A DNA stretch of 64,000 bases from Deferribacterales bacterium (GCA_050251945.1 JBFWLW010000002.1:224001-288000); one strand, 5' to 3'; numbered from the stretch's first letter, positions 1-64,000 are shown. Numbers and translations are program-made. The notes: generated by a model from the sequence alone, not told the origin.

Positions 1-741
1 GTAATTTTCTGTGTTGTACTCGAAATCGGGCTTAGCGTCCGATGAGTCTATCTTCTGTTTCTCCTCAAGGAGCTTCTCGCCTTTCAGTGCACTGTCGCTC
101 TTTTTCCGCTCCTGCCCGAGCACCTTCGCCCGTCTGCCGAAATACCCGGTATTCTTATCAATCGGCATCCCTTCCGGATATATGGCGATTGCCTTTTCAG
201 GTGTCGCGGGACATTTCTCCGTGCATATGCCGCATCCCGTGCATTTATCCGTTACCACTGGAAGTATGAATTTTTCCATGACTATGGCTTCGTCTGTATA
301 CGGACATACGTTATAACAGGTGCCGCAGAGCTGTGCGGTACCCGTTGCCGAAACTCCGGTCATCTCGTCCTTATAATAAAGAAAGTTGAGGCAAATGTTC
401 TGGTTTATGACAGCTATACCCATCCGCACCTGTTTGCCGTCAGTCAGTTTCGGGTTAAGAGCACCTGTCGGACAGACCTTCATGCAACGCATACAGAGAT
501 AGCATGCCTTGTTCTCGGGATAGACGTACGGCGTGCCTATCTGGAGCTTTTCAAACAGGTCTGCGCGCTCTATGGAATCGTACGGGCAAACCTCTATGCA
601 GCGTGCGCACCGTATGCACAGCTCCATAAAGGTCTCCTCAGACGCCGCACCCGGCGGGCGCAGTCTGTTCTTTTTATAGTAGTTTTTAAACGGATTGCTG
701 TTCAGAAGCCCCTCGAACAGCTCCGTGAACCTGTTTCTCAT
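1..741 (-). CDS. napG: NapG/MauM-type ferredoxin (4Fe-4S), truncated by the left edge of the window
   Basis: Not in the ORF track. Manual translation from the ATG at 741 (overlapping the napD stop) gives MRNRFTELF...RLRPPGA...CIRCARCIEVCP...CYLCMRCMKVCPTGAL...CGTCYNVCP...CTGCGICTEKCP. LRPPGA plus repeated CxxCxxCxxxCP motifs is typical of NapG. Confidence 0.85.
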   Translation of the reverse strand, partial: MRNRFTELFEGLLNSNPFKNYYKKNRLRPPGAASEETFMELCIRCARCIEVCPYDSIERADLFEKLQIGTPYVYPENKACYLCMRCMKVCPTGALNPKLTDGKQVRMGIAVINQNICLNFLYYKDEMTGVSATGTAQLCGTCYNVCPYTDEAIVMEKFILPVVTDKCTGCGICTEKCPATPEKAIAIYPEGMPIDKNTGYFGRRAKVLGQERKKSDSALKGEKLLEEKQKIDSSDAKPDFEYNTENY

Positions 742-1049
742 ATCTCTTCGCGCTTTTTACTTTTAAAGAAGCCGTCAAGAGACGGAACTTTCTGACCTGC
801 AAGAATCTCTTCAACTTCGTCCTCGAAATGGAAAATGTGGTGAGCCACCTCAAGGATTTCGGGAAATCCGCGCAGATCGGCGCAGATATTCTGAAGATGC
901 TCTTCGCTGTCCGCCTCTATGGCTATTATTATCTGTGTTTGGTCGTCGCTCACTGCGAAGACTTCTATATTGTCGCTGGACTTCAATATTTCTTTAGCTT
1001 TTGTAATATTTTCGGGATTTACATAAACCACGCTGCCGGAAAAAATCAT
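738..1049 (-). CDS. napD: NapD-like chaperone for NapA maturation
   Basis: Small acidic protein (MIFSGSVVYV...QIIIAIEADS) directly downstream of napA. ATG at 1049 is preceded by GGAGG. Confidence 0.75.
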   Translation of the reverse strand: MIFSGSVVYVNPENITKAKEILKSSDNIEVFAVSDDQTQIIIAIEADSEEHLQNICADLRGFPEILEVAHHIFHFEDEVEEILAGQKVPSLDGFFKSKKREEI

Positions 1050-1095
1050 AAATAATCCTCCAGTTGTGTTAAACGGGGCTGCCGCAGCAGCCGTC

Positions 1096-1124
1096 AAAAA
1101 AAGCGCCCCGCCGTTACGGGGCGC
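1096..1124 (-). terminator. Intrinsic terminator-like hairpin between napA and napD
   Basis: Perfect 8-bp stem gcgccccg-N6-cggggcgc, followed on the minus strand by a 7-nt U tract. Confidence 0.7.
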
Positions 1125-1143
1125 AAGAGGCGTATTAACTCCC

Positions 1144-3534
1144 TTAGGAGTATTTTGAATTTATGTCGCTGATTATAAACTTCTCTGCCACGTTTTTCGG
1201 TCCTGATACTTTTTTAATTTTTACCGATGCTATCTTGAATTCCGGCTCAAAAGAAACCTCATCCACAGCGTCGTTGCAGACAAAGTTAATCATACGGATG
1301 AACGCCTGATCGTGCCACGGAACAAACAGAACGCCGGGAAGCGTGCCTGTTACAATGTGTGCAGGCATAACGCATTTGCCCCGTTTGCTGGCTATTTCGA
1401 CCATATCGCCAGCCATGATGCCGGCTTTTTTCGCATCTGAAGGGTGTATCTCAACGTATGCATTGGAGTGAGCCCTTGCTATCTCGGGAATACGCATTGT
1501 CATTGTGCCTGTGTGCCACTGCTCAATAACACGTCCGGTGGTCAGATAGAACGGATATGCGGCATCCGGTTCCTCAGCAGCACCTGCGTAAGGACGCATA
1601 AAGATATTCGCTTTGCCTTCTTTTTTCGCATCGTTATAGAAGTTTACCTTTCTCGCAGGGTCAAAGTTGTGTCCGAACTTCGCTTTGAAACCCTCATGAT
1701 TGAACATAGGGTCTTCGCCGCGGACGTATCTTCTGTTTGTGCCGGGGTGGGAAACAGAAGGACAGGGCCACTGAAGTCCGGCTTTCTCTTTTTTCAGACG
1801 GGAATAGGGTGCGCCTTCAAAGGTATGATCTGTGTCTTTTGTAATGAATCTGTAATCGTCCCATGCCATCTCGTTCATCTTCATTATGTCGTTGCCGTTC
1901 CATGGGATCAGTTTTTCCATGCCCATGCGCTTGGCGATCTGTGCGGCTATCCAAATATCTGGTTTAGCCTGACCGACAGGCTCAACAGCCTTCTCAGTGA
2001 GCTGGCTTCTGCGCTCGGAACATCCGTAAACACCGCCCTTTTCATAAATAAACGCGGCGGGCAGAACAACGTCCGCAAGCTGTGTCGTGCGTGTCGGGAA
2101 GATATCCAGAACCACCATAAAGCTGTCCTGCATACCCTTCACATACCGGTGGAGGTTGGGCAGCGACTGTGCAGGGTTTGTTGTGCAGACGAGCATAGCT
2201 TTAATGGGCTTGGACGCATCTGCCTCGCCGCCGAGCGCATCGAACATTTTCATTGTATGGAATCCGGGTTTCGGGTCTATCGTCCCCGCCTCAATACCCC
2301 AGCATTTTTCAACGTGAGCACGCCATGCGTCGTTCGCCACAGGTTTTGTGCCGGGGAGCAGGTGTGCAAGTGCGCCTGTTTCGCGTACGCCGCCGCACGC
2401 ATTGGGCTGACCTGTCAGCGAGAATGAATCCGCGCCGGGTTTGCAAATCTGACCTGTGATGAGGTGCAGGTTATGTATAAGGTTGTTCGCCCATGTGCCT
2501 TTAACGCGCTGGTTGAGACCCATGCACCAGAGAGACATTGTAGCGTCGCTCTTCGCAAACCACTCCGCCGCCTGTTTGATATTCTCGGCGGGGCAGCGGG
2601 TAAGCTTCTCAACCTTTTCAAGGGTGAAGTCTTTCAGGAATTCTCTGTATTCCGCGATGGTCTTGACCTCTTTTCCATTAGTGATTCTGGTGTTCTGCGC
2701 CATGAATTTTTCGTCATAAAGGTTGTTGTCCAGTATGTATTTTATCATAGCGTTGAAAACAGCAAGATCAGTTCCGGGGTCGACGGGGAGCCAGAGGTCG
2801 GCTATCTTTGTAGTCGATGTCTTTCTGGGTTCGCAGACAATGACCTTAACGTCGGGGTTGTTCAGTTTATGACGCATTATCCTGCGGAAAAGCACGGGGT
2901 GGCACTCGCTGGTGTTTGAACCCGTGATGAACAGGCATTTGGATTTTTCAATATCCGCATATGAACCGACGGGTTCGTCGGAACCGAACGTGCTGACATA
3001 GCCTGCAACGGCTGACGCCATACACAGGCGGGGGTTGCCCTCCACCATATTGGTGCGGAACCCGCCTTTAAAAAGCTTGTTAAAGGTGTACGTCTCTTCC
3101 GTAAGCGCCTGACCGGAACCGTAGTAGGCAACAGCATCTTTGCCGTATTTCTGACGGAAATATTTAAATTTGTCCGTAACATATGTCAATGCCACGTCCC
3201 ATGACACAGCCTTGAACTTACCGTCTTTCTGACGTATCATCGGCGTTTTAAGCCTGTCCGGGTGATACATGCATTTATATGCGAGGAAACCCTTCACGCA
3301 GAGGAAGCCGAAATTCGTCTTTGCGTCGGGGTTGCCTTTGATGGCGACGAGCTTTCCGTTTTTAACGCCGACGTAAACGCCGCAGCCCGTTCCGCAGAAA
3401 CGGCAGGTTCCCTTCACCCATTTGTCAACAGCTTCCGCCGCCTCAACGTTCTTGGGCAAAGCAACGCCCACGGAAGCGGCAGCCGCAGCCGCCATTGATG
3501 CTTTTATAAAATTTCTTCTTGTAATGTTCATCAT
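1144..3534 (-). CDS. napA: Periplasmic nitrate reductase catalytic subunit (Mo-bisPGD, 4Fe-4S)
   Basis: Tat signal TRRNFIK; CRFCGTGC...C cluster; PRLCMASAV Mo-ligand Cys; SLTGQPNACG; C-terminal LTTGRVIEQWHTGTMT. Confidence 0.95.
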   Translation of the reverse strand: MMNITRRNFIKASMAAAAAASVGVALPKNVEAAEAVDKWVKGTCRFCGTGCGVYVGVKNGKLVAIKGNPDAKTNFGFLCVKGFLAYKCMYHPDRLKTPMIRQKDGKFKAVSWDVALTYVTDKFKYFRQKYGKDAVAYYGSGQALTEETYTFNKLFKGGFRTNMVEGNPRLCMASAVAGYVSTFGSDEPVGSYADIEKSKCLFITGSNTSECHPVLFRRIMRHKLNNPDVKVIVCEPRKTSTTKIADLWLPVDPGTDLAVFNAMIKYILDNNLYDEKFMAQNTRITNGKEVKTIAEYREFLKDFTLEKVEKLTRCPAENIKQAAEWFAKSDATMSLWCMGLNQRVKGTWANNLIHNLHLITGQICKPGADSFSLTGQPNACGGVRETGALAHLLPGTKPVANDAWRAHVEKCWGIEAGTIDPKPGFHTMKMFDALGGEADASKPIKAMLVCTTNPAQSLPNLHRYVKGMQDSFMVVLDIFPTRTTQLADVVLPAAFIYEKGGVYGCSERRSQLTEKAVEPVGQAKPDIWIAAQIAKRMGMEKLIPWNGNDIMKMNEMAWDDYRFITKDTDHTFEGAPYSRLKKEKAGLQWPCPSVSHPGTNRRYVRGEDPMFNHEGFKAKFGHNFDPARKVNFYNDAKKEGKANIFMRPYAGAAEEPDAAYPFYLTTGRVIEQWHTGTMTMRIPEIARAHSNAYVEIHPSDAKKAGIMAGDMVEIASKRGKCVMPAHIVTGTLPGVLFVPWHDQAFIRMINFVCNDAVDEVSFEPEFKIASVKIKKVSGPKNVAEKFIISDINSKYS

Positions 3535-3549
3535 GATTTAAGACCTTCC

Positions 3550-3927
3550 TTACTTAACATCTGTGGGGGTATAGCCCGCTTTATGTATCAGAAACGTATG
3601 TGCCTTGTGGCATGTGATGCAGGTAACTTTCGGCGCAGTGTTCATCTCCGCCTCATGGTCGTGGCAGCCTATGCAGGTGAGCTGTTCAGGGGTCTTTTTA
3701 AAGTTCTTCTCATCCCCGTGACAAACCTGACATTTTACACCTGTAAACCCGTGGGCGCTCGACTCCCACTGCTGATAAACCTCGGGGGTCACATCCGCGT
3801 GACACTCGATACAATCTGCGGTCCCCATCTTTTCGGGGTGTCCCTTCACTTTTGAACTCTTTGCCGACGCCGCGCCGAATGCGACGAGCGTAAGCAGCAA
3901 AATAAAAACAGCCAGTCTCTTGCCCAT
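3550..3927 (-). CDS. napM: Periplasmic tetraheme cytochrome c (NapM-like)
   Basis: Signal peptide and four CxxCH motifs (CIECH, CQVCH, CIGCH, CITCH); first gene upstream of napA. Confidence 0.8.
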   Translation of the reverse strand: MGKRLAVFILLLTLVAFGAASAKSSKVKGHPEKMGTADCIECHADVTPEVYQQWESSAHGFTGVKCQVCHGDEKNFKKTPEQLTCIGCHDHEAEMNTAPKVTCITCHKAHTFLIHKAGYTPTDVK

Positions 3928-4176
3928 AAAAATACCTCCGGTTATCGTTCATGATGTCAACTACTCAAGCCGCACTGGGTGCGGTCTCTGGGGTAAGTAA
4001 TTTAACATCGTTATTTCTCATTAAAGACTAACGCTATTTTTGTAAATGAGGGATTAAGGTTGTAAGCGTACTGTAAATTATGTAAATACGACCGATGACC
4101 GTTATTTGTACTCTTTGATTTGTTGCTTATGACGGCGTGCGGGGGTATATTAAATTATAAAACACCGGAGGGAGTT

Positions 4177-5358
4177 ATGGCTCATTTCGACTTTATTGTG
4201 GCGGGCAGCGGCGTCAGCGGCATGGTTTTCGCCCGTAAAATGGCTGAAAGAGGGAAAAAAGTTCTGGTTCTGGAAAAAGCTGACAGAGCCGGAGGATGCC
4301 TCGCATCTGCATCATACGATAATTTCTGGCTGGAGCTTGGCGGACACACCGTTTACGCTTCATACTCATCATACATCTCCGCAATGAAAAGCGCGGGAAT
4401 GGAGCCTGATTTTCTGCCCAGAAAAAAAGTGCCTTTCCGCATGCTCACATCCGAAGGACTTGTTCCGCTGTCAAAATGCCTGAACAAGCTGGAACTGGTT
4501 TTGAATCTCCCGAAAGCACTTTTCGTCAAAAAAGAGGGCAGAACCGTCAGGGACTTCTATTCTGCTTTACTCGGAAAAAACAACTATGAAAAGATGTTCC
4601 GTCCCATGATGGCTGCGGTCATTTCGCAGGAAGGTTCGGATTTTCCCGCCGATATGATGCTCAAAAGCAGACCGAAAGACAAAACACTCCCCCGCAGTTT
4701 CACCATAAAAGGCGGCATGAGCGAATTTATTAAAAAAACCGCCGCGATGGAAAACGTTACCCTGAAAACATCATGCGGCGCGGACAGCGTGAGCCTTGAC
4801 AACGGGATTTACACCGTTACTGCAGGTGCGGAAGTGTTCACTTCGGACAATTTCACTACTGCCTGCTACCCTGCGGAAGCTGGAAGACTGCTGGCTGGCA
4901 TTGCTCCGGATATCTCATCAATGCTGACATCCATTCCCAGTGCAAAGGTTGAAAGCGTCGGCGTTATCCTTAAAAAGAGCGACGTTTCAGTCGGGGAACT
5001 CAGCTTCATAATTGCCGCTGAGGGCGAGTTTACATCCGTGGTCTCCAGAGACGTGGTGGAAGATGCACATTACCGCGGCTTCGCTTTCCATTTCAAACCG
5101 GACAAGCTGACAGATGAACAAAAAAACTTAATAATAGAAAAGACTTTAAACACTAACAGATCAAAATTCGTGCATAAGGCGGAAACGGTGCATTACTGCC
5201 CCACCCTTAAGCTGGGACACGAAGAGATGCTTGCAATGCTTGACAGTCTCATTGTTAAGACCAAAGGACTTTACATCACAGGCAACTGGTTCACCGGACT
5301 TGCCATTGAGGACTGTGCCATGCGCAGCGCCAGAGAGGCTACAAGAGCAATACTTTAA
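4177..5358 (+). CDS. FAD-dependent oxidoreductase, HemY (protoporphyrinogen/coproporphyrinogen oxidase)-like
   Basis: N-terminal FAD motif IVAGSGVSG...LEKADRAGG and LELGGH; C-terminal GNWFTGLAIEDC resembles HemY. ATG at 4177 follows GGAGGGAG. Confidence 0.65.
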   Translation: MAHFDFIVAGSGVSGMVFARKMAERGKKVLVLEKADRAGGCLASASYDNFWLELGGHTVYASYSSYISAMKSAGMEPDFLPRKKVPFRMLTSEGLVPLSKCLNKLELVLNLPKALFVKKEGRTVRDFYSALLGKNNYEKMFRPMMAAVISQEGSDFPADMMLKSRPKDKTLPRSFTIKGGMSEFIKKTAAMENVTLKTSCGADSVSLDNGIYTVTAGAEVFTSDNFTTACYPAEAGRLLAGIAPDISSMLTSIPSAKVESVGVILKKSDVSVGELSFIIAAEGEFTSVVSRDVVEDAHYRGFAFHFKPDKLTDEQKNLIIEKTLNTNRSKFVHKAETVHYCPTLKLGHEEMLAMLDSLIVKTKGLYITGNWFTGLAIEDCAMRSAREATRAIL

Positions 5359-5756
5359 ACCACTGAATTATCAGGCTGTTCAAACCCGGCGGAGGCGAAT
5401 ATTTCTCTTCCGCCGAGGTATTCTTCATATTCAATACCCCAGTCTTTCATCATATTAAGTATGGGTATCAGCTTTTTGCCGATATCTGTCAGACGATATT
5501 CAACCTTCGGCGGTATCTGATTATAGATATGGCGGCTTACAACACCGTCCGCCTCAAGCTCCCGAAGCTGTTTCGCAAGCATCCTTTCGGTTATGCCGTT
5601 CATGCCTCTTCGTAATTCGCTGAAACGAAGAACCTCTGAATCTGCTATATGATAAAGAATTATCGCCTTCCACTTGCCCGAAAAAACCGTCATGGTAAGC
5701 TCAAAAAAACAGTTATAAGACTTTCCGCACAGATTTTTCGGTTTACAGTTGCCCAT
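5355..5756 (-). CDS. HxlR (DUF24) winged-helix transcriptional regulator
   Basis: SGKWKAIILYHI...LRFSELRR...ERMLAKQLRELEADG...PPKVEYRLT, with N-terminal cysteines. ATG at 5756 follows GAGG. Confidence 0.9.
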   Translation of the reverse strand: MGNCKPKNLCGKSYNCFFELTMTVFSGKWKAIILYHIADSEVLRFSELRRGMNGITERMLAKQLRELEADGVVSRHIYNQIPPKVEYRLTDIGKKLIPILNMMKDWGIEYEEYLGGREIFASAGFEQPDNSVV

Positions 5757-5770
5757 AATGAACCTCACTA

Positions 5771-5785
5771 TACTTTATGTAAGTA
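5771..5785. promoter_or_regulatory. Palindromic operator candidate for the HxlR-family regulator
   Basis: Perfect inverted repeat TACTT-N5-AAGTA in the divergent intergenic region; fits the TACT-N7-AGTA shape of YodB-type boxes. Confidence 0.55.
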
Positions 5786-5857
5786 CATGTATTTTTTTAC
5801 AGTTCTTGCGTTTATTATAGTAGCAGATTATTATTTCCGCAACAAGAGGAGGCAAAA

Positions 5858-6136
5858 ATGTTCATTCTTCACGTCACAATGACACTTAAAGACGGTTATG
5901 CCGACAAAACACTCGAAGGACTTCTGAAAGTCCGCCCCGACGTTCTGAAAGAGGACGGCTGCGGAGAGTACACCATAACAAAGCTTGGTGATCAGGTTTT
6001 CTGTTTTGAAATATGGGAAAGCGATGCGCACCTTGACGCACATATGAAACAGCCCTACATGACAGAATTTTTTGAAACAACGAAAGACTGGCACAAAGAT
6101 GATGTTATTATCAATAAATACGAGGTGGCAAAATGA
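5858..6136 (+). CDS. ABM-family (putative quinol) monooxygenase
   Basis: 92 aa with EDGCGEY and FEIWESDAHLDAHMKQPY motifs; GAGGAGG RBS. Confidence 0.85.
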   Translation: MFILHVTMTLKDGYADKTLEGLLKVRPDVLKEDGCGEYTITKLGDQVFCFEIWESDAHLDAHMKQPYMTEFFETTKDWHKDDVIINKYEVAK

Positions 6137-6750
6137 AGGTTTTAGGAATAAACGGCAGCCCAAGAAAGGGCGGAAACACGGAAATTATCGTCAACAGAGT
6201 TCTTGACGGGCTTAAAAGCCGCGGCTGGGAAACCGACTATGTGCAGATTGGCGGTCAGGTATTCCGCGGCTGTATATCCTGCGGCGGGTGCTTCAAAAAT
6301 CAGGACGGCAAATGCGTTCTTAAAGAGGATAAATTCAACGAAGTTTTCGCAAAGATGGTTGAGGCGGATGCAATCGTTATCGGTTCGCCGACGTATTTCG
6401 CGGACGTTACATCCGAGATTAAGGCGCTTATGGACAGAGCAGGCTATGTTGCAATCGCAAACGGACACCTGCTGAAAGGCAAAATAGGCATGGGAGTTTC
6501 CGCTGTGCGACGCGGCGGCTCCATACACACAATAGATTCAATTAACCATTTCCTGCACCTTTCCCGCATGATACTGCCCGGTTCAAGCTACTGGAACATG
6601 GTATACGGAAGAGGCAAAGGCGAGGTTCTGAACGATGAAGAGGGAATAGCAAACATGGATCATCTCGCGGCAGTCACAGATTGGCTGGGAAAAGCTATCA
6701 AACCCTTCATCGACAGCTATCCGCTGACAGGCGGCTCCTGCGCGGAATAA
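6133..6750 (+). CDS. Iron-sulfur flavoprotein / NADPH-dependent FMN reductase family protein
   Basis: INGSPRKGGNT; compact CISCGGC...C cluster motif; IVIGSPTYF. Confidence 0.9.
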   Translation: MKVLGINGSPRKGGNTEIIVNRVLDGLKSRGWETDYVQIGGQVFRGCISCGGCFKNQDGKCVLKEDKFNEVFAKMVEADAIVIGSPTYFADVTSEIKALMDRAGYVAIANGHLLKGKIGMGVSAVRRGGSIHTIDSINHFLHLSRMILPGSSYWNMVYGRGKGEVLNDEEGIANMDHLAAVTDWLGKAIKPFIDSYPLTGGSCAE

Positions 6751-7365
6751 TTATAAAATAATCTCCCGCATAGAATCCACCGCCCTGTCCGCAATTGATG
6801 TGTGATCCTCGTCGGCAAACTGACGGAGAAAAAAGGTGAACACGCCTGCGGCGCGGGCGGATGTGATTCCCATCCTCGAATCCTCCACCGCAAAACATTT
6901 TGAAGCTTCGATGTTTAAGCGTTTCTGGGCTAATAGGTATGGCTCAGGATGAGGCTTACCGTTAACTATGTCATCGTTTGTCACTATCGTGTCGAACGCC
7001 GAAAAATCTATAATATCCGAAAATATCTCTATTTCCGCTCTGCTGCTGCCCGTTACTATGGCACGCAGAATAGGCTTTTCCATCAGCTCATGAAAGCCGT
7101 CGGCAACGACAACCCCGTGAGTGTTAAAAAAGTCCGCTTTTTTGTCGATAAACTTCTGATTAAGATATTCGGCGGAAACTTTTCCGTATTTTCCGGTGAT
7201 ATATCTGAAGATATCCAGCCACGAACTGCCGCTGAAATACATAAAGTCCTCAACGCGCATCCCGTGTCCGTATATATCGTGCATAGCATCGTGAAAAGCC
7301 TTGAAATTTCCCTGTTCCGTGCCGAGAATTGTATTGTCGAAATCAAGAAGTGCAGCTTTGAACAT
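6751..7365 (-). CDS. HAD-superfamily phosphatase (beta-PGM/CbbY-like)
   Basis: DFDNT motif I, GKPHPEPY, AVEDS. Confidence 0.85.
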   Translation of the reverse strand: MFKAALLDFDNTILGTEQGNFKAFHDAMHDIYGHGMRVEDFMYFSGSSWLDIFRYITGKYGKVSAEYLNQKFIDKKADFFNTHGVVVADGFHELMEKPILRAIVTGSSRAEIEIFSDIIDFSAFDTIVTNDDIVNGKPHPEPYLLAQKRLNIEASKCFAVEDSRMGITSARAAGVFTFFLRQFADEDHTSIADRAVDSMREIIL

Positions 7366-7620
7366 CTATTCTCCAAATACTTCCATAACGTCGCCTTCGT
7401 CCGCGTCTATCTCAAGGGTTTTGAGCCTTGAAGCGTGACCGGAAACCAGCTTCACGGAGGATTTTGAAAGACCGAGCGCTTTCGCAACAAACTTTACCAG
7501 CTCGTCGTTTGCCGCTCCGTCCACAGGCGGTGCGTTAAGCCTTATCTTCGGTCTGCCATCGTGCATCCCCGAATGTTCGGTTTTTTTCGCCCCAGGCTGA
7601 ACATACACTGAAAGCTTCAT
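7366..7620 (-). CDS. DUF167/YggU family protein
   Basis: VYVQPGAKK...IRLNAPPVDGAANDEL...SGHASRLK; start trimmed to the ATG at 7620. Confidence 0.85.
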   Translation of the reverse strand: MKLSVYVQPGAKKTEHSGMHDGRPKIRLNAPPVDGAANDELVKFVAKALGLSKSSVKLVSGHASRLKTLEIDADEGDVMEVFGE

Positions 7621-7621
7621 A

Positions 7622-8848
7622 TCAATCCCTTCTGAGCGCTTCCACAGGATCGAGCTTAGCCGACTGTCTGGCAGGGAAAAGCCCTGCGGCATAGGTTATC
7701 ACCAGCGAACATGCCGACACAACCACAAAGGTCATAAAGTCCAGCTTGACGGGTATTCTGTCCATGAAATATACGTCGGCAGGAAGGGAAATTATTTTGA
7801 ATTTCATCAGTATTACACAGATAGCCAGCCCCAGAATGTTGCCGATGATCGTTCCCGTAACGCCGATTATCATGCCCTGACGCTTGAAAATGCCCGAAAT
7901 CGAACCTTCCGATGCGCCCATAGCACGCAGTATGGCGATGTCCCGTTTCTTATCTTTCACAGTAACCGTTATCATACTGATAACGTTGAACGAAGCCACG
8001 ATTATTATAAGGGTGAGAATGATGAACATAGCGTACTTTTCCAGCTTAAGAGCTGAAAAGAGGTTCTGGTTCATGCTTATCCAGTCCCTTGACCAGAAAG
8101 GGAAATCCAGTTTTTTCTGTATCTCTGCGGCAATACCCACAGCAAGGTCGAAATCTGTCGTTCCGACGCTGAAACCGGAAACAACGTCCGACAGTCCGAA
8201 GAAATCCTGAGCCGCGGACATGTCGATGTATGCCAGAGTGTTGTTGTATTCATACATTCCGGTGTCAAATATACCGCACACCATGAAATGTTTCATTTTC
8301 GGGGTGATGCCGAAAGGTCCTTTTTTGCCCAGAGGAGAGACCATCGTAATGTTATCTCCCACCACAACGCCGAGGTTTGCAGCCAATTCCTTGCCTATGG
8401 CTATCATGGGAACACTGCTCTTTTTATTGAGGTCGGCAAAGGAGCCTTCTTTCATGAATTTGGCTATGGATGTGACCTTCATCTCGTCGTTCGCGTTAAC
8501 ACCGCGTATGACGGAACCTGCCACGTTATTGGGACTTGTCAGAAGAACCTGACTGATGATGAACGGTGAAACGCCCGTAACGTTCTTAACGGATGCTATC
8601 TTCTGTTGAACGGTGCGCCAGTCCTCAATGGGGCTGACATCCATACGGTTCACCACTATATGAGCGTTTGCGCCGAGTATGCGGTTTTTCAGGTTGTCTG
8701 AGAAGCCGCTCATAACGCTTATCACCACTATCAGTGTGGCGACTCCCAGAACAATGCCCAGAACCGATACTCCCGAAATAAACGAGAGTATACGGTTGGA
8801 CTTTCTTGATTTTAAATATCTTTTCGCTATAAAGCGTTCAAATTTCAA
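7622..8848 (-). CDS. lolE: Lipoprotein-releasing ABC transporter permease LolC/E
   Basis: RFIAKRYL, VISVMSGF, NLFSALKLEK, DIAILRAMGAS, PARQSAKLDPVEALR. Confidence 0.9.
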   Translation of the reverse strand: MKFERFIAKRYLKSRKSNRILSFISGVSVLGIVLGVATLIVVISVMSGFSDNLKNRILGANAHIVVNRMDVSPIEDWRTVQQKIASVKNVTGVSPFIISQVLLTSPNNVAGSVIRGVNANDEMKVTSIAKFMKEGSFADLNKKSSVPMIAIGKELAANLGVVVGDNITMVSPLGKKGPFGITPKMKHFMVCGIFDTGMYEYNNTLAYIDMSAAQDFFGLSDVVSGFSVGTTDFDLAVGIAAEIQKKLDFPFWSRDWISMNQNLFSALKLEKYAMFIILTLIIIVASFNVISMITVTVKDKKRDIAILRAMGASEGSISGIFKRQGMIIGVTGTIIGNILGLAICVILMKFKIISLPADVYFMDRIPVKLDFMTFVVVSACSLVITYAAGLFPARQSAKLDPVEALRRD

Positions 8849-8854
8849 TGGAAA

Positions 8855-10402
8855 TTACTCCCATTCGATGGTTGCCGGCGGCTTTGAGCTTATGTCGTAC
8901 GCCACGCGGTTGATGCCTCTCACTTCGTTTATGATGCGGTTGGATATCCTTCCCAGCACTTCATAGGGGATGTGCGCCCAGTCGGCTGTCATGCCGTCTG
9001 TGGACTCCACCGCGCGTATGGCAACTGCGTTCTCATACGTTCTGTTGTCCCCCATGACACCGACGGTGTTCACGGGCAGAAGCACTGTGAAAGCCTGCCA
9101 TATTTTTCTGTATAGCCCTGCATTGTTCAGTTCTTCCATGTATATTGCGTCCGCTTCACGCAGAACGTCGCATCTGGCTTTTGTAACTTCGCCAAGCACA
9201 CGCACGCCAAGCCCGGGACCGGGGAAGGGGTGGCGCCAGATGAAGTTATCCGGTATGCCCAGAGCCGCACCCACTGCTCGCACTTCGTCTTTAAACAGCT
9301 CGCGCAGAGGTTCAAGAAGTTTGAACTTCATGTCCTCCGGCAGACCGCCTACGTTGTGGTGTGTCTTTATCGTCACGGAAGGACCGCGGAAAGAAACTGA
9401 TTCGATAACGTCGGGATATAATGTACCCTGCGCGAGGAAATCGAAATCGCCCAGTTTTTTGGACTCCTCTTCAAATATCCTTACGAACAGGTTGCCTATC
9501 GCTTTTCTCTTCTTTTCGGGGTCTGTAACACCTTTCAGTGCATCAAGGAATCTGTCTTCGGCGTTAACCGCCACGAGGTTCATCCGGAAGTAGTTGCGGA
9601 AAGCCTCCTCAACCTGTCTGCCCTCGTCCTTGCGCAGAAGTCCGTTGTCCACAAATACGCATGTCAGTCTGTCGCCTATCGCTCTGTGGATAAGAACCGC
9701 GGCAACGGATGAATCCACGCCGCCGGAAAGTCCGCAGAGAACTCTTTTGTCGCCGACAAGTTCGCGTATGCGTTCAATTTCAGCCTCGACAAAGTTCGCC
9801 GGCGTCCATATCTGCTGGCATCCGCAGACACCGACCACGAAGTTCTTAAGTATCTGCGCGCCGTTATCCGTATGTGCGACTTCGGGGTGAAACTGTATGG
9901 TGTATATAGGTCTTGTGTGATGCTTCATCGCCGCCACGGGGGCGCTTTTGGTATAAGCGATAACGTCGAATCCTTCGGGCATTTTGTCCAGTCTGTCGCC
10001 GTGGCTCATCCAGACGGTGAACGATTCAGTGTCTATGCCGTCGAAAAACGGGTCTTTTTTACCGATGAAAAGCTCTGCACGTCCGTATTCTCTGTGGTCT
10101 GCGGCGGCAACTTTCCCGCCGAAATATTCTCCTGTAAGCTGGTGTCCGTAGCAGATACCGAGCACAGGCGCGCCGAGGTCATAGACCTCTTTTGAAACTT
10201 TGGGCGCGTCCTCATCGTAAACGGATGCGGGACCGCCTGAAAGGATTATCCCTTTTGCGCCGAAATTTCTTATTTTTTCAAAATCCGCGTTACAGGGGTA
10301 AATTTCGCAGTAAACGTTCGCTTCGCGCACGCGTCTTGCAATAAGCTGTGTGTACTGAGAACCGAAGTCGAGTATCAGTACCTTCTGGCTGTGTATGTCC
10401 AT
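8855..10402 (-). CDS. guaA: GMP synthase (glutamine-hydrolysing)
   Basis: [43 protein letters not shown]. Confidence 0.98.
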
Positions 10403-10562
10403 TTATTCTCCCATAAATTTCCCATCCATGGGGAAATTTCTGATATCGTTCAGCGGGGCAAAGCCGCCGCTTCACTCACTCTACGATCGCCTCGCAGGTA
10501 AAACCCGCTCTGCTCACTCCGAGAACTTCATCGTGAAGTTTTATTCTCCCATAAATTTCCCA
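10402..10562. repeat. 23-bp perfect direct repeat enclosing a multi-hairpin element
   Basis: tttattctcccataaatttccca occurs at 10402-10424 and 10540-10562. Confidence 0.9.
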
Positions 10563-10589
10563 CAGAGGGGAAACTTCCTATAAAGAATC

Positions 10590-10695
10590 AGATTGCTTCG
10601 TCATTTTATTCCTCGCAATGACGTCTCTGCGAGCACTAGCCGTCGGCTGTATGAGTCCATTATTTACTTAATGGTCGAATAAAGCGCGGCAGTCT
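10590..10695. repeat. Inverted pair of REP/RPE-like elements (AGATTGC..CGTC...CTCGCAATGAC family)
   Basis: Forward copy agattgcttcgtc...cctcgcaatgac at 10590-10622; expanded reverse copy gtctctgcgagc...gcgcggcagtct at 10623-10695. Confidence 0.7.
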
Positions 10696-10708
10696 GACTA
10701 TCAAATTC

Positions 10709-12196
<1,488 letters not shown>

Positions 12197-12221
12197 TTAC
12201 GATTATCGTCTATAACACCAA

Positions 12222-12351
12222 AGGCACACGGATGTGCCTCGCGGTTGTATTTTTTGGCAATTTATTGCTAAAAAATACATTAGCGTGAGCAAAGTGCAAG
12301 CTTTTGCTTGTGCTTTGCGTCACTCAAAAATAACAGGAGGTTATTTTTGAG
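12222..12351. repeat. Four-hairpin intergenic element
   Basis: aggcaca-cgga-tgtgcct; tgtattttttggcaa/ttgctaaaaaataca; gcaaagtgcaagc/gcttgtgctttgc; ctcaaaaataac-aggag-gttatttttgag. Confidence 0.75.
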
Positions 12352-12359
12352 ATAACTAA

Positions 12360-13172
12360 TTAGTAGCCCCAGTCCCTGCAATAGCGGAAGTCGCGCCCTA
12401 TCGTACGCTGACTGACTTTTGCAATGACTGTAGTGTTCCTCTTAAACTGGTTTCTGCGCACCTTCTCCGCAACCTTTTTAACGAGTTCTTCGTCAAAACC
12501 CATCTCAATAAGTTCCGGTGTGCGTCTGCGCTCGTCCACCATGGCATAAAGCAGGTCGTCCGCCTGCCTGTATGTGAAGCCGAGTTCCTGTTCGTCCGTC
12601 TGTCCCACCCAAAGGTCGGCAGTGGGCGCTTTGTCCACAACTGACTGAGGTATGCCGAGATATTCAGAAAGCTCCCAAACCTGCGTTTTGTAAAGGTCGC
12701 CGATTGGGTTCAGTGCGCTTGCAAGGTCGCCGTACCATGTGCCGTAGCCCAGAAGGAGTTCGGTTTTGTTGCTGGTACCAAGCACCAGCCCCGCCACTTT
12801 CGCAGACATATCGAAAAGACATATCATCCTCTGGCGCGCCATTACGTTGCCCATACGGAGCTTGTCGATATCGGGCATCATGTCGAAATACGGGTCAACC
12901 ATAGGGGTTATTTCTATAACGTCAAAATTCAGCCTGAAAGTTTCCGCAACCTTCATGGCGTCCTTAAGGCTTTCGTCACTGCTGAGTTTATAAGGCATGC
13001 AATAGGCATACACCCTGTTGCCGCCCAGCGCTCTTGCCGCCAGTGCCGCACTGAGTGCGGAATCTATCCCGCCGGAAAGCCCGAGCACAACGTTTTTAAG
13101 CCCTATTTTTTCGGTTTCGTCTTTTATGAAGTTCGTGAGTATATCAACTGTGAGATCAAGGTCAAGCTTCAT
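12360..13172 (-). CDS. nadE: NAD+ synthetase (synthetase domain only)
   Basis: [43 protein letters not shown]. Confidence 0.95.
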
Positions 13173-14005
13173 TTTCTGCCTCCTTCATCGTTAAGAAAAT
13201 TCCTTACAAGGAAGCTCTTTTCGTCACGAAGGAAGGGGGTTTCTATGCGCGCCCTGCGCACGCTGTCCTGATCGACCTCGACTGTCAGACCTGTTTCTTT
13301 GAACATCTCCGCCGCAGCCAGCCTTCTGCCTTTCGCGTCGTATGCTTCGGAGCCGCCCCAGAACGAAACGCCGTCCTCGACGCCGACGCGGTTGACGAAC
13401 ACAAGATTCACCGTGAGAACACCCGCGATGTATCTGTTTGAAGTCTGCCATGTGTTTGAAGCGTCGTGTCCCTGCTCAAGATTGCCTCTGGCGGGGCTGT
13501 TTGAAGGTATTATGATATTCTGGGCGCCTGACTGGGAAAGGATGTACAGCGAGCTTAAATGGAACACGTCCTCGCAGACGAGGATTCCGCATTTTCCGAA
13601 CTCAGTGTCGAACGCCTCTATACTGTTACCAGCCGCAAAATATCTGCCCTCTTCAAAAAGGGTATAGTCCGGCAGATAGACCTTTTTGTGCAGATGCACA
13701 GTTTTGCCCCTGTGGACAAATGAAGCGGCGTTATAGAAAAGCTTTTCCTTTGACTCGTAAACAAAGCCGAAAACAATGGCTATGTCTTTCGAGTATTCCA
13801 GAAATTTTTGATATACGGGATGCGTTTCGTCCATCGCAACATCGTACACAAGGTCGAGAAGATAGTAGCCTGTGAGTGAGAGTTCAGGAAATACCACAAG
13901 GTCACAGCTCTCTTCCACAGCCTGCTCGATGATTTTAAAATGTTTCTCGGCATTCTTTTCCAGATTGCCCAGTATAGGTTTTATCTGCGCCAGATGTACT
14001 TTCAT
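13169..14005 (-). CDS. Nitrilase-superfamily (carbon-nitrogen hydrolase) protein; probable glutaminase subunit of NAD synthetase
   Basis: E-K-C triad motifs [33 protein letters not shown]; 4-bp overlap with the nadE start. Confidence 0.85.
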
Positions 14006-14022
14006 AACCGCCTCTATAAGAA

Positions 14023-14098
14023 AATCCACCCCAACCCTCCTTTTTCAAAGGAGGGAATCTTAATCTCCCCCTTTATAAAAGGGGGATTAAGGGGGATT
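14023..14098. repeat. Inverted pair of REP-like CCCCCTTT-N-AAAGGGGG hairpins
   Basis: aatccaccccaaccctcctttttcaaaggaggg followed by ctccccctttataaaagggggattaagggggatt. Confidence 0.7.
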
Positions 14099-14133
14099 TA
14101 TATTCTTAGCTTTCCTGTCTTATGCTACTTACT

Positions 14134-14224
14134 AAAAAAATCCAATCCCAGGATTTTTTCCGCCAACGCTCCAATCGGCTCAGCCTCATTCCGCTCACGC
14201 TACGCGGTCTGCATCCATGCAGAC
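14134..14224. repeat. Two-hairpin element related to 12222-12351 (minus orientation)
   Basis: Minus strand reads gtctgca-tgga-tgcagac, cgcg, tagcgtgagc, ..., aaaaaatcc-tgggatt-ggatttttt. Confidence 0.65.
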
Positions 14225-14250
14225 GAAAAAAACAGTCTTCTGTCTGACGT

Positions 14251-14285
14251 GTCTTTGCGAGGAGCGCCAGCGACGCGGCAATCTC
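14251..14285. repeat. REP/RPE-like element (GAGATTGC..CGTC...CTCGCAA.GAC family) abutting the moaC stop
   Basis: Minus strand gagattgccgcgtcgctggcgctcctcgcaaagac. Confidence 0.7.
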
Positions 14286-14763
14286 ATTCCTGTCTTATAT
14301 ACGTTCCGCTCTTGCCGCCGGTTTTTTTCATTACTCTGATGCCGCCGATGAGCATGTCCTTGTCGACAGCCTTGCACATGTCATAAAGGGTGAGAGCCGC
14401 GACGGAAACACCTGTCAGCGCCTCCATCTCAACGCCTGTCTTGCCCGCCATCTTGACAACGACCTGAATATCGACCTGCGCTTTCTCTCTGTCCGGTTCA
14501 AAATACACGTCCACCTTTGTGATGAACAGCGGGTGGCACATGGGGATAAGGTCGGAAGTGCGCTTAACACCCATTACGGCGGCAACGCGCGCAACCTCGA
14601 AAACGTTCCTGCCCTTTGCCATCTTGCCTTCGATAAGCATGTCCATAGTTTCGGGCTTCATTTTTATGAATCCTGCGGCAATCGCTTCCCGCACGGTTTC
14701 TCCCTTGTCGGTGACATCCACCATACGGCTTCTGCCCTCTTCATCAAAATGCGTAAGTTCCAT
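14284..14763 (-). CDS. moaC: Cyclic pyranopterin monophosphate synthase
   Basis: LTHFDEEGRSRMVDV, LIPMCHP, GVEMEAL, LYDMCKAVD. Confidence 0.97.
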   Translation of the reverse strand: MELTHFDEEGRSRMVDVTDKGETVREAIAAGFIKMKPETMDMLIEGKMAKGRNVFEVARVAAVMGVKRTSDLIPMCHPLFITKVDVYFEPDREKAQVDIQVVVKMAGKTGVEMEALTGVSVAALTLYDMCKAVDKDMLIGGIRVMKKTGGKSGTYIRQE

Positions 14764-14772
14764 CTTTCCCCC

Positions 14773-15513
14773 CTATCTCGGATATTCTGAAAATACGTCG
14801 GCAAGTTTCCTTGTGGAGCGCACTACCGTCCAGAGGGATATTTTGCCCTCTTTAATATCGCTAAGCTCCTGCGGAGTTGGCTTCATGATCAGATCGGCAT
14901 ACACAGCCTGACCCGCCACTTTGCCGCCCATGCCGAACGACGGCACCATGATGGTCAGCTTATACTCTGCCGCCTCATGCACCAGCATCTTGCGGAAAAG
15001 AAGACTTAAGAGTTCCCGCATATTCTTTGCCAGCGGGTTCTTTTTCAGTGAAGGTATCTCTTTGCCTTCATTGTCTACGCCGGAATATCTGATAACAACC
15101 TCTGTCGGTTTTTTCGATGCTTCCAGCGTCAGTTTCGGGATAACCTTCTGTTTCTCCGCAAAGTCCGATTTTTTTACTGTTGAATTGAATTTATCAAGCA
15201 CACGGTCGATACTCTCTTCCGTTTTGTCTTTCTTTGTCTCTTCTTTAGGTTTTTCTTTTGATGTATGAACGGCGTTCGCTTTGATATAGCCTGTGCCGCC
15301 GTCCAGAAGTTTTATTTTAAGCCAGCCGCTTTTTGAAGACACTATTTCAACGGATGAACCGCGCCCCAGAAGTCCCACAACCTCGGATTTTGAGGATGCT
15401 TTGGCATAAATATTGGCTCTGGACGCCGAAACACTGCCATAGGTGACCTTAGCATCAGCCCACCCGCAGAAGAAAACAAAAAGCAGGGTCAGTATCAGTG
15501 TTTTTTTAAACAT
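14773..15513 (-). CDS. Secreted protein with an N-terminal bacterial SH3 domain
   Basis: Signal peptide, then ANIYAKASSKSEVVG...GWLKIKLLDGGTGYI (SH3b-like); C-terminal domain unassigned. Confidence 0.7.
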   Translation of the reverse strand: MFKKTLILTLLFVFFCGWADAKVTYGSVSASRANIYAKASSKSEVVGLLGRGSSVEIVSSKSGWLKIKLLDGGTGYIKANAVHTSKEKPKEETKKDKTEESIDRVLDKFNSTVKKSDFAEKQKVIPKLTLEASKKPTEVVIRYSGVDNEGKEIPSLKKNPLAKNMRELLSLLFRKMLVHEAAEYKLTIMVPSFGMGGKVAGQAVYADLIMKPTPQELSDIKEGKISLWTVVRSTRKLADVFSEYPR

Positions 15514-16600
15514 TAAACCTGAAATAGATTATATCCCCGTCCTGAACTATGTATTCCTTTCCTTCAAGACGCATTTTACCCATCTCTTTCGCCTTCGCCA
15601 GAGAATTAAACTCCTTGAAGTCGTTGTACCCAGTGACCTCGGCGCGGATAAAGCCCCTTTCGATATCAGTGTGTATCTTTCCTGCCGCTTTCTGCGCAGT
15701 TGTGCCGCGTGTGATGGTCCAAGCGCGCACTTCCTTCTCTCCGGCGGTGAAAAATGTGATAAGATCCAGAAGCTTATAGCCCTGTTCGGTCATTTCGGAG
15801 AGACCGGAACGCACAAGCCCGAGGCTTTCAAGAAATTCTTTCGCCTCTTCCGCGTCCAGTTCGGATATCTCCTGTTCTATCTTTCCGCAGATGCGTACAC
15901 ATGCTGCGTTCTCTTTTTCAGCTATTTTGCGTACTTTTGCGGAATATTCATTGTCTTCAAGGATGTTCTCCTCGTCAACGTTCATAACGTACATAACGGG
16001 TTTCGCCGTGATAAACGAATATTCGCTGAGGTCCGCAACATGTTCTTTGTACCCCTCAACGTTTCTAATGAGAGTACCTTTAGCGACTTCCGCCTGAAGG
16101 ACTTTCAGCGCTTCAAGTTTTTTAAGGAGGTCTTTGTCGCCGCCTTTGCTGGCTTTCTGGGTTCTTTCAACGGCACGGTCGATAATTTCCATGTCGCTGA
16201 GAAGAAGCTCAGTGTTTATGATGTCGATGTCACGTTCGGGGTCAACGCCGCCTTCAACGTGGGTGATGTCAGTATTGTCGAAACAGCGGACAACGTGTGC
16301 GACGGCATCCACCTGACGGATGTTGGTGAGAAACTGGTTGCCCAGCCCTTCGCCCTTGCTTGCGCCTTTGACAAGTCCGGCGATATCCACAAACTCAACT
16401 GTGGTTCTGACGATGGATTTCGGTTTGATAAACTGTATGATGTAGTCCTGTCTTTCGTCCATGACAGGCACAATGCCCTTGTTGGGGTCTATGGTGCAGA
16501 AGGGGTAGTTCGCGCTTTCCGCGCCTGCTTTCGTAAGTGCGTTGAAGATGGTGGATTTGCCGACGTTGGGCAGTCCCACTATTCCGCAGTTGAATCCCAT
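15506..16600 (-). CDS. ychF: Ribosome-binding ATPase YchF
   Basis: GIVGLPNVGKST, NYPFCTIDPN, DIAGLV, C-terminal TGS domain ending YFRFNV. Confidence 0.98.
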   Translation of the reverse strand: MGFNCGIVGLPNVGKSTIFNALTKAGAESANYPFCTIDPNKGIVPVMDERQDYIIQFIKPKSIVRTTVEFVDIAGLVKGASKGEGLGNQFLTNIRQVDAVAHVVRCFDNTDITHVEGGVDPERDIDIINTELLLSDMEIIDRAVERTQKASKGGDKDLLKKLEALKVLQAEVAKGTLIRNVEGYKEHVADLSEYSFITAKPVMYVMNVDEENILEDNEYSAKVRKIAEKENAACVRICGKIEQEISELDAEEAKEFLESLGLVRSGLSEMTEQGYKLLDLITFFTAGEKEVRAWTITRGTTAQKAAGKIHTDIERGFIRAEVTGYNDFKEFNSLAKAKEMGKMRLEGKEYIVQDGDIIYFRFNV

Positions 16601-16666
16601 TTAAAACTCCGATTATAAAATAAAGGTCTCCTTTAAATATAGGAGACCTTGGATTCACTGTAAAAC

Positions 16667-16705
16667 AAAAAAGGCAGACACGCAAGTGTCTGCCTTTATT
16701 TTTTT
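16667..16705. terminator. Bidirectional intrinsic terminator downstream of hppA
   Basis: aaaggcagacac-gcaa-gtgtctgccttt stem flanked by A and T tracts. Confidence 0.85.
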
Positions 16706-16709
16706 CATC

Positions 16710-18746
16710 TTACGCAAGGAGCGGTGCGATGATCAGTGAAACGATGGACATCAGCTTGATGAGGATGTTCATCGCGGGACCGCTTGTATCTTTGAAGGGG
16801 TCGCCCACTGTGTCGCCCACAACTGCTGCTTTGTGCTGGTCTGAACCTTTGCCCGCAGAGCCGTATGAGCTCTTTTCAATAGCTTTCTTTGCGTTGTCCC
16901 ATGCGCCGCCGGCATTAGCCATAAGCAGTGCCAGAAGAACGCCTGAAACTGTTGCGCCCGCCAGTGTACCGCCCAGAGCCTCTTTACCGAGGATGAAACC
17001 GACAAGGAGGGGGCTGACTACAGCGATTACACCGGGGAGTATCATTTCTTTAAGAGCAGCTCTGGTGGAGATATCCACGCAAGTTTTTGAGTCGGGCTTA
17101 ACACCCTCTCTGCCTTCAAGAAGTCCGGGGATCTCGCGGAACTGACGGCGAATTTCCTCAACCATCTGCTCAGCGGCTTTACCAACGGATGTCATTGTAA
17201 GCGCACCGATGAGGAAGGGCAGAAAACCGCCTATGAAAAGACCGATAACAACTTTCGGTTCAGTGATGTTGATAACTGCGACATGAGCTGAGCTTGAGTA
17301 TGCCGCAAAAAGAGCAAGAGCAGTAAGAGCAGCAGAACCGATAGCAAAACCTTTACCTACGGCAGCAGTTGTGTTGCCGATTGCGTCAAGGTTGTCTGTG
17401 ATACTGCGTACTTCTTTACCGAGACCTGCCATCTCAGAGATACCGCCCGCATTGTCTGCGATAGGTCCGTATGCGTCAACTGTCATTGTAACGCCCACTG
17501 TGGCAAGCATGCCCACAGCCGCGATACCGATACCGTAGAGACCTGCAACCGCGTTTGCAACATAGATACCCACACAGATAAGCAGTACGGGAACAACTAC
17601 TGATTCAAGACCGACAGCCAGACCTGTGATGATGTTTGTTGCGGGACCTGTTTTTGATGCGTCAACGATTCTTTTAACAGGACCTGCGGCGGTGTAGTAC
17701 TCTGTCACGAGACCGATCATAATACCGATGAGGGTACCTGCCAGAAGTGCAAAGTAAACGCCGTTGGCAATAGCCATTGAAGTTATATAGAAGTATGCGA
17801 AGACAAGGAAAAGTCCCGCACCTATGAATGTTGAATAACGAAGAGCCGCAGCGGGTTCGATGCTTTTCAGCAGTTTCATTGAGAAAACGCCTGCAAGAGA
17901 AGCTATCAGACCGAGGACGGCGAGCATCAGAGGAGCAGCCATAAGGTGCATCTTTGCGTTTGTAACATCATACTGAATTGAGGGTGTCACCATTGCAAGA
18001 AGCTCGGGAGATGCTGTCGCACCGATGATGAGTGTCGCAACGATAGAGCCGACATATGATTCAAAAATGTCCGCGCCCATACCTGCGATGTCGCCAACGT
18101 TGTCACCAACGTTGTCGGCGATAACGCCGGGGTTTCTGGGGTCGTCTTCGGGGATGCCCGCTTCAACCTTGCCAACAAGGTCAGCGCCAACGTCAGCCGC
18201 TTTGGTATAGATACCGCCGCCGACACGGGCAAAAAGTGCGATTGAAGATGCACCCATTGCAAAACCGTTGATATATTTTGCTGTTTCAGGATCGCCGAAT
18301 ATCATGAACAGCACGCCGACTCCGATAAGACCCAGAGAAGCAACGGCAAGACCCATAACCGCGCCGCCGTTGTATGCAACGGAAAGAGCAGCTGCCATGC
18401 CTTTTGCTCTTGCAGCTTCGGAAGTTCTTACGTTAGCCTTTGTAGCGGCAGTCATACCGAAAAATCCGGCAAGGATAGAGCATAATGCACCGCCGAGGAA
18501 AGAAAGTGCGGTGTTGATTCCGAGGTCTTTAGCAAAAACCATAAGGACAAAAACGATAGCTATGAAGATAGCAAGAACCTTGTACTCACGACGAAGAAAC
18601 GCCATGGCGCCGTCGTGGATGGCTTCAGATATCTCTTTCATTTTCTCGCTGCCCACTGGCTGTTTCGCAATCGTGGTGTAAATCACGAAAGCAATGATCA
18701 GACCAATAACGCCCAGTATCGGCGCGAGGTAAGACATGTCAGTCAT
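16710..18746 (-). CDS. hppA: Membrane-bound pyrophosphatase, K+-dependent, probably Na+-translocating
   Basis: [35 protein letters not shown] (Ala at the K+-dependence position), [17 protein letters not shown]. Confidence 0.95.
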
Positions 18747-18758
18747 CTTGTCACTCCT

Positions 18759-19319
18759 TTAGATATTCCTATTATTATAAGCGTTCATCGCTTTTAAAAG
18801 CCCGTCTTTAACTATGGAAACTATAGCTTTTACACTGAAAATCATTAGTTCGTCAAGTTTTTCAGCCTCGTCCGGGGCAAACCTGCCCAGCACATGACCG
18901 ACAACCTCTTTTCGCCTGTCGTGTCCTATGCCTATTTTAACACGGGTGAAGTCCTCGGAACCCATTTGCTGAACAATTGATTTTATTCCGTTGTGCCCGC
19001 CGGAGCTGCCGCCTTTACGTATCTTGAACTTGCCGAACTCCATGTCCAGATCGTCGTGAACAACGATAATGTCCTGAACAGGTATCTTATAAAACGCGCA
19101 GAAGGGTTGGACGCTTTCACCGCTTAGGTTCATAAATGTCTGAGGTTTAAGCACGAAATGCTTTGTCCCGTCTATAAACACTTCGGTGTAGAGACCTTTG
19201 AAGCCTTCTTTGAAACTGCCGCCAAACTCTTTTACCAGCGCATCCGCCGACATAAAACCGAGGTTATGGCGTGTGCGGTCATATTTTTCGCCCGGATTGC
19301 CAAGACCTACAATCAGCAA
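18759..19319 (-). CDS. pth: Peptidyl-tRNA hydrolase
   Basis: LIVGLGNPG...TRHNLGF, KPQTFMNLSG, HDDLD, GGHNG. Probable TTG start at 19319, just after the prs stop. Confidence 0.93.
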   Translation of the reverse strand: MLIVGLGNPGEKYDRTRHNLGFMSADALVKEFGGSFKEGFKGLYTEVFIDGTKHFVLKPQTFMNLSGESVQPFCAFYKIPVQDIIVVHDDLDMEFGKFKIRKGGSSGGHNGIKSIVQQMGSEDFTRVKIGIGHDRRKEVVGHVLGRFAPDEAEKLDELMIFSVKAIVSIVKDGLLKAMNAYNNRNI

Positions 19320-19321
19320 TT

Positions 19322-20272
19322 TTATACCTGACCTGTTGCAAACAGTGAGCTGATTGATTCTTTCTGCCAGATCCTTGTTATCGCCTCCGCAAAGAGACCA
19401 GCGATGGTAAGTATCTCTATTTTGCTGACAGCTTTCTCTTTTGCAAAGGGAACGGAATCTGTCACCAGCACTCTTTCCAGCGGCGAGTTGATTATTCTTT
19501 CGATGGCGGGTCCTGAAAGGATGCCGTGGGGAGCCGCGGCTACAACGGATTTTGCGCCGTGGTCCAGACACGCCTGAGCCGCTTGAGTAAGCGTGCCTGC
19601 TGTGTCTATCATGTCATCAACGATGATGACCTTTTTGTCTTTAACGTCGCCTATCACGTTCATTGCCTGTGCAACGTTCGCTTTTTCGCGGCGTTTGTCA
19701 ACAATGGCAAGGTTTGTGTTGAGTATCTTACTGTAGGCTCTGGCTCTTGCCACACCGCCTGCATCGGGTGATACCACGATATATTCGTCCCCGGTCATTT
19801 TGTTGGCTCTGAAATATTTTTCAAAAACAGGTGAGGAATAGAGGTTATCAACGGGGATATCGAAAAAGCCCTGAATCTGTCCGGCATGAAGGTTCATCGT
19901 GACGACCCTGTCAATACCGGATTTTGTAAGAAGGTTGGCTATAAGTTTTGCAGTGATAGGCACGCGCGGTTCGCTGGTTCTGTCCTGTCTGGCGTAGCCG
20001 AAATAGGGCATTATGGCGGTAATGCTGTTTGCGGATGCACGTTTCAGCGCGTCCACCATGATCATAAGCTCAAGGAGGTTCTCCTCAGCGGGTTTACATG
20101 TGGACTGAATAACAAATACGTCACGTCCGCGGACGCTCTCGTTTATTCTGACGAATATCTCGCCGTCGCTGAATTTGCGGATATCCGCGTCGCCCAGTCT
20201 CATTCCCAGTTTGGAAACTATGTCCTGTGCCAGAGGACGGTTTGACGTCCCGGAAAAAACAAGATAGTCCAT
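19322..20272 (-). CDS. prs: Ribose-phosphate pyrophosphokinase
   Basis: FSDGEI, PYFGYARQDR, LHAGQIQGFF, SPDAGG, VDDMIDTAGT. Confidence 0.98.
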   Translation of the reverse strand: MDYLVFSGTSNRPLAQDIVSKLGMRLGDADIRKFSDGEIFVRINESVRGRDVFVIQSTCKPAEENLLELMIMVDALKRASANSITAIMPYFGYARQDRTSEPRVPITAKLIANLLTKSGIDRVVTMNLHAGQIQGFFDIPVDNLYSSPVFEKYFRANKMTGDEYIVVSPDAGGVARARAYSKILNTNLAIVDKRREKANVAQAMNVIGDVKDKKVIIVDDMIDTAGTLTQAAQACLDHGAKSVVAAAPHGILSGPAIERIINSPLERVLVTDSVPFAKEKAVSKIEILTIAGLFAEAITRIWQKESISSLFATGQV

Positions 20273-20290
20273 GTTGTGTACTCCTGAAAT

Positions 20291-21133
20291 TTATGTCAAT
20301 TTGGTTAAAAAACACTTCCAGTCCGGATTCTGTCCGGCGATGCGCTTTTCTGCCCTGAGTGCGCAGTCAAAATCACGAAACAGTCCGAAAACGGTTGCAC
20401 CGCTTCCGCTCATAAGTGCGAAATCTGCTCCAGCCTCCTCCAGTGCCGCCTTTGCCTGCGAAACGGCAGGGTAAAAAGGCAGAACGGCGGGTTCAAGTCC
20501 GTTAAAGAGGATATCTCCGTACTGCTCAAAATTAACTATGTGCGGGATTTTATTCAGTTCCGCCCTGTCAGTCAACTGCAAATTGCCCGATGAGAAAACT
20601 TGCGCCGTCGATACATGCACAGAAGGGTTCACCAGAAGCACGAAAGCAGGCGGCAGAATACCCCACGGAGTCAGTATCTCTCCGCGTCCCGTGCCCACCA
20701 TCGGTGTACCATGCAGGAAAAATGCCGTGTCCGAACCAACGCGAGCCATAACGTCCGTCTTTACAGACATAGGCATGTCAGTTCCCGTGAGCTGCAAAAC
20801 AGCTTTAAGATATGCCGCGGCATTTGAACTTCCGCCGCCAAGTCCGCCGCCGTCCGGTATCCTTTTTATAATGTCTACCCTGTGACAGCAGTCAATCTGA
20901 CAGTCGTTTGTCAGTATATTTTTGACCTTGCTGATAATATTGCGTTCATCTGTTGGAATGTCCGGATTGTCGCAGGTGATAGAAAACTTGTCAGCCTCTG
21001 TGACTGTAATCGTGTCAAAGATGCCTATCGGAGCGAAAAGGGTATGAAGTTCGTGAAAACCGTCTGGGCGTTTACCGAGAATATGCAGAAAAATGTTTAT
21101 CTTTCCGCAGCTTTCAACGGTCACACTGTTCAT
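20291..21133 (-). CDS. ispE: 4-(cytidine 5'-diphospho)-2-C-methyl-D-erythritol kinase
   Basis: GKINIFLHILGKRPDGFHEL, GGGLGGGSSNAA, MSGSGATVF. Confidence 0.95.
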   Translation of the reverse strand: MNSVTVESCGKINIFLHILGKRPDGFHELHTLFAPIGIFDTITVTEADKFSITCDNPDIPTDERNIISKVKNILTNDCQIDCCHRVDIIKRIPDGGGLGGGSSNAAAYLKAVLQLTGTDMPMSVKTDVMARVGSDTAFFLHGTPMVGTGRGEILTPWGILPPAFVLLVNPSVHVSTAQVFSSGNLQLTDRAELNKIPHIVNFEQYGDILFNGLEPAVLPFYPAVSQAKAALEEAGADFALMSGSGATVFGLFRDFDCALRAEKRIAGQNPDWKCFLTKLT

Positions 21134-21732
21134 TGCAGTTTTATGTAAACCGACTGCTTGGGGGTAACGTATTCCAGCTCCTCCGCGCGTCCGTCGCTGT
21201 ATTTGTATGTGTAAGTTCCCTCTGGTGTTTTGATGGTCTTTATCAGATAATCCGCTCCGGCGGTGACCTCATAGCTGCCTTTGGTGAGAAGATAATCGCC
21301 GTTTTTGAGAGAAATTTTGAAAGAATCATCAACGTTGATATACGGATAGCGGATAAGTTCCACCATACTTTCAAGGTTTTTCTGCTTCATTATGTACTGC
21401 GCCAGAAGGGTAACGTCTCCGGTTCCGTCAACAGCAGAGATTTTACCGTCCCTGTAGTCCACCTTTGCGATAGTTATCCCCAGCGGTCCCAGCATCGTGA
21501 GCGTGAAATCGTTACTGCACTGTTTGTCCAGATAACCTTTCAGCCGGATGTCCTGCTCTTTATAAAGGTATCGCACGACAACCTTGCCCTTGTATTCACA
21601 GACTACCCTGTTGGCATCCTCTATCTTACGGAGTGCATCGGGAGGAATATGGGTGACAAGCGGCTTAACTGCGCACGCCGATGTTATAAGAAGAGCCAGC
21701 AGAAAAAGACTAATTCTCTTTAATGATATCAT
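21130..21732 (-). CDS. Lipoprotein, possible LolB/DUF4292-like protein
   Basis: Lipobox-like LITSAC; alternating, beta-strand-like sequence containing LGPLG; lies between a TPR gene and ispE. Confidence 0.6.
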   Translation of the reverse strand: MISLKRISLFLLALLITSACAVKPLVTHIPPDALRKIEDANRVVCEYKGKVVVRYLYKEQDIRLKGYLDKQCSNDFTLTMLGPLGITIAKVDYRDGKISAVDGTGDVTLLAQYIMKQKNLESMVELIRYPYINVDDSFKISLKNGDYLLTKGSYEVTAGADYLIKTIKTPEGTYTYKYSDGRAEELEYVTPKQSVYIKLQ

Positions 21733-23302
21733 CTACGCTTTTCTTGATACCGAGTTTTTTCATTATCGCCTTCATGTGGGAAACGATCTCTTCTTCATCG
21801 GGAGCCTTTTTAACGGCTCTTTTCTGATAGGTGAGAGCTTCCTTATATTTGCCCTGTTTGTAAAGTATCCAGCCGAGGCTGTCCAGATATGCCGCCTCTT
21901 CCGGTTTTTTCTCCAGAGCTTTGCGGATGAGCTTTTCGCCCTCTTTCAGGTTGGTGCCCATCTCTGCGTACATATACCCGAGAAAATTCAGAAACGATTC
22001 GTTGTCGGGGTAATGGACAAGTCCCTCTTTTATAGTAGCGACAGCCTTATCTCTCTGTTTCTGTTCATCGTACATAACTGCGAGATCAAGTCTGAGTTTG
22101 ATATCCTTATCATTTTCCGCCAGAGCACCCACAAGCACTTTCTCCGCCGAAACGTAATCCTGTTTCTGGATATACGCTTCCGCCGTTATGCGGTAAAAAT
22201 CCACATCTTTGTACAATTTATCAATACCTTCAAGAACCTTGATAGCTCTGTCGGGTTCTTTATCGCGGATGTATATCACGGCGAGGCGCTTTCTGGCATC
22301 GGCAAAATCAGGACGCTTCGTGAGCAGCACGTTATACGCCGCCTCCGCTTCCGTATCCATCTTTGCTGCTTCCGCCATCAGAGCCATGGAATATCCTGTC
22401 TGTGTGTCGCCGTCTATCTCGTAAGCTCTTCTGAAGTAATCGTAGGCTCTGTCGTATTTCCCTGCACTGTAGCTGAGCGAACCGAGCTGTTTCAGAACGT
22501 ACAGCTTTTCGTTCCCCTGAAGATTTTCAAGGATGCTTTCGTAAAGGGGATATGCGTCGCCCTCTTTCCCCTGTTTTTTCAGTATCTCCGCCAGCCTGAA
22601 CTGCGCGATGATATTTCCGGGGTTGGTTTCAATGACCATTTTAAGGTATTTAACGGCGTTGGCGGTATCGTTCTGACCAAGGTAATAGTCAGCCAGTCTT
22701 GACGCGGCAATGAAGTTTCCGTCCATGTCCGCGGCAGTCTGATAGTCCGTAAGAGCCTCTTTATCAAGTCCCAGCATGGCATACATCTTCGCCCTGCCGA
22801 CGTAGTATTCCGATTTTTTCTCAGTGGCTATAAGCTGGTTATAAGCGCTGATAGCGCTATTGAAATCGCGCATTTCCTCATAAGCGTCGGCAAGCGATTC
22901 AATGTACTTGCCATCGTTTGAAAGTTCATACGCTTTTTTATACATCTCCACAGCTTTTGGCATATTCTCCCTGTTCATGCGGTAGATGTCGCCCATCAGA
23001 CCGACAAGCTCAACCGAATCGGGGTTGTGTTTCAGCCCCTTCTCAACAGTAAGTTTTACTGCCTGAATGTCGTTGAGTTTTATGTAAGTCTGCGCAAGCT
23101 TGATGTAAACGTATGCGCTGTCGGTATTCTCCAGAAGCTGTTCATAAAGTTCGGCAGCATCTTCGTACTGCCCCTCGTTATCATACAGCGAGGCGCGCAT
23201 GTACAGCGAATCCAATGGATAGTCCGCGGTGCTGGTATCTGCCGAAGACATTATGCTCGTCAGAAAAAGCCCCGCCAGTATGATAATGAGTTTATTTCGC
23301 AT
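21710..23302 (-). CDS. Exported tetratricopeptide-repeat protein
   Basis: Signal peptide; many TPR-like units; C-terminal LNFLGYMYAE...AYLDSLGWILYKQG. Confidence 0.88.
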   Translation of the reverse strand: MRNKLIIILAGLFLTSIMSSADTSTADYPLDSLYMRASLYDNEGQYEDAAELYEQLLENTDSAYVYIKLAQTYIKLNDIQAVKLTVEKGLKHNPDSVELVGLMGDIYRMNRENMPKAVEMYKKAYELSNDGKYIESLADAYEEMRDFNSAISAYNQLIATEKKSEYYVGRAKMYAMLGLDKEALTDYQTAADMDGNFIAASRLADYYLGQNDTANAVKYLKMVIETNPGNIIAQFRLAEILKKQGKEGDAYPLYESILENLQGNEKLYVLKQLGSLSYSAGKYDRAYDYFRRAYEIDGDTQTGYSMALMAEAAKMDTEAEAAYNVLLTKRPDFADARKRLAVIYIRDKEPDRAIKVLEGIDKLYKDVDFYRITAEAYIQKQDYVSAEKVLVGALAENDKDIKLRLDLAVMYDEQKQRDKAVATIKEGLVHYPDNESFLNFLGYMYAEMGTNLKEGEKLIRKALEKKPEEAAYLDSLGWILYKQGKYKEALTYQKRAVKKAPDEEEIVSHMKAIMKKLGIKKSVDDIIKEN

Positions 23303-24636
23303 CAAAAATACCTTTCAATAAATGCCGTGCTTATTTCGCCTTTTATGAACGCATGATGATCGAGTATCCTTTTGTGGAGTGGAATCGTGGTCTTGATGCC
23401 CTCGACAACAAACTCGTCCAGCGCTCTTTTCATTCTTGCTATCGCCATTTCCCTGTTCTTTCCGAATACGATAAGCTTAGCTATCATACTGTCGTAATAG
23501 GGAAGGACGGTATAGCCGTCATAACATGCGGAGTCCACTCTGGTTCCGAATCCGCCGGGGGTGTTGTATCCAGTGATGGTACCCGGACAGGGACGGAAAG
23601 TTTCGGGGTCTTCCGCATTTATCCTGCATTCTATGGCATGACCGACGATTCTGATGTCTTCCTGATTCAGATCAAGGGGTTCGCCTGCGGCTATCCTGAG
23701 CTGAAGCTGAAGAAGGTCGATGTTGGTCATCATCTCCGTAACAGGGTGTTCAACCTGAATACGGGTGTTCATCTCCATAAAATAGAAGTTTTCATATTTA
23801 TCCACAAGGTATTCTATTGTTCCGGCGTTCTCATATTTGAGTGCCTCGACAGCTCTGATGGACGTATCGCCCATTTTTTTTCTTGTGGCTTCGCTGATAC
23901 CCGTGCTGGGTGCTTCTTCCAGAAGCTTCTGGTGACGACGCTGTATGGAACACTCCCTCTCGAAAAAGTGGAGTCCCTTTCCTTTTCCGTCTCCGAAGAC
24001 CTGAATCTCAACGTGTCTGGGTTCCTCTATGTATTTTTCGATATACACTTCGTCGGAACCAAAAGCGTTTGCACCTTCCGAGCGCGCCATCTCAAATGCA
24101 TTGAGAAAGCTCATTTCGTTGTGGGCAACGCGCATGCCTTTTCCGCCGCCGCCTGCCGCAGCCTTGATTATGACAGGGAAACCTATCTGTTTCGCTATCT
24201 CAAGACCCGTTTTAACATCCTCAACGGAACCGTCGCTTCCGGGAACAACAGGCACGCCGAAGTTCCTCATCGCGTCCTTTGCCGCAGACTTGTTACCCAT
24301 CATTGCGATGTGTTTCGAGCTGGGACCTATGAATTTGAATCCACTCTCCTCGCAGATAGAGGCAAAGTCCTCGTTTTCCGCAAGGAAACCGTATCCGGGG
24401 TGAATAGCGTCCGCATCGGCTATCTCAGCCGCCGCCATGATACTCTTCACATTCAGATAGCTTGCTCTGGACTGAGCCGGTCCTATGCATACAGCCTCGT
24501 CCGCCATAGCGACGTGGAGACTGTCGCGGTCGACGTCCGAATAGACGGCAACCGTTTTGACACCCAGTTCCTTACACGCTCTGATTATTCTGAGGGCGAT
24601 CTCGCCCCTGTTTGCTATCAGTACTTTATTGAACAT
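23302..24636 (-). CDS. accC: Acetyl-CoA carboxylase, biotin carboxylase subunit
   Basis: [50 protein letters not shown]. Confidence 0.98.
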
Positions 24637-24645
24637 GACACGCCC

Positions 24646-25116
24646 TTATATGGGTTCGACTATGAATATCGTCTCTCCGTATTCTACGGGTTTTCCGTTC
24701 ATAACGACTCTTTTTTTGATGATGCAGTCAAATTCTGCTTCGATCTCGTTCATAATTTTCATTGCTTCAACGATGCAAAGCGTCTGTCCCGCTCTGACAG
24801 TGTCGCCTTCCGTAACAAACGGAGCCGCGCCGGGTGACGGAGCTTCGTACAGTGTTCCTACTATAGGTGATTTTACCTCAGTGCCGACAACTGCGGGCGC
24901 CGAAGGAGCAGCAGCCGCAACAGCGGCAGCGGGTGCAGGAGCGACGGCATATTGTGCCGGTGCCGCATACTGCATCTGGGGCATCCCCTGAATTATCTGG
25001 GGAGCGTCTCCGGTTTTGGATATGTAAATACTCTCTTTTTCGTTTTCATACTCGAATTCTTTGATATCCGACTTTTCAATAAAACGGATCAGTTCTTTGA
25101 TCTCTTTGATGTCCAT
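24646..25116 (-). CDS. accB: Biotin carboxyl carrier protein
   Basis: Ala/Pro linker and EAMKIMNEI biotinylation motif. Confidence 0.97.
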   Translation of the reverse strand: MDIKEIKELIRFIEKSDIKEFEYENEKESIYISKTGDAPQIIQGMPQMQYAAPAQYAVAPAPAAAVAAAAPSAPAVVGTEVKSPIVGTLYEAPSPGAAPFVTEGDTVRAGQTLCIVEAMKIMNEIEAEFDCIIKKRVVMNGKPVEYGETIFIVEPI

Positions 25117-25128
25117 CTTACACCCTCC

Positions 25129-25704
25129 TTATTTGGCGGTTCTGACTCTTTCCATGTATATCTGTTCTCTCGTGTCAATTTTAAGCACGTCGCCTTTGTT
25201 GATGAACAGAGGTACGTTAACAGTACCGCCTGTACTCACGGTTGCGGGTTTTGAACCGCCGCTGACAGTGTCACCCTTAAGACCGGGATCTGTCTCAACC
25301 ACTTCAAGCTCAACGAAGTTAGGCAGGTCGATGCCGATGGGCTGACCGTTGAAAATCTGTACGCCGACATGGATGTTTTCAGGCATGAAAAGCGCACTGT
25401 CGCCCACACTGTCGGAAGGAATCTCTATCTGCTCAAAGCTCTCGTTGTCCATGAAATAGTGTTTTTCGCCGTCGCTATAGAGAAACTGCATCTCCTTCTC
25501 TTCAAAATCAGGCTGTTTGATCTTTTCGTCTGATTTGAAGGTTCTTTCGATGACGGCTCCGGTGCGAAGGCTTTTCACTTTCGTACGGACGTTTGCACCG
25601 CCTCTTCCGCATTTAATATGAAGATACTCGACAACTGCATAGGGTTCACCGTCGAGTTCAATTTTCGCTCCTCTTTTGAACTGGTTGGGAGTGATAACGC
25701 TCAT
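25129..25704 (-). CDS. efp: Translation elongation factor P
   Basis: MQFLYSDG, FMDNESFEQ, DPGLKGDT, VPLFINKGD; ATG at 25704 follows GAGG. Confidence 0.96.
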   Translation of the reverse strand: MSVITPNQFKRGAKIELDGEPYAVVEYLHIKCGRGGANVRTKVKSLRTGAVIERTFKSDEKIKQPDFEEKEMQFLYSDGEKHYFMDNESFEQIEIPSDSVGDSALFMPENIHVGVQIFNGQPIGIDLPNFVELEVVETDPGLKGDTVSGGSKPATVSTGGTVNVPLFINKGDVLKIDTREQIYMERVRTAK

Positions 25705-25711
25705 AAACACC

Positions 25712-26770
25712 TCATAATATGTTCTTATAGATATATCTGTCAAAAACCGCTGTAAGGTTCTCGCATCCGTTCTCTGTGACCAGTACCGTATCTTCCAGTC
25801 TTACGCCGAAATTTTCAGGAAGATAGATGCCCGGCTCTATGGTCACGACCATACCCGCCTTAAGGACGGTGTCGTCACGCCTGTTAAGGCTTGGTCTCTC
25901 GTGTACATCTATACCCACGCCGTGTCCGAGGCTGTGGTTGAAAAATTTGCCGTAGCCTTTGGATTCTATATACTCTCTCGCGACAGCGTCGGCTTCGCTC
26001 GCCTTAACGCCCTCTTTAACAAATTCAGAAGCTTTTTTCAATGAGGTATAAACGATATCCGCTATTTTTTCAGCTTCCGCGTTTTCACCGGCTATGACAA
26101 GCCGTGTCACGTCGCTGCAATAGTTAAGCCTGCATCCGTAGTCAAGCACCACGGGGTCGTTAAGTTCGACTTTTTTGCGAGTGGCTATTCCGTGTGGAAG
26201 AGCGCCTCTGGCACCTGATGCCGCGATCGTGTCAAACGACGTGGTTCTGGCACCCGCAAGCTTCATCTGTTTTTCAAGTTCCGCCGCCCAGTGGTTTTCC
26301 GTATTGCCCGCGACGAACACAGGCAGTGCGTTCACAAAGCCTTCGTATGCGGCGCGGTACATGTCCTTTATCTGTGATATCTCGTCTGCGTCCTTAACAA
26401 TACGCAAGCCGCCTATGAGATTTTCCCTGTCTATGTCAACATCGCATCCGGCACCGATGAGCGTTTCATACTCAAGCAGCCCGCAGGAATAGGTCACATG
26501 CACCTTTTTATACTGTGCAGCCTGCGCCGCGGCAGATTCCTGATAACTGTTTACGATTATACTGTCAATTCCTTTGTAAAGCTCCGATCTTATCTGCTGT
26601 TCATATCTTCCGTCGGTCATGAAGAATGCGCAACATCTGTCAACGAACAGCATCGCAGTGCTTCCGGTGAATCCGGTAAGGTAGAAGATGTCAGAAAGTG
26701 AGCTGACGAACAGGCAGTCGATACCGCTCTTTTCCATCAGCTTTTGAAGTTCAGCTATTCTGCCTGTCAA
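25712..26770 (-). CDS. Xaa-Pro peptidase (M24 family)
   Basis: [49 protein letters not shown]. Confidence 0.92.
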
Positions 26771-27189
26771 GCAAGCTCTCCGATAAAATAATCAAGGGCA
26801 AGCATGTACGACTGTGCGCCAAAACCTGCTATAACACCCTTTGCAATGTCCGAAAGGTACGACGAATGCCTGAAATCCTCCCGGGCATGAACGTTTGATA
26901 GATGCACTTCTATAAACGGAATACACACCGACAGAAACGCATCGCGGATGGCAATGCTTGTGTGGGTATAGGCTCCGGCGTTTATAATTATTCCGTTCGC
27001 GTCGGTTCTCTGTATCATATCAATGATGTCGCCTTCATGGTTGGACTGAAAGAATTCCAGTTCGCACCTGCCGTCCGCTCTCTGCTTCATGCCTTCGCAT
27101 ATGGAATCAAGAGTTGCATCGCCGTATATACTCTTTTCCCTGCGACCCAGCATGTTAAGGTTAGGACCGTTAACAACAAGGATCTTCAT
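26767..27189 (-). CDS. aroQ: Type II 3-dehydroquinate dehydratase
   Basis: [34 protein letters not shown]. Confidence 0.97.
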
Positions 27190-27275
27190 CAGTTTCTCCC
27201 GTAAGATAATTCAGCTATTATATCAATTAGTACCGTCAAATCCAGCTATATAATAGTAACAGCTTACGTTTCAGC

Positions 27276-29348
27276 TTATTTTGAGTTATTTTTTATAAGT
27301 TCCAATAAGTTTTCAAGCTTGTTCACTTGTTCATATGTCTCATCGTCTAGTTGTTCCGGGTCATATGTGAAGTCTTCAGTATCCATATCATCTGAATTAG
27401 TGTTCACATATTCATCAGAATCGGTTTTTTTATCGCGCTCCTCAATTTCGTTCAGGGCGAAAAGAGTGGCAAGCTCATCGTTGAGTTCGGTATCGCGGTT
27501 TATCTCCTGCTGTATTTCAGAGACAAGCGCAGGTTCCTGCGCAAGCACGTCCTCAGGCAGTTCAGAGTCTTCCTCAAAATCAGGTAATTCGTCAGAAGGC
27601 AGAAGTTCAACCTCCTGAACATCTATAACAGAGCGATGATCGCCGCCGTGGAGAATTATCTCGTCCGCCGCTTCCGCAGGTTCTCCGTCTTCAGCGGCAG
27701 GTTCATCTTCCTGAATAGTTTCCTGTTCCAGAACTTCTTTCAGGGCATCGTCGATCTTTTCGTCGGTAATGACCTCATCGAGAATCTCTTCCGAAACATC
27801 CGCCTCTATAACGGATTCTTCCGGTATCTCCGCGGGTTCTTCCGCAGTTTCCGTCAAAATATCCTCAGCAACAGGCTCGTCTATGACAGCCGGTTCAGCG
27901 GCAGGTTCATTCTCTTCCTCTTGTGCAATCTCCGGCTGCTCCGTTTCAGGCAGTTCCTCAACAGCTTCGTCGCTGTCAGCCACTGCGGGTTCTTCCGCCA
28001 CGGTATCGACGTATTGCTCTTCTTCGGCAACAGTTTCAGCCTGTTCCGTTTCAACAGGCTCTTCTGTTTCAGCAGTATCCGCAACTGCGGGCTGTTTTTC
28101 TTCCGGAATAACAACTTCGGATGTGATGTCCGCAAGCTGTTCATCCGCGTCTATCTCTTCTGGTTCTTCGGCAGGTACATCTTCCATCTCTTCAACAGTT
28201 TCCGCAGATTCTGCCTGAACCGCCTGTTCCTCCTGTGCGGCAGGCGAGGGAGCTTCCATCTCCTCTCCGTCCTCTGACACAGGAACAAAATTGAACAGAT
28301 CATCTATAGATGCAAGGTGCTCGTCTGCAACCTCTTCAAAATCATCAAAATCGTCGAACACGCTCTGTCCGCTTCCGGCAGTCTCTTCCGCTGTCGCCCC
28401 GACAGTCTCTTCCGCGTGTTTCTCTTCCTCCGCAGCAAGTACAGGTTCTTCGTCTGCGAACACTTCCTCTTCGCTCTTGATGCTGTCCAGACCGAAATCA
28501 GCGGAGAGTTCCGCAGCAAGGTTGTCTATACCGCCGTCAACAGGCACGTTCTCTTCGTGTTCGCCTGCATCGGCAAAGTAACTCTGTTCCTGTTCTCTGA
28601 CAGCTTCTTTAACAGCGTCAAGGCTTTCTATATGTTCAACTCTGTCTGATACCTCAGACAGCATTTCTGATTCTATTTCACCGGAAGTATCTGCCGGACT
28701 ATCGTCCTCCGCAAACTGATCAAGACTGTTTTCGTCAAAATCGGGAGAAAGTCCGACAATATCGTCCACTGCCGATTTGACCTCGGCATCTGTAAGGTTT
28801 GGTTTTTCGGCGGCATCGCCTATTTCGTGCTTAACTTCATCCGCAAGTTCCTGACCTATAGTCTCAAGGAGTTCATCGTCCTCCATAAGCTTGCGTTCGT
28901 CCCGCAGATCGGAAAGTTCCATACCCGTCTCTGCGAGCAGTTCTTCGATAAGCTCGCGCAGTTCCGGATCTTCCGGCGCTGAAAAAAAGGCGTTTTTATA
29001 TGAAATGATGGCTTTTTTGTATTCGTTTTCACTCTGGTATATTTTTCCAAGGAGTTTTTCAGCGGCATAATTATTAGGATCCAGAACCCGTATCTCGGTC
29101 AGAAGAGCCTTCGCCTCGTCGACGCGTCCCATTCCGACATAGCACTGGGCAAGCAGAGTTTTTGCGGTGGACACTTCAGGGTTGGCATCCAGACCGCGTA
29201 TAAGCACCTGTGCAGCATCGTCAAAACGGGTAAGCTCCACATATGCCTTCGCCAGCGGAAGAAAGAGCATAGAGGCACCGTCCGCCTCCAGCTTTGCAGA
29301 AAAGTATTCTATATCGCCCAAAAGTCCGGCTTTTGTCTTATCGTCCAT
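27276..29348 (-). CDS. TPR-domain protein with a very long acidic low-complexity region
   Basis: N-terminal TPR-like helices; roughly 500 aa rich in E/D/A/P; short amphipathic C-terminal helix (VNKLENLLELIK). Confidence 0.75.
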   Translation of the reverse strand: MDDKTKAGLLGDIEYFSAKLEADGASMLFLPLAKAYVELTRFDDAAQVLIRGLDANPEVSTAKTLLAQCYVGMGRVDEAKALLTEIRVLDPNNYAAEKLLGKIYQSENEYKKAIISYKNAFFSAPEDPELRELIEELLAETGMELSDLRDERKLMEDDELLETIGQELADEVKHEIGDAAEKPNLTDAEVKSAVDDIVGLSPDFDENSLDQFAEDDSPADTSGEIESEMLSEVSDRVEHIESLDAVKEAVREQEQSYFADAGEHEENVPVDGGIDNLAAELSADFGLDSIKSEEEVFADEEPVLAAEEEKHAEETVGATAEETAGSGQSVFDDFDDFEEVADEHLASIDDLFNFVPVSEDGEEMEAPSPAAQEEQAVQAESAETVEEMEDVPAEEPEEIDADEQLADITSEVVIPEEKQPAVADTAETEEPVETEQAETVAEEEQYVDTVAEEPAVADSDEAVEELPETEQPEIAQEEENEPAAEPAVIDEPVAEDILTETAEEPAEIPEESVIEADVSEEILDEVITDEKIDDALKEVLEQETIQEDEPAAEDGEPAEAADEIILHGGDHRSVIDVQEVELLPSDELPDFEEDSELPEDVLAQEPALVSEIQQEINRDTELNDELATLFALNEIEERDKKTDSDEYVNTNSDDMDTEDFTYDPEQLDDETYEQVNKLENLLELIKNNSK

Positions 29349-29408
29349 ATTGTATTATGTTACCTTGAAATGAAACAACAGTCAAAGGTTAAGACTTGGG
29401 TAGAGTTA

Positions 29409-30458
29409 TCAGGAACCTGTGAAGTATTCCGTCACATTTGCGATGGAAATATTTTTCACAAGTTTTCCTGTCCCCGTTTTAGGAGCGATGGCAAGCGTAA
29501 GTCCCTTTTTATCGGCTTTTTTATCCGCCGTCATGGCGCCGAAAAAAACGTCTTTGTCGTGTATGTCATATGTCAGGTCAAAACCGTAAGCTTTCAGCAC
29601 GCGCCCGATATCCTCAAGCGCCTTTGCGTCTGCCAGCTTATGCTTAACAGCGTAATCAGTCTCCAGATACATGCCCGTTGCAACGGCAAAACCGTGCTTA
29701 ATCATGTGATCAGAATCCGTCTCTATGGCGTGTGCGAATGTATGTCCGAAATTAAGAAGCGCCCGTTCGCCATGCTCTTTCTCGTCTGCGCGCACGACGG
29801 ACGCTTTGAAAGAACAGCATCGTGTAACGATGTAATCGAGGGTTTCCGTGTCACGCCCGAGAATCCTGTCCTTATTTTCATAAAGGTACTCAAGGAAATC
29901 CGAATCATAGACCATGCCGTATTTTATGACCTCGGCAACACCGTTAAGATATTCCTCGTCAGTGAGAGTTTTCAGGAAATCCATATCAATATAGACGTGT
30001 TTCGGCTGTGCGAAAACGCCTACGTTGTTCTTTGCGCCTCTGAAATTTATACCGGTTTTACCGCCCACGCTGGAATCCACCATGGAAAGAAGCGTTGTCG
30101 GTATCTGGATAAAACTGATACCGCGCATATATGTCGCCGCAACAAAACCGCCGACGTCGCCTGTTATACCGCCGCCGATGAGTATCAGTCTGCCGTCTCT
30201 GCGGCATTCGCCGCGAAAGAGGAAGCCAAGGACTGCAACAACGGATTCATGTGTTTTGTTGTGTTCATCCGCACGGAAACGGTACACTCTTTCCGTTGGC
30301 ATGATATCACTGTAAAGATTGAAGACGTTGTCGTCTATCATGAAGAAATCGCTTCCCGAACTGAATCCTTTCAGCGTATCCGCTATGAAACCGCTGCCGA
30401 TAGTGATCTCATACGAATCGTCAACCTGTTTTTTCAGATCAACAAATACCTTGCCCAT
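29409..30458 (-). CDS. aroB: 3-dehydroquinate synthase
   Basis: GGGITGDVGGF, PTTLLSMVDSSVGGKTG, LNFGHTFAHAIE. Confidence 0.96.
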   Translation of the reverse strand: MGKVFVDLKKQVDDSYEITIGSGFIADTLKGFSSGSDFFMIDDNVFNLYSDIMPTERVYRFRADEHNKTHESVVAVLGFLFRGECRRDGRLILIGGGITGDVGGFVAATYMRGISFIQIPTTLLSMVDSSVGGKTGINFRGAKNNVGVFAQPKHVYIDMDFLKTLTDEEYLNGVAEVIKYGMVYDSDFLEYLYENKDRILGRDTETLDYIVTRCCSFKASVVRADEKEHGERALLNFGHTFAHAIETDSDHMIKHGFAVATGMYLETDYAVKHKLADAKALEDIGRVLKAYGFDLTYDIHDKDVFFGAMTADKKADKKGLTLAIAPKTGTGKLVKNISIANVTEYFTGS

Positions 30459-30480
30459 GACACTCCCGTTATTTTATAAG

Positions 30481-30999
30481 CTATTTTGAAAGCTCTTCCC
30501 TGAGAACGGCTATTATCTGATCCGCCGCCTCTCTTGGTGTTATATCGGAAGTTTCGATGATATGATGAGCATTAATATAGAAAGCCGCCCTTTCAAAAAG
30601 CAGACGCTTTATCTCGTCCAGAGGTTCTGCAACCTCCAGCAGCGGACGGCAGGTATCGTCTTTTTTAAGTCTTTCGTGTATTGTTGCGGCATCCGCAATG
30701 AGTGTAAAAACAAGTCCGGAATTTTTCATAAGTTCGAGGTTGCCGCGTGTAACTACAATTCCGCCGCCTGTAGAAACTATCATACCTTTTTCTTCGGTTA
30801 TCTCGCGCAGTACGTCAGTTTCAAATTTGCGGAAATCCTCTTCGGAAGATTCTTCAAATATCTCGCCTATGCTTCTTCCGGTCATCTCTTCGACAAGCTT
30901 GTCTGTGTCGACAAACTTCATTTTAAACTCGTCAGCCAATATCTTTCCAACGGTGCTTTTGCCTGTTCCCATGAAGCCAATCAGGTAAATATTCTTCAT
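30481..30999 (-). CDS. aroK: Shikimate kinase
   Basis: LIGFMGTGKSTVG, DTD, STGGG, RPLL. Confidence 0.96.
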   Translation of the reverse strand: MKNIYLIGFMGTGKSTVGKILADEFKMKFVDTDKLVEEMTGRSIGEIFEESSEEDFRKFETDVLREITEEKGMIVSTGGGIVVTRGNLELMKNSGLVFTLIADAATIHERLKKDDTCRPLLEVAEPLDEIKRLLFERAAFYINAHHIIETSDITPREAADQIIAVLREELSK

Positions 31000-32928
31000 T
31001 TATTGCCCCTTGTCTGTGCTTTGCGTAACTATGGGTTCAACAGCCGAGCGCACACAGGGTTCAGGCAGGTTGTCGTCAGCAAATGCCTCTGTGTATGTCC
31101 GTTTTGACGTGCATGCGTCGCCGGGAAGAACGCCGCTGTAATAATCCACATCTTTTAATACAACACCCTGCGGAATATTAAAATCAATTTTTTGCCAGTC
31201 GTTCCACATTCTTTTCTGAAACGCAGTGACGATTGGTGCGGCAAGTCCGCCGCCGGTTCCCTTGTCGCCCATACTGCGGTGGTCGTCGAAACCCACCCAC
31301 GCAACAATGGCGTAAGGCGGCGCTATGGCGGCTGTCCACGCATCTTTATAATCGTCGGTGGTTCCGGTTTTTGCCGCCGTACCGGAGATAAGCCCTGCCC
31401 CGCGTGCTGTACCTATGCGTGAAACGTCCTGCATTATGCGCAGAACCTGATATGCACTGACGGGCGAAACTATCTGTTCCGGCGAACGTTTCACATAATA
31501 AAGCGGCTCGCCTTTCATGTTCCTGATACTCAGGATAAGCCCGCAGTCTTTCCGCACGCCGTAGTTTCCTATAACGGAATAAACCTGTGCAACGTTCTGC
31601 ACAGTGAGGGGGAAAATCCCCAGAGGCATAGCGAGATAAGGCTTAACGTCATAGTTCATGCCCATGAGCTTCGCAGTGTCCGCCACTTTCTGAAGCCCCG
31701 TCAGCATGGCAAGCCTTATGGTCGCGTTGTTGAGCGAGAACACAAGCCCTTTGCGCAGGGGTATCACGCCCATGTAATAATCTTCAAAGTTCGCAGGGTG
31801 ATACGGTTTTCCGTGATTCTTATATTCATACGGCTTGTCCACAATGAGCTGATTGGGACGAAAACCGTTATTGAACGCTGCAAGATAGACCATTGGTTTG
31901 AATGTGGAGCCTATCTGCCTTTTCATCTGCATGGTGCGGAAGCGGAACCTGTTGTTCGCCGCCAGAGCCTCTATGGAGCCGCTGTCCAGATTGACCACAG
32001 CCATAACGGCATTGGCACCTTCCGGCAAAAAAGACATCCGCTCGGCAATAGCCTCTTTCGCTTTTTCTATGGTATCGAGATTCAGACCGGAAGTTATCAC
32101 AACTTCGCCGGAAGGCTGTACGCCGCGGCGCTCCATCTCTTCCAATATCAGCGAGGTATACAAAGGATAATTATCCGTCAGTTTGTTTATATTATATTCA
32201 ACAGGCACGCGCACGGCATCACTGTAAGACGTTTTTCCCTGCTCTATCATGTATTCGGCAAATTCGCCGGTGCGCCTTAAAAAGCTCTCCATATCCTCAT
32301 ACGGCAGAACGTTCAGCGTAAGAACGCTCATAAGCCAGAGGATCTGCGATTCGTCGGCAAACTCTGAACTTCGGTCAAAATAGAAAAGGGATGCCGATTC
32401 AAGTCCCCAAAGGTCACTCTGCATATATGCCGTTTGCAGGTACGCATTGTAAATGCCGTTTTTCCCGTGCATTTTCAGAAGATCAGCTGCTGTTTTCCAC
32501 AAAACCAGTTTATAATGGGTATCATCGCGGTACATATACGCCGCTTTCTCCGCCTCGTACATAATAAAACAGTCGTCGAGTCCGGCAGCGGGTATCTCAT
32601 AGGTTTTCAGCAATTTAAAATCTTCATCGGTCTCAGGTTTTTCGCATTTAAAATAGTTTTTGCCTGCAAACTCCATCAGGGTATAGATATCCTGCGGCAG
32701 ATTTTCGGGCATATCGTCTGAACGCTCGTAAACGTTCTTATACATCAATATATTGTCTTTGGAATAGATTGATACGGTCTTTGTTTTGCGGTCGTTGAAA
32801 AAGATGGCTCCCATATCGGGAGAATAGAGTTCAAGCCTGACCCGCTGGTTTTTCAGATACCACCATCCGCCGCCTGCACCAGCCGCGGCAAGAAGAAGCA
32901 GTACAAGAAAAACCCTGAGAAATTTCAT
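31000..32928 (-). CDS. Class A-like penicillin-binding protein with an intact transpeptidase and a degenerate transglycosylase region
   Basis: N-terminal TM anchor; STFK (SxxK), SLN (SxN), KTGT; only a remnant GT51 motif (YLQTAY...WGLESASLFYF). Confidence 0.8.
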   Translation of the reverse strand: MKFLRVFLVLLLLAAAGAGGGWWYLKNQRVRLELYSPDMGAIFFNDRKTKTVSIYSKDNILMYKNVYERSDDMPENLPQDIYTLMEFAGKNYFKCEKPETDEDFKLLKTYEIPAAGLDDCFIMYEAEKAAYMYRDDTHYKLVLWKTAADLLKMHGKNGIYNAYLQTAYMQSDLWGLESASLFYFDRSSEFADESQILWLMSVLTLNVLPYEDMESFLRRTGEFAEYMIEQGKTSYSDAVRVPVEYNINKLTDNYPLYTSLILEEMERRGVQPSGEVVITSGLNLDTIEKAKEAIAERMSFLPEGANAVMAVVNLDSGSIEALAANNRFRFRTMQMKRQIGSTFKPMVYLAAFNNGFRPNQLIVDKPYEYKNHGKPYHPANFEDYYMGVIPLRKGLVFSLNNATIRLAMLTGLQKVADTAKLMGMNYDVKPYLAMPLGIFPLTVQNVAQVYSVIGNYGVRKDCGLILSIRNMKGEPLYYVKRSPEQIVSPVSAYQVLRIMQDVSRIGTARGAGLISGTAAKTGTTDDYKDAWTAAIAPPYAIVAWVGFDDHRSMGDKGTGGGLAAPIVTAFQKRMWNDWQKIDFNIPQGVVLKDVDYYSGVLPGDACTSKRTYTEAFADDNLPEPCVRSAVEPIVTQSTDKGQ

Positions 32929-33518
32929 CAGCTTTCCTGTTTCAAATCCAGATATTCTTTAAGGGACTGAACTGCCATCTTCCTGTGGCTTATGGCGTTC
33001 TTCTCGTCGTCGGTAAGCTCCGCCATGTGTCTTCCGTCGGGCAGAAGGAATATCACGTCGTAACCGAAACCGCCTTCGCCTTTGTATTCTCTGGCAACCG
33101 CGCCCTGACACATACCGCCGAAGGTGCGTTCCACAATTCCGTCAACAGCCAGAGCTATCACACAAATGTAGCTTGCACTCCTCGCTTCGTCGGGAACACG
33201 CTCCATAACGGCGAGAAGTTTTCGGTTATTGTCATCATCGGTGGCGTTAACCCCGGCAAACCGTGCGCTGTAAACGCCCGGCGCACCCTCCAGAGCGTCC
33301 ACGGAGATACCTGAATCGTCCGCTATGACATATCCGTCAATAAGCTTTGAAAGTGCCTTAGCCTTTATGGAAGCGTTCTGGAGAAAAGTATTTCCGGTCT
33401 CCTCAACGTCCATGTCTTTATCTATATAGTCGTATGCGCTGACAACCTCAACGCCTTCCAGTATCTGCGCTATCTCTTTGAGTTTATGTTTATTTTTCGT
33501 TGCAACGTAAAGTTTCAT
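32928..33518 (-). CDS. rdgB: Non-canonical purine NTP pyrophosphatase (RdgB/HAM1)
   Basis: ATKNKHK, ADDSG, APGVYSARFAG, GFGYD, KNAISHR. Confidence 0.96.
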   Translation of the reverse strand: MKLYVATKNKHKLKEIAQILEGVEVVSAYDYIDKDMDVEETGNTFLQNASIKAKALSKLIDGYVIADDSGISVDALEGAPGVYSARFAGVNATDDDNNRKLLAVMERVPDEARSASYICVIALAVDGIVERTFGGMCQGAVAREYKGEGGFGYDVIFLLPDGRHMAELTDDEKNAISHRKMAVQSLKEYLDLKQES

Positions 33519-34231
33519 TCCATCCCCAGAAGTCGTTTCTGCGCCGCGAGCAGATTCTTTATCCCCATAATGCCAAGATCGAGCATCCTGTCCAGTCCGT
33601 CGCGTGAAAATGCCGCGCCCTCGGCACAGCCCTGAATCTCTATAATATCCGTTCCGTTCTTCATGACCAAATTGAGGTCAACGTCGGCACTGCTGTCCTC
33701 TGTGTATTGCAGATCGAGCAGATATTCGCCGTCCACGATGCCGATGCTGACGGCGCCGACGAAATCTTTTACAGGATTCTCAGCCAGCACTCCGAGTTTA
33801 ACCATCCTCTCTGCCGCGATGTAAAGCGCACAGAAACCGCCTGTTATGGCGGCAGTTCTTGTTCCGCCGTCCGCCTGTATAACGTCGCAGTCGATTATGA
33901 CGGTGTTCTCACCCAGCTTTTCAAAATCCACTGCGGCACGCAGGCTTCTGCCCGCCAGACGTGATATTTCCATCGTCCGCCCGTCCTCTTTTCCGCGTTT
34001 GGATTCGCGCTGATTGCGGGTGTTGGTCGCTCTGGGCAGCATGGCGTATTCAGCCGTCACCCAGCCCCTCCCCGTGTCTTTCAAAAAGGGCGGCACTCCC
34101 TGTGTGAAGCTGGCATTGCATATTACTTTCGTGTTACCGAATTCGCAAAGCACGGAACCTTCGGGATGCATAACATAATCCCTTGTCAGTATCACGGGTC
34201 TCATTCTGTCGGCTGGTCTGTCTGTTCTCAT
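33515..34231 (-). CDS. rph: Ribonuclease PH
   Basis: GWVTAEYAMLPRAT, EISRLAGRSLRA, DCDVIQADGGTRTA, IEIQG. Confidence 0.97.
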   Translation of the reverse strand: MRTDRPADRMRPVILTRDYVMHPEGSVLCEFGNTKVICNASFTQGVPPFLKDTGRGWVTAEYAMLPRATNTRNQRESKRGKEDGRTMEISRLAGRSLRAAVDFEKLGENTVIIDCDVIQADGGTRTAAITGGFCALYIAAERMVKLGVLAENPVKDFVGAVSIGIVDGEYLLDLQYTEDSSADVDLNLVMKNGTDIIEIQGCAEGAAFSRDGLDRMLDLGIMGIKNLLAAQKRLLGME

Positions 34232-34238
34232 TATATTC

Positions 34239-35006
34239 CTATTCGTTTATGATAAGTGCATTGGGATAAGTCTGGGATTTTTCATCCTTGAACGCCATAG
34301 CGTCGTCGCGGTTTGTAAAACCGATGACCCGCACTCTGAAATATTCGTTTCCGTTGATTATAGCTGGTTCAATGATAGCGTTCCTGATACCGCCAGCCAC
34401 CTCTTCCGCGTTCTGGCGGATGGAGAATGACGCAAGCTGTACTGAGAAGTTGCCGAATTCAGGCTCGTCTGTTTCCTCTTCGCCGTTGAGAAGTGTTATC
34501 TCAACCTTTGTGAGCCCCTTGCCTACGAGATTAAGCTCACTTGCAGCGGCGTATGAGAGGTCGATTATCCTGCCCGGCACATGGGGTCCTCTGTCGTTTA
34601 TACGTACAACGACGGATTTACCCGTTTCGGCGCAGTCCACGCGCACCAGACTGCCCAGAGGGAGCTGTTTATGAGCCGCGGTCTTGTCGAACATGTTATA
34701 TTTTTCGCCGCTGGACGTCTTTTTACCGTGATCGTCATTGCCGTACCATGATGCAAGTCCCTTCTGCTTGAAACTTTCAACCGATTTCATACGGTAATAG
34801 GTTATCCCGCGGACAGTGTAGGGTCTGTCATAAACCGCGCCCAGCATTTCGGCTCCTGACGGAGTGCGGGCATCTGCAATGGCAACCGCCTTGTCTGTTT
34901 CCGTTTTCGGCTGTTCTGCCTGTGCTGTTTCGTCCTCCGCATATGCAAAGGCGCTTGCCAGCAGAACAAGGCTAAGTATAATTGTTTTCCATGTAAATCT
35001 GTTCAA
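34239..35006 (-). CDS. rlpA: Septal ring lytic transglycosylase RlpA (DPBB + SPOR domains)
   Basis: GLASWYG, TAAHKQLP, INDRGP, RIIDLS, C-terminal VQLASF SPOR domain. TTG start at 35006, ahead of a signal peptide, is inferred. Confidence 0.9.
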   Translation of the reverse strand: MNRFTWKTIILSLVLLASAFAYAEDETAQAEQPKTETDKAVAIADARTPSGAEMLGAVYDRPYTVRGITYYRMKSVESFKQKGLASWYGNDDHGKKTSSGEKYNMFDKTAAHKQLPLGSLVRVDCAETGKSVVVRINDRGPHVPGRIIDLSYAAASELNLVGKGLTKVEITLLNGEEETDEPEFGNFSVQLASFSIRQNAEEVAGGIRNAIIEPAIINGNEYFRVRVIGFTNRDDAMAFKDEKSQTYPNALIINE

Positions 35007-36015
35007 GCTGTTGTTTCCCCTCTTCAATGTTTTCATACCTGATAATGAAATCGGGTCTTTCGGGTATTGACCGCATGTAAAGCGGGTCGTAGTACGACTC
35101 AAGCAGAATCTTCGTAAAGCTCTCATAGTCACTTTTATTCAGAAGCTTCGCCAGTTCGCTGACTTTTGCGTTTCCTATGTACTTGTTCAGGCGGAGCAAT
35201 GAACGCAATATCTCATCTTTATACAGTTCAGGCTTGTAATTGTCCACCGTAAAGCTTATGCGCGCGTCCAGAGGCACCTCTGCAACGACGCTCACACCTT
35301 TTTTCATCCTGCTGAAAAGACTTTTTGGAACAGAGACTTTGCCTATCTTCATGCTCTCGCCTTCAACAAGATAGACACCTTCTTTTTCCCTGTATAATTT
35401 ATACCATATTTTTGTTTCAAAATTCTTCTGAGTTACGTTCAGATACTCCGGTTCATCCACTTCGCCGAAGCTGGAGCCCTTATGAGCAGCCGCTTTCTCA
35501 AGATCCAGCACCCTGATGTTTCCGTCAAGCTGTCTGAGAATCGCCGTTTTTCCGCAACCTGTGGGTCCGTATAGATTTATGAAAGAATAATCGGGTGAAA
35601 AGTTCTGAAAAAATGAATTGACGTGATTCCGGAAAGATTTATATCCGCCTTCAATACGGGAGACATCCAGTCCGGCAAGCTTTAAAAGCCCCGCAGTGCT
35701 GGCGCTTCTAAGTCCGCCCCTCCAACAGAATACAACCGTCAGCCGCTTGTCCTTGATATCAAGAAAACTGCGGATAAGCTGAGGAAGTTTCGGACTGACC
35801 AGATCCACACCCAGAAGCCGTGCTTCTTTGGGTCCGGTCTGCACATAGCAGGTTCCCACCTTTGCCCGCTCCTCATTGTTCAGAAGCGGAATATTTGCGG
35901 AATCAGGGATGGTGTCCTCAAGAAATTCGCTCTCGGAGCGCACATCAATGAGGTTGAAATGTTCTATCCCCCGTTCCAGAATGTGACTTAAAGAGAGTTC
36001 GCCGACTACACTCAC
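34972..36015 (-). CDS. mnmH: tRNA 2-selenouridine synthase
   Basis: Rhodanese domain IDVRSESEF...FCWRGGLRS plus P-loop GPTGCGKT, DLEKAAAHKGSSFG, EGESMKIG. Confidence 0.93.
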   Translation of the reverse strand: MSVVGELSLSHILERGIEHFNLIDVRSESEFLEDTIPDSANIPLLNNEERAKVGTCYVQTGPKEARLLGVDLVSPKLPQLIRSFLDIKDKRLTVVFCWRGGLRSASTAGLLKLAGLDVSRIEGGYKSFRNHVNSFFQNFSPDYSFINLYGPTGCGKTAILRQLDGNIRVLDLEKAAAHKGSSFGEVDEPEYLNVTQKNFETKIWYKLYREKEGVYLVEGESMKIGKVSVPKSLFSRMKKGVSVVAEVPLDARISFTVDNYKPELYKDEILRSLLRLNKYIGNAKVSELAKLLNKSDYESFTKILLESYYDPLYMRSIPERPDFIIRYENIEEGKQQLEQIYMENNYT

Positions 36016-36899
36016 TTGAACTTTAAGAGTGTCTCTATGTAATGCTTAAGCAGTTTTTTGTTTGTTCTGTTTTTGCTGTAAACAACATAGACCTCTTTCT
36101 CCACAACAAGGTCGGTGACCGGAATAGCTTTGATACAGCCGTCACATTCGTCGGTCAGTGCCATTTCTGACATAAACGCTATACCAAGCTCTTTTTTGAC
36201 GGCATTTTTTATTGAGAAAGTTGAGCTTAAAACAGCTACTATGTTAAGGCTTTCAAAGTCGTAGCCCTTCTGTTTGAATCCGTGTTCCACAGAGGCGCGC
36301 GTACCAGAGCCTATTTCGCGGGTGATGAATTCCTCTCCCAGTATCTCTTCTATGAAAACGCTTCCTCTGGTATAAAATTTATGGTTCTTGTGTACGATAA
36401 GAACTATCTTATCTTTTGTAAGAACTTTGTATTCAAGGTCTTTTTTAGGTATCTTCCTTGCGACCACGGCAAGATCGAGTATACCGTCGGAAAGTCTCTG
36501 GATTATTGTCTGGGTGCCTGCGTTGTCTATATTGAAGAATGTCTTAGGGTAGTCCTCTTTGAACTTTTTGATAACTTCCGGAAGTATGAATTCGGCGGCA
36601 ACGGTGCTGTAGCCGATGTGGAGGTTCCCGCTCACTTCGTTCAGAAATTCTTTGACGGCTTCCTGTGATCTTTCGCGAAGATCAAGTATATCAACGGCAT
36701 AGGGGAAAAAAATCTGCCCCACCTCTGTGAGAACGACCTCTTTTGAAAGTCTGTCGAAAAGTTTAACGCCGAGCTGTTCTTCAAGAGTGCTGATGTGCGT
36801 GGATATGGTGGGCTGGCTCAAAAGAAGTTTTTCGGCAGCGCGTGAAAACGACTTATATTTTGCGACAAAAACGAATGCTTCAATCTGTTTAAAATCCAT
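36012..36899 (-). CDS. LysR-family regulator (CysL/selenium-metabolism-associated type)
   Basis: SFSRAAEKLLLSQPTISTHISTLE helix-turn-helix; REIGSGTR; overlaps the mnmH start. Confidence 0.88.
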   Translation of the reverse strand: MDFKQIEAFVFVAKYKSFSRAAEKLLLSQPTISTHISTLEEQLGVKLFDRLSKEVVLTEVGQIFFPYAVDILDLRERSQEAVKEFLNEVSGNLHIGYSTVAAEFILPEVIKKFKEDYPKTFFNIDNAGTQTIIQRLSDGILDLAVVARKIPKKDLEYKVLTKDKIVLIVHKNHKFYTRGSVFIEEILGEEFITREIGSGTRASVEHGFKQKGYDFESLNIVAVLSSTFSIKNAVKKELGIAFMSEMALTDECDGCIKAIPVTDLVVEKEVYVVYSKNRTNKKLLKHYIETLLKFK

Positions 36900-36990
36900 A
36901 TCCTTCTCCCTCTCTTTTCAATATAGGTTGAAAATACCATAAACATAGAAAAAATCAATATCGAAAAGTTTATATGACCATAACAGCGCA

Positions 36991-38631
36991 CTATTTACCG
37001 ATTATACACCCGCCTTCCGCTTTGTACACGGCAATAAACGGGTAGTTACGATATATTCGCTTAAAACATCCTATATCGGAGCTGCCAATAATAAGCGTTT
37101 TTCCAAAAATTGAATTTTCTGTTTTATTGTTGAAAACCGAAAAATAAGCTCCATTTCTATGTAATTTTAGTCCTGAATCGGAATTATGTTCAATATTCGT
37201 AAAATTTAATCCGTCCGATGAAAAATATCCGTGACTGCCGCCTTTAAAAGGCACTCCTTCTGTTAACACCAGCCAGACATCTTTTCCCCCGCCTATGGTT
37301 TTAAGCAATGTCCTGTCAGGCTGCGCCGAAGCCAGAAGCTTCTGCGACATGTACCATCCCTCTTTGAACTGCGAGGTTCCGTCCGCCGCCGCACGCACCC
37401 CTTTAAGATATTCCAGAATAAACCCGTTATCCCACTGGGTAACAACGTTTGCGCCCTTCGGGATGTCAAGTTTAGCGAAATCTTCAAACACCTCTTTTTC
37501 AACATACGGAGCAGGAACAAAATATACCGCAGAAACAGCAAAGGCAAAAAAGAACGCAGAAGACATTGAAAGCGCTTCGCCGAACCGCCCTGCGCGCCTG
37601 AATACATATGAAAAAAGCACACCGAAACCGATGCCGGCAAAAACGCCGAGATACATTCCGAAGCGCTGACCTTTAAAGAACATCAGACACCCAAGCAAAA
37701 ACAGCGGAGCAAGCAGGTAGATTCTGCGAAATGTCACCGCAAAAAGAACCAGTCCCGCCAGTGCGGAATAACCGTCAAGCGTGATCAGCCTCATGTTGTC
37801 CCAGAAGCTTTTGACTCCAAGTTCCGCAACGTCTGCGGGATAGAACCTTCCGGCATCTGTCATGAAACCAATCAGACCTTTGAAACCCAGAGCAAGCTGA
37901 AAAGGTGAACAGAAAATAATAAACACAGCAACAGAATACAAGACCATTTTCTTATTTTTGCACACAATGAGCAGATGCAGACTGAGCATAACCAGCCAGA
38001 CGACAGCGAATCCCGCATGGGCGTACCATCTGTAGTGAAGCCAGCAGAAAATCCCTGCCAGAGCCGAATACAGGAGAGTTTTACCGCGCCCTGCAAGATA
38101 GATGAACAATATAACCGTCAGAGGAAAAAACAGATTAAGCATATCGGTATCAGCCTGAAACGCAGTTGTCCGCCCCAGATAAGCCATGCAAAGCCCGCCT
38201 GTGACAGCACCGCCTATCGCTGCCGACGGCATACCGTTCAGGTACAGAAATATCCCCAGAGGAAAAACGAACAGACCGGAAAGAAATACAGTCAGCAGGC
38301 TGGATGCAGTCTCCAAATCCAGCCCCGCAGCGGAGGCTGTCTTTTCAGTAAGCAGGCTTATTAAAGGAGTGAAAGGAAACGGGGTGCCTGTTGAAAGCGG
38401 GTCTTTGCCGCTGACAAAAGAACCGTCTGCGATCTCCTTCGCATAGCGAAGCCACCTGTAGCCGTCGTTTGAAACAAGGATGACGTGTCCGGCGGCGCGG
38501 TGATATGCACTGTCCAGAATGTCCGTGTGCTGGCGGTATCTTACGGCAGTATTTGCCAGATATGCCATAACCAGCAGAAGGGCAAAAAAAAGGACACCGA
38601 TTTTGCGGTGTCCTCTCTTATATTCAGACAT
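36991..38631 (-). CDS. STT3/PglB-like oligosaccharyltransferase (GT-C), compact and divergent
   Basis: SNDGYRWL, YLGRT...DTDML, DVAE, GQRF, QWDNG, ADGTSQ motifs in PglB order; many hydrophobic segments. Confidence 0.75.
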   Translation of the reverse strand: MSEYKRGHRKIGVLFFALLLVMAYLANTAVRYRQHTDILDSAYHRAAGHVILVSNDGYRWLRYAKEIADGSFVSGKDPLSTGTPFPFTPLISLLTEKTASAAGLDLETASSLLTVFLSGLFVFPLGIFLYLNGMPSAAIGGAVTGGLCMAYLGRTTAFQADTDMLNLFFPLTVILFIYLAGRGKTLLYSALAGIFCWLHYRWYAHAGFAVVWLVMLSLHLLIVCKNKKMVLYSVAVFIIFCSPFQLALGFKGLIGFMTDAGRFYPADVAELGVKSFWDNMRLITLDGYSALAGLVLFAVTFRRIYLLAPLFLLGCLMFFKGQRFGMYLGVFAGIGFGVLFSYVFRRAGRFGEALSMSSAFFFAFAVSAVYFVPAPYVEKEVFEDFAKLDIPKGANVVTQWDNGFILEYLKGVRAAADGTSQFKEGWYMSQKLLASAQPDRTLLKTIGGGKDVWLVLTEGVPFKGGSHGYFSSDGLNFTNIEHNSDSGLKLHRNGAYFSVFNNKTENSIFGKTLIIGSSDIGCFKRIYRNYPFIAVYKAEGGCIIGK

Positions 38632-40123
38632 TTTCTGAGTAATGTACTTTTATGAATTTGTTCAAAAGCCTTATGCCGAAACCTGTGGCATACTTGCCGA
38701 ATATCGGGTGATCCTCCTCAATGTATGAGGGACCCGCGATATCGAGGTGTATCCATGGCCAGTTGTCCACGAACTCCTGCAAAAACAGTCCGGCAATGAC
38801 AGAACCCGCCTCGCCTTTCTGTTTCGCGATGTTGCGCAGGTCTGCGATATCGCTTTTGACACGTTTCTGGTATGACTCAAGCAGCGGCAGTTCCCAGATA
38901 TCCTCCGCAACGTCGTATGAAATATCCGTAATGTTTTTCGCGAGGAACTTTCTGTTTGAGAAAAGCCCCGCACAGTGTTTGCCAAGAGCAACAATACAGG
39001 CTCCCGTGAGCGTCGCCACGTCTATTATAACTTCAGGGTCGGACTTGGTAGCAGTATAAAGCGCATCGGCAAGGATAAGTCTGCCTTCGGCATCTGTGTT
39101 GAGTATCTCAACAGTCTTGCCCATGGCGCTGGTGAGTATGTCGCCCGGTTTATAAGCACTCATCCCGATGATATTCTCAACCATGGGAATGTATGTTTTG
39201 ATGTTGACCTTAAGCCCTGTTTCCGCGGCAGTTTTGGTGACGGCAAAAACAGTTGCCGCACCTGCCATGTCGGTCTTCATATCCTCGATGGAACCGGTGG
39301 GTTTCAGGTTGCTTCCGCCGGAATCAAACGTTACGCCCTTGCCGACAAGAGCAACGTGCTTCTCGCTCCCGGGGTTTCCGTTGTATTCCATCATGACCAT
39401 TCTGGGAGGGTAACAGCTCCCTTTGCCTACGGCGTAGACCATAGGGAAACGCTCTTTAAGCTCGTCCATATCGTCGATGACAGTGACTTTAAGCCCTTCA
39501 GCCGCACACTCTTTTATCCTGTCCGCAAATATCTCAGGAGTGAGGTCTGCGGGCGGAGTGTTCACCAGATCCTTAGCCAGATATATATTGTCGAACTGAA
39601 CGTTCAGGTTTGCGGCGTTATCATCCATAGCGCGTTTAAGTTTCGCATAGGACGTAATGACCTCAACCTCATCTAACTGCCAGTTCTTTTCCTGTTTTGT
39701 TTTATAAGCTTCATAGCTGTACTGACCGAAGAAGAATCCGTCCAGAAAGGCAGCGGAATACTGCGGGTCTTTTTTGTCCATATAAACGTCTTCAAAAGCT
39801 ATCATGGAGAACGAAGATATCCTGTCCTTTTTCAGCAGCTTCACAAACGAAGCGCCAAGCTCCATATAATATCTGAGATCCTGCGGGTCTTTGGAAATAT
39901 TCACCAGATATATCTTTTTGAGTTTTCTGCCTATCTCCACGTAAAAGGCGGAGAACTCTTTCTCATCATATGAGAAATAGTCCGAACCTATCATCTCGTT
40001 GATCGCGTCTTCTATTTTCTTTCCGGTAAGGGATTTGAGCGGGCGCATGTTACGGTAAACGGGAATGAGGATCGCGTCTTTTTTAGAATTGAGCGCTGTT
40101 TTCTTTCTGCACGATATTTTCAT
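38624..40123 (-). CDS. pepA: Leucyl aminopeptidase (M17)
   Basis: VGKGVTFDSGG, MKTDMAGAA, NTDAEGRLILAD, ATLTGA, HLDIAG. Confidence 0.95.
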   Translation of the reverse strand: MKISCRKKTALNSKKDAILIPVYRNMRPLKSLTGKKIEDAINEMIGSDYFSYDEKEFSAFYVEIGRKLKKIYLVNISKDPQDLRYYMELGASFVKLLKKDRISSFSMIAFEDVYMDKKDPQYSAAFLDGFFFGQYSYEAYKTKQEKNWQLDEVEVITSYAKLKRAMDDNAANLNVQFDNIYLAKDLVNTPPADLTPEIFADRIKECAAEGLKVTVIDDMDELKERFPMVYAVGKGSCYPPRMVMMEYNGNPGSEKHVALVGKGVTFDSGGSNLKPTGSIEDMKTDMAGAATVFAVTKTAAETGLKVNIKTYIPMVENIIGMSAYKPGDILTSAMGKTVEILNTDAEGRLILADALYTATKSDPEVIIDVATLTGACIVALGKHCAGLFSNRKFLAKNITDISYDVAEDIWELPLLESYQKRVKSDIADLRNIAKQKGEAGSVIAGLFLQEFVDNWPWIHLDIAGPSYIEEDHPIFGKYATGFGIRLLNKFIKVHYSENV

Positions 40124-40346
40124 GACAACTAACCTCTGGAACCTTTTTATATGTACACATATTAAGCAGCTTTTTGCGCATAAATTCAAGAGTAAAACAG
40201 CCAATATGAGCATTTTTATCCGTTATTTTCAGCCGTTTTCGTAAGGTTTTCTCCCAATTTCATTCGTAAAGCCTCTTTCAGAGACCATTTCCGTATTGCC
40301 CATACTGCATGACAAAATAAATATTAAAATAAATTAAAATTCATCA

Positions 40347-40375
40347 TTGACACATTATAGTAAAACTGGTAATCT
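40347..40375 (+). promoter_or_regulatory. Sigma70-type promoter of tRNA-fMet
   Basis: TTGACA-17 bp-TAATCT with an AT-rich upstream region, 13 bp before the tRNA. Confidence 0.8.
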
Positions 40376-40388
40376 TCGTTTCCCTTGA

Positions 40389-40465
<77 letters not shown>

Positions 40466-40474
40466 AAAAACAAT

Positions 40475-40496
40475 GCCCACCTTTGGTGGGCTTTTT
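40475..40496 (+). terminator. Intrinsic terminator after the tRNA
   Basis: gcccacc-ttt-ggtgggc followed by ttttt. Confidence 0.85.
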
Positions 40497-40589
40497 GTTT
40501 TGAAAATATGAGACTGCTGCAACGCTGTCTCATTATGTTTAATGTATCTGCCAATTTAATTTTCGCGGCATTTTTCTGTGGGGTTGGTT

Positions 40590-41468
40590 ATGTCGGATGT
40601 CCTTTTTTATCTTATGATGGTTCTCGCCATGGTAAGCTGGGGCGAATCATGGGTTTCCGCAAAGGTCGTCGCCAAGATGGCATCACCGGAAGTTCTCATG
40701 TTCTGGCGTTTTTTCCTCACGTTCATATCATACATTCCGGTCATGATTTACCTTAAACAGACTTTTTACATAAGCCGCAAAGGGATACTGTTCACCCTCG
40801 TCTGTTCGGTCGTACTTCTGCTTTATAATGAAATGTTCTTCACCGGACTGATATACGGCATGGCGAGCGTCGGCGGGATACTTGTAACAACACTTATTCC
40901 TGTCGTCACATTCCTTCTGGTGAGCGTACTGAGCCTCAAGGCGCCTTCACTTAAGGACTCCTTCGGGCTTATCCTCGGCGCATGCGGCGCAATGGTAATC
41001 ATTAAGATATGGGATACAGACATTGAAAAACTGTTCCTCAGCGGGAATATATATTTCCTCACGGCGGCGTTTCTCTGGGCTGTGCTTACATATCTCGGAG
41101 CTTTCGTTAAAAAATACACCAACGTCTTCACATACAGCTTCTACCTTTACCTGTTCACCACAGGGCTGATAGCGCTGACCATCATGGCGAAAGGCTTAAG
41201 CTATTCCGTTCCCCATACATTCGTTTTCTGGAGTAATATGACGCTTCTGGCGGTGGGAGCAACGACTTTCGGTTCCACGCTGTTCTTTATTGCGGCAGCG
41301 AGGCTCGGTTCTCAGAAAACAAGCTCTTTCGTTTACCTTGTGCCTGTGAACGCGCTGGGACTAAGCTGGTTCTTCCTCGGTGAACAGATACACATCAACA
41401 CCGTTATCGGCGGTCTGCTTGTTTTCATGGCTGTCTACATTATAAATAAAAGAACTAAAAAAGCTTAA
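40590..41468 (+). CDS. DMT/EamA-family transporter
   Basis: About 10 hydrophobic segments; SWGESW...WRF and YLVPV...LGEQI EamA repeats. Confidence 0.88.
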   Translation: MSDVLFYLMMVLAMVSWGESWVSAKVVAKMASPEVLMFWRFFLTFISYIPVMIYLKQTFYISRKGILFTLVCSVVLLLYNEMFFTGLIYGMASVGGILVTTLIPVVTFLLVSVLSLKAPSLKDSFGLILGACGAMVIIKIWDTDIEKLFLSGNIYFLTAAFLWAVLTYLGAFVKKYTNVFTYSFYLYLFTTGLIALTIMAKGLSYSVPHTFVFWSNMTLLAVGATTFGSTLFFIAAARLGSQKTSSFVYLVPVNALGLSWFFLGEQIHINTVIGGLLVFMAVYIINKRTKKA

Positions 41469-42928
41469 AGATACAGTCCCTTTCCTGTCATCGCCCCGTA
41501 AAGATGCACATACGCATCAGCCGATTTTTTCCATCCGAAATCCTGTTTCATAGCCCTTTTGCGCATGGATTCTATGTGCAGCGGGCGGTCGTAATATGTG
41601 CTGACTGCCCATCCTATCGTATCAAAAAGTGCGTCTGCGCTGATAGCCCAGAATTTAAATCCGGTTCCGCCGCCCGTCGATTCTTCATAGTTTTCCACTG
41701 TGTCGTCAAGACCGCCTGTGGCGCGGACAACAGGAAGCGTGCCGTATGCCAGACTGTACATCTGGTTAAGCCCGCAGGGTTCATAGAGCGACGGCATGAC
41801 GAAAAAGTCACATCCGGCTTCCACAAGATGCGCAAGCTCTTCGCTGTATCCGATATAAGACCCTATCTCTCCGGGATATCTGGCAGGCAGACCGCTGAAA
41901 AATTCCTCGTAATTCTGTTCGCCTGAACCGACGACAACAAACTGACAAACCATCTCGTTCATAGCCCGTACACAGGCGTCTTTCAGCAGGTAAAGCCCCT
42001 TCTGGTCAACAAAACGCCCAACAAACCCGAAAAGCGCAACTCCGGCATCCTGTTTCAGCCCGAAACGCTTCTGGAGTTCCAGCTTATTCTTTGTTTTCGT
42101 TTTAAGCGTCTTCGCATCGTAAGGATACGGAATATACGTATCTTTTTTGGGGTTCCATACGTTCGTGTCTATGCCGTTCAGTATACCGACGAGATCGCTC
42201 CCGCGGGCGTTCAGCAGTTCATGCAGACCCGAAGAGCCGATCGGTCCGCGTATTTCTGCCGCATAGGTGGGACTTACTGTGGTTATCTTATCGGCAAAGG
42301 CAAGCCCGCCTTTCAGAAGGTTCACGCCGCCATAGTTTTCAAAAGCTCCCGCATGGAAATCTTCAGTTTCTATTCCGGCATACTCCATGAACTCACTGCC
42401 GAAGATACCCTGATATCCTATATTGTGAATGGTTATTATACTTTTTGTCCGGGCAAAGAAAGGGTCGCCCCACTTCTTTATATAATAAGGTATAAGAGCC
42501 GTCTGCCAGTCGTTCACATGGGCTACGTCCGGTTTGAAATCGAGGTCTTTCGCCGCCTGCAATGCCGCGCGGCAGAGGAACGAAAAACGGAACGGGTTGT
42601 CGCCGTATTCACCGGCTTTCGTGTGGTATATTCCGGCTCTGTTAAAATATTTATCGAACTCTACAAAATAGAAATCAACGTTGTCGTATTTTGTGTGATA
42701 AAGCGCATAAAATTCCTCGCAGTTGCCCATATGCACACAGCATCCGGCGGCGGCGAGTTTTATGTCATATTTTTCCCTGTCCACAGACGAATAGAGGGGG
42801 GAAACCACTATGACGCTGTTATCATGTGATAAAGCGGCGGGAAGAGATCCGGCGACGTCACCGAGTCCGCCTGTTTTTGAAAAGGGGGCAACTTCGCTGG
42901 ATACGAATAATATGTTAAAACCTGACAT
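41465..42928 (-). CDS. glgA: Glycogen synthase
   Basis: KTGGLGDV, HVNDWQT, TIHNIGYQG, MPSLYEPCGLNQMY. Confidence 0.96.
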   Translation of the reverse strand: MSGFNILFVSSEVAPFSKTGGLGDVAGSLPAALSHDNSVIVVSPLYSSVDREKYDIKLAAAGCCVHMGNCEEFYALYHTKYDNVDFYFVEFDKYFNRAGIYHTKAGEYGDNPFRFSFLCRAALQAAKDLDFKPDVAHVNDWQTALIPYYIKKWGDPFFARTKSIITIHNIGYQGIFGSEFMEYAGIETEDFHAGAFENYGGVNLLKGGLAFADKITTVSPTYAAEIRGPIGSSGLHELLNARGSDLVGILNGIDTNVWNPKKDTYIPYPYDAKTLKTKTKNKLELQKRFGLKQDAGVALFGFVGRFVDQKGLYLLKDACVRAMNEMVCQFVVVGSGEQNYEEFFSGLPARYPGEIGSYIGYSEELAHLVEAGCDFFVMPSLYEPCGLNQMYSLAYGTLPVVRATGGLDDTVENYEESTGGGTGFKFWAISADALFDTIGWAVSTYYDRPLHIESMRKRAMKQDFGWKKSADAYVHLYGAMTGKGLYL

Positions 42929-42987
42929 AGATATACCTCATGCCTGATTTTACATCGTATGAGCGGGTGTGTCCAATGATTAAATGA

Positions 42988-43530
42988 TTACAGGACGAAT
43001 CTGACCCCTATGATCCCAAGAATGAATGCGCCGAAATATTCAGCGTAATGTCCGATGTAACCGCGGCTGCGTTTGCCTATGAAAACGCCCAGAAAGCTCA
43101 TCAGCATGCACACAACGCCTATAACGCAGGACGCGGCAATTATTCCGCCGTCCCAGAGAGCAAGCGATATGCCCGCGCCAAGAGCATCCATACTGGTCGC
43201 CAGCGACAGCATCAGAAGAGCAAATCCGACAGTAGGGTCGCTCATATAAACCTTACAAGCCTTGTTCTTATATGCTTCTCGAGCCATATGAAATGCCACA
43301 TAGAAAAGAAACGCGGCCGCCAGATATTTTATGTTACCCGTGTATTTCATGAGTATGCGTCCGGCATACGCGCCAAGAACAGGCATGAGAAACTGAAAAA
43401 AACCGAAAGCGGCGCCTAGACGAATATAGTTTGATGGCTTATTATATTTCATTCCAACGCATATACAGACGCAGAAAGCGTCGATGCTCATCGCAAGAGC
43501 TATGCCGAAAATATCTAAAAAGGTTATCAT
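42988..43530 (-). CDS. mntP: Manganese efflux pump MntP family protein
   Basis: ALAMSIDAF, FGFFQFLMP, LATSMDAL. Confidence 0.88.
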   Translation of the reverse strand: MITFLDIFGIALAMSIDAFCVCICVGMKYNKPSNYIRLGAAFGFFQFLMPVLGAYAGRILMKYTGNIKYLAAAFLFYVAFHMAREAYKNKACKVYMSDPTVGFALLMLSLATSMDALGAGISLALWDGGIIAASCVIGVVCMLMSFLGVFIGKRSRGYIGHYAEYFGAFILGIIGVRFVL

Positions 43531-43623
43531 TCTGCACCGTGTGATTTATACTGAACTGAATCATATAGAGAGCCGATCAAAAAAACAAGTCTGTATCCGT
43601 ATAAAAAATACTCTTAAATAATA

Positions 43624-44268
43624 TCAGGACAGACCGTCCGGTGTAAGGTATTTTATCTGCGCACCCATTTTGTTGACAAAGTCCAGATCGTGCGAAACTA
43701 TCAGCATACTTTTATCTATGGATGAAAGTATTTGCGCAAGCTGGTTCACTGATTTTTCGTCAAGTCCCGCCGAAGGCTCGTCCAGAAGCAGGATATCAGG
43801 TTTCATCACCAGCACGGAAGCCAGAGTGACAAGCTTCTTCTCACCGCCTGAGAGGTGCAGCGTTATTCTGTCGCGAAGATGCGGGATACCGAGTTCCGCA
43901 AGAATTGCATCCGCCTGTGCCTGTGCCTCTGACGGTTTCATCCGGCTGTTAAGAAGCCCGAACGCCACCTCTTCAATGACTGTCGGCGCTATTATCTGAT
44001 CGTCGCTGTCCTGAAAAACAAAGCCTATATGCCCGCGCGCCATCTTAAAATCATCTTCCGTGACAAGTTCGTGGTGGAATATTTCTATTGTGCCGGACTG
44101 AACGCGGCAAAGACCGACGATAGCCTTAAGCAGGGTGGTCTTGCCCGCGCCGTTTGGTCCCATAACAGCTATCTTGTCCTTATGACCGACACTCAGCGTA
44201 ACGTTTTTAAAAAGCGTATCGCCGTTTCTTGACAGCGAAAGGTCTTTCAGAGTGATGGAACAGCTCAC
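43624..44268 (-). CDS. cbiO: ECF-type Ni/Co transporter ATPase (NikO/CbiO)
   Basis: GPNGAGKTT, FQDSDDQ, LSGGEKK, LLLDEP. Confidence 0.88.
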   Translation of the reverse strand: MSCSITLKDLSLSRNGDTLFKNVTLSVGHKDKIAVMGPNGAGKTTLLKAIVGLCRVQSGTIEIFHHELVTEDDFKMARGHIGFVFQDSDDQIIAPTVIEEVAFGLLNSRMKPSEAQAQADAILAELGIPHLRDRITLHLSGGEKKLVTLASVLVMKPDILLLDEPSAGLDEKSVNQLAQILSSIDKSMLIVSHDLDFVNKMGAQIKYLTPDGLS

Positions 44269-44921
44269 GCAAGCCCCCCGTATATAAGAATGAACTGGAA
44301 CACAAGAAGTGCCGCCGCAACAACATCCGCAGGAAAGAACGGGCGGAAGTTGAAAGGATACAGTTTACCGGAAAAACCGCGCATCTTCATCGCCTGCGTG
44401 AGCGCCTGTGCCCTGTCCATACTGCGCACAAGGAGCATGCCAAGCAGATACGCAAGAGTTTTGTAGGTAAAAGCGTCAGTTTTCGGACGGAAATTCCTGA
44501 CCTTAAGCGAATTTCGCATCTTCTCGTATTCGTTTCCGATTATTTCAATATATTTTACCGCAAAAAACAGCAGAACCGTAAATTTATGCGGCAGTCTGAG
44601 CGTATAAAAACCGTAATAAAAATCAGTTGAGTTCATCCCGCAGAACATCGCAGCCGTCGCGCATACTATCAGGTTATAACGCAGGAAGATAAGAAACGCG
44701 TGCTGAGCATCGTCCCCGAAAAGATATACCGTCGCGCAAATGAATAAGATCATAAGGTTAAGCTTTAATATGCGGAAAAAATACTGCGGCAGGAAGTTGA
44801 TCCGAAGAAGCATTATCCCCGCTGCGAATATCGAATCCGCCGGAGTTATCTGCTGCTGAAAAGCTATCATGCATGAATAAACCGCCGCGCAGAATATGCC
44901 GGCTGCCGGAGAAAATCTCAT
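44265..44921 (-). CDS. cbiQ: ECF transporter T component (NikQ/CbiQ)
   Basis: Hydrophobic N-terminal half; LKVRNF and AMKMRGF coupling motifs. Confidence 0.85.
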   Translation of the reverse strand: MRFSPAAGIFCAAVYSCMIAFQQQITPADSIFAAGIMLLRINFLPQYFFRILKLNLMILFICATVYLFGDDAQHAFLIFLRYNLIVCATAAMFCGMNSTDFYYGFYTLRLPHKFTVLLFFAVKYIEIIGNEYEKMRNSLKVRNFRPKTDAFTYKTLAYLLGMLLVRSMDRAQALTQAMKMRGFSGKLYPFNFRPFFPADVVAAALLVFQFILIYGGLA

Positions 44922-45433
44922 TTTTTCTTAACTATCATAGCTATTCCGAAAATACCAAGAATATAGCCTATCCCTGCTATTATCATATCGAGATGGCTTC
45001 TGCCCTTGTCAATCTCCGCCTTAAGCTCCGCAGTCTGTTTTGAAAGCTCCTCTCTGATAAGCTGCCTTATCTGTGTGGTATCAACAGACGTTGACGGGGC
45101 GGGTTCTTCGTATGCCATGTTTGTTTCGGCAGAAGATGTTATGCTCTGTTCCGCCCTGTGTCCCATGCCGCCATCGACAATAATTTTCATTTCAGTCGGC
45201 ATTTCACCGTTTTTGGAAAATTCGCCGTTGTTGTCAAGTTTGCCCCCGGCAAATACTTTTCCATCGGCATCAAGCACCTGAAAAGCGCATTCGCGGCAGG
45301 GTGTCCCATCCGCAAAATATGAATTTACAGTGAGAACGTTATTCTCTGCAAAAGCGAGAATATTCAGTTTATGCGCAGACGCTGTTGAAAAAGAAAACAG
45401 TGTCAGCACGGCAATAAAAAGTTTAGTTTTCAT
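44918..45433 (-). CDS. NikL/CbiL-like additional component
   Basis: Signal peptide followed by AHKLNI, YFADG, DGGMGH; C-terminal TM segment GIGYILGIFG. Confidence 0.75.
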   Translation of the reverse strand: MKTKLFIAVLTLFSFSTASAHKLNILAFAENNVLTVNSYFADGTPCRECAFQVLDADGKVFAGGKLDNNGEFSKNGEMPTEMKIIVDGGMGHRAEQSITSSAETNMAYEEPAPSTSVDTTQIRQLIREELSKQTAELKAEIDKGRSHLDMIIAGIGYILGIFGIAMIVKKK

Positions 45434-46031
45434 ATTCGGTTCTCAGAAAGTCCGGATAGACCTTATTTAAAAAATTAAAAAGATACATCGAAACTATCCC
45501 CTCAATGATTATAACAGGGATATGCATCAGAAATATCGCCTTTGCGGTATCATACAGCCTGCTGCCGCTTAATGCAAGCACTGCCGAAAGCAGAACGGCG
45601 GACAACAGCACAGGCATGGAACCTGTCAGAAAGAACAGTATCCATCTTTTCGTTCCCGCTGTCTTCATGCCCAGACGGAACAGGTAATAACCCGCAATGG
45701 CAGGAAGCGCCATGACAAGGATGTTCGTGCCGAGGGTCGTAAACCCGCCGAACTGGAACATAAGCGCCTGTAAAACCAGCGCAACCATTATCGCCGGAAA
45801 GGCACATACGCCAAGCACCGCCCCCACAAGCCCGTTCAGCACAAGATGAACGCTGGTGGGTCCCACCGGAATATGTATGAACGAACCTACAAAGAACAGA
45901 CTGGACATGAGAGCTGTTTTTGCCAGCATCTCCGTCTTCATTTTATAAAACCCGAAAACTGTAAGTGCGGCTCCCGCCGCCCCCGTTGAAATCAGAACAG
46001 GGGCGGACAGTACGCCTTCGGATATATGCAT
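45423..46031 (-). CDS. cbiM: ECF substrate-binding S component (NikM/CbiM)
   Basis: N-terminal metal-binding MHISEG; SVHLVLNG; QFGGFTTLG. Confidence 0.92.
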   Translation of the reverse strand: MHISEGVLSAPVLISTGAAGAALTVFGFYKMKTEMLAKTALMSSLFFVGSFIHIPVGPTSVHLVLNGLVGAVLGVCAFPAIMVALVLQALMFQFGGFTTLGTNILVMALPAIAGYYLFRLGMKTAGTKRWILFFLTGSMPVLLSAVLLSAVLALSGSRLYDTAKAIFLMHIPVIIIEGIVSMYLFNFLNKVYPDFLRTEYEN

Positions 46032-46787
46032 CTATTTGTCACCGTAAGTTTTTACCCATATCAGAGCACCAAGTTCGACAGGATACTGTTTGCCGGCTTT
46101 TTTAATCTTAACGTCATCCTCGATAAGCGCCGCAAACCCCCACCATCCGGCAAAAGGCATCGCATAGGTGAAAACACCGTTGCTGTCGGCTTTCACAACC
46201 TGAGTTATGTGCGCATCTGTGGGCGCTTTCATTTTAGCCCCTGCGTTGTAAAATTCAACCTCAACTTCTGCACCGGACACAGGTTTTCCCTTATAAAGAA
46301 CCTTTCCGGTGAAAACGTTGCCTTTATAAAGCCCGTAAGGACGCGTCAGCGGGACTATCTCCGCTTTAAGCCCGACAGGTGTGTCCCAGCCCTCTTCCAT
46401 ACCAAAGCCGTTAACCACGGTTTTGGTTATGTGCTGGATAAAAGTCGCCTCGGCAGGTTCAAAATAATAATCCGGTGTTACGACAAAAATGTGGTCACCG
46501 GGCTTTTTCATCTGATAGGTGAAATTCCATGCGGTCTTACCGCTCGCTTTAATCTGTTTGATGGCGCCCATCAGGTTCTCTTTTTTACCGTCATGGTAAA
46601 CGTCGACAGCTTTAGGCTTCACCATCTCCATCACAGGTCCCTGCTCAAAAGGGTGTGTGAAGAGCATTTCAAATTTGATGTTGCGGTTTTTCTGCGTTGC
46701 CACGTCTGTATTGGGCATCAGCACCTGAAAGTGCGCGTTGGCATAAAAAGCCGTCAGCAAAAGCATGAAAGTGAGTAACTTTTTCAT
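46032..46787 (-). CDS. DUF4198 periplasmic component (NikK-like)
   Basis: Signal peptide then AHFQVL; FTHPFE; YFEPAE; EIVPLTRPY; GWWGFAAL; GGAGG RBS before the ATG at 46787. Confidence 0.82.
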   Translation of the reverse strand: MKKLLTFMLLLTAFYANAHFQVLMPNTDVATQKNRNIKFEMLFTHPFEQGPVMEMVKPKAVDVYHDGKKENLMGAIKQIKASGKTAWNFTYQMKKPGDHIFVVTPDYYFEPAEATFIQHITKTVVNGFGMEEGWDTPVGLKAEIVPLTRPYGLYKGNVFTGKVLYKGKPVSGAEVEVEFYNAGAKMKAPTDAHITQVVKADSNGVFTYAMPFAGWWGFAALIEDDVKIKKAGKQYPVELGALIWVKTYGDK

Positions 46788-46937
46788 ATGACCTCCCGAA
46801 TTTAATGAAACGATTTTAAATATTAGCACAACACAAGTAATAATAAAATAAAAAAAGTATGAGCTGAATATATTCTGAACTAAAAATCGTGTCAGGCATC
46901 TGATATTTAAAATTAAATTTCTTAAGAAGGTGTTAAC

Positions 46938-47297
46938 ATGAACATGCGAATAATCATTCTGGGAGGGTTGGCTATACTCTCCATATTCAACTTTGCCTTC
47001 GCGCAATATATAGGTCCCAACGCAACAAAAACCTACTCCACAGTGGAGGAAGTGAACAAAAAACCTGTTGACGGCGCGGAAGTTACTTTTAAGGGGTATC
47101 TCCTTAGAAAAGTCGGAAACGAGAAATATATCTTCTCCGACGGCATCGGCGAGATACGGGTGGAAATTGACAACGAAATCTTTCCCAACGTTGCCGTGGG
47201 AGCGAAAACAAAGGTCGAAATAAAAGGTGAGGTTGAAAAAGATTTCCTCGAATCACCGGAAATAGACGTTGATATAATTCAGGTCATGGAAAAATAA
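46938..47297 (+). CDS. YgiW/YdeI-type periplasmic OB-fold protein
   Basis: Signal peptide; EKYIFSDGIGEIRVEID; KVEIKGEVEKD. Confidence 0.85.
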   Translation: MNMRIIILGGLAILSIFNFAFAQYIGPNATKTYSTVEEVNKKPVDGAEVTFKGYLLRKVGNEKYIFSDGIGEIRVEIDNEIFPNVAVGAKTKVEIKGEVEKDFLESPEIDVDIIQVMEK

Positions 47298-47300
47298 AAG

Positions 47301-47476
47301 GGAGCCTTAAGCTCCCTCAGGTTGTTGGCAAACTTGTTAAAAGTTAATGAGATTGCCACGTCAGCCTACAACTTCCTCGCAATGACAGCAATTTACGTCT
47401 TCGCGAGGTGCGTATGCGACGACGCGATCTAGCATTTTACTGACTTTGTCATCAGTCACATGGAGCCTCAAGCTCC
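47301..47476. repeat. Composite MITE-like element: duplicated hairpin flanking imperfect inverted ends and a REP-like pair
   Basis: ggagccttaagctcc (47301) and ggagcctcaagctcc (47462); REP-like inverted pair at 47349-47386 and 47397-47430. Confidence 0.6.
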
Positions 47477-47481
47477 ATGTA

Positions 47482-48372
47482 TCATTTATTAAAAAGAGAA
47501 AAATAATCCACTCTTTCAAATACTTCCAACTTGCCGCCTGCGGTGGCGTTGCGTATCTTTCCGCCTGAACGTTCAAAGAATTTACCCGCCTTGGCGTATC
47601 CTTGTTCCATCCTGTCCACCATAGGGTCGTGCCAGCGCTTGCCCTTTCCGAAATAATCGGGATGGAAATGGTTGGGGTCGTCGCCTGTGGAGGTTATCTT
47701 AAGTCCCTCGACCTCCGCTTCCTGCGGAATTATGTAATGGTGGTCAAAACCTATAAGATAAAGCTCGCGGATGCCGAAGAAATATGCAAGCTGCATGCAG
47801 ACATATGTCACAGATCCGCCTGTGAACACCTGACGTGCGGCGTTAGTCGAAAAATAAGGAAAATCGGGATAGTTGTCATATCGCATACGAACGTTCAGCC
47901 AGTTTGTGCAATCATCCGGTTTAAGACAGTAGCGCAGGTAGTTTCCGAACCATTTCTGGGTTCCTTTCAGCCTGTTTATCTCGTCTGCTCTGTCCTCCGC
48001 AACAAAGTTATCCTCGACAACGTAGTGCGTGGGCAAAAATCCCATCTTTTCATAGTTCAGATATATGCTGTTAACGCCTATAGTTATCTCATCTTTCAGA
48101 AGAGTGAGATCAAGCTTATTGAGACTGGGACCGTTGCCTATCAGAAACCCTCTTTTTCCCTTATGAGCATTATGATATTTCAGAATATTGCGGTGATTTT
48201 CAGTCAGCCCGATGCCGCGCCCCGCCATTTTATACCCGAAAGTCTCCACCACAAGCTCCATCGCGGACGAATCATATTTATCCTTGTATGGTCTGGTGTA
48301 GCCGTCTATAAGCTTTGAGCGTATCTTTCTGTATGCTCTGTAAGGCACCGAATTCTTAATGAGTTCTTTCAT
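47482..48372 (-). CDS. DUF115 (MptE-like/Maf-like) protein, putative ulosonate glycosyltransferase
   Basis: FLIGNGPSL...IGVNSIY...SVTYVCMQLAYFFG..LYLIGFDH; last gene of the polysaccharide operon. Confidence 0.7.
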   Translation of the reverse strand: MKELIKNSVPYRAYRKIRSKLIDGYTRPYKDKYDSSAMELVVETFGYKMAGRGIGLTENHRNILKYHNAHKGKRGFLIGNGPSLNKLDLTLLKDEITIGVNSIYLNYEKMGFLPTHYVVEDNFVAEDRADEINRLKGTQKWFGNYLRYCLKPDDCTNWLNVRMRYDNYPDFPYFSTNAARQVFTGGSVTYVCMQLAYFFGIRELYLIGFDHHYIIPQEAEVEGLKITSTGDDPNHFHPDYFGKGKRWHDPMVDRMEQGYAKAGKFFERSGGKIRNATAGGKLEVFERVDYFSLFNK

Positions 48373-49574
48373 CTGTCACCCTTAATTTTCTGATATATCC
48401 GTTCATAGTTAGCCGCCATAATATCTTCGCCGAAAAACTCTTCCACGAACGGGCGGCAGTTCTTTTTGATACTGTTTATCTTGTCTCTGTTTTCATACAG
48501 ATATTTTATTTTTTCTGAAAGCTGTTTAACGTCATACGGGTCGAAAAGCCAGCCGGTTTGCCCCTCTATAACCATTTCGGGAATGCCGCCTGTTGCGGAA
48601 CCCAGAACAGGAGTCGAACACGCAAGGCTCTCCAGCACGGTGTTGGGCAGGTTGTCCACTATCGACGGAATACAGAACACGTCCGCACAGCTGTAGTATC
48701 TGCTGATGGCGTCTGTGCCGGAAACAGATCCTTTTATGACAAGTCTGGGATCACGCTTGTCAGTCTTCGCCACACTGCCGATGACGACCACCTGCATATC
48801 AAGCTCCGGAACCATTTTGACCGCTTCTATAACCGCATCAATGTTCTTGCGCTTCCATGCGCCTGTTCCGGCAAGAAACAGCAGAGTAAACTTATCGGGG
48901 CTGATGCCGACGTATTCGCAGGCTTCAGCCTTTTCAATATTCCCTATGGACGAGAGCGGGATACCGTTATGCACCATCACAGCTTTCTTGCGTCCTTTAA
49001 GCACAGCGTCCGCAAGGTCTGTCAGCCACATGGACGGCGGGGTAAATGTTACGTTAGCCGCCTTATTACCTGCGATATCCTCAGGACGGTAAAGATGCCT
49101 GCGCCGGCTTTCTATCGGACAGTAGGTTATCTCCTCACCGTCCAGCGCTTTCATCTTATAGTTGTATCCGTACAGTGCGAACTGATCGTGCATTGTCCAC
49201 ACAACAGGGAATTCGCTTGCAAGTTTCGCTATCTGTTTCTGCGTGAAATAGCAGTTGTGCAGATGCACCACGTCAGGCTTGAACTGTCTGACACGGCTTA
49301 AAAAAACCGAAAATATCAGATTTCTGTACACCTCTGTGCGGGTGTACCTCGCCATTGTCCGGACAAGACTGTAGACAGCCTTTTTCGGCAGAGAATAGCT
49401 TCTGCCGAGATGCCAAGGGCGTATACCTGTATTTTTATATAAGGAGTAGTCGTTCTTCTGTTTTTCAAAAACGTACATGACCTCATGGGTCTTCGCCGCT
49501 GCAGCGGCAAGTCTGAATGCGGCGATGGAAGCACCGCAGCCGTAGTCATTCTCACTGTATAAAATGAGCCTCAA
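48369..49574 (-). CDS. GT4-family glycosyltransferase
   Basis: VVHLHN, VVWTMHD, DNLPNTVLESLAC, GGIPEMV. Confidence 0.9.
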   Translation of the reverse strand: MRLILYSENDYGCGASIAAFRLAAAAAKTHEVMYVFEKQKNDYSLYKNTGIRPWHLGRSYSLPKKAVYSLVRTMARYTRTEVYRNLIFSVFLSRVRQFKPDVVHLHNCYFTQKQIAKLASEFPVVWTMHDQFALYGYNYKMKALDGEEITYCPIESRRRHLYRPEDIAGNKAANVTFTPPSMWLTDLADAVLKGRKKAVMVHNGIPLSSIGNIEKAEACEYVGISPDKFTLLFLAGTGAWKRKNIDAVIEAVKMVPELDMQVVVIGSVAKTDKRDPRLVIKGSVSGTDAISRYYSCADVFCIPSIVDNLPNTVLESLACSTPVLGSATGGIPEMVIEGQTGWLFDPYDVKQLSEKIKYLYENRDKINSIKKNCRPFVEEFFGEDIMAANYERIYQKIKGDR

Positions 49575-50857
49575 CCAAAATACCTCTTGTAATATTTCCC
49601 GAACACTTCACGCAAATTGCGGTAAGTGCTAAGTTTGTCACGGACACTTGTATATGGCGTTTTGAAGTGTTCGTCAAGGGTATGCATAAGTTCTGCTGCA
49701 ACTTTCTTCTCCTGCTCGTGCCAGCGGCGGGCTGTATCACCCCGTTCCTTTTCCGCTTCGTTCCATCTTGCGAACTTTTCCGCCTCTTCTTTCTCATGGT
49801 CGTGCCAGCGGTGAAGGGTGGCAAGTTCGTCTTTCAGGTTGTTGCGTATGGTACTGAAATTTTCTATACCCTCTTTAAGAAACTCGCGGGAGAAGGTCAG
49901 TTTTTCCAGATATGCCATTATATCCGAATAATTTGCAGACGTATCAACAACTGCGGCGTTATCGCACGGTCTGAACACCGCCTCTGCCTTTTCGTTGGCT
50001 GCCAGTGTTTCAAATCCGCCCTCCGCAAGGATCGCAGTGAGCGACACTCTGTTGAAGTTGTACATGTGCGCATGGATAACATATTCAAGAAAGTCAAAAT
50101 TGTAAGTGGCAATATTGCCTATATTGCAAAGCCCCGGAACCTCTATATAAAGAAGTCCTTCCGGCTTAATCAGTTTTTTAATTTTAGACATCTCTGCCTT
50201 AAGGTCGGTGAAATGCTCAAAAACGTGACTCAGTATGAGTACGTCATATGTTCCGCCCTTCGCGATCATCGTGTCCAGATCGCCGTATACGATGTTTACG
50301 CCAGCCTGCCGGCACTCCTCAATACAGTCGTAGCTGTATTCCGTGCCTTCGGCGCTGACAGCAACTTCCTCTTTTGCCGCCTCCGCTGTAAACTCTTTGA
50401 GAACGTTGCCTGTTCCGGCGCCTATCTCCAGAAGAGAAAGTTCTTTCTTATCCGGCAGATAAGGTTTCAGCATACGGTATATCTTGTTTCCCTGCCACAG
50501 ACGGAAAAGCGCCTGCTGGTCGTGAACGTGCAGATGTCCGTAGTTCAGGACATGGTAAAATCTGTCGTAATATTCGGGAAGAGATGACGGCGCTATGCGT
50601 GGCGAAGTTATCACCAGCCCGCATTTTTTGCAGATAAGAGAACTGAAAGGCAGCCCGAAACGGTCAATATCGGCTATTTTTTCAAGCTCTTCGCTGCCGC
50701 ACTGACAGGAAGTGACCTCTTCGGTTTTTATTTTACCGTTTTTTATGTATTCCAGAAAAAGAAGACGCTGCTGTTCGGCGTTTTCGTTCAGCTTTCTGGG
50801 TATTCGGTCTTTTTCAAAAAGGATATTGCGGAACTGAGGAAAATTGATGTCACTCAT
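49571..50857 (-). CDS. Class I SAM methyltransferase with an N-terminal Cys cluster and a C-terminal repeat/coiled coil
   Basis: CQCG...CKKCG; LEIGAGTG; SHVFEH; YIEVP; tail of RWxxxEK repeats. Confidence 0.82.
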   Translation of the reverse strand: MSDINFPQFRNILFEKDRIPRKLNENAEQQRLLFLEYIKNGKIKTEEVTSCQCGSEELEKIADIDRFGLPFSSLICKKCGLVITSPRIAPSSLPEYYDRFYHVLNYGHLHVHDQQALFRLWQGNKIYRMLKPYLPDKKELSLLEIGAGTGNVLKEFTAEAAKEEVAVSAEGTEYSYDCIEECRQAGVNIVYGDLDTMIAKGGTYDVLILSHVFEHFTDLKAEMSKIKKLIKPEGLLYIEVPGLCNIGNIATYNFDFLEYVIHAHMYNFNRVSLTAILAEGGFETLAANEKAEAVFRPCDNAAVVDTSANYSDIMAYLEKLTFSREFLKEGIENFSTIRNNLKDELATLHRWHDHEKEEAEKFARWNEAEKERGDTARRWHEQEKKVAAELMHTLDEHFKTPYTSVRDKLSTYRNLREVFGKYYKRYFG

Positions 50858-52022
50858 ATGTCTCCCATTTCTGACCGATAGTCACAAAACCGAAAACCCT
50901 CTCCTGCGGAGCAACGCAGAAGCCGCCGTTAAGCTGTCTGTAAAGGAACTCCCGTCCGTCGACAACCGCGATGACGGAAACATAATGTCCGGGGTTGAAA
51001 ACGCAGGGGATCCTTAATTTACCTTTTACCACATTATTTGTATTAGAAAAATGGAATTTTGCAGTGTCTGTATTAAAGGCGGTAACCAGCGTTCCTTCGG
51101 AAGTATACAAAGGTATGCCTACTATCAAATTTTTCGGCTCGAAATGCAGACGGAACGAGAAGCTGAAAACCATCTCCTCACCAAGCCTGTATTCCTCTTT
51201 ATCCCAGAAATGGGTGACGTCCGATATCTTTCCGTCGTTGTGATAGATGTCCCCGTAAAACGGTCGCACAGGTTCTGATTTACCTTCCGGTTTCTGGCTG
51301 GAAAGATACAGTTCTATCGCCTCGTCGGGACTGCCGTAAAAAATCGACTGCCCGTTCTGTATTACCATAACCTTGTCACAGAACATCTTTACGTCGTTCA
51401 TGGAGTGGGAAACGAATATAACAGACATCCGCTCCCGCATGGAATTTATCTTCGCAAGACACTTCTGGCGGAATACAAAATCACCCACCGCAAGTACCTC
51501 GTCAAGTATCAGTATGTCAGGCTCAACTGAAGTTGCTATACCGAACCCGAGACGGGACTTCATCCCGCTGCTGTATGTTTTAACAGGCTGGTTTATGTGA
51601 TCCTTCAGTTCTGCGAATCTGATTACCTCATCAGATTTCGCTTTGAGCATATCGCCGGAAAAACCGTTTATCTTCAGATTGAGAATTATGTTCTCCATAC
51701 CCGTAAGCTCAGGTTTCAAACCGGACGTGACCTCAAGTATAGCCGCCACCCGTCCGCGTTTATGTACAACACCGGAGGTGGGCTGGATAACCCCCGCAAT
51801 TATCTTAAGCAGGGTGGATTTGCCGTGACCGTTGCGCCCGATAATGCCTAGGGTTTCGCCGCGCTTTAATTCCAGCGAAACGTCTCTAAGCGCATGAAAT
51901 TCCCTGTGGCGCGGTCTGCCTGTCAAGCTGAAAACCTCCAGAACACGGTCGAAAGGTTTATCGTACAATCTGTATATCTTGTTGATGTTCTCAGCGCGGA
52001 CAACGGTAACTTTATTAGGCAT
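50850..52022 (-). CDS. wzt: Polysaccharide ABC exporter ATPase with a C-terminal Wzt_C domain
   Basis: GRNGHGKST, YSSGMKSRLGF, LDEVLAVGD, and a C-terminal extension of about 140 aa. Confidence 0.92.
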   Translation of the reverse strand: MPNKVTVVRAENINKIYRLYDKPFDRVLEVFSLTGRPRHREFHALRDVSLELKRGETLGIIGRNGHGKSTLLKIIAGVIQPTSGVVHKRGRVAAILEVTSGLKPELTGMENIILNLKINGFSGDMLKAKSDEVIRFAELKDHINQPVKTYSSGMKSRLGFGIATSVEPDILILDEVLAVGDFVFRQKCLAKINSMRERMSVIFVSHSMNDVKMFCDKVMVIQNGQSIFYGSPDEAIELYLSSQKPEGKSEPVRPFYGDIYHNDGKISDVTHFWDKEEYRLGEEMVFSFSFRLHFEPKNLIVGIPLYTSEGTLVTAFNTDTAKFHFSNTNNVVKGKLRIPCVFNPGHYVSVIAVVDGREFLYRQLNGGFCVAPQERVFGFVTIGQKWETYE

Positions 52023-52834
52023 CAAAGTACCTCCGCAAAATGGGGACGAAGTTTTTTGAAAACAACAACGCCAATGAGCAGAAAAACAAATGCAAAAACG
52101 ATAAAAAATGCCAGCGGACGCGGATATTCAAAAAACCATCTGTGATAGATAAACGTATTCCTATAACCTTCAACGATGTAAACCATCGGATTTATGTACA
52201 GAAAAATGCGGTATTTTTCGGGTACGGACGTCGCCTGCCAGAAGATTGGCGTAACCCAGAAACCTGTTTGCAGGACAACGCTGATCACCTGACTCATATC
52301 TTTCGTAAACACCCTTACAGCACCTGTAAACCAGCCAAGCCCGAGCGTTATTATGAAAATACAAAGCAGGTAGAACGGAAGCTGGAGCCAGTATATAGAC
52401 GGGTAATAACCCTTATAAACGGCTATTCCGGCTATTATCAGAAGAAAGATAAGATGCAGATAGAAAGAGGAGATTATCTTTACCAACGGCAGTATGCTCA
52501 CGCGGAAATCCACTTTTTTCACCAGATGTCTGTTGTTTACAACAGCGTTCATGCCGCCGGTAACACAGTCTGCAAAATACGCCCATGGCGCATAGCCGCT
52601 CACCAGATACAGAATAAACGGAACATGGTCGCTTCCGACACGTTTGAAACCCACAGAGAAAACAAGCCACATGGTCGAAACAAACAGCAGAGGGCGGAAA
52701 AGCGCCCAGAGCAGACCAAGGTATGACCCCAGATACTGCTGGCGGAAATCGTCCACTGAAAGCGCAAAAACGAGCGAGCGCTCTCTGTAGATGTTCATGA
52801 TGAATTCTAACGATCCTTTAATTATGCCGGACAA
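52022..52834 (-). CDS. wzm: Polysaccharide ABC exporter permease
   Basis: QYLGSYLGLLW, LVKKVDF, FWVTPIFW, NPMVYIVEGYR, HFAEVL. Confidence 0.92.
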   Translation of the reverse strand: MSGIIKGSLEFIMNIYRERSLVFALSVDDFRQQYLGSYLGLLWALFRPLLFVSTMWLVFSVGFKRVGSDHVPFILYLVSGYAPWAYFADCVTGGMNAVVNNRHLVKKVDFRVSILPLVKIISSFYLHLIFLLIIAGIAVYKGYYPSIYWLQLPFYLLCIFIITLGLGWFTGAVRVFTKDMSQVISVVLQTGFWVTPIFWQATSVPEKYRIFLYINPMVYIVEGYRNTFIYHRWFFEYPRPLAFFIVFAFVFLLIGVVVFKKLRPHFAEVL

Positions 52835-52845
52835 ATCTTTCTCCG

Positions 52846-53478
52846 TCAGCCTATGTATTCTTTTTCAAATGCAGTGTAATCGTCTATGTAATAATCGGAA
52901 AATGCCCGGAGGCGTTCTCCGTTGTATCCGCAGAATATGAGTCCGTTGTGCTTCGCGGCATCATAGTCAGCCCGCGAATCACCAATCATAGCAACCTGAT
53001 ATCTGTCGTAACCATTCTCTTTTATGATGTCGTGAACAACGTCGTTCTTTGGGGTGGGGGAACCGTAAATTGAAACGAAATACTGTGTCAGATCAAGACA
53101 TTTACAGATATAGCGCAATTCTTTCTGTTCCGTTCCGGACGCGATGTGCATAGGGATATGCATGTAATGGCGCTTTATAAAATCCAATGTATCCTGAATT
53201 ATATATTTTTTATCGGTAAGCTCCGCCAGCATCAGCTTTGAATACGTTTCCGCATATTCGTTTACAGTCTCTTCCGTAACGCTTCTGCCAAGGATGTTCT
53301 CAAACATATGACGGATTTTCACAAATCTTGATATGCCGCCGTTGTTTCTGTGGAACTCAAGAAGCCTGTCAACGGCAGTCTTATCAAAATCAGCGAAAAG
53401 AAGTTCAAATCCTTTATCTTTAACGGGCATTGAATCAAGCACAACACCGTCAAAATCGAAAATTATACTCTGTATCAT
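52846..53478 (-). CDS. HAD-superfamily hydrolase
   Basis: FDFDGVVLDS, IASGT, MIGDS. Confidence 0.88.
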   Translation of the reverse strand: MIQSIIFDFDGVVLDSMPVKDKGFELLFADFDKTAVDRLLEFHRNNGGISRFVKIRHMFENILGRSVTEETVNEYAETYSKLMLAELTDKKYIIQDTLDFIKRHYMHIPMHIASGTEQKELRYICKCLDLTQYFVSIYGSPTPKNDVVHDIIKENGYDRYQVAMIGDSRADYDAAKHNGLIFCGYNGERLRAFSDYYIDDYTAFEKEYIG

Positions 53479-54131
53479 TCAATTTCTCCCACAACGGTAC
53501 AGGGCAGTCCGTCAGTATCGTCCACCCTTAAAGGCAATATAATAAGCCTGCTTATCATATTCAGCTCTTCATAATCAAGTTTCATATCCTCTAGAAGTAT
53601 AAGAGGTTTATCAGGGTTCAGAAAAGCCTTATGCGCTTTTCTGCCCTCCGGTCTGTTCTGAAAAGAGGACACGGACAGTGTGTCCATCCCGAACAGCCTT
53701 ACGTTTTTGTATTTATTTCGTATATAATCAGCAACTGATTCGTGAAATCCGAAATTTTTATCTGCATTTTCCTCGTCAAACCTGTCAAATCCTGTGCGCA
53801 CTATAATACAGTCAAACCCTCGGTCTTCGATGTTATCAAATTTATCAGCGAGTTCTTTACCGATAACATAGTCTGCCGGCTCAACATCAACAAACAGAGG
53901 ATCTGAAAAAAACCAGAAATCGGCATCAAACGCGGAAATATCCTGACCGTCTGCAAAAAAATGCAGCGGCATGTCGAGATGCGTTCCTGTATGCACACTC
54001 ATGCTCAAACGGGTATTGTTCGCGGCATCTCCCTTTGACATATCGGAGATACGGTCGAGTTCCACCTGTTTTTTCCCGCCGTAAGCGGGAGTTTCTGCAT
54101 TTATAGTGTGCGAAAGGAATATCCGTTTAAT
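53475..54131 (-). CDS. Cyclase-family (kynurenine formamidase-like) metal-dependent hydrolase
   Basis: HTGTHLDMPLHF motif, GMDTLSVS, LLEDM. The frame stays open upstream of the GTG at 54065 (IFLSHTINAETPAYGG) to an ATT at 54131 with an AAGGAG RBS. Confidence 0.8.
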   Translation of the reverse strand: MKRIFLSHTINAETPAYGGKKQVELDRISDMSKGDAANNTRLSMSVHTGTHLDMPLHFFADGQDISAFDADFWFFSDPLFVDVEPADYVIGKELADKFDNIEDRGFDCIIVRTGFDRFDEENADKNFGFHESVADYIRNKYKNVRLFGMDTLSVSSFQNRPEGRKAHKAFLNPDKPLILLEDMKLDYEELNMISRLIILPLRVDDTDGLPCTVVGEIE

Positions 54132-55029
54132 CGCCGTTCTCCTTGCGGTTTATCTCTCTGTCGTGTATCTCGCGGATACAGTCAAGAATCCCCTGCCCCA
54201 TATCAATGAAGGGGTTCGGCACCAGCTTTTTGCATACGCTTGGGTGGAACGAATACGGGGTGAGTTTATAATGGTGGTCGTTCACCTCTTTGTTGAGGAT
54301 TATCTCAACGTCGTTACCCAGAATCTCCTTTATCATGGTAAAAAGATCAACCCTTGGCATCCGTTCGATACCCGTAAGGATTATGTGACCGTTTGAAAAC
54401 CTGCTGTCCTCAATTATATCGACAGACATTGACGCTGCGTCCTGTGCGTGGATATACTCCCGCACCTCCTGCCCGTCCCTGTCGTGGACTATCTTTTTCT
54501 CGGTTATTGCGCTTTTCAGCACGGAATACAGGTAATTGTTTCCATATGCACGCTCTCCATATACCGAACCGTAACGGATGATAGTGAATTCCAGCCCGAA
54601 CGCCCTGTAATACTCCTCTGTGAGTTTTTCCGACGCCAGTTTGCTCACTCCGTAGAAAGAGCCTCTGTCACTAAGCGCGTATGCACTTGATGCGTAAATG
54701 TATCTTTTAATATTTTTATTTTTGCACCCCTCGAGGATATTGAGGTTGCCTACAATATTGGTCTCTATGGTCTCAACAGGCATGGTCACCGCCATGTCAA
54801 GATTCGCCATCCCTGCGAAGTTATAAACATAAGAAACCTCAGGAGTAATAAGCCTGCTTACCAGTTCCCTGTTCATTATGTTACATTCAACAAAATCGCA
54901 TCCGTCCGGCAGATATTCGCTCTTTCTCAGGTCTGCCGCAGTGACACGGTATCCGCGTTTCAACAGCTCCTCGACAACGTAGCATCCGAGAAATCCGGCT
55001 CCGCCGAAAACAACGACCCTCTCATTCAT
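54127..55029 (-). CDS. NAD-dependent epimerase/dehydratase (extended SDR)
   Basis: GGAGFLG, YASSA, YGVSK, RYGSVYG. Confidence 0.9.
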   Translation of the reverse strand: MNERVVVFGGAGFLGCYVVEELLKRGYRVTAADLRKSEYLPDGCDFVECNIMNRELVSRLITPEVSYVYNFAGMANLDMAVTMPVETIETNIVGNLNILEGCKNKNIKRYIYASSAYALSDRGSFYGVSKLASEKLTEEYYRAFGLEFTIIRYGSVYGERAYGNNYLYSVLKSAITEKKIVHDRDGQEVREYIHAQDAASMSVDIIEDSRFSNGHIILTGIERMPRVDLFTMIKEILGNDVEIILNKEVNDHHYKLTPYSFHPSVCKKLVPNPFIDMGQGILDCIREIHDREINRKENGD

Positions 55030-55975
55030 TTGAAAAGACCTCATTTTTAAGGTTTTTACCCGTCAGAAAGCGCACCGCCTCCTCAACGGACTGAACCTCC
55101 ATATCTGTGCGGCTGGCAGTTGTCGCCGCGCCCATGTGGCATGTGAAGAGCATGTTATCAAGCTCCAGCAGCTTGCCTTTGTAGGGTTCGTCAACGAAAA
55201 CGTCAGCCGCTGAACCGGCTATCACGCCGTTTTTCAGAGCGTCGTAAAGGTCGTCTTCGTTAACTATGCCGCCGCGAGCCGTATTGATTAGAAAAGCGTG
55301 TTTCTGCATCATGTTAAGCTCTTTAGCGGTGATAAAGTCTCTTGTATCCTTTTTCAGCGGCAGGTTGATGCTCACAATGTCGCTGTTTTTAAGAACGGTC
55401 TCTTTATCGGTATAGGTTATGCGCTCGTTGCGCCCGAAGATGATATCGGGGTTTGTATCGTGCGCCAGAATGTTTACGTTGAAACCTGAAAGCATGTGCG
55501 CAAGGCTCTTCCCGATGCGACCCATGCCGAATATGCCTATAGTCCGGCTATGAAGAAGAAGCCCCATGTGCCTTGCCCATCCGCCGTTTCGCATCAGCTT
55601 GTCGCTGGATGTTATCCTGCGGGCAAGGTCAAGCATCATTCCGATGCAGAGTTCCGCAACCGCAGTTGTGGGTGCTTCGGGGGTATAAGCCACGCGCACG
55701 CCGTATTTTCTGCAGAGTTCAAAATCCACGCCGTCAAGCCCCACACCGACGCGTGAGATAAGCTTGAGGTTGTGTGCTTTTTTAAACACTTCTTCCGTTA
55801 TGTTCTCGGTTCCCGCGACAAGAACGGTGGCATCCTTGATATCCTCGGCAAGTTCCGCAGAAGTCAGTTTACGACCCCTTCCGTTTTCGCGGTACTCTAT
55901 GCCGTTCTCCTCCAGAAGCTGTCGGGGAACAGGCGAAGTTCCGAAGAACGGGTGTGTCGATATGAATACCTTCAT
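55022..55975 (-). CDS. D-2-hydroxyacid dehydrogenase (phosphoglycerate dehydrogenase-like)
   Basis: SRVGVGLD, AVAE, GIFGMGRIG, INTARGG, DVFVDEP, TCHMG. Confidence 0.9.
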   Translation of the reverse strand: MKVFISTHPFFGTSPVPRQLLEENGIEYRENGRGRKLTSAELAEDIKDATVLVAGTENITEEVFKKAHNLKLISRVGVGLDGVDFELCRKYGVRVAYTPEAPTTAVAELCIGMMLDLARRITSSDKLMRNGGWARHMGLLLHSRTIGIFGMGRIGKSLAHMLSGFNVNILAHDTNPDIIFGRNERITYTDKETVLKNSDIVSINLPLKKDTRDFITAKELNMMQKHAFLINTARGGIVNEDDLYDALKNGVIAGSAADVFVDEPYKGKLLELDNMLFTCHMGAATTASRTDMEVQSVEEAVRFLTGKNLKNEVFSNE

Positions 55976-56727
55976 GCCTTGTGCCTGCTCATCTCTTCTC
56001 TTGCTTTCTGACCGAGGAAAAGGAAGTCAAGGCTGAACGCAAGGAAGGAATATCCGAGATCTATCTTCTCTTTCAGTTTTTCATATTCCGGCTGGATCAC
56101 ATGGAATCCCAGAGGAAAGTTAGCCGCCTTACAAGCTTTTTCAACGGCTATAAGCGCCTCTTTAACTTCTGGTCGGTCGTACTCGCCCGGCACGTTCATA
56201 GAACCTGAAAGATCATAAGGACCTATGATAATTCCGTCTATACCGGGGGTGGTTATGATATCGTTTATGTTGCGCACAGAGTCTATATGCTCAACCTGTG
56301 CAATGATAACTGATTCGTCTTTAAGCCATTCCTTATATTCGTCGAAACCGGTGCCGTATTTCTGCGCGCGTGCCAGTCCGACGCCGCGTTTGCCGATGGG
56401 CGGATATTTTGTAAACCGCACTGCCTGTTCTGCGTCCTCGCGGCTGTTCACCATGGGAACGATGATACCGTCGGCTCCGGCATCCATTACACGTTTAATA
56501 ACAACCTCTTCGTTTTTGCCCACGCGGACAAGGGCTTTCATGCCAGCCGCCTGAATGTGCCCGATGAGGTTCTGCGCAGCCGCAAGCTCTATTACGCTGT
56601 GTTCAAGGTCGATTGTGAGCCACTCGAACCCCGCTGTCGCCATTATCTCAATGACGGACTGGTGACCTATCGTCACCCATGAACCTATTGTGAGTTCGTT
56701 GTTTTTCAGCTTCTGTTTAAGAGACAT
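55972..56727 (-). CDS. HpcH/HpaI-family class II pyruvate aldolase
   Basis: IDLEHS, LVRV, DAGADGIIVPMV, YPPIGKRG, AQVEH, IGPYDLS. Confidence 0.9.
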   Translation of the reverse strand: MSLKQKLKNNELTIGSWVTIGHQSVIEIMATAGFEWLTIDLEHSVIELAAAQNLIGHIQAAGMKALVRVGKNEEVVIKRVMDAGADGIIVPMVNSREDAEQAVRFTKYPPIGKRGVGLARAQKYGTGFDEYKEWLKDESVIIAQVEHIDSVRNINDIITTPGIDGIIIGPYDLSGSMNVPGEYDRPEVKEALIAVEKACKAANFPLGFHVIQPEYEKLKEKIDLGYSFLAFSLDFLFLGQKAREEMSRHKA

Positions 56728-57799
56728 TTTCTACTCCGTTGTATCTTTTCGAGATACTTAGCAGGTATGACCCGTTAAGTGATATGTATTTTCTGCCCTG
56801 TGCCTCGCCGTATGCAAAGAGGGCTTCCATCTGTTCATCATGTCCGTTCTGATATTGTACATAATTTCTGTCGCGGAAAAAAGAGGGATGTGCATCAACA
56901 ACCTTTTGCATCAGCCCCTCATACTGGACAAGACTGTTGTGTTTCCAGAACATTTTGTCTCCGGAGCTTCTGCCGTTCGCTCCGAGAATATATATTTCAT
57001 CCGCAAGTGCGGATGCCGCAGGGAGCATCAGATAGGTTAGAATATTGTCGGTGACATGAACGGAAATATCTTCTGCGGAGGGGAAATTAAGCCCTTCGTT
57101 TCTTCCGACACCTATGATTTTATCCGAAATCCGCGGATAATGCGCCAGCATCAGAGCGACCATGTTTTCCGGCATCATAATATAAACGCCGTATTTCTCC
57201 GCCGTTTTAAGCACGTCGCGCCGGAATGTTTCGGAATATTCGTTCCAGCTGAAATGGTAAACAGGGTCGGCGAAACAGAGGATGTCGGGCTTTGCCCATT
57301 CGAGAAATTCGTCGTTTTTCACCACGCTGTTGCATATCACTTTTATCATGCCCAGCGTTTCCGGGTGTTTGTCATAGTCCGAGAATGACGCGCCAGTGAG
57401 GAAACAGCACGCCTTTTCTTTATCTTTAAGCTTCTCAGCCATTGCCGCGAAATTCTTTTGAGATAATTCTGAAAAATCTTTTCCTGAATGAGCACCGTAA
57501 AGATAACTCCAAGCGGTGCAGCTTTCCGTTGAATAGAAATTTTCATCCACAACGGCGCATTTGTGAAGCCTGAAAAGGTTTAAAAATATGAGCCGCCAGT
57601 CGGTTATGAGGTACAGATCGGCTTTGCCTTGCACGATTTCAAAAAAATCAGGCAGATACCAGCCGACCTTCTTCTGAAAGTCAGCATCTCTGCCGCCGAT
57701 AACACCTATTCTGCGAACGTTTACCGGTGTGCCGAAAAAGAGCTTGCAAAGTTTGCGGAACAGTCTGAAAACAAACCAGACCGCACGGCGAAAATTCAT
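56717..57799 (-). CDS. Hypothetical protein with a DUF115/Maf-like C-terminal region, putative glycosyltransferase
   Basis: FLTGASF...VICNSVV...FADP...YILGANG parallel the GNGPS / GVN / LIGFD pattern of the 47482-48372 protein. Confidence 0.55.
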   Translation of the reverse strand: MNFRRAVWFVFRLFRKLCKLFFGTPVNVRRIGVIGGRDADFQKKVGWYLPDFFEIVQGKADLYLITDWRLIFLNLFRLHKCAVVDENFYSTESCTAWSYLYGAHSGKDFSELSQKNFAAMAEKLKDKEKACCFLTGASFSDYDKHPETLGMIKVICNSVVKNDEFLEWAKPDILCFADPVYHFSWNEYSETFRRDVLKTAEKYGVYIMMPENMVALMLAHYPRISDKIIGVGRNEGLNFPSAEDISVHVTDNILTYLMLPAASALADEIYILGANGRSSGDKMFWKHNSLVQYEGLMQKVVDAHPSFFRDRNYVQYQNGHDEQMEALFAYGEAQGRKYISLNGSYLLSISKRYNGVENVS

Positions 57800-58467
57800 C
57801 CGTTCTTCCTTTTGATGTAAAGGAGTTCGGCCAGTTCAAAATCCTCCGGCTCGTCTATGTCCACAGCTTCCAGCTTGTTCATCTCGCTCATGGCGGGTTT
57901 AAGTCCTATTCGCTTGTTGCCTGCCGCCGCGAATGACGCTTTGCTGAAAACAAAAAAGTTGCTGTTCTCTTCGTAAACAGGCGGGAGATCCTGCGTGCGC
58001 AGAAGCTCAGCGGGGTTATGATTAACAGGGCTTCCGTCCGCCCAGTAAAGGCGCGTCTGGAGTCTTGTTACGGAAAAAACGGAATCGTATTTACCAAGGT
58101 TTGCGAAATATTCTTCTATCGCCCTGTCGATGGTCTCCGGTTTCACCAGCGGGTTTGTGCTGTGGGTCTGCAAAAAGTGTTCACCCTCCAGTTTCGACAG
58201 GTCATATCCGATGATGTCGTTCATAGCGACGAAATCCCCCTGAATCTCCACGGGTCTGTCTATTATCTGAACGCGGTCGAAATTTTTCAGCGCATCGTTC
58301 TTTATTATCCCGCTGTCAGTGTTTATGACAACCCTGTCTATATTTCTGCACTGCAAAAGCACGCTCATCACCGCATGGTAAAGCGGCTTTCCTGCGAAAT
58401 CGCGCATGTTCTTATTTTTAACCCTTTCGGAATTGCCCTTCATGGGCAGCAGTGCAGTCACCTTCAT
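57796..58467 (-). CDS. Acylneuraminate/ulosonate cytidylyltransferase family protein
   Basis: LPMKGNSERVKNKNMR, INTDS, QTHSTNPL, RTQDL, YEENS, DIDEPEDF; ATG at 58467. Confidence 0.9.
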   Translation of the reverse strand: MKVTALLPMKGNSERVKNKNMRDFAGKPLYHAVMSVLLQCRNIDRVVINTDSGIIKNDALKNFDRVQIIDRPVEIQGDFVAMNDIIGYDLSKLEGEHFLQTHSTNPLVKPETIDRAIEEYFANLGKYDSVFSVTRLQTRLYWADGSPVNHNPAELLRTQDLPPVYEENSNFFVFSKASFAAAGNKRIGLKPAMSEMNKLEAVDIDEPEDFELAELLYIKRKNG

Positions 58468-58585
58468 TTTGTCACCCGCATTAAATGTTTTAATGTGTAA
58501 TAATCCCCCTTTTATGGAACTGCAACAGATTTTTATTGATATTTGCCATAAACAGGCGGAATATACCGTTTCTGTGAGGTGCAAA

Positions 58586-59098
58586 ATGGCGATAATCACT
58601 GTTCTTGATGAATTGATAAAGAATTGTCCCGACGAAACCATAAAAAAATATCTGCTGACTCTCAAAGACGAAAACTCCGAAACTGTACGCAGGATAAAGG
58701 CTTTTAAGCCTGCCACGTTTGCAAGGTTTCAGATAACCGACGATATATTCGCCATAGAACAATCCTTTGAGACCAAAGACAGAAACCTTTGTTTCTTCGA
58801 GTCCCACAGAAGCTGCGTAGACATACAGATAATGCTTGGCGGCTGTGAGCAGATGGAGCTTTGCCGCATAGAAAAGCTGGAAACAGACGTTCCTTACAAC
58901 GATGAAAAAGACCTTATAAAATATAAAATATCAGACAGGGCATCAAAGCTTGCATTTGAAAAATATGACTGCGCGGTTTATTTCCCCGAAGACGCACACC
59001 TTTGCGTGGCAAAGCTCAATGAAACGTCCACAGTTTATAAAACTGTCTTAAAGGTGCCTGTGAGTTATAAAGATTTCTTCGCCGCTATCGTTTCATAG
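58586..59098 (+). CDS. YhcH/YjgK/YiaL (DUF386) family protein
   Basis: FESHRSCVDIQ and YFPEDAH motifs; ATG at 58586 follows GAGGT. Confidence 0.85.
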   Translation: MAIITVLDELIKNCPDETIKKYLLTLKDENSETVRRIKAFKPATFARFQITDDIFAIEQSFETKDRNLCFFESHRSCVDIQIMLGGCEQMELCRIEKLETDVPYNDEKDLIKYKISDRASKLAFEKYDCAVYFPEDAHLCVAKLNETSTVYKTVLKVPVSYKDFFAAIVS

Positions 59099-60144
59099 AA
59101 AGCTTTCGTTTCGGCGAAGCACCTGTCCCATGAGAACTTTGCGGAATGAGCAAACCCTTTTTCAATAAGCTCCATACGTCTATGTACAATACTGTCCATC
59201 GCCAAGGCAAAACCTTCAGGCGTCATATCACGGACGAGTATCCCCGCGCCGCCCGCCGCTTCCGGCAGTGAAGAACAGTCCGATGCGACAACAGGGCATC
59301 CGCACCGCATAGCCTCAAGAACGGGAAGTCCGAAACCTTCATAAAGTGAAGGATACAGCAGGCAGTCCGCCGCGGAAAAAATGTCTTTTATCTGTTCGTT
59401 GGTCATATATCCGAAGATCCTGTATCTGCCTTTAAGCTCTTGATCAAGAAGCGTCTGCTCGTCGTGCGTGACCTGTTTCCCCCCCAGAACAAGAAGAAAA
59501 TGCCCGCTCAACGCACACGCCATGACGGCAGTATCAAAATTCTTATATCCGCTCCGCTCGCCCACAAACACTGCGTATCTGTCGGATTTCAGTCCGAAAC
59601 CTGCAAATATCTCATCGCGGCTTTTTTCGGACGGTCTGAAATCATCACCGACACCGTTGTGTATGACCGTCACTTTTTCGTGGTCGGTCTCCGGAAAGAA
59701 GCGCAGAAGGTCTTTTTTCGTATTCTCCGATATGCAGATAACACCGTCCGCACGCCGTACCGCAGCGCGCTTCTGAGCGGTATGCACAACCCGTTTCAGC
59801 CCATGCACATAAAGTTCATATGTGAAATCATGCACGGTAACTATTTTTGCAGCCGAAACGTCCGTGCAGTCCCTGTAATAGCTTGAATGGAATACCGAAC
59901 CTCTTCCGAGCCGCACGCGGACAGGCAGATATCTGCTTATTTTAACGCGGATTCCGCTGTCGTTTATGATATTTTTCATATCAAGCGTTTCGCGGAATTT
60001 ATTTTCACACGGAAATTTCGGCTCAATGAAGGTAATTCGGCAGCCGGCATCTTTTAAAAAACGTGAGGCAAGTTCCTGCCAATAACGGGATATGCCGCCG
60101 GAGCGCTGGAGCCAGAAAACAATATTGTCGTAGAATATGTTCAT
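59065..60144 (-). CDS. GT4-family glycosyltransferase
   Basis: GGISRY, VTVHDF, YKNF, YPSLYEGFGLPVLEAMRCG. Confidence 0.92.
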   Translation of the reverse strand: MNIFYDNIVFWLQRSGGISRYWQELASRFLKDAGCRITFIEPKFPCENKFRETLDMKNIINDSGIRVKISRYLPVRVRLGRGSVFHSSYYRDCTDVSAAKIVTVHDFTYELYVHGLKRVVHTAQKRAAVRRADGVICISENTKKDLLRFFPETDHEKVTVIHNGVGDDFRPSEKSRDEIFAGFGLKSDRYAVFVGERSGYKNFDTAVMACALSGHFLLVLGGKQVTHDEQTLLDQELKGRYRIFGYMTNEQIKDIFSAADCLLYPSLYEGFGLPVLEAMRCGCPVVASDCSSLPEAAGGAGILVRDMTPEGFALAMDSIVHRRMELIEKGFAHSAKFSWDRCFAETKAFYETIAAKKSL

Positions 60145-60214
60145 ACAGGATATTAACATATCCTCACGAAACAGTTAAGATTTTTGTAACGACGCGGATG
60201 CCCTTTAAATGAAA

Positions 60215-60243
60215 TTGACATGCAGGTCCGTTTCGTTTAAATA
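60215..60243 (+). promoter_or_regulatory. Possible sigma70 promoter for the fcl operon
   Basis: TTGACA followed 16-17 bp later by TTAAAT/TAAATA. Confidence 0.4.
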
Positions 60244-60273
60244 TATCGGATTACACTTTAATCAGGTATCTGA

Positions 60274-61431
60274 GTGAAAAACAAAACTGTTGTCAAAAAA
60301 TCTGACTGTGTTCTCGTTGCCGGAGCGACAGGACTTGTGGGTTCAGCCATTGTGCGGGCGCTTGCTGAGCGCGGTTATACGAACATAGTCGGCACTTATT
60401 ACAAAACAAAACCAGCCTCAGTTTATAAAAACTATCTGAAGGACTATCAGGCAAGGATAAAGAGCGGACAGCTGCGCATGATAAAATGCGACCTGACCAA
60501 CCAGAGCCAGACCATTTCGCTTTTCAAAAAGATACGGCCCGATTTCGTATTCAACTCCGCGGCGCGCGTCGGCGGCATCTATGCCAACAGCACGTACCGA
60601 GCGGAATTTATCTATGAAAACCTGCGGATGCAGAACAACATAATCCACTACGCATACGAATACGGCGTAAAAAAGCTCCTTTTCCTCGGCAGCAGCTGTA
60701 TCTATCCAAAGAATGCCGAACAGCCCATAAACGAAGATCAGCTTCTCAAGGGCGAACTGGAATATACCAACGAACCCTACGCACTTGCGAAAATAGCAGG
60801 TATCAGACTTTGCGAAAGCTATTACCTGCAATACGGGTGCAACTTCATATCCGTTATGCCCACAAATCTTTACGGTTACAACGACAATTACGACCTGAAA
60901 GGTTCTCACGTCATCCCCGCCCTCATCAGAAAAACGTATCTGGCGGCTCTCTTTGAAAAAGGGGATACGGACGCCATAGCAAATAACCTGAAAAACGACT
61001 GCGGCGACGAGGAACATATAGACTGTCTGAAAAGCATCGGCATTGAAAAGCAGAACGGAAAAACAGTTCTGAACCTCTGGGGAACAGGCAGCCCCCTGCG
61101 CGAATTCATGCACGTCGACGACATGGCGGACGCTTCCTGCTTTCTCATGGAAAACGTTGACGCATGGGACATGGACGACGGTTCCGGCACATACAGAAAC
61201 GCACACATCAACATCGGCTCCGGCGATGAGGTTTCAATAAAAACCCTTTCAAAAATGGTTGCGGAGGTTGTCGGCTACGGCGGCGAACTTCGTTTTAATC
61301 CGGAAATGCCGGACGGCACCCCAAGAAAACTTCTGGACTGTTCCAGACTGCACTCTCTGGGATTCAGACACCGCATACCCCTTCACGACGGACTGAAATC
61401 CGCCTTTAACGATTATCTGAGTCGTCAGTAA
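60274..61431 (+). CDS. fcl: GDP-L-fucose synthase
   Basis: GATGLVGSA, AARVGGI, FLGSSCIYP, YALAK, PTNLYG, SHVIPAL, WGTGSPLREF. Confidence 0.95.
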   Translation: MKNKTVVKKSDCVLVAGATGLVGSAIVRALAERGYTNIVGTYYKTKPASVYKNYLKDYQARIKSGQLRMIKCDLTNQSQTISLFKKIRPDFVFNSAARVGGIYANSTYRAEFIYENLRMQNNIIHYAYEYGVKKLLFLGSSCIYPKNAEQPINEDQLLKGELEYTNEPYALAKIAGIRLCESYYLQYGCNFISVMPTNLYGYNDNYDLKGSHVIPALIRKTYLAALFEKGDTDAIANNLKNDCGDEEHIDCLKSIGIEKQNGKTVLNLWGTGSPLREFMHVDDMADASCFLMENVDAWDMDDGSGTYRNAHINIGSGDEVSIKTLSKMVAEVVGYGGELRFNPEMPDGTPRKLLDCSRLHSLGFRHRIPLHDGLKSAFNDYLSRQ

Positions 61432-62207
61432 TGAAAAAAGTGTCAATCGTTACCATAGTAAAAAACGATTCGGCAGGGCTTGAAAAAACAATCGAAAGTG
61501 TTAAATCACAGACATTTGAAGACTATGAGTTTATAGTTGCCGACGGCGGTTCGGACGAACCCGTTCTGTCTGCTGCCGAAAAGAACAAAGGCGCAATTGA
61601 CCTGTTTCTGAAAGGACCCGACAAGGGTATTTACGACGGAATGAACAAAGGTATTGCGGCGGCGCAGGGAACATATATTATTTTCATGAACGCAGGCGAC
61701 GCGTTCGCATCACCCGACGCGCTGAAAGAAGTGTTCGCCGCTGTCAATGGCGAACCGGACGTGATCTACGGAGATTACAGAGTGGACTACGGATATGCGG
61801 AAAACCTTTTAAAAGGCAGACCCGTGAAAGATATCTGGAAAGGGATGCTGACCTCCCACCAAAGCACGCTGGTGAAAACCGCGCTCATGAAAAGATATCC
61901 GTTCAGCCTTAACATCCGTATTGGCGCAGATTTCGACAGGGTTTTTCACCTGTACAGCCTCGGCGCTGAATTCGCATACGTTCCGGTGATAATATCCGTT
62001 ACGGAACCGGGCGGCGTTTCCGACAGAAAACGCATACAGGTATTCAAAGACCACCTTGGCACCCTGAAAGTACACGGCGCGGCAGGAATTTTCAAAAGAA
62101 TATATTATATATACATGATAATGGACGCCTTTCTGAGGCTCACCGCAAAGAGACTGCTTCCGCGGGAAACTGTCAGAAGATTTATCGCGTCAAGAGCAGT
62201 GAAATGA
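61431..62207 (+). CDS. GT2-family glycosyltransferase (WcaE-like, possibly a fucosyltransferase)
   Basis: VSIVT, ADGGS, DKGIYDGMNKG, FMNAGD, HQS. Confidence 0.88.
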   Translation: MKKVSIVTIVKNDSAGLEKTIESVKSQTFEDYEFIVADGGSDEPVLSAAEKNKGAIDLFLKGPDKGIYDGMNKGIAAAQGTYIIFMNAGDAFASPDALKEVFAAVNGEPDVIYGDYRVDYGYAENLLKGRPVKDIWKGMLTSHQSTLVKTALMKRYPFSLNIRIGADFDRVFHLYSLGAEFAYVPVIISVTEPGGVSDRKRIQVFKDHLGTLKVHGAAGIFKRIYYIYMIMDAFLRLTAKRLLPRETVRRFIASRAVK

Positions 62208-64000
62208 GCCTTAAATACAGAAGCGACATAGACGGACTGCGCACTCTGGCAGTTATGCCCGTTATTTTTTACCACGCAGGAATGACCCTGTTCTCCGGCG
62301 GCTACGTCGGAGTGGATATCTTTTTCGTAATCTCCGGTTATCTGATAACCTCCATCATTGTCCGCGAACTGGACGAAGACAAATTCACTATTGCCAACTT
62401 CTATGTAAGAAGGGTGAAACGTATCTTTCCGGCACTCTACTTTCTGCTGGCGTTCACGTTCATACTGTCTTTCTTTTCGCTTATGCCGGCACATTTTGAA
62501 GGTTTCGGCAAGAGTGTCGTCTCCACCGTGCTTTTCGGTTCAAACATCCTTTTCTGGCGGGAGAGCGGCTATTTTGACGCGCAGGCAGAGACAAAACCCC
62601 TTCTCCACACATGGTCGCTGGGTGTCGAGGAACAGTTTTATATCTTTTTCCCCATTATGCTGATGCTCATTGCCCGATACGGAAACAAAAAATATGTCCG
62701 GTTTGCCCTGACGCTGTTCGTTCTGTCGTTCGGACTTTCAGTCTGGGGTACTAAGAACTATCCCGAAGCGGCTTTCTATCTCATCCCCTTCCGCACATGG
62801 GAGCTGATGCTTGGCGCACTCATAGCTCTGGGCTTCTTCCCGAAAACGGACAGGATTCTTAACCTGAACCTGATGTCGCTGGCGGGATTTTTAATGATCT
62901 GCGTCAGCATCTTCACCTATAAACCTTCAACGCCCTTTCCCGGATATGCGGCACTTCTGCCGTGTGTCGGCACTGCGCTTATAATTATGGCGCAGGGCGG
63001 GTTCATAAACCAGATACTGAGCCTTAAACCGATCGTAACGATAGGTCTTCTGTCATATTCGCTCTATCTCTGGCACTGGCCTCTATTCGCCCTTCGCAAC
63101 TACTGGGAGAGCGCAAACATACCTGAATTCTATAAATCGGATTATTTTCTGATATTTCTGACCTTCGCGTTCGCCTCCTTCTCTTATTATGTTGTTGAAA
63201 AACCGCTCCGTATTAAGAAGATACAGAATAAAAAACTCTTCTTCCGCTACACATACGCGGTCATGGCTGTCGGATGTCTGGTGGGAACAACCGCCATCGT
63301 CACAAACGGTATCCCCCAGAGAATACCGGAAGACGTTGCAAGGCTCGCCCACGTTCCCAACAGTAAATTCAAGACTAAGGAATGTTATGAACTGTCCGCA
63401 GACGCGATTAAAGCGCACAGATATTGCGGCATGGGAGTGGCGGACGTAAAACCGAAATTTGCCCTCTGGGGGGATTCACATGCGCTGGCTCTTTCGGACG
63501 GCATTGACAAACTGGCAAAAGAGACGGGTACAGGCGGCGTATTCATGTCATCATCGGCCTGTCCTCCTCTTCTGGGACTTGCGGGAACAAACCGCGCCAA
63601 GGCAAATGAATGCATAGAGACAAACCTCGCGGTCGGTGAGGAGCTTGCCGAAAACAGACATATCAAAAAGGTCATTCTGGTTTGCAGATGGCAGAAATAT
63701 ACCGATACGCCCCAAAAGGTCGAGGAATTCCGTCAGGCACTTGACAGAACACTTGAAAGGCTTAAAGGCAAAGACATTTATTTCGTACTGGATAATGCGG
63801 AAGCAAATTTTGACGTTCCCAGAGAGCTAGCAAAGAACGCGCTTTTAAAAGCATATCTTCCCGCACTGGCATCTTCAGCTGAACTCAGGATACCGGACGA
63901 AACCTATGAAAAAGAGAACTCGCCACTTCTGACACTGCTTCAATACTATGAAGACATGGACAGGTTCACCGTCATTCCGCTTTTTAAAGCGCTCTGCGAC
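62204..64000 (+). CDS. OafA-like acyltransferase-3 with an SGNH domain (O-acetyltransferase), truncated by the right edge of the window
   Basis: Not in the ORF track. Manual translation gives MSLKYRSDIDGLRTLAV...GGYVGVDIFFVISGYLIT...LLHTWSLGVEEQFY...SYSLYLWHWP...LWGDSHA. Confidence 0.92.
   Translation, partial: MSLKYRSDIDGLRTLAVMPVIFYHAGMTLFSGGYVGVDIFFVISGYLITSIIVRELDEDKFTIANFYVRRVKRIFPALYFLLAFTFILSFFSLMPAHFEGFGKSVVSTVLFGSNILFWRESGYFDAQAETKPLLHTWSLGVEEQFYIFFPIMLMLIARYGNKKYVRFALTLFVLSFGLSVWGTKNYPEAAFYLIPFRTWELMLGALIALGFFPKTDRILNLNLMSLAGFLMICVSIFTYKPSTPFPGYAALLPCVGTALIIMAQGGFINQILSLKPIVTIGLLSYSLYLWHWPLFALRNYWESANIPEFYKSDYFLIFLTFAFASFSYYVVEKPLRIKKIQNKKLFFRYTYAVMAVGCLVGTTAIVTNGIPQRIPEDVARLAHVPNSKFKTKECYELSADAIKAHRYCGMGVADVKPKFALWGDSHALALSDGIDKLAKETGTGGVFMSSSACPPLLGLAGTNRAKANECIETNLAVGEELAENRHIKKVILVCRWQKYTDTPQKVEEFRQALDRTLERLKGKDIYFVLDNAEANFDVPRELAKNALLKAYLPALASSAELRIPDETYEKENSPLLTLLQYYEDMDRFTVIPLFKALCD

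Follow-up and report, generated by a model that had tools for sequence, protein, structure and literature searches.

A recurring NeuB-independent gene cassette proposed to supply a CMP-activated keto sugar acid to an exported glycan in a Deferribacterales bacterium

The stretch of Deferribacterales DNA that was analysed as a whole (the window, 64,000 nucleotides) contains seven coupled minus-strand genes that run directly into a glycan export system (Table 1). The open reading frames and Pfam matches agree with the gene families and positions of the original prediction, including the downstream wzm and wzt genes and the divergently transcribed YhcH-family gene. The junctions between the cassette genes are overlaps of 4-23 nt, and 11 nt separate the HAD phosphatase gene from wzm. 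Two gene calls were corrected: the CMP synthetase, of 223 aa, begins at 58467 rather than at an upstream GTG codon, and the most likely start of the cyclase gene is ATT at 54131, a codon overlapping the stop of the SDR gene. The sequence GATTAAA at the latter start is invariant in 6/6 aligned Deferribacterota sequences, and with this start the Pfam match of the cyclase opens at position 3 of the profile rather than at 20. The ATG codon at 55029 is a possible alternative start of the SDR. The GT4 gene upstream of the cassette is kept beside it in five close Deferribacterota loci, and the methyltransferase encoded downstream of wzt may be a chain-capping enzyme.

Table 1. Genes of the cassette and its surroundings in the window
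Feature	Position	Strand	Basis
CMP-ulosonate synthetase (NeuA/CMAS type), 223 aa	57796..58467	-	CTP_transf_3 profile, alignments
360-aa protein with putative Maf/CstII sialyltransferase-like fold, likely CMP-ulosonate transferase (model-based)	56717..57799	-	remote homology, fold match
HpcH/HpaI class II aldolase	55972..56727	-	HpcH_HpaI profile, residue alignment
D-2-hydroxyacid dehydrogenase, likely aldonate(-phosphate) 2-dehydrogenase	55022..55975	-	2-Hacid_dh profile, alignment
Cassette-specific extended SDR, likely phospho-lactone maker	54127..55044	-	Epimerase profile
Cyclase-family metal hydrolase, likely lactonase	53475..54131	-	Cyclase profile, gene replacement
HAD phosphatase, DFDGV motif	52846..53478	-	HAD_2 profile
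YhcH/YjgK/YiaL protein, 170 aa, likely anomerase or ring-opening helper	58586..59098	+	DUF386/YhcH profile
wzm, ABC-2 glycan exporter permease	52022..52834	-	ABC2_membrane profile
wzt with C-terminal Wzt_C domain	50850..52025	-	ABC_tran and Wzt_C profiles
SAM methyltransferase with C-terminal extension	49571..50857	-	profile match
GT4 glycosyltransferase, operon member	48369..49574	-	profile match
DUF115/MptE-like (PF01973) protein, final operon gene, second candidate CMP-ulosonate transferase	47482..48372	-	PF01973 profile
GT4 glycosyltransferase upstream of the cassette	59065..60159	-	profile match

The host genome, which is 99.97% complete, was searched as a whole with profiles for NeuB, NeuC, KdsA and KdsB. 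No NeuB synthase was found genome-wide, the two weak matches being DAHP synthases, and TIGR03568 gave no NeuC match in the whole genome. The absence of neuB and neuC noted for the window thus extends to the genome, which supports the idea that a surface glycan receives a CMP-activated keto-acid sugar made independently of NeuB and NeuC. The claimed absence of kdsA is correct for the window but not beyond it: the host encodes KdsA and its own KdsB on other contigs, apart from the cassette, and makes Kdo.

The cassette synthetase matches the CTP_transf_3 profile over its full length (97.6 bits, cut-off 22.6) and retains the conserved residues of the CTP, metal and carboxylate sites (K19, R71, Q100, D203 and D205). 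Its similarity to CMAS (E 2e-19) far exceeds that to KdsB (E 5e-5). It falls below equivalog level on the KdsB models (18-30 bits, cut-offs 193-281), scores 75 on the PseF model (cut-off 206) and matches PpNeuA (PDB 9T4Z) with an E-value of only 1e-16. The clade is marked by the motifs PMK, QTHSTNP and GDFVxM. Arg186 aligns with the Kdn-specificity position Arg196 of PpNeuA, with a chain offset of 18 that was verified on Gln110 and Tyr183. It is kept in 106 of the 111 clustered synthetase ORFs; of the other five, two are fragments and three are second-copy synthetases of another type. In PpNeuA from Prymnesium parvum, Arg196 is described as the Kdn gatekeeper that shuts out Neu5Ac (PMC12934254). 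Because an arginine is kept at this published position, the residue alignment suggests that the cassette sugar likely lacks an N-acyl group at C5. The ring of Dha is of the Kdo type, and a NeuA-like rather than KdsB-like synthetase weighs against Dha if this sugar is activated like Kdo; Dha itself looks like an unlikely product.

The 360-aa protein had been labelled DUF115-like, a label that has remote support but no direct match. The protein matched no Pfam or NCBIfam family and did not reach the PF01973 cut-off, BLAST detected no similarity to the true DUF115 gene of the window, and a six-sequence HHalign comparison with DUF115 gave nothing. A deeper HHalign profile yielded a weak match to DUF115 (E 2.8e-4, probability 41%, 196 columns), and PF01973 is present in 5 of 100 homologues. 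A fold search with the predicted structure (pLDDT 95) returned Maf (5MU5) as top match and CstII with a probability of 0.96-1.00, these matches being weak (E 3e-4 to 1e-2, TM 0.34 of query) and unrelated folds giving similar E-values. Judged by this model, the protein is likely a CMP-ulosonate transferase; its gene is accessory and occurs in 8 of the 56 SDR-containing loci.

Neighbourhood analysis bore out the expected recurrence of the cassette. The synthetase was detected in 7/301 and 11/401 sampled genomes of two large groups, counts that include the centre genome, and since synthetase, aldolase and SDR occur together in 18/18 retrieved genome loci from several phyla, their association is not due to chance. 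Seleniivibrio woodruffii and Hufsiella ginkgonis HMF7056 are cultured carriers. The recurrent neighbours are glycan genes; transporters, kinases and regulators of the sort expected in a catabolic operon are not among them. HAD phosphatase genes are present in 48 and YhcH genes in 21 of the 56 SDR-containing loci; in other loci the YhcH gene lies inside the cassette and is co-directional. Searches of the Protein Atlas returned only unnamed or generic clusters. A sister cassette without aldolase, HAD (0/14) and Pgl comprises 14 loci, this number being the count under a typing rule that demands a classical SDR, and seven of these loci contain the cyclase. Two of the classical SDRs were tested, and glucose/aldose dehydrogenases are among their best matches, with scores below the cut-off; two aldolase-free loci encode a metallo-beta-lactamase protein with weak likeness to L-ascorbate-6-phosphate lactonase. 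Because this sister cassette exists, the aldolase is not the sole route to the keto acid.

The function of the cyclase-family hydrolase, whose HxGTHxDxPxH motif is intact, can be approached by gene replacement. Among 104 loci, the cyclase is present in 30 and 6-phosphogluconolactonase (Pgl) in 21, and both together in none. The 41 loci with SDR and HAD divide into 21 with cyclase, 17 with Pgl and three with neither, and the usual place of either gene is between SDR and HAD. Two cassette Pgl proteins were tested and both exceeded the TIGR01198 cut-off. In 121 sampled Flavobacteriaceae, 21 genomes contain Zwf and 22 contain Pgl; the 21 coincide, and the remaining Pgl, in a genome that lacks Zwf, is that of the cassette, so its lactone must come from something other than Zwf. 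Zwf is uncommon in this family regardless of the cassette (21/121). Zwf and Pgl were found in 3/3 testable genomes with lactonase-less cassettes and Zwf in 1/20 genomes with a cassette lactonase, in a tally that counts G331 and G035 once as the same locus and omits G051 (SDR not found, 86% complete), L029, L033 and the aldolase-free and orphan genomes; the Fisher p of 0.002 for lactonase loss versus Zwf/Pgl presence is overstated, as related genomes do not count as independent cases and the majority are incomplete MAGs. Since Pgl fills the slot elsewhere and the slot is empty in three Zwf/Pgl genomes, the cyclase-family protein is likely a lactonase. In a quick tree the Pgl swap is confined to one SDR subclade, whose named loci are from Bacteroidota, and the replacement may represent one or two events.

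The SDR has an intact YxxxK motif, is no more than 24% identical to UDP-hexose 4-epimerases and matches the archaeal SDR-type glucose 6-phosphate dehydrogenase Azf with an E-value of only 1.4e-5. At E <= 1e-60 its homologues fill no fewer than 7,712 protein clusters, some of them named for Maribacter, Winogradskyella tangerina and Croceivirga thetidis, and the predicted structural model gave no discrimination between candidate functions. A role as simple Zwf replacement was rejected, as the SDR persists in four Zwf-positive genomes (G069, G312, G326 and G540), and because it is kept there its substrate is probably other than plain glucose 6-phosphate. In the 2-hydroxyacid dehydrogenase, R234 and E263 are invariant, and the family motif G-x-[DE] sits where the phosphoglycerate dehydrogenase 1WWK has Arg-Ser, which is replaced by a small residue and Gly. 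This G55-x-[DE]57 motif is invariant in 45/45 and 14/14 proteins of the two cassette types. On the SerA equivalog, a model that spans extra domains, the protein reaches 227 bits (cut-off 454).

The aldolase retains the class II metal and catalytic residues H43, R68, E146 and D172, and scores below the cut-off on all four aldolase equivalog models, with 174 bits on that of HpaI (cut-off 369). In its donor pocket, Tyr171 replaces Ala174 and His209 replaces Leu212 of HpaI, and His209 is present in 61/61 ungapped alignment rows. The use of hydroxypyruvate by SwHKA has been credited to an aromatic swap of the conserved Leu (PMC10099721); in the residue numbering of PMC11194214, His209 would be equivalent to SwHKA Phe210, as deduced via HpaI Leu212 and offsets rather than by direct alignment. 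The histidine at this position hints at a hydroxypyruvate-type donor. The family assignment of the original prediction holds, but pyruvate condensation as the key step to a 3-deoxy, Dha-like sugar is not established, given the altered donor pocket, the aldolase-free sister cassette and the comparative data in favour of an oxidative lactone route; the NeuA-like synthetase tells against Dha under the condition named above.

Taken together, we consider it about evenly balanced between right and wrong that the product of the gene run is a CMP-activated 2-keto sugar acid free of N-acyl groups, formed by aldose-phosphate oxidation instead of by a PEP-dependent synthase and destined for a glycan exported by Wzm/Wzt. 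The SDR would form a phospho-lactone by oxidising C1 of an aldose phosphate, the cyclase-family hydrolase would open this lactone, and the 2-hydroxyacid dehydrogenase would oxidise C2 to give a 2-keto-aldonate phosphate. The aldolase would then break and remake the C3-C4 bond through a hydroxypyruvate-type intermediate, resulting in altered stereochemistry or a swapped aldehyde part. Removal of the phosphate by HAD would permit ring closure, YhcH would provide the right anomer, the NeuA-type enzyme would add CMP, and the 360-aa Maf/CstII-fold protein and/or the DUF115 protein would transfer a sugar that retains its 3-OH and is Ko-like, not Kdo-like. Each of these steps is conjectural; lactone opening and CMP activation with transfer are the best supported, and the initial oxidation, the aldolase step and the identity of the sugar the weakest. 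The proposed oxidation route gives the aldolase no necessary role, yet it is present in 53/56 SDR-containing loci, and the route also has against it that the nearest structures of the SDR are NDP-sugar 4-epimerases and the best named matches of the dehydrogenase phosphoglycerate dehydrogenases.

This steady company of aldolase and SDR would suit a route in which the aldolase joins pyruvate, or decarboxylating oxaloacetate, to an aldehyde and yields a 3-deoxy-ulosonate phosphate with Kdn-like ring form, an acidic acceptor or, by oxidation of the far end, a diacid (ulosaric acid) arises through the SDR, dehydrogenase and lactonase, and the last steps fall to HAD, YhcH and the synthetase. The preserved catalytic residues of pyruvate aldolases, the fit of a Kdn-type Arg and NeuA-type fold to a 3-deoxy sugar, the frequency of YhcH, a relative of which serves sialic acid in E. 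coli, and locus L085, with synthetase, aldolase, HAD and dehydrogenase but neither SDR nor lactonase, all speak for it. We nevertheless regard it as rather unlikely: an invariant His replaces the donor-pocket Leu, the same synthetase clade is found with the dehydrogenase but without aldolase, and the route offers no natural task for this dehydrogenase, although it is found beside the synthetase in either type of cassette. As first formulated, it left SDR, cyclase and dehydrogenase unexplained, and its extension to Dha fits poorly with a synthetase far closer to CMAS than to KdsB.

A variant that accommodates both the His209 pocket and the epimerase-like structure of the SDR would have the dehydrogenase and HAD draw hydroxypyruvate from 3-phosphoglycerate, the aldolase build a 3-hydroxy ulosonate from it and an aldose, the SDR epimerise the CMP-sugar and the lactonase repair spontaneous lactones. 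The phosphoglycerate dehydrogenase matches and the dispensability of the lactonase in 3/41 loci agree with this variant, but it appears improbable given the loss of the 1WWK Arg-Ser motif, the presence of the same dehydrogenase motif in aldolase- and HAD-free loci, where hydroxypyruvate would be useless, and the fact that Zwf-negative genomes have taken up a genuine 6-phosphogluconolactonase, which repair explains poorly. It is very improbable that the synthetase activates a known sugar from elsewhere (Neu5Ac, Leg, Pse, Kdo or scavenged Kdn) amid catabolic or unrelated genes. Each neighbouring family is usually catabolic, orphan synthetase copies exist (L138 and L139), NeuB is encoded nearby in four loci (cluster 57) and the host makes Kdo; yet NeuB and NeuC are absent from the genome, Kdo is served by its own KdsB, Arg186 predicts the exclusion of N-acyl sugars, three of the four NeuB-bearing loci (L060, L077 and L092) hold a separate second synthetase, and the recurring neighbours are those of glycan rather than catabolic operons.

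The Kdn pathway, which consists of Kdn-9-phosphate synthase, HAD phosphatase and CMP-Kdn synthetase and occurs in Bacteroides thetaiotaomicron, resembles the cassette in its NeuA-type synthetase with gatekeeper Arg, its HAD phosphatase and, putatively, a sialyltransferase-like transferase, whereas cassette and genome lack a PEP-dependent synthase for such a sugar and the cassette adds aldolase, SDR, lactonase and dehydrogenase. The Neu5Ac, Leg and Pse pathways share CMP activation by the same family and, putatively, Maf/CstII-type transfer, but the cassette is devoid of NeuB, NeuC, aminotransferase and acyltransferase. The Kdo pathway (KdsD, KdsA, KdsC, KdsB) likewise passes through a sugar phosphate, dephosphorylation and CMP activation, but its KdsA and KdsB are separate here. 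Catabolic sugar-acid routes employ an aldose dehydrogenase, a lactonase, the 2-ketogluconate reductase GhrB/KguD and GarL/YfaU/HpaI aldolases, hence the same families and, as read here, the same chemistry; the cassette differs in its location within glycan loci, its tie to a CMP synthetase and transferases, and its altered aldolase donor pocket. To our knowledge, the bacterial ulosonic acids known so far come from PEP-dependent synthases. In line with the original prediction, no characterisation of the cassette was found in the full-text literature searched, which covers subscription carbohydrate journals thinly, so that a solved glycan may exist. For Dha, an acidic keto sugar, two reviews (PMC12168206, PMC3355719) call both the pathway and the nucleotide form unidentified, and nothing found here links the cassette to it. 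The Klebsiella capsule loci described in PMC4616057 include one CMP-Neu5Ac synthetase and one synthase, and upstream of rfb in Leptospira serovar Hardjo a 6-phosphogluconolactonase, an HpcH-type aldolase, a cytidylyltransferase and a phosphoheptose isomerase are reported (10.1101/771931).

Surveys that predict ulosonic acids from NeuB or KdsA would miss the cassette, which predicts an acidic surface sugar and whose enzymes could be of use in the synthesis of keto-sugar acids and of their CMP derivatives. More tentatively, and with somewhat more doubt than confidence, the cassettes may represent a widespread third route to ulosonic acids, in which the oxidation of a sugar phosphate to a 2-keto-aldonate and a hydroxypyruvate-type aldolase together yield 3-hydroxy, nitrogen-free sialic-acid mimics. 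If so, lactonase activity could be assigned to the cyclase-family clade and sugar-phosphate dehydrogenase activity to the epimerase-like SDR clade, and hydroxypyruvate aldol chemistry would gain a natural biosynthetic role. The synthetase had no blastn match among E. coli genomes and no match in annotated phages, nor in viral contigs when a single protein was used as query. It is carried by five plasmids, and under the third-route reading the activation and transfer end would be present on some viral contigs as a synthetase-sialyltransferase fusion.

A synthase-free route to a CMP-activated keto-sugar acid that is not N-acylated is well supported and very probable when three readings are taken jointly, namely an oxidative lactone route, a pyruvate aldol reaction and the use of hydroxypyruvate. 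The coupled cassette that enters wzm/wzt was borne out by open reading frames and family matches on the minus strand, and the divergent YhcH gene starts 118 nt upstream of the run. The absence of NeuB and NeuC holds genome-wide, as none was found in the 99.97%-complete host genome, where the only two proteins resembling NeuB are DAHP synthases. Named relatives with a 95-96% identical synthetase are Seleniivibrio and Deferribacteraceae genomes. The GATTAAA at the probable cyclase start is invariant in six of six aligned sequences and has a purine-rich stretch upstream, and this ATT start suggests translational coupling or deliberately low expression.

Coordinates of the cassette and of further features, in the window or in retrieved loci (L numbers)
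Feature	Position	Strand	Content or basis
Coupled gene run, window	58467 to 47482	minus	ORFs and family matches; CMP synthetase, 360-aa ORF, HpcH aldolase, 2-hydroxyacid dehydrogenase, extended SDR, cyclase-family hydrolase, HAD, wzm, wzt, methyltransferase, GT4, DUF115
Overlap of cyclase start and SDR stop, window	54131-54127	minus	probable ATT start at 54131
546-aa membrane protein, window	36991-38631	minus	STT3 oligosaccharyltransferase N-terminal family match just above cut-off
Viral synthetase-GT29 fusion, L111	2906-4330		HAD gene after fusion
Viral synthetase-GT29 fusion, L112	5801-8443		phage capsid-family gene before fusion
Third cassette type, L044	6533-15286		phospholyase above TIGR04425 cut-off
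Third cassette type, L046	9959-16749		
Orphan synthetase, L138	8384-10379		tail-to-tail with Kdo transferase (waaA-like) gene
Orphan synthetase, L139	9673-10422		
HAD gene of close relative, L012	14990-15620		aligns in two frames: frameshift or assembly error

Recurrence of the cassette was confirmed, with synthetase, aldolase and SDR together in 18 of 18 retrieved genome loci and HAD and dehydrogenase in 17, the exception being a cut contig. Going by record titles, these loci belong to Deferribacterota, Thermodesulfobacteriota, Bacteroidota and Bdellovibrionota, and five cassette genes lie on one alphaproteobacterial plasmid. With the centre genome counted in each sample, the synthetase occurs in 8 of 68 genomes of the host's phylum (7 in one genus) and in 7/301 and 11/401 sampled genomes of two other groups, and the cassette SDR in 2 of 251 Flavobacteriaceae. 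The 123 annotated loci, some of them near-duplicates (L059 equals L135 in length and gene order), comprise 56 with the cassette SDR, 14 aldolase-free ones with a classical SDR (L028 qualifies solely by an SDR that adjoins a Kdo gene cluster upstream) and 53 others, many on short contigs. The 56 SDR loci contain the synthetase (55), aldolase (53), dehydrogenase (49), HAD (48), cyclase (25) and 6-phosphogluconolactonase (Pgl), YhcH and DUF115 (21 each). The surroundings are glycan genes, including wzx, wzm/wzt, rml, gmd/fcl and methyltransferases.

The synthetase resembles NeuA/CMAS (best E-value 2e-19) over KdsB (5e-5). Its Arg186, present in 106 of 111 clustered synthetase ORFs, aligns with chain residue 214 of the CMP-Kdn synthetase PpNeuA, or Arg196 after subtraction of an offset of 18, which is valid for Gln110 and Tyr183 as well. 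The PpNeuA report describes Arg196 as blocking the C5 N-acetyl group and R196L as moving the preference from Kdn to Neu5Ac (PMC12934254). Because of this match, we infer a ulosonic acid substrate without a C5 N-acyl group, in agreement with the missing NeuC. The host genome has its own KdsA and KdsB for Kdo; that the cassette merely receives a known sugar from elsewhere is highly improbable.

A cyclase occurs in 30 and Pgl in 21 of 104 loci, both together in none, and the usual place of either is between SDR and HAD; most of the genomes are incomplete MAGs, and kin among them are not independent. Two aldolase-free loci carry in this slot a metallo-beta-lactamase protein that resembles L-ascorbate-6-phosphate lactonase, though below the cut-off. 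Since three unrelated hydrolase families fill one slot, its common function is likely that of a lactonase. Both cassette Pgl copies tested score above the pgl equivalog cut-off, and a quick tree suggests perhaps one or two swap events. Of 20 genomes whose cassette includes a lactonase, 19 are without Zwf, and G069 combines Zwf/Pgl with a cassette cyclase; among 121 Flavobacteriaceae all Pgl, the cassette copy excepted, lie in Zwf-positive genomes. Three cassettes with an empty slot (genomes G312, G326 and G540) have zwf and pgl elsewhere in the genome.

The SDR next to this slot is the obvious candidate for making the lactone. It keeps YxxxK, has a conserved Arg in an E-x-R-E-Y/F-I-H motif and is devoid of the loop that epimerases have after the catalytic Ser region. 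As its closest folds are UDP-hexose 4-epimerases (at most 24% identity), the lactone-forming step is proposed from context, not homology. Glucose 6-phosphate is probably not its substrate, since the SDR is retained in four Zwf-positive genomes. The dehydrogenase would then oxidise the aldonate at C2 to the 2-keto acid, with no aldol step required; it is found with the synthetase in either type of cassette, as sole partner in L030, and its invariant G-x-[DE] motif, beside the site of Arg-Ser in the phosphoglycerate dehydrogenase 1WWK, fits such a reaction. We give this oxidative lactone route, the best mechanism, an even chance. The scheme is at its weakest in the role given to the aldolase. 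Its class II catalytic set is kept, and a pyruvate aldol condensation to a 3-deoxy sugar is a possible but rather unlikely reading. His209 and Tyr171 replace Leu212 and Ala174 of the pyruvate aldolase HpaI, and the His209 site would be equivalent to that of SwHKA, whose hydroxypyruvate use is credited to aromatic replacement of a conserved Leu (PMC10099721). A supply of hydroxypyruvate from phosphoglycerate is improbable.

Dha itself, the example originally suggested for a product of this type, looks unlikely, and nothing connects it to the cassette; two reviews call Dha biosynthesis unknown (PMC12168206, PMC3355719). What appears new is the precursor route, the activation and transfer steps being familiar in type. 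No cassette characterisation was found in the full-text literature, beyond which supplements and subscription journals may matter. The DUF115-like assignment of the 360-aa ORF finds remote support only, with PF01973 in 5 of 100 homologues, no family match of the ORF itself and a weak profile alignment to DUF115 proteins of these loci; the true DUF115 gene is the last of the operon. A confident predicted model of this ORF matches Maf, CstII and ST8Sia structures with weak E-values. Two of three viral contigs encode the synthetase as a fusion with a GT29 sialyltransferase-like domain.

The third cassette type combines synthetase, aldolase and dehydrogenase with a GmhA-like SIS isomerase, a classical SDR, an AroB-related sugar-phosphate phospholyase and a GFO/IDH oxidoreductase, a content that may point to a variant derived from a cyclitol or a heptose. 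One cassette is split (L129 and L143, G540 contig C16): a single large glycan region holds synthetase and aldolase at one place and SDR-HAD-dehydrogenase some 48 kb away. Two orphan synthetases have no cassette inside 10 kb. L017, recorded as Competibacteraceae, may be mislabelled; its SDR clusters with Bacteroidota, and genome G222 occurs both in its class sample and in that of the Flavobacteriaceae. The STT3-like gene lies 9 kb from the operon and could point to protein glycosylation in the host genome.
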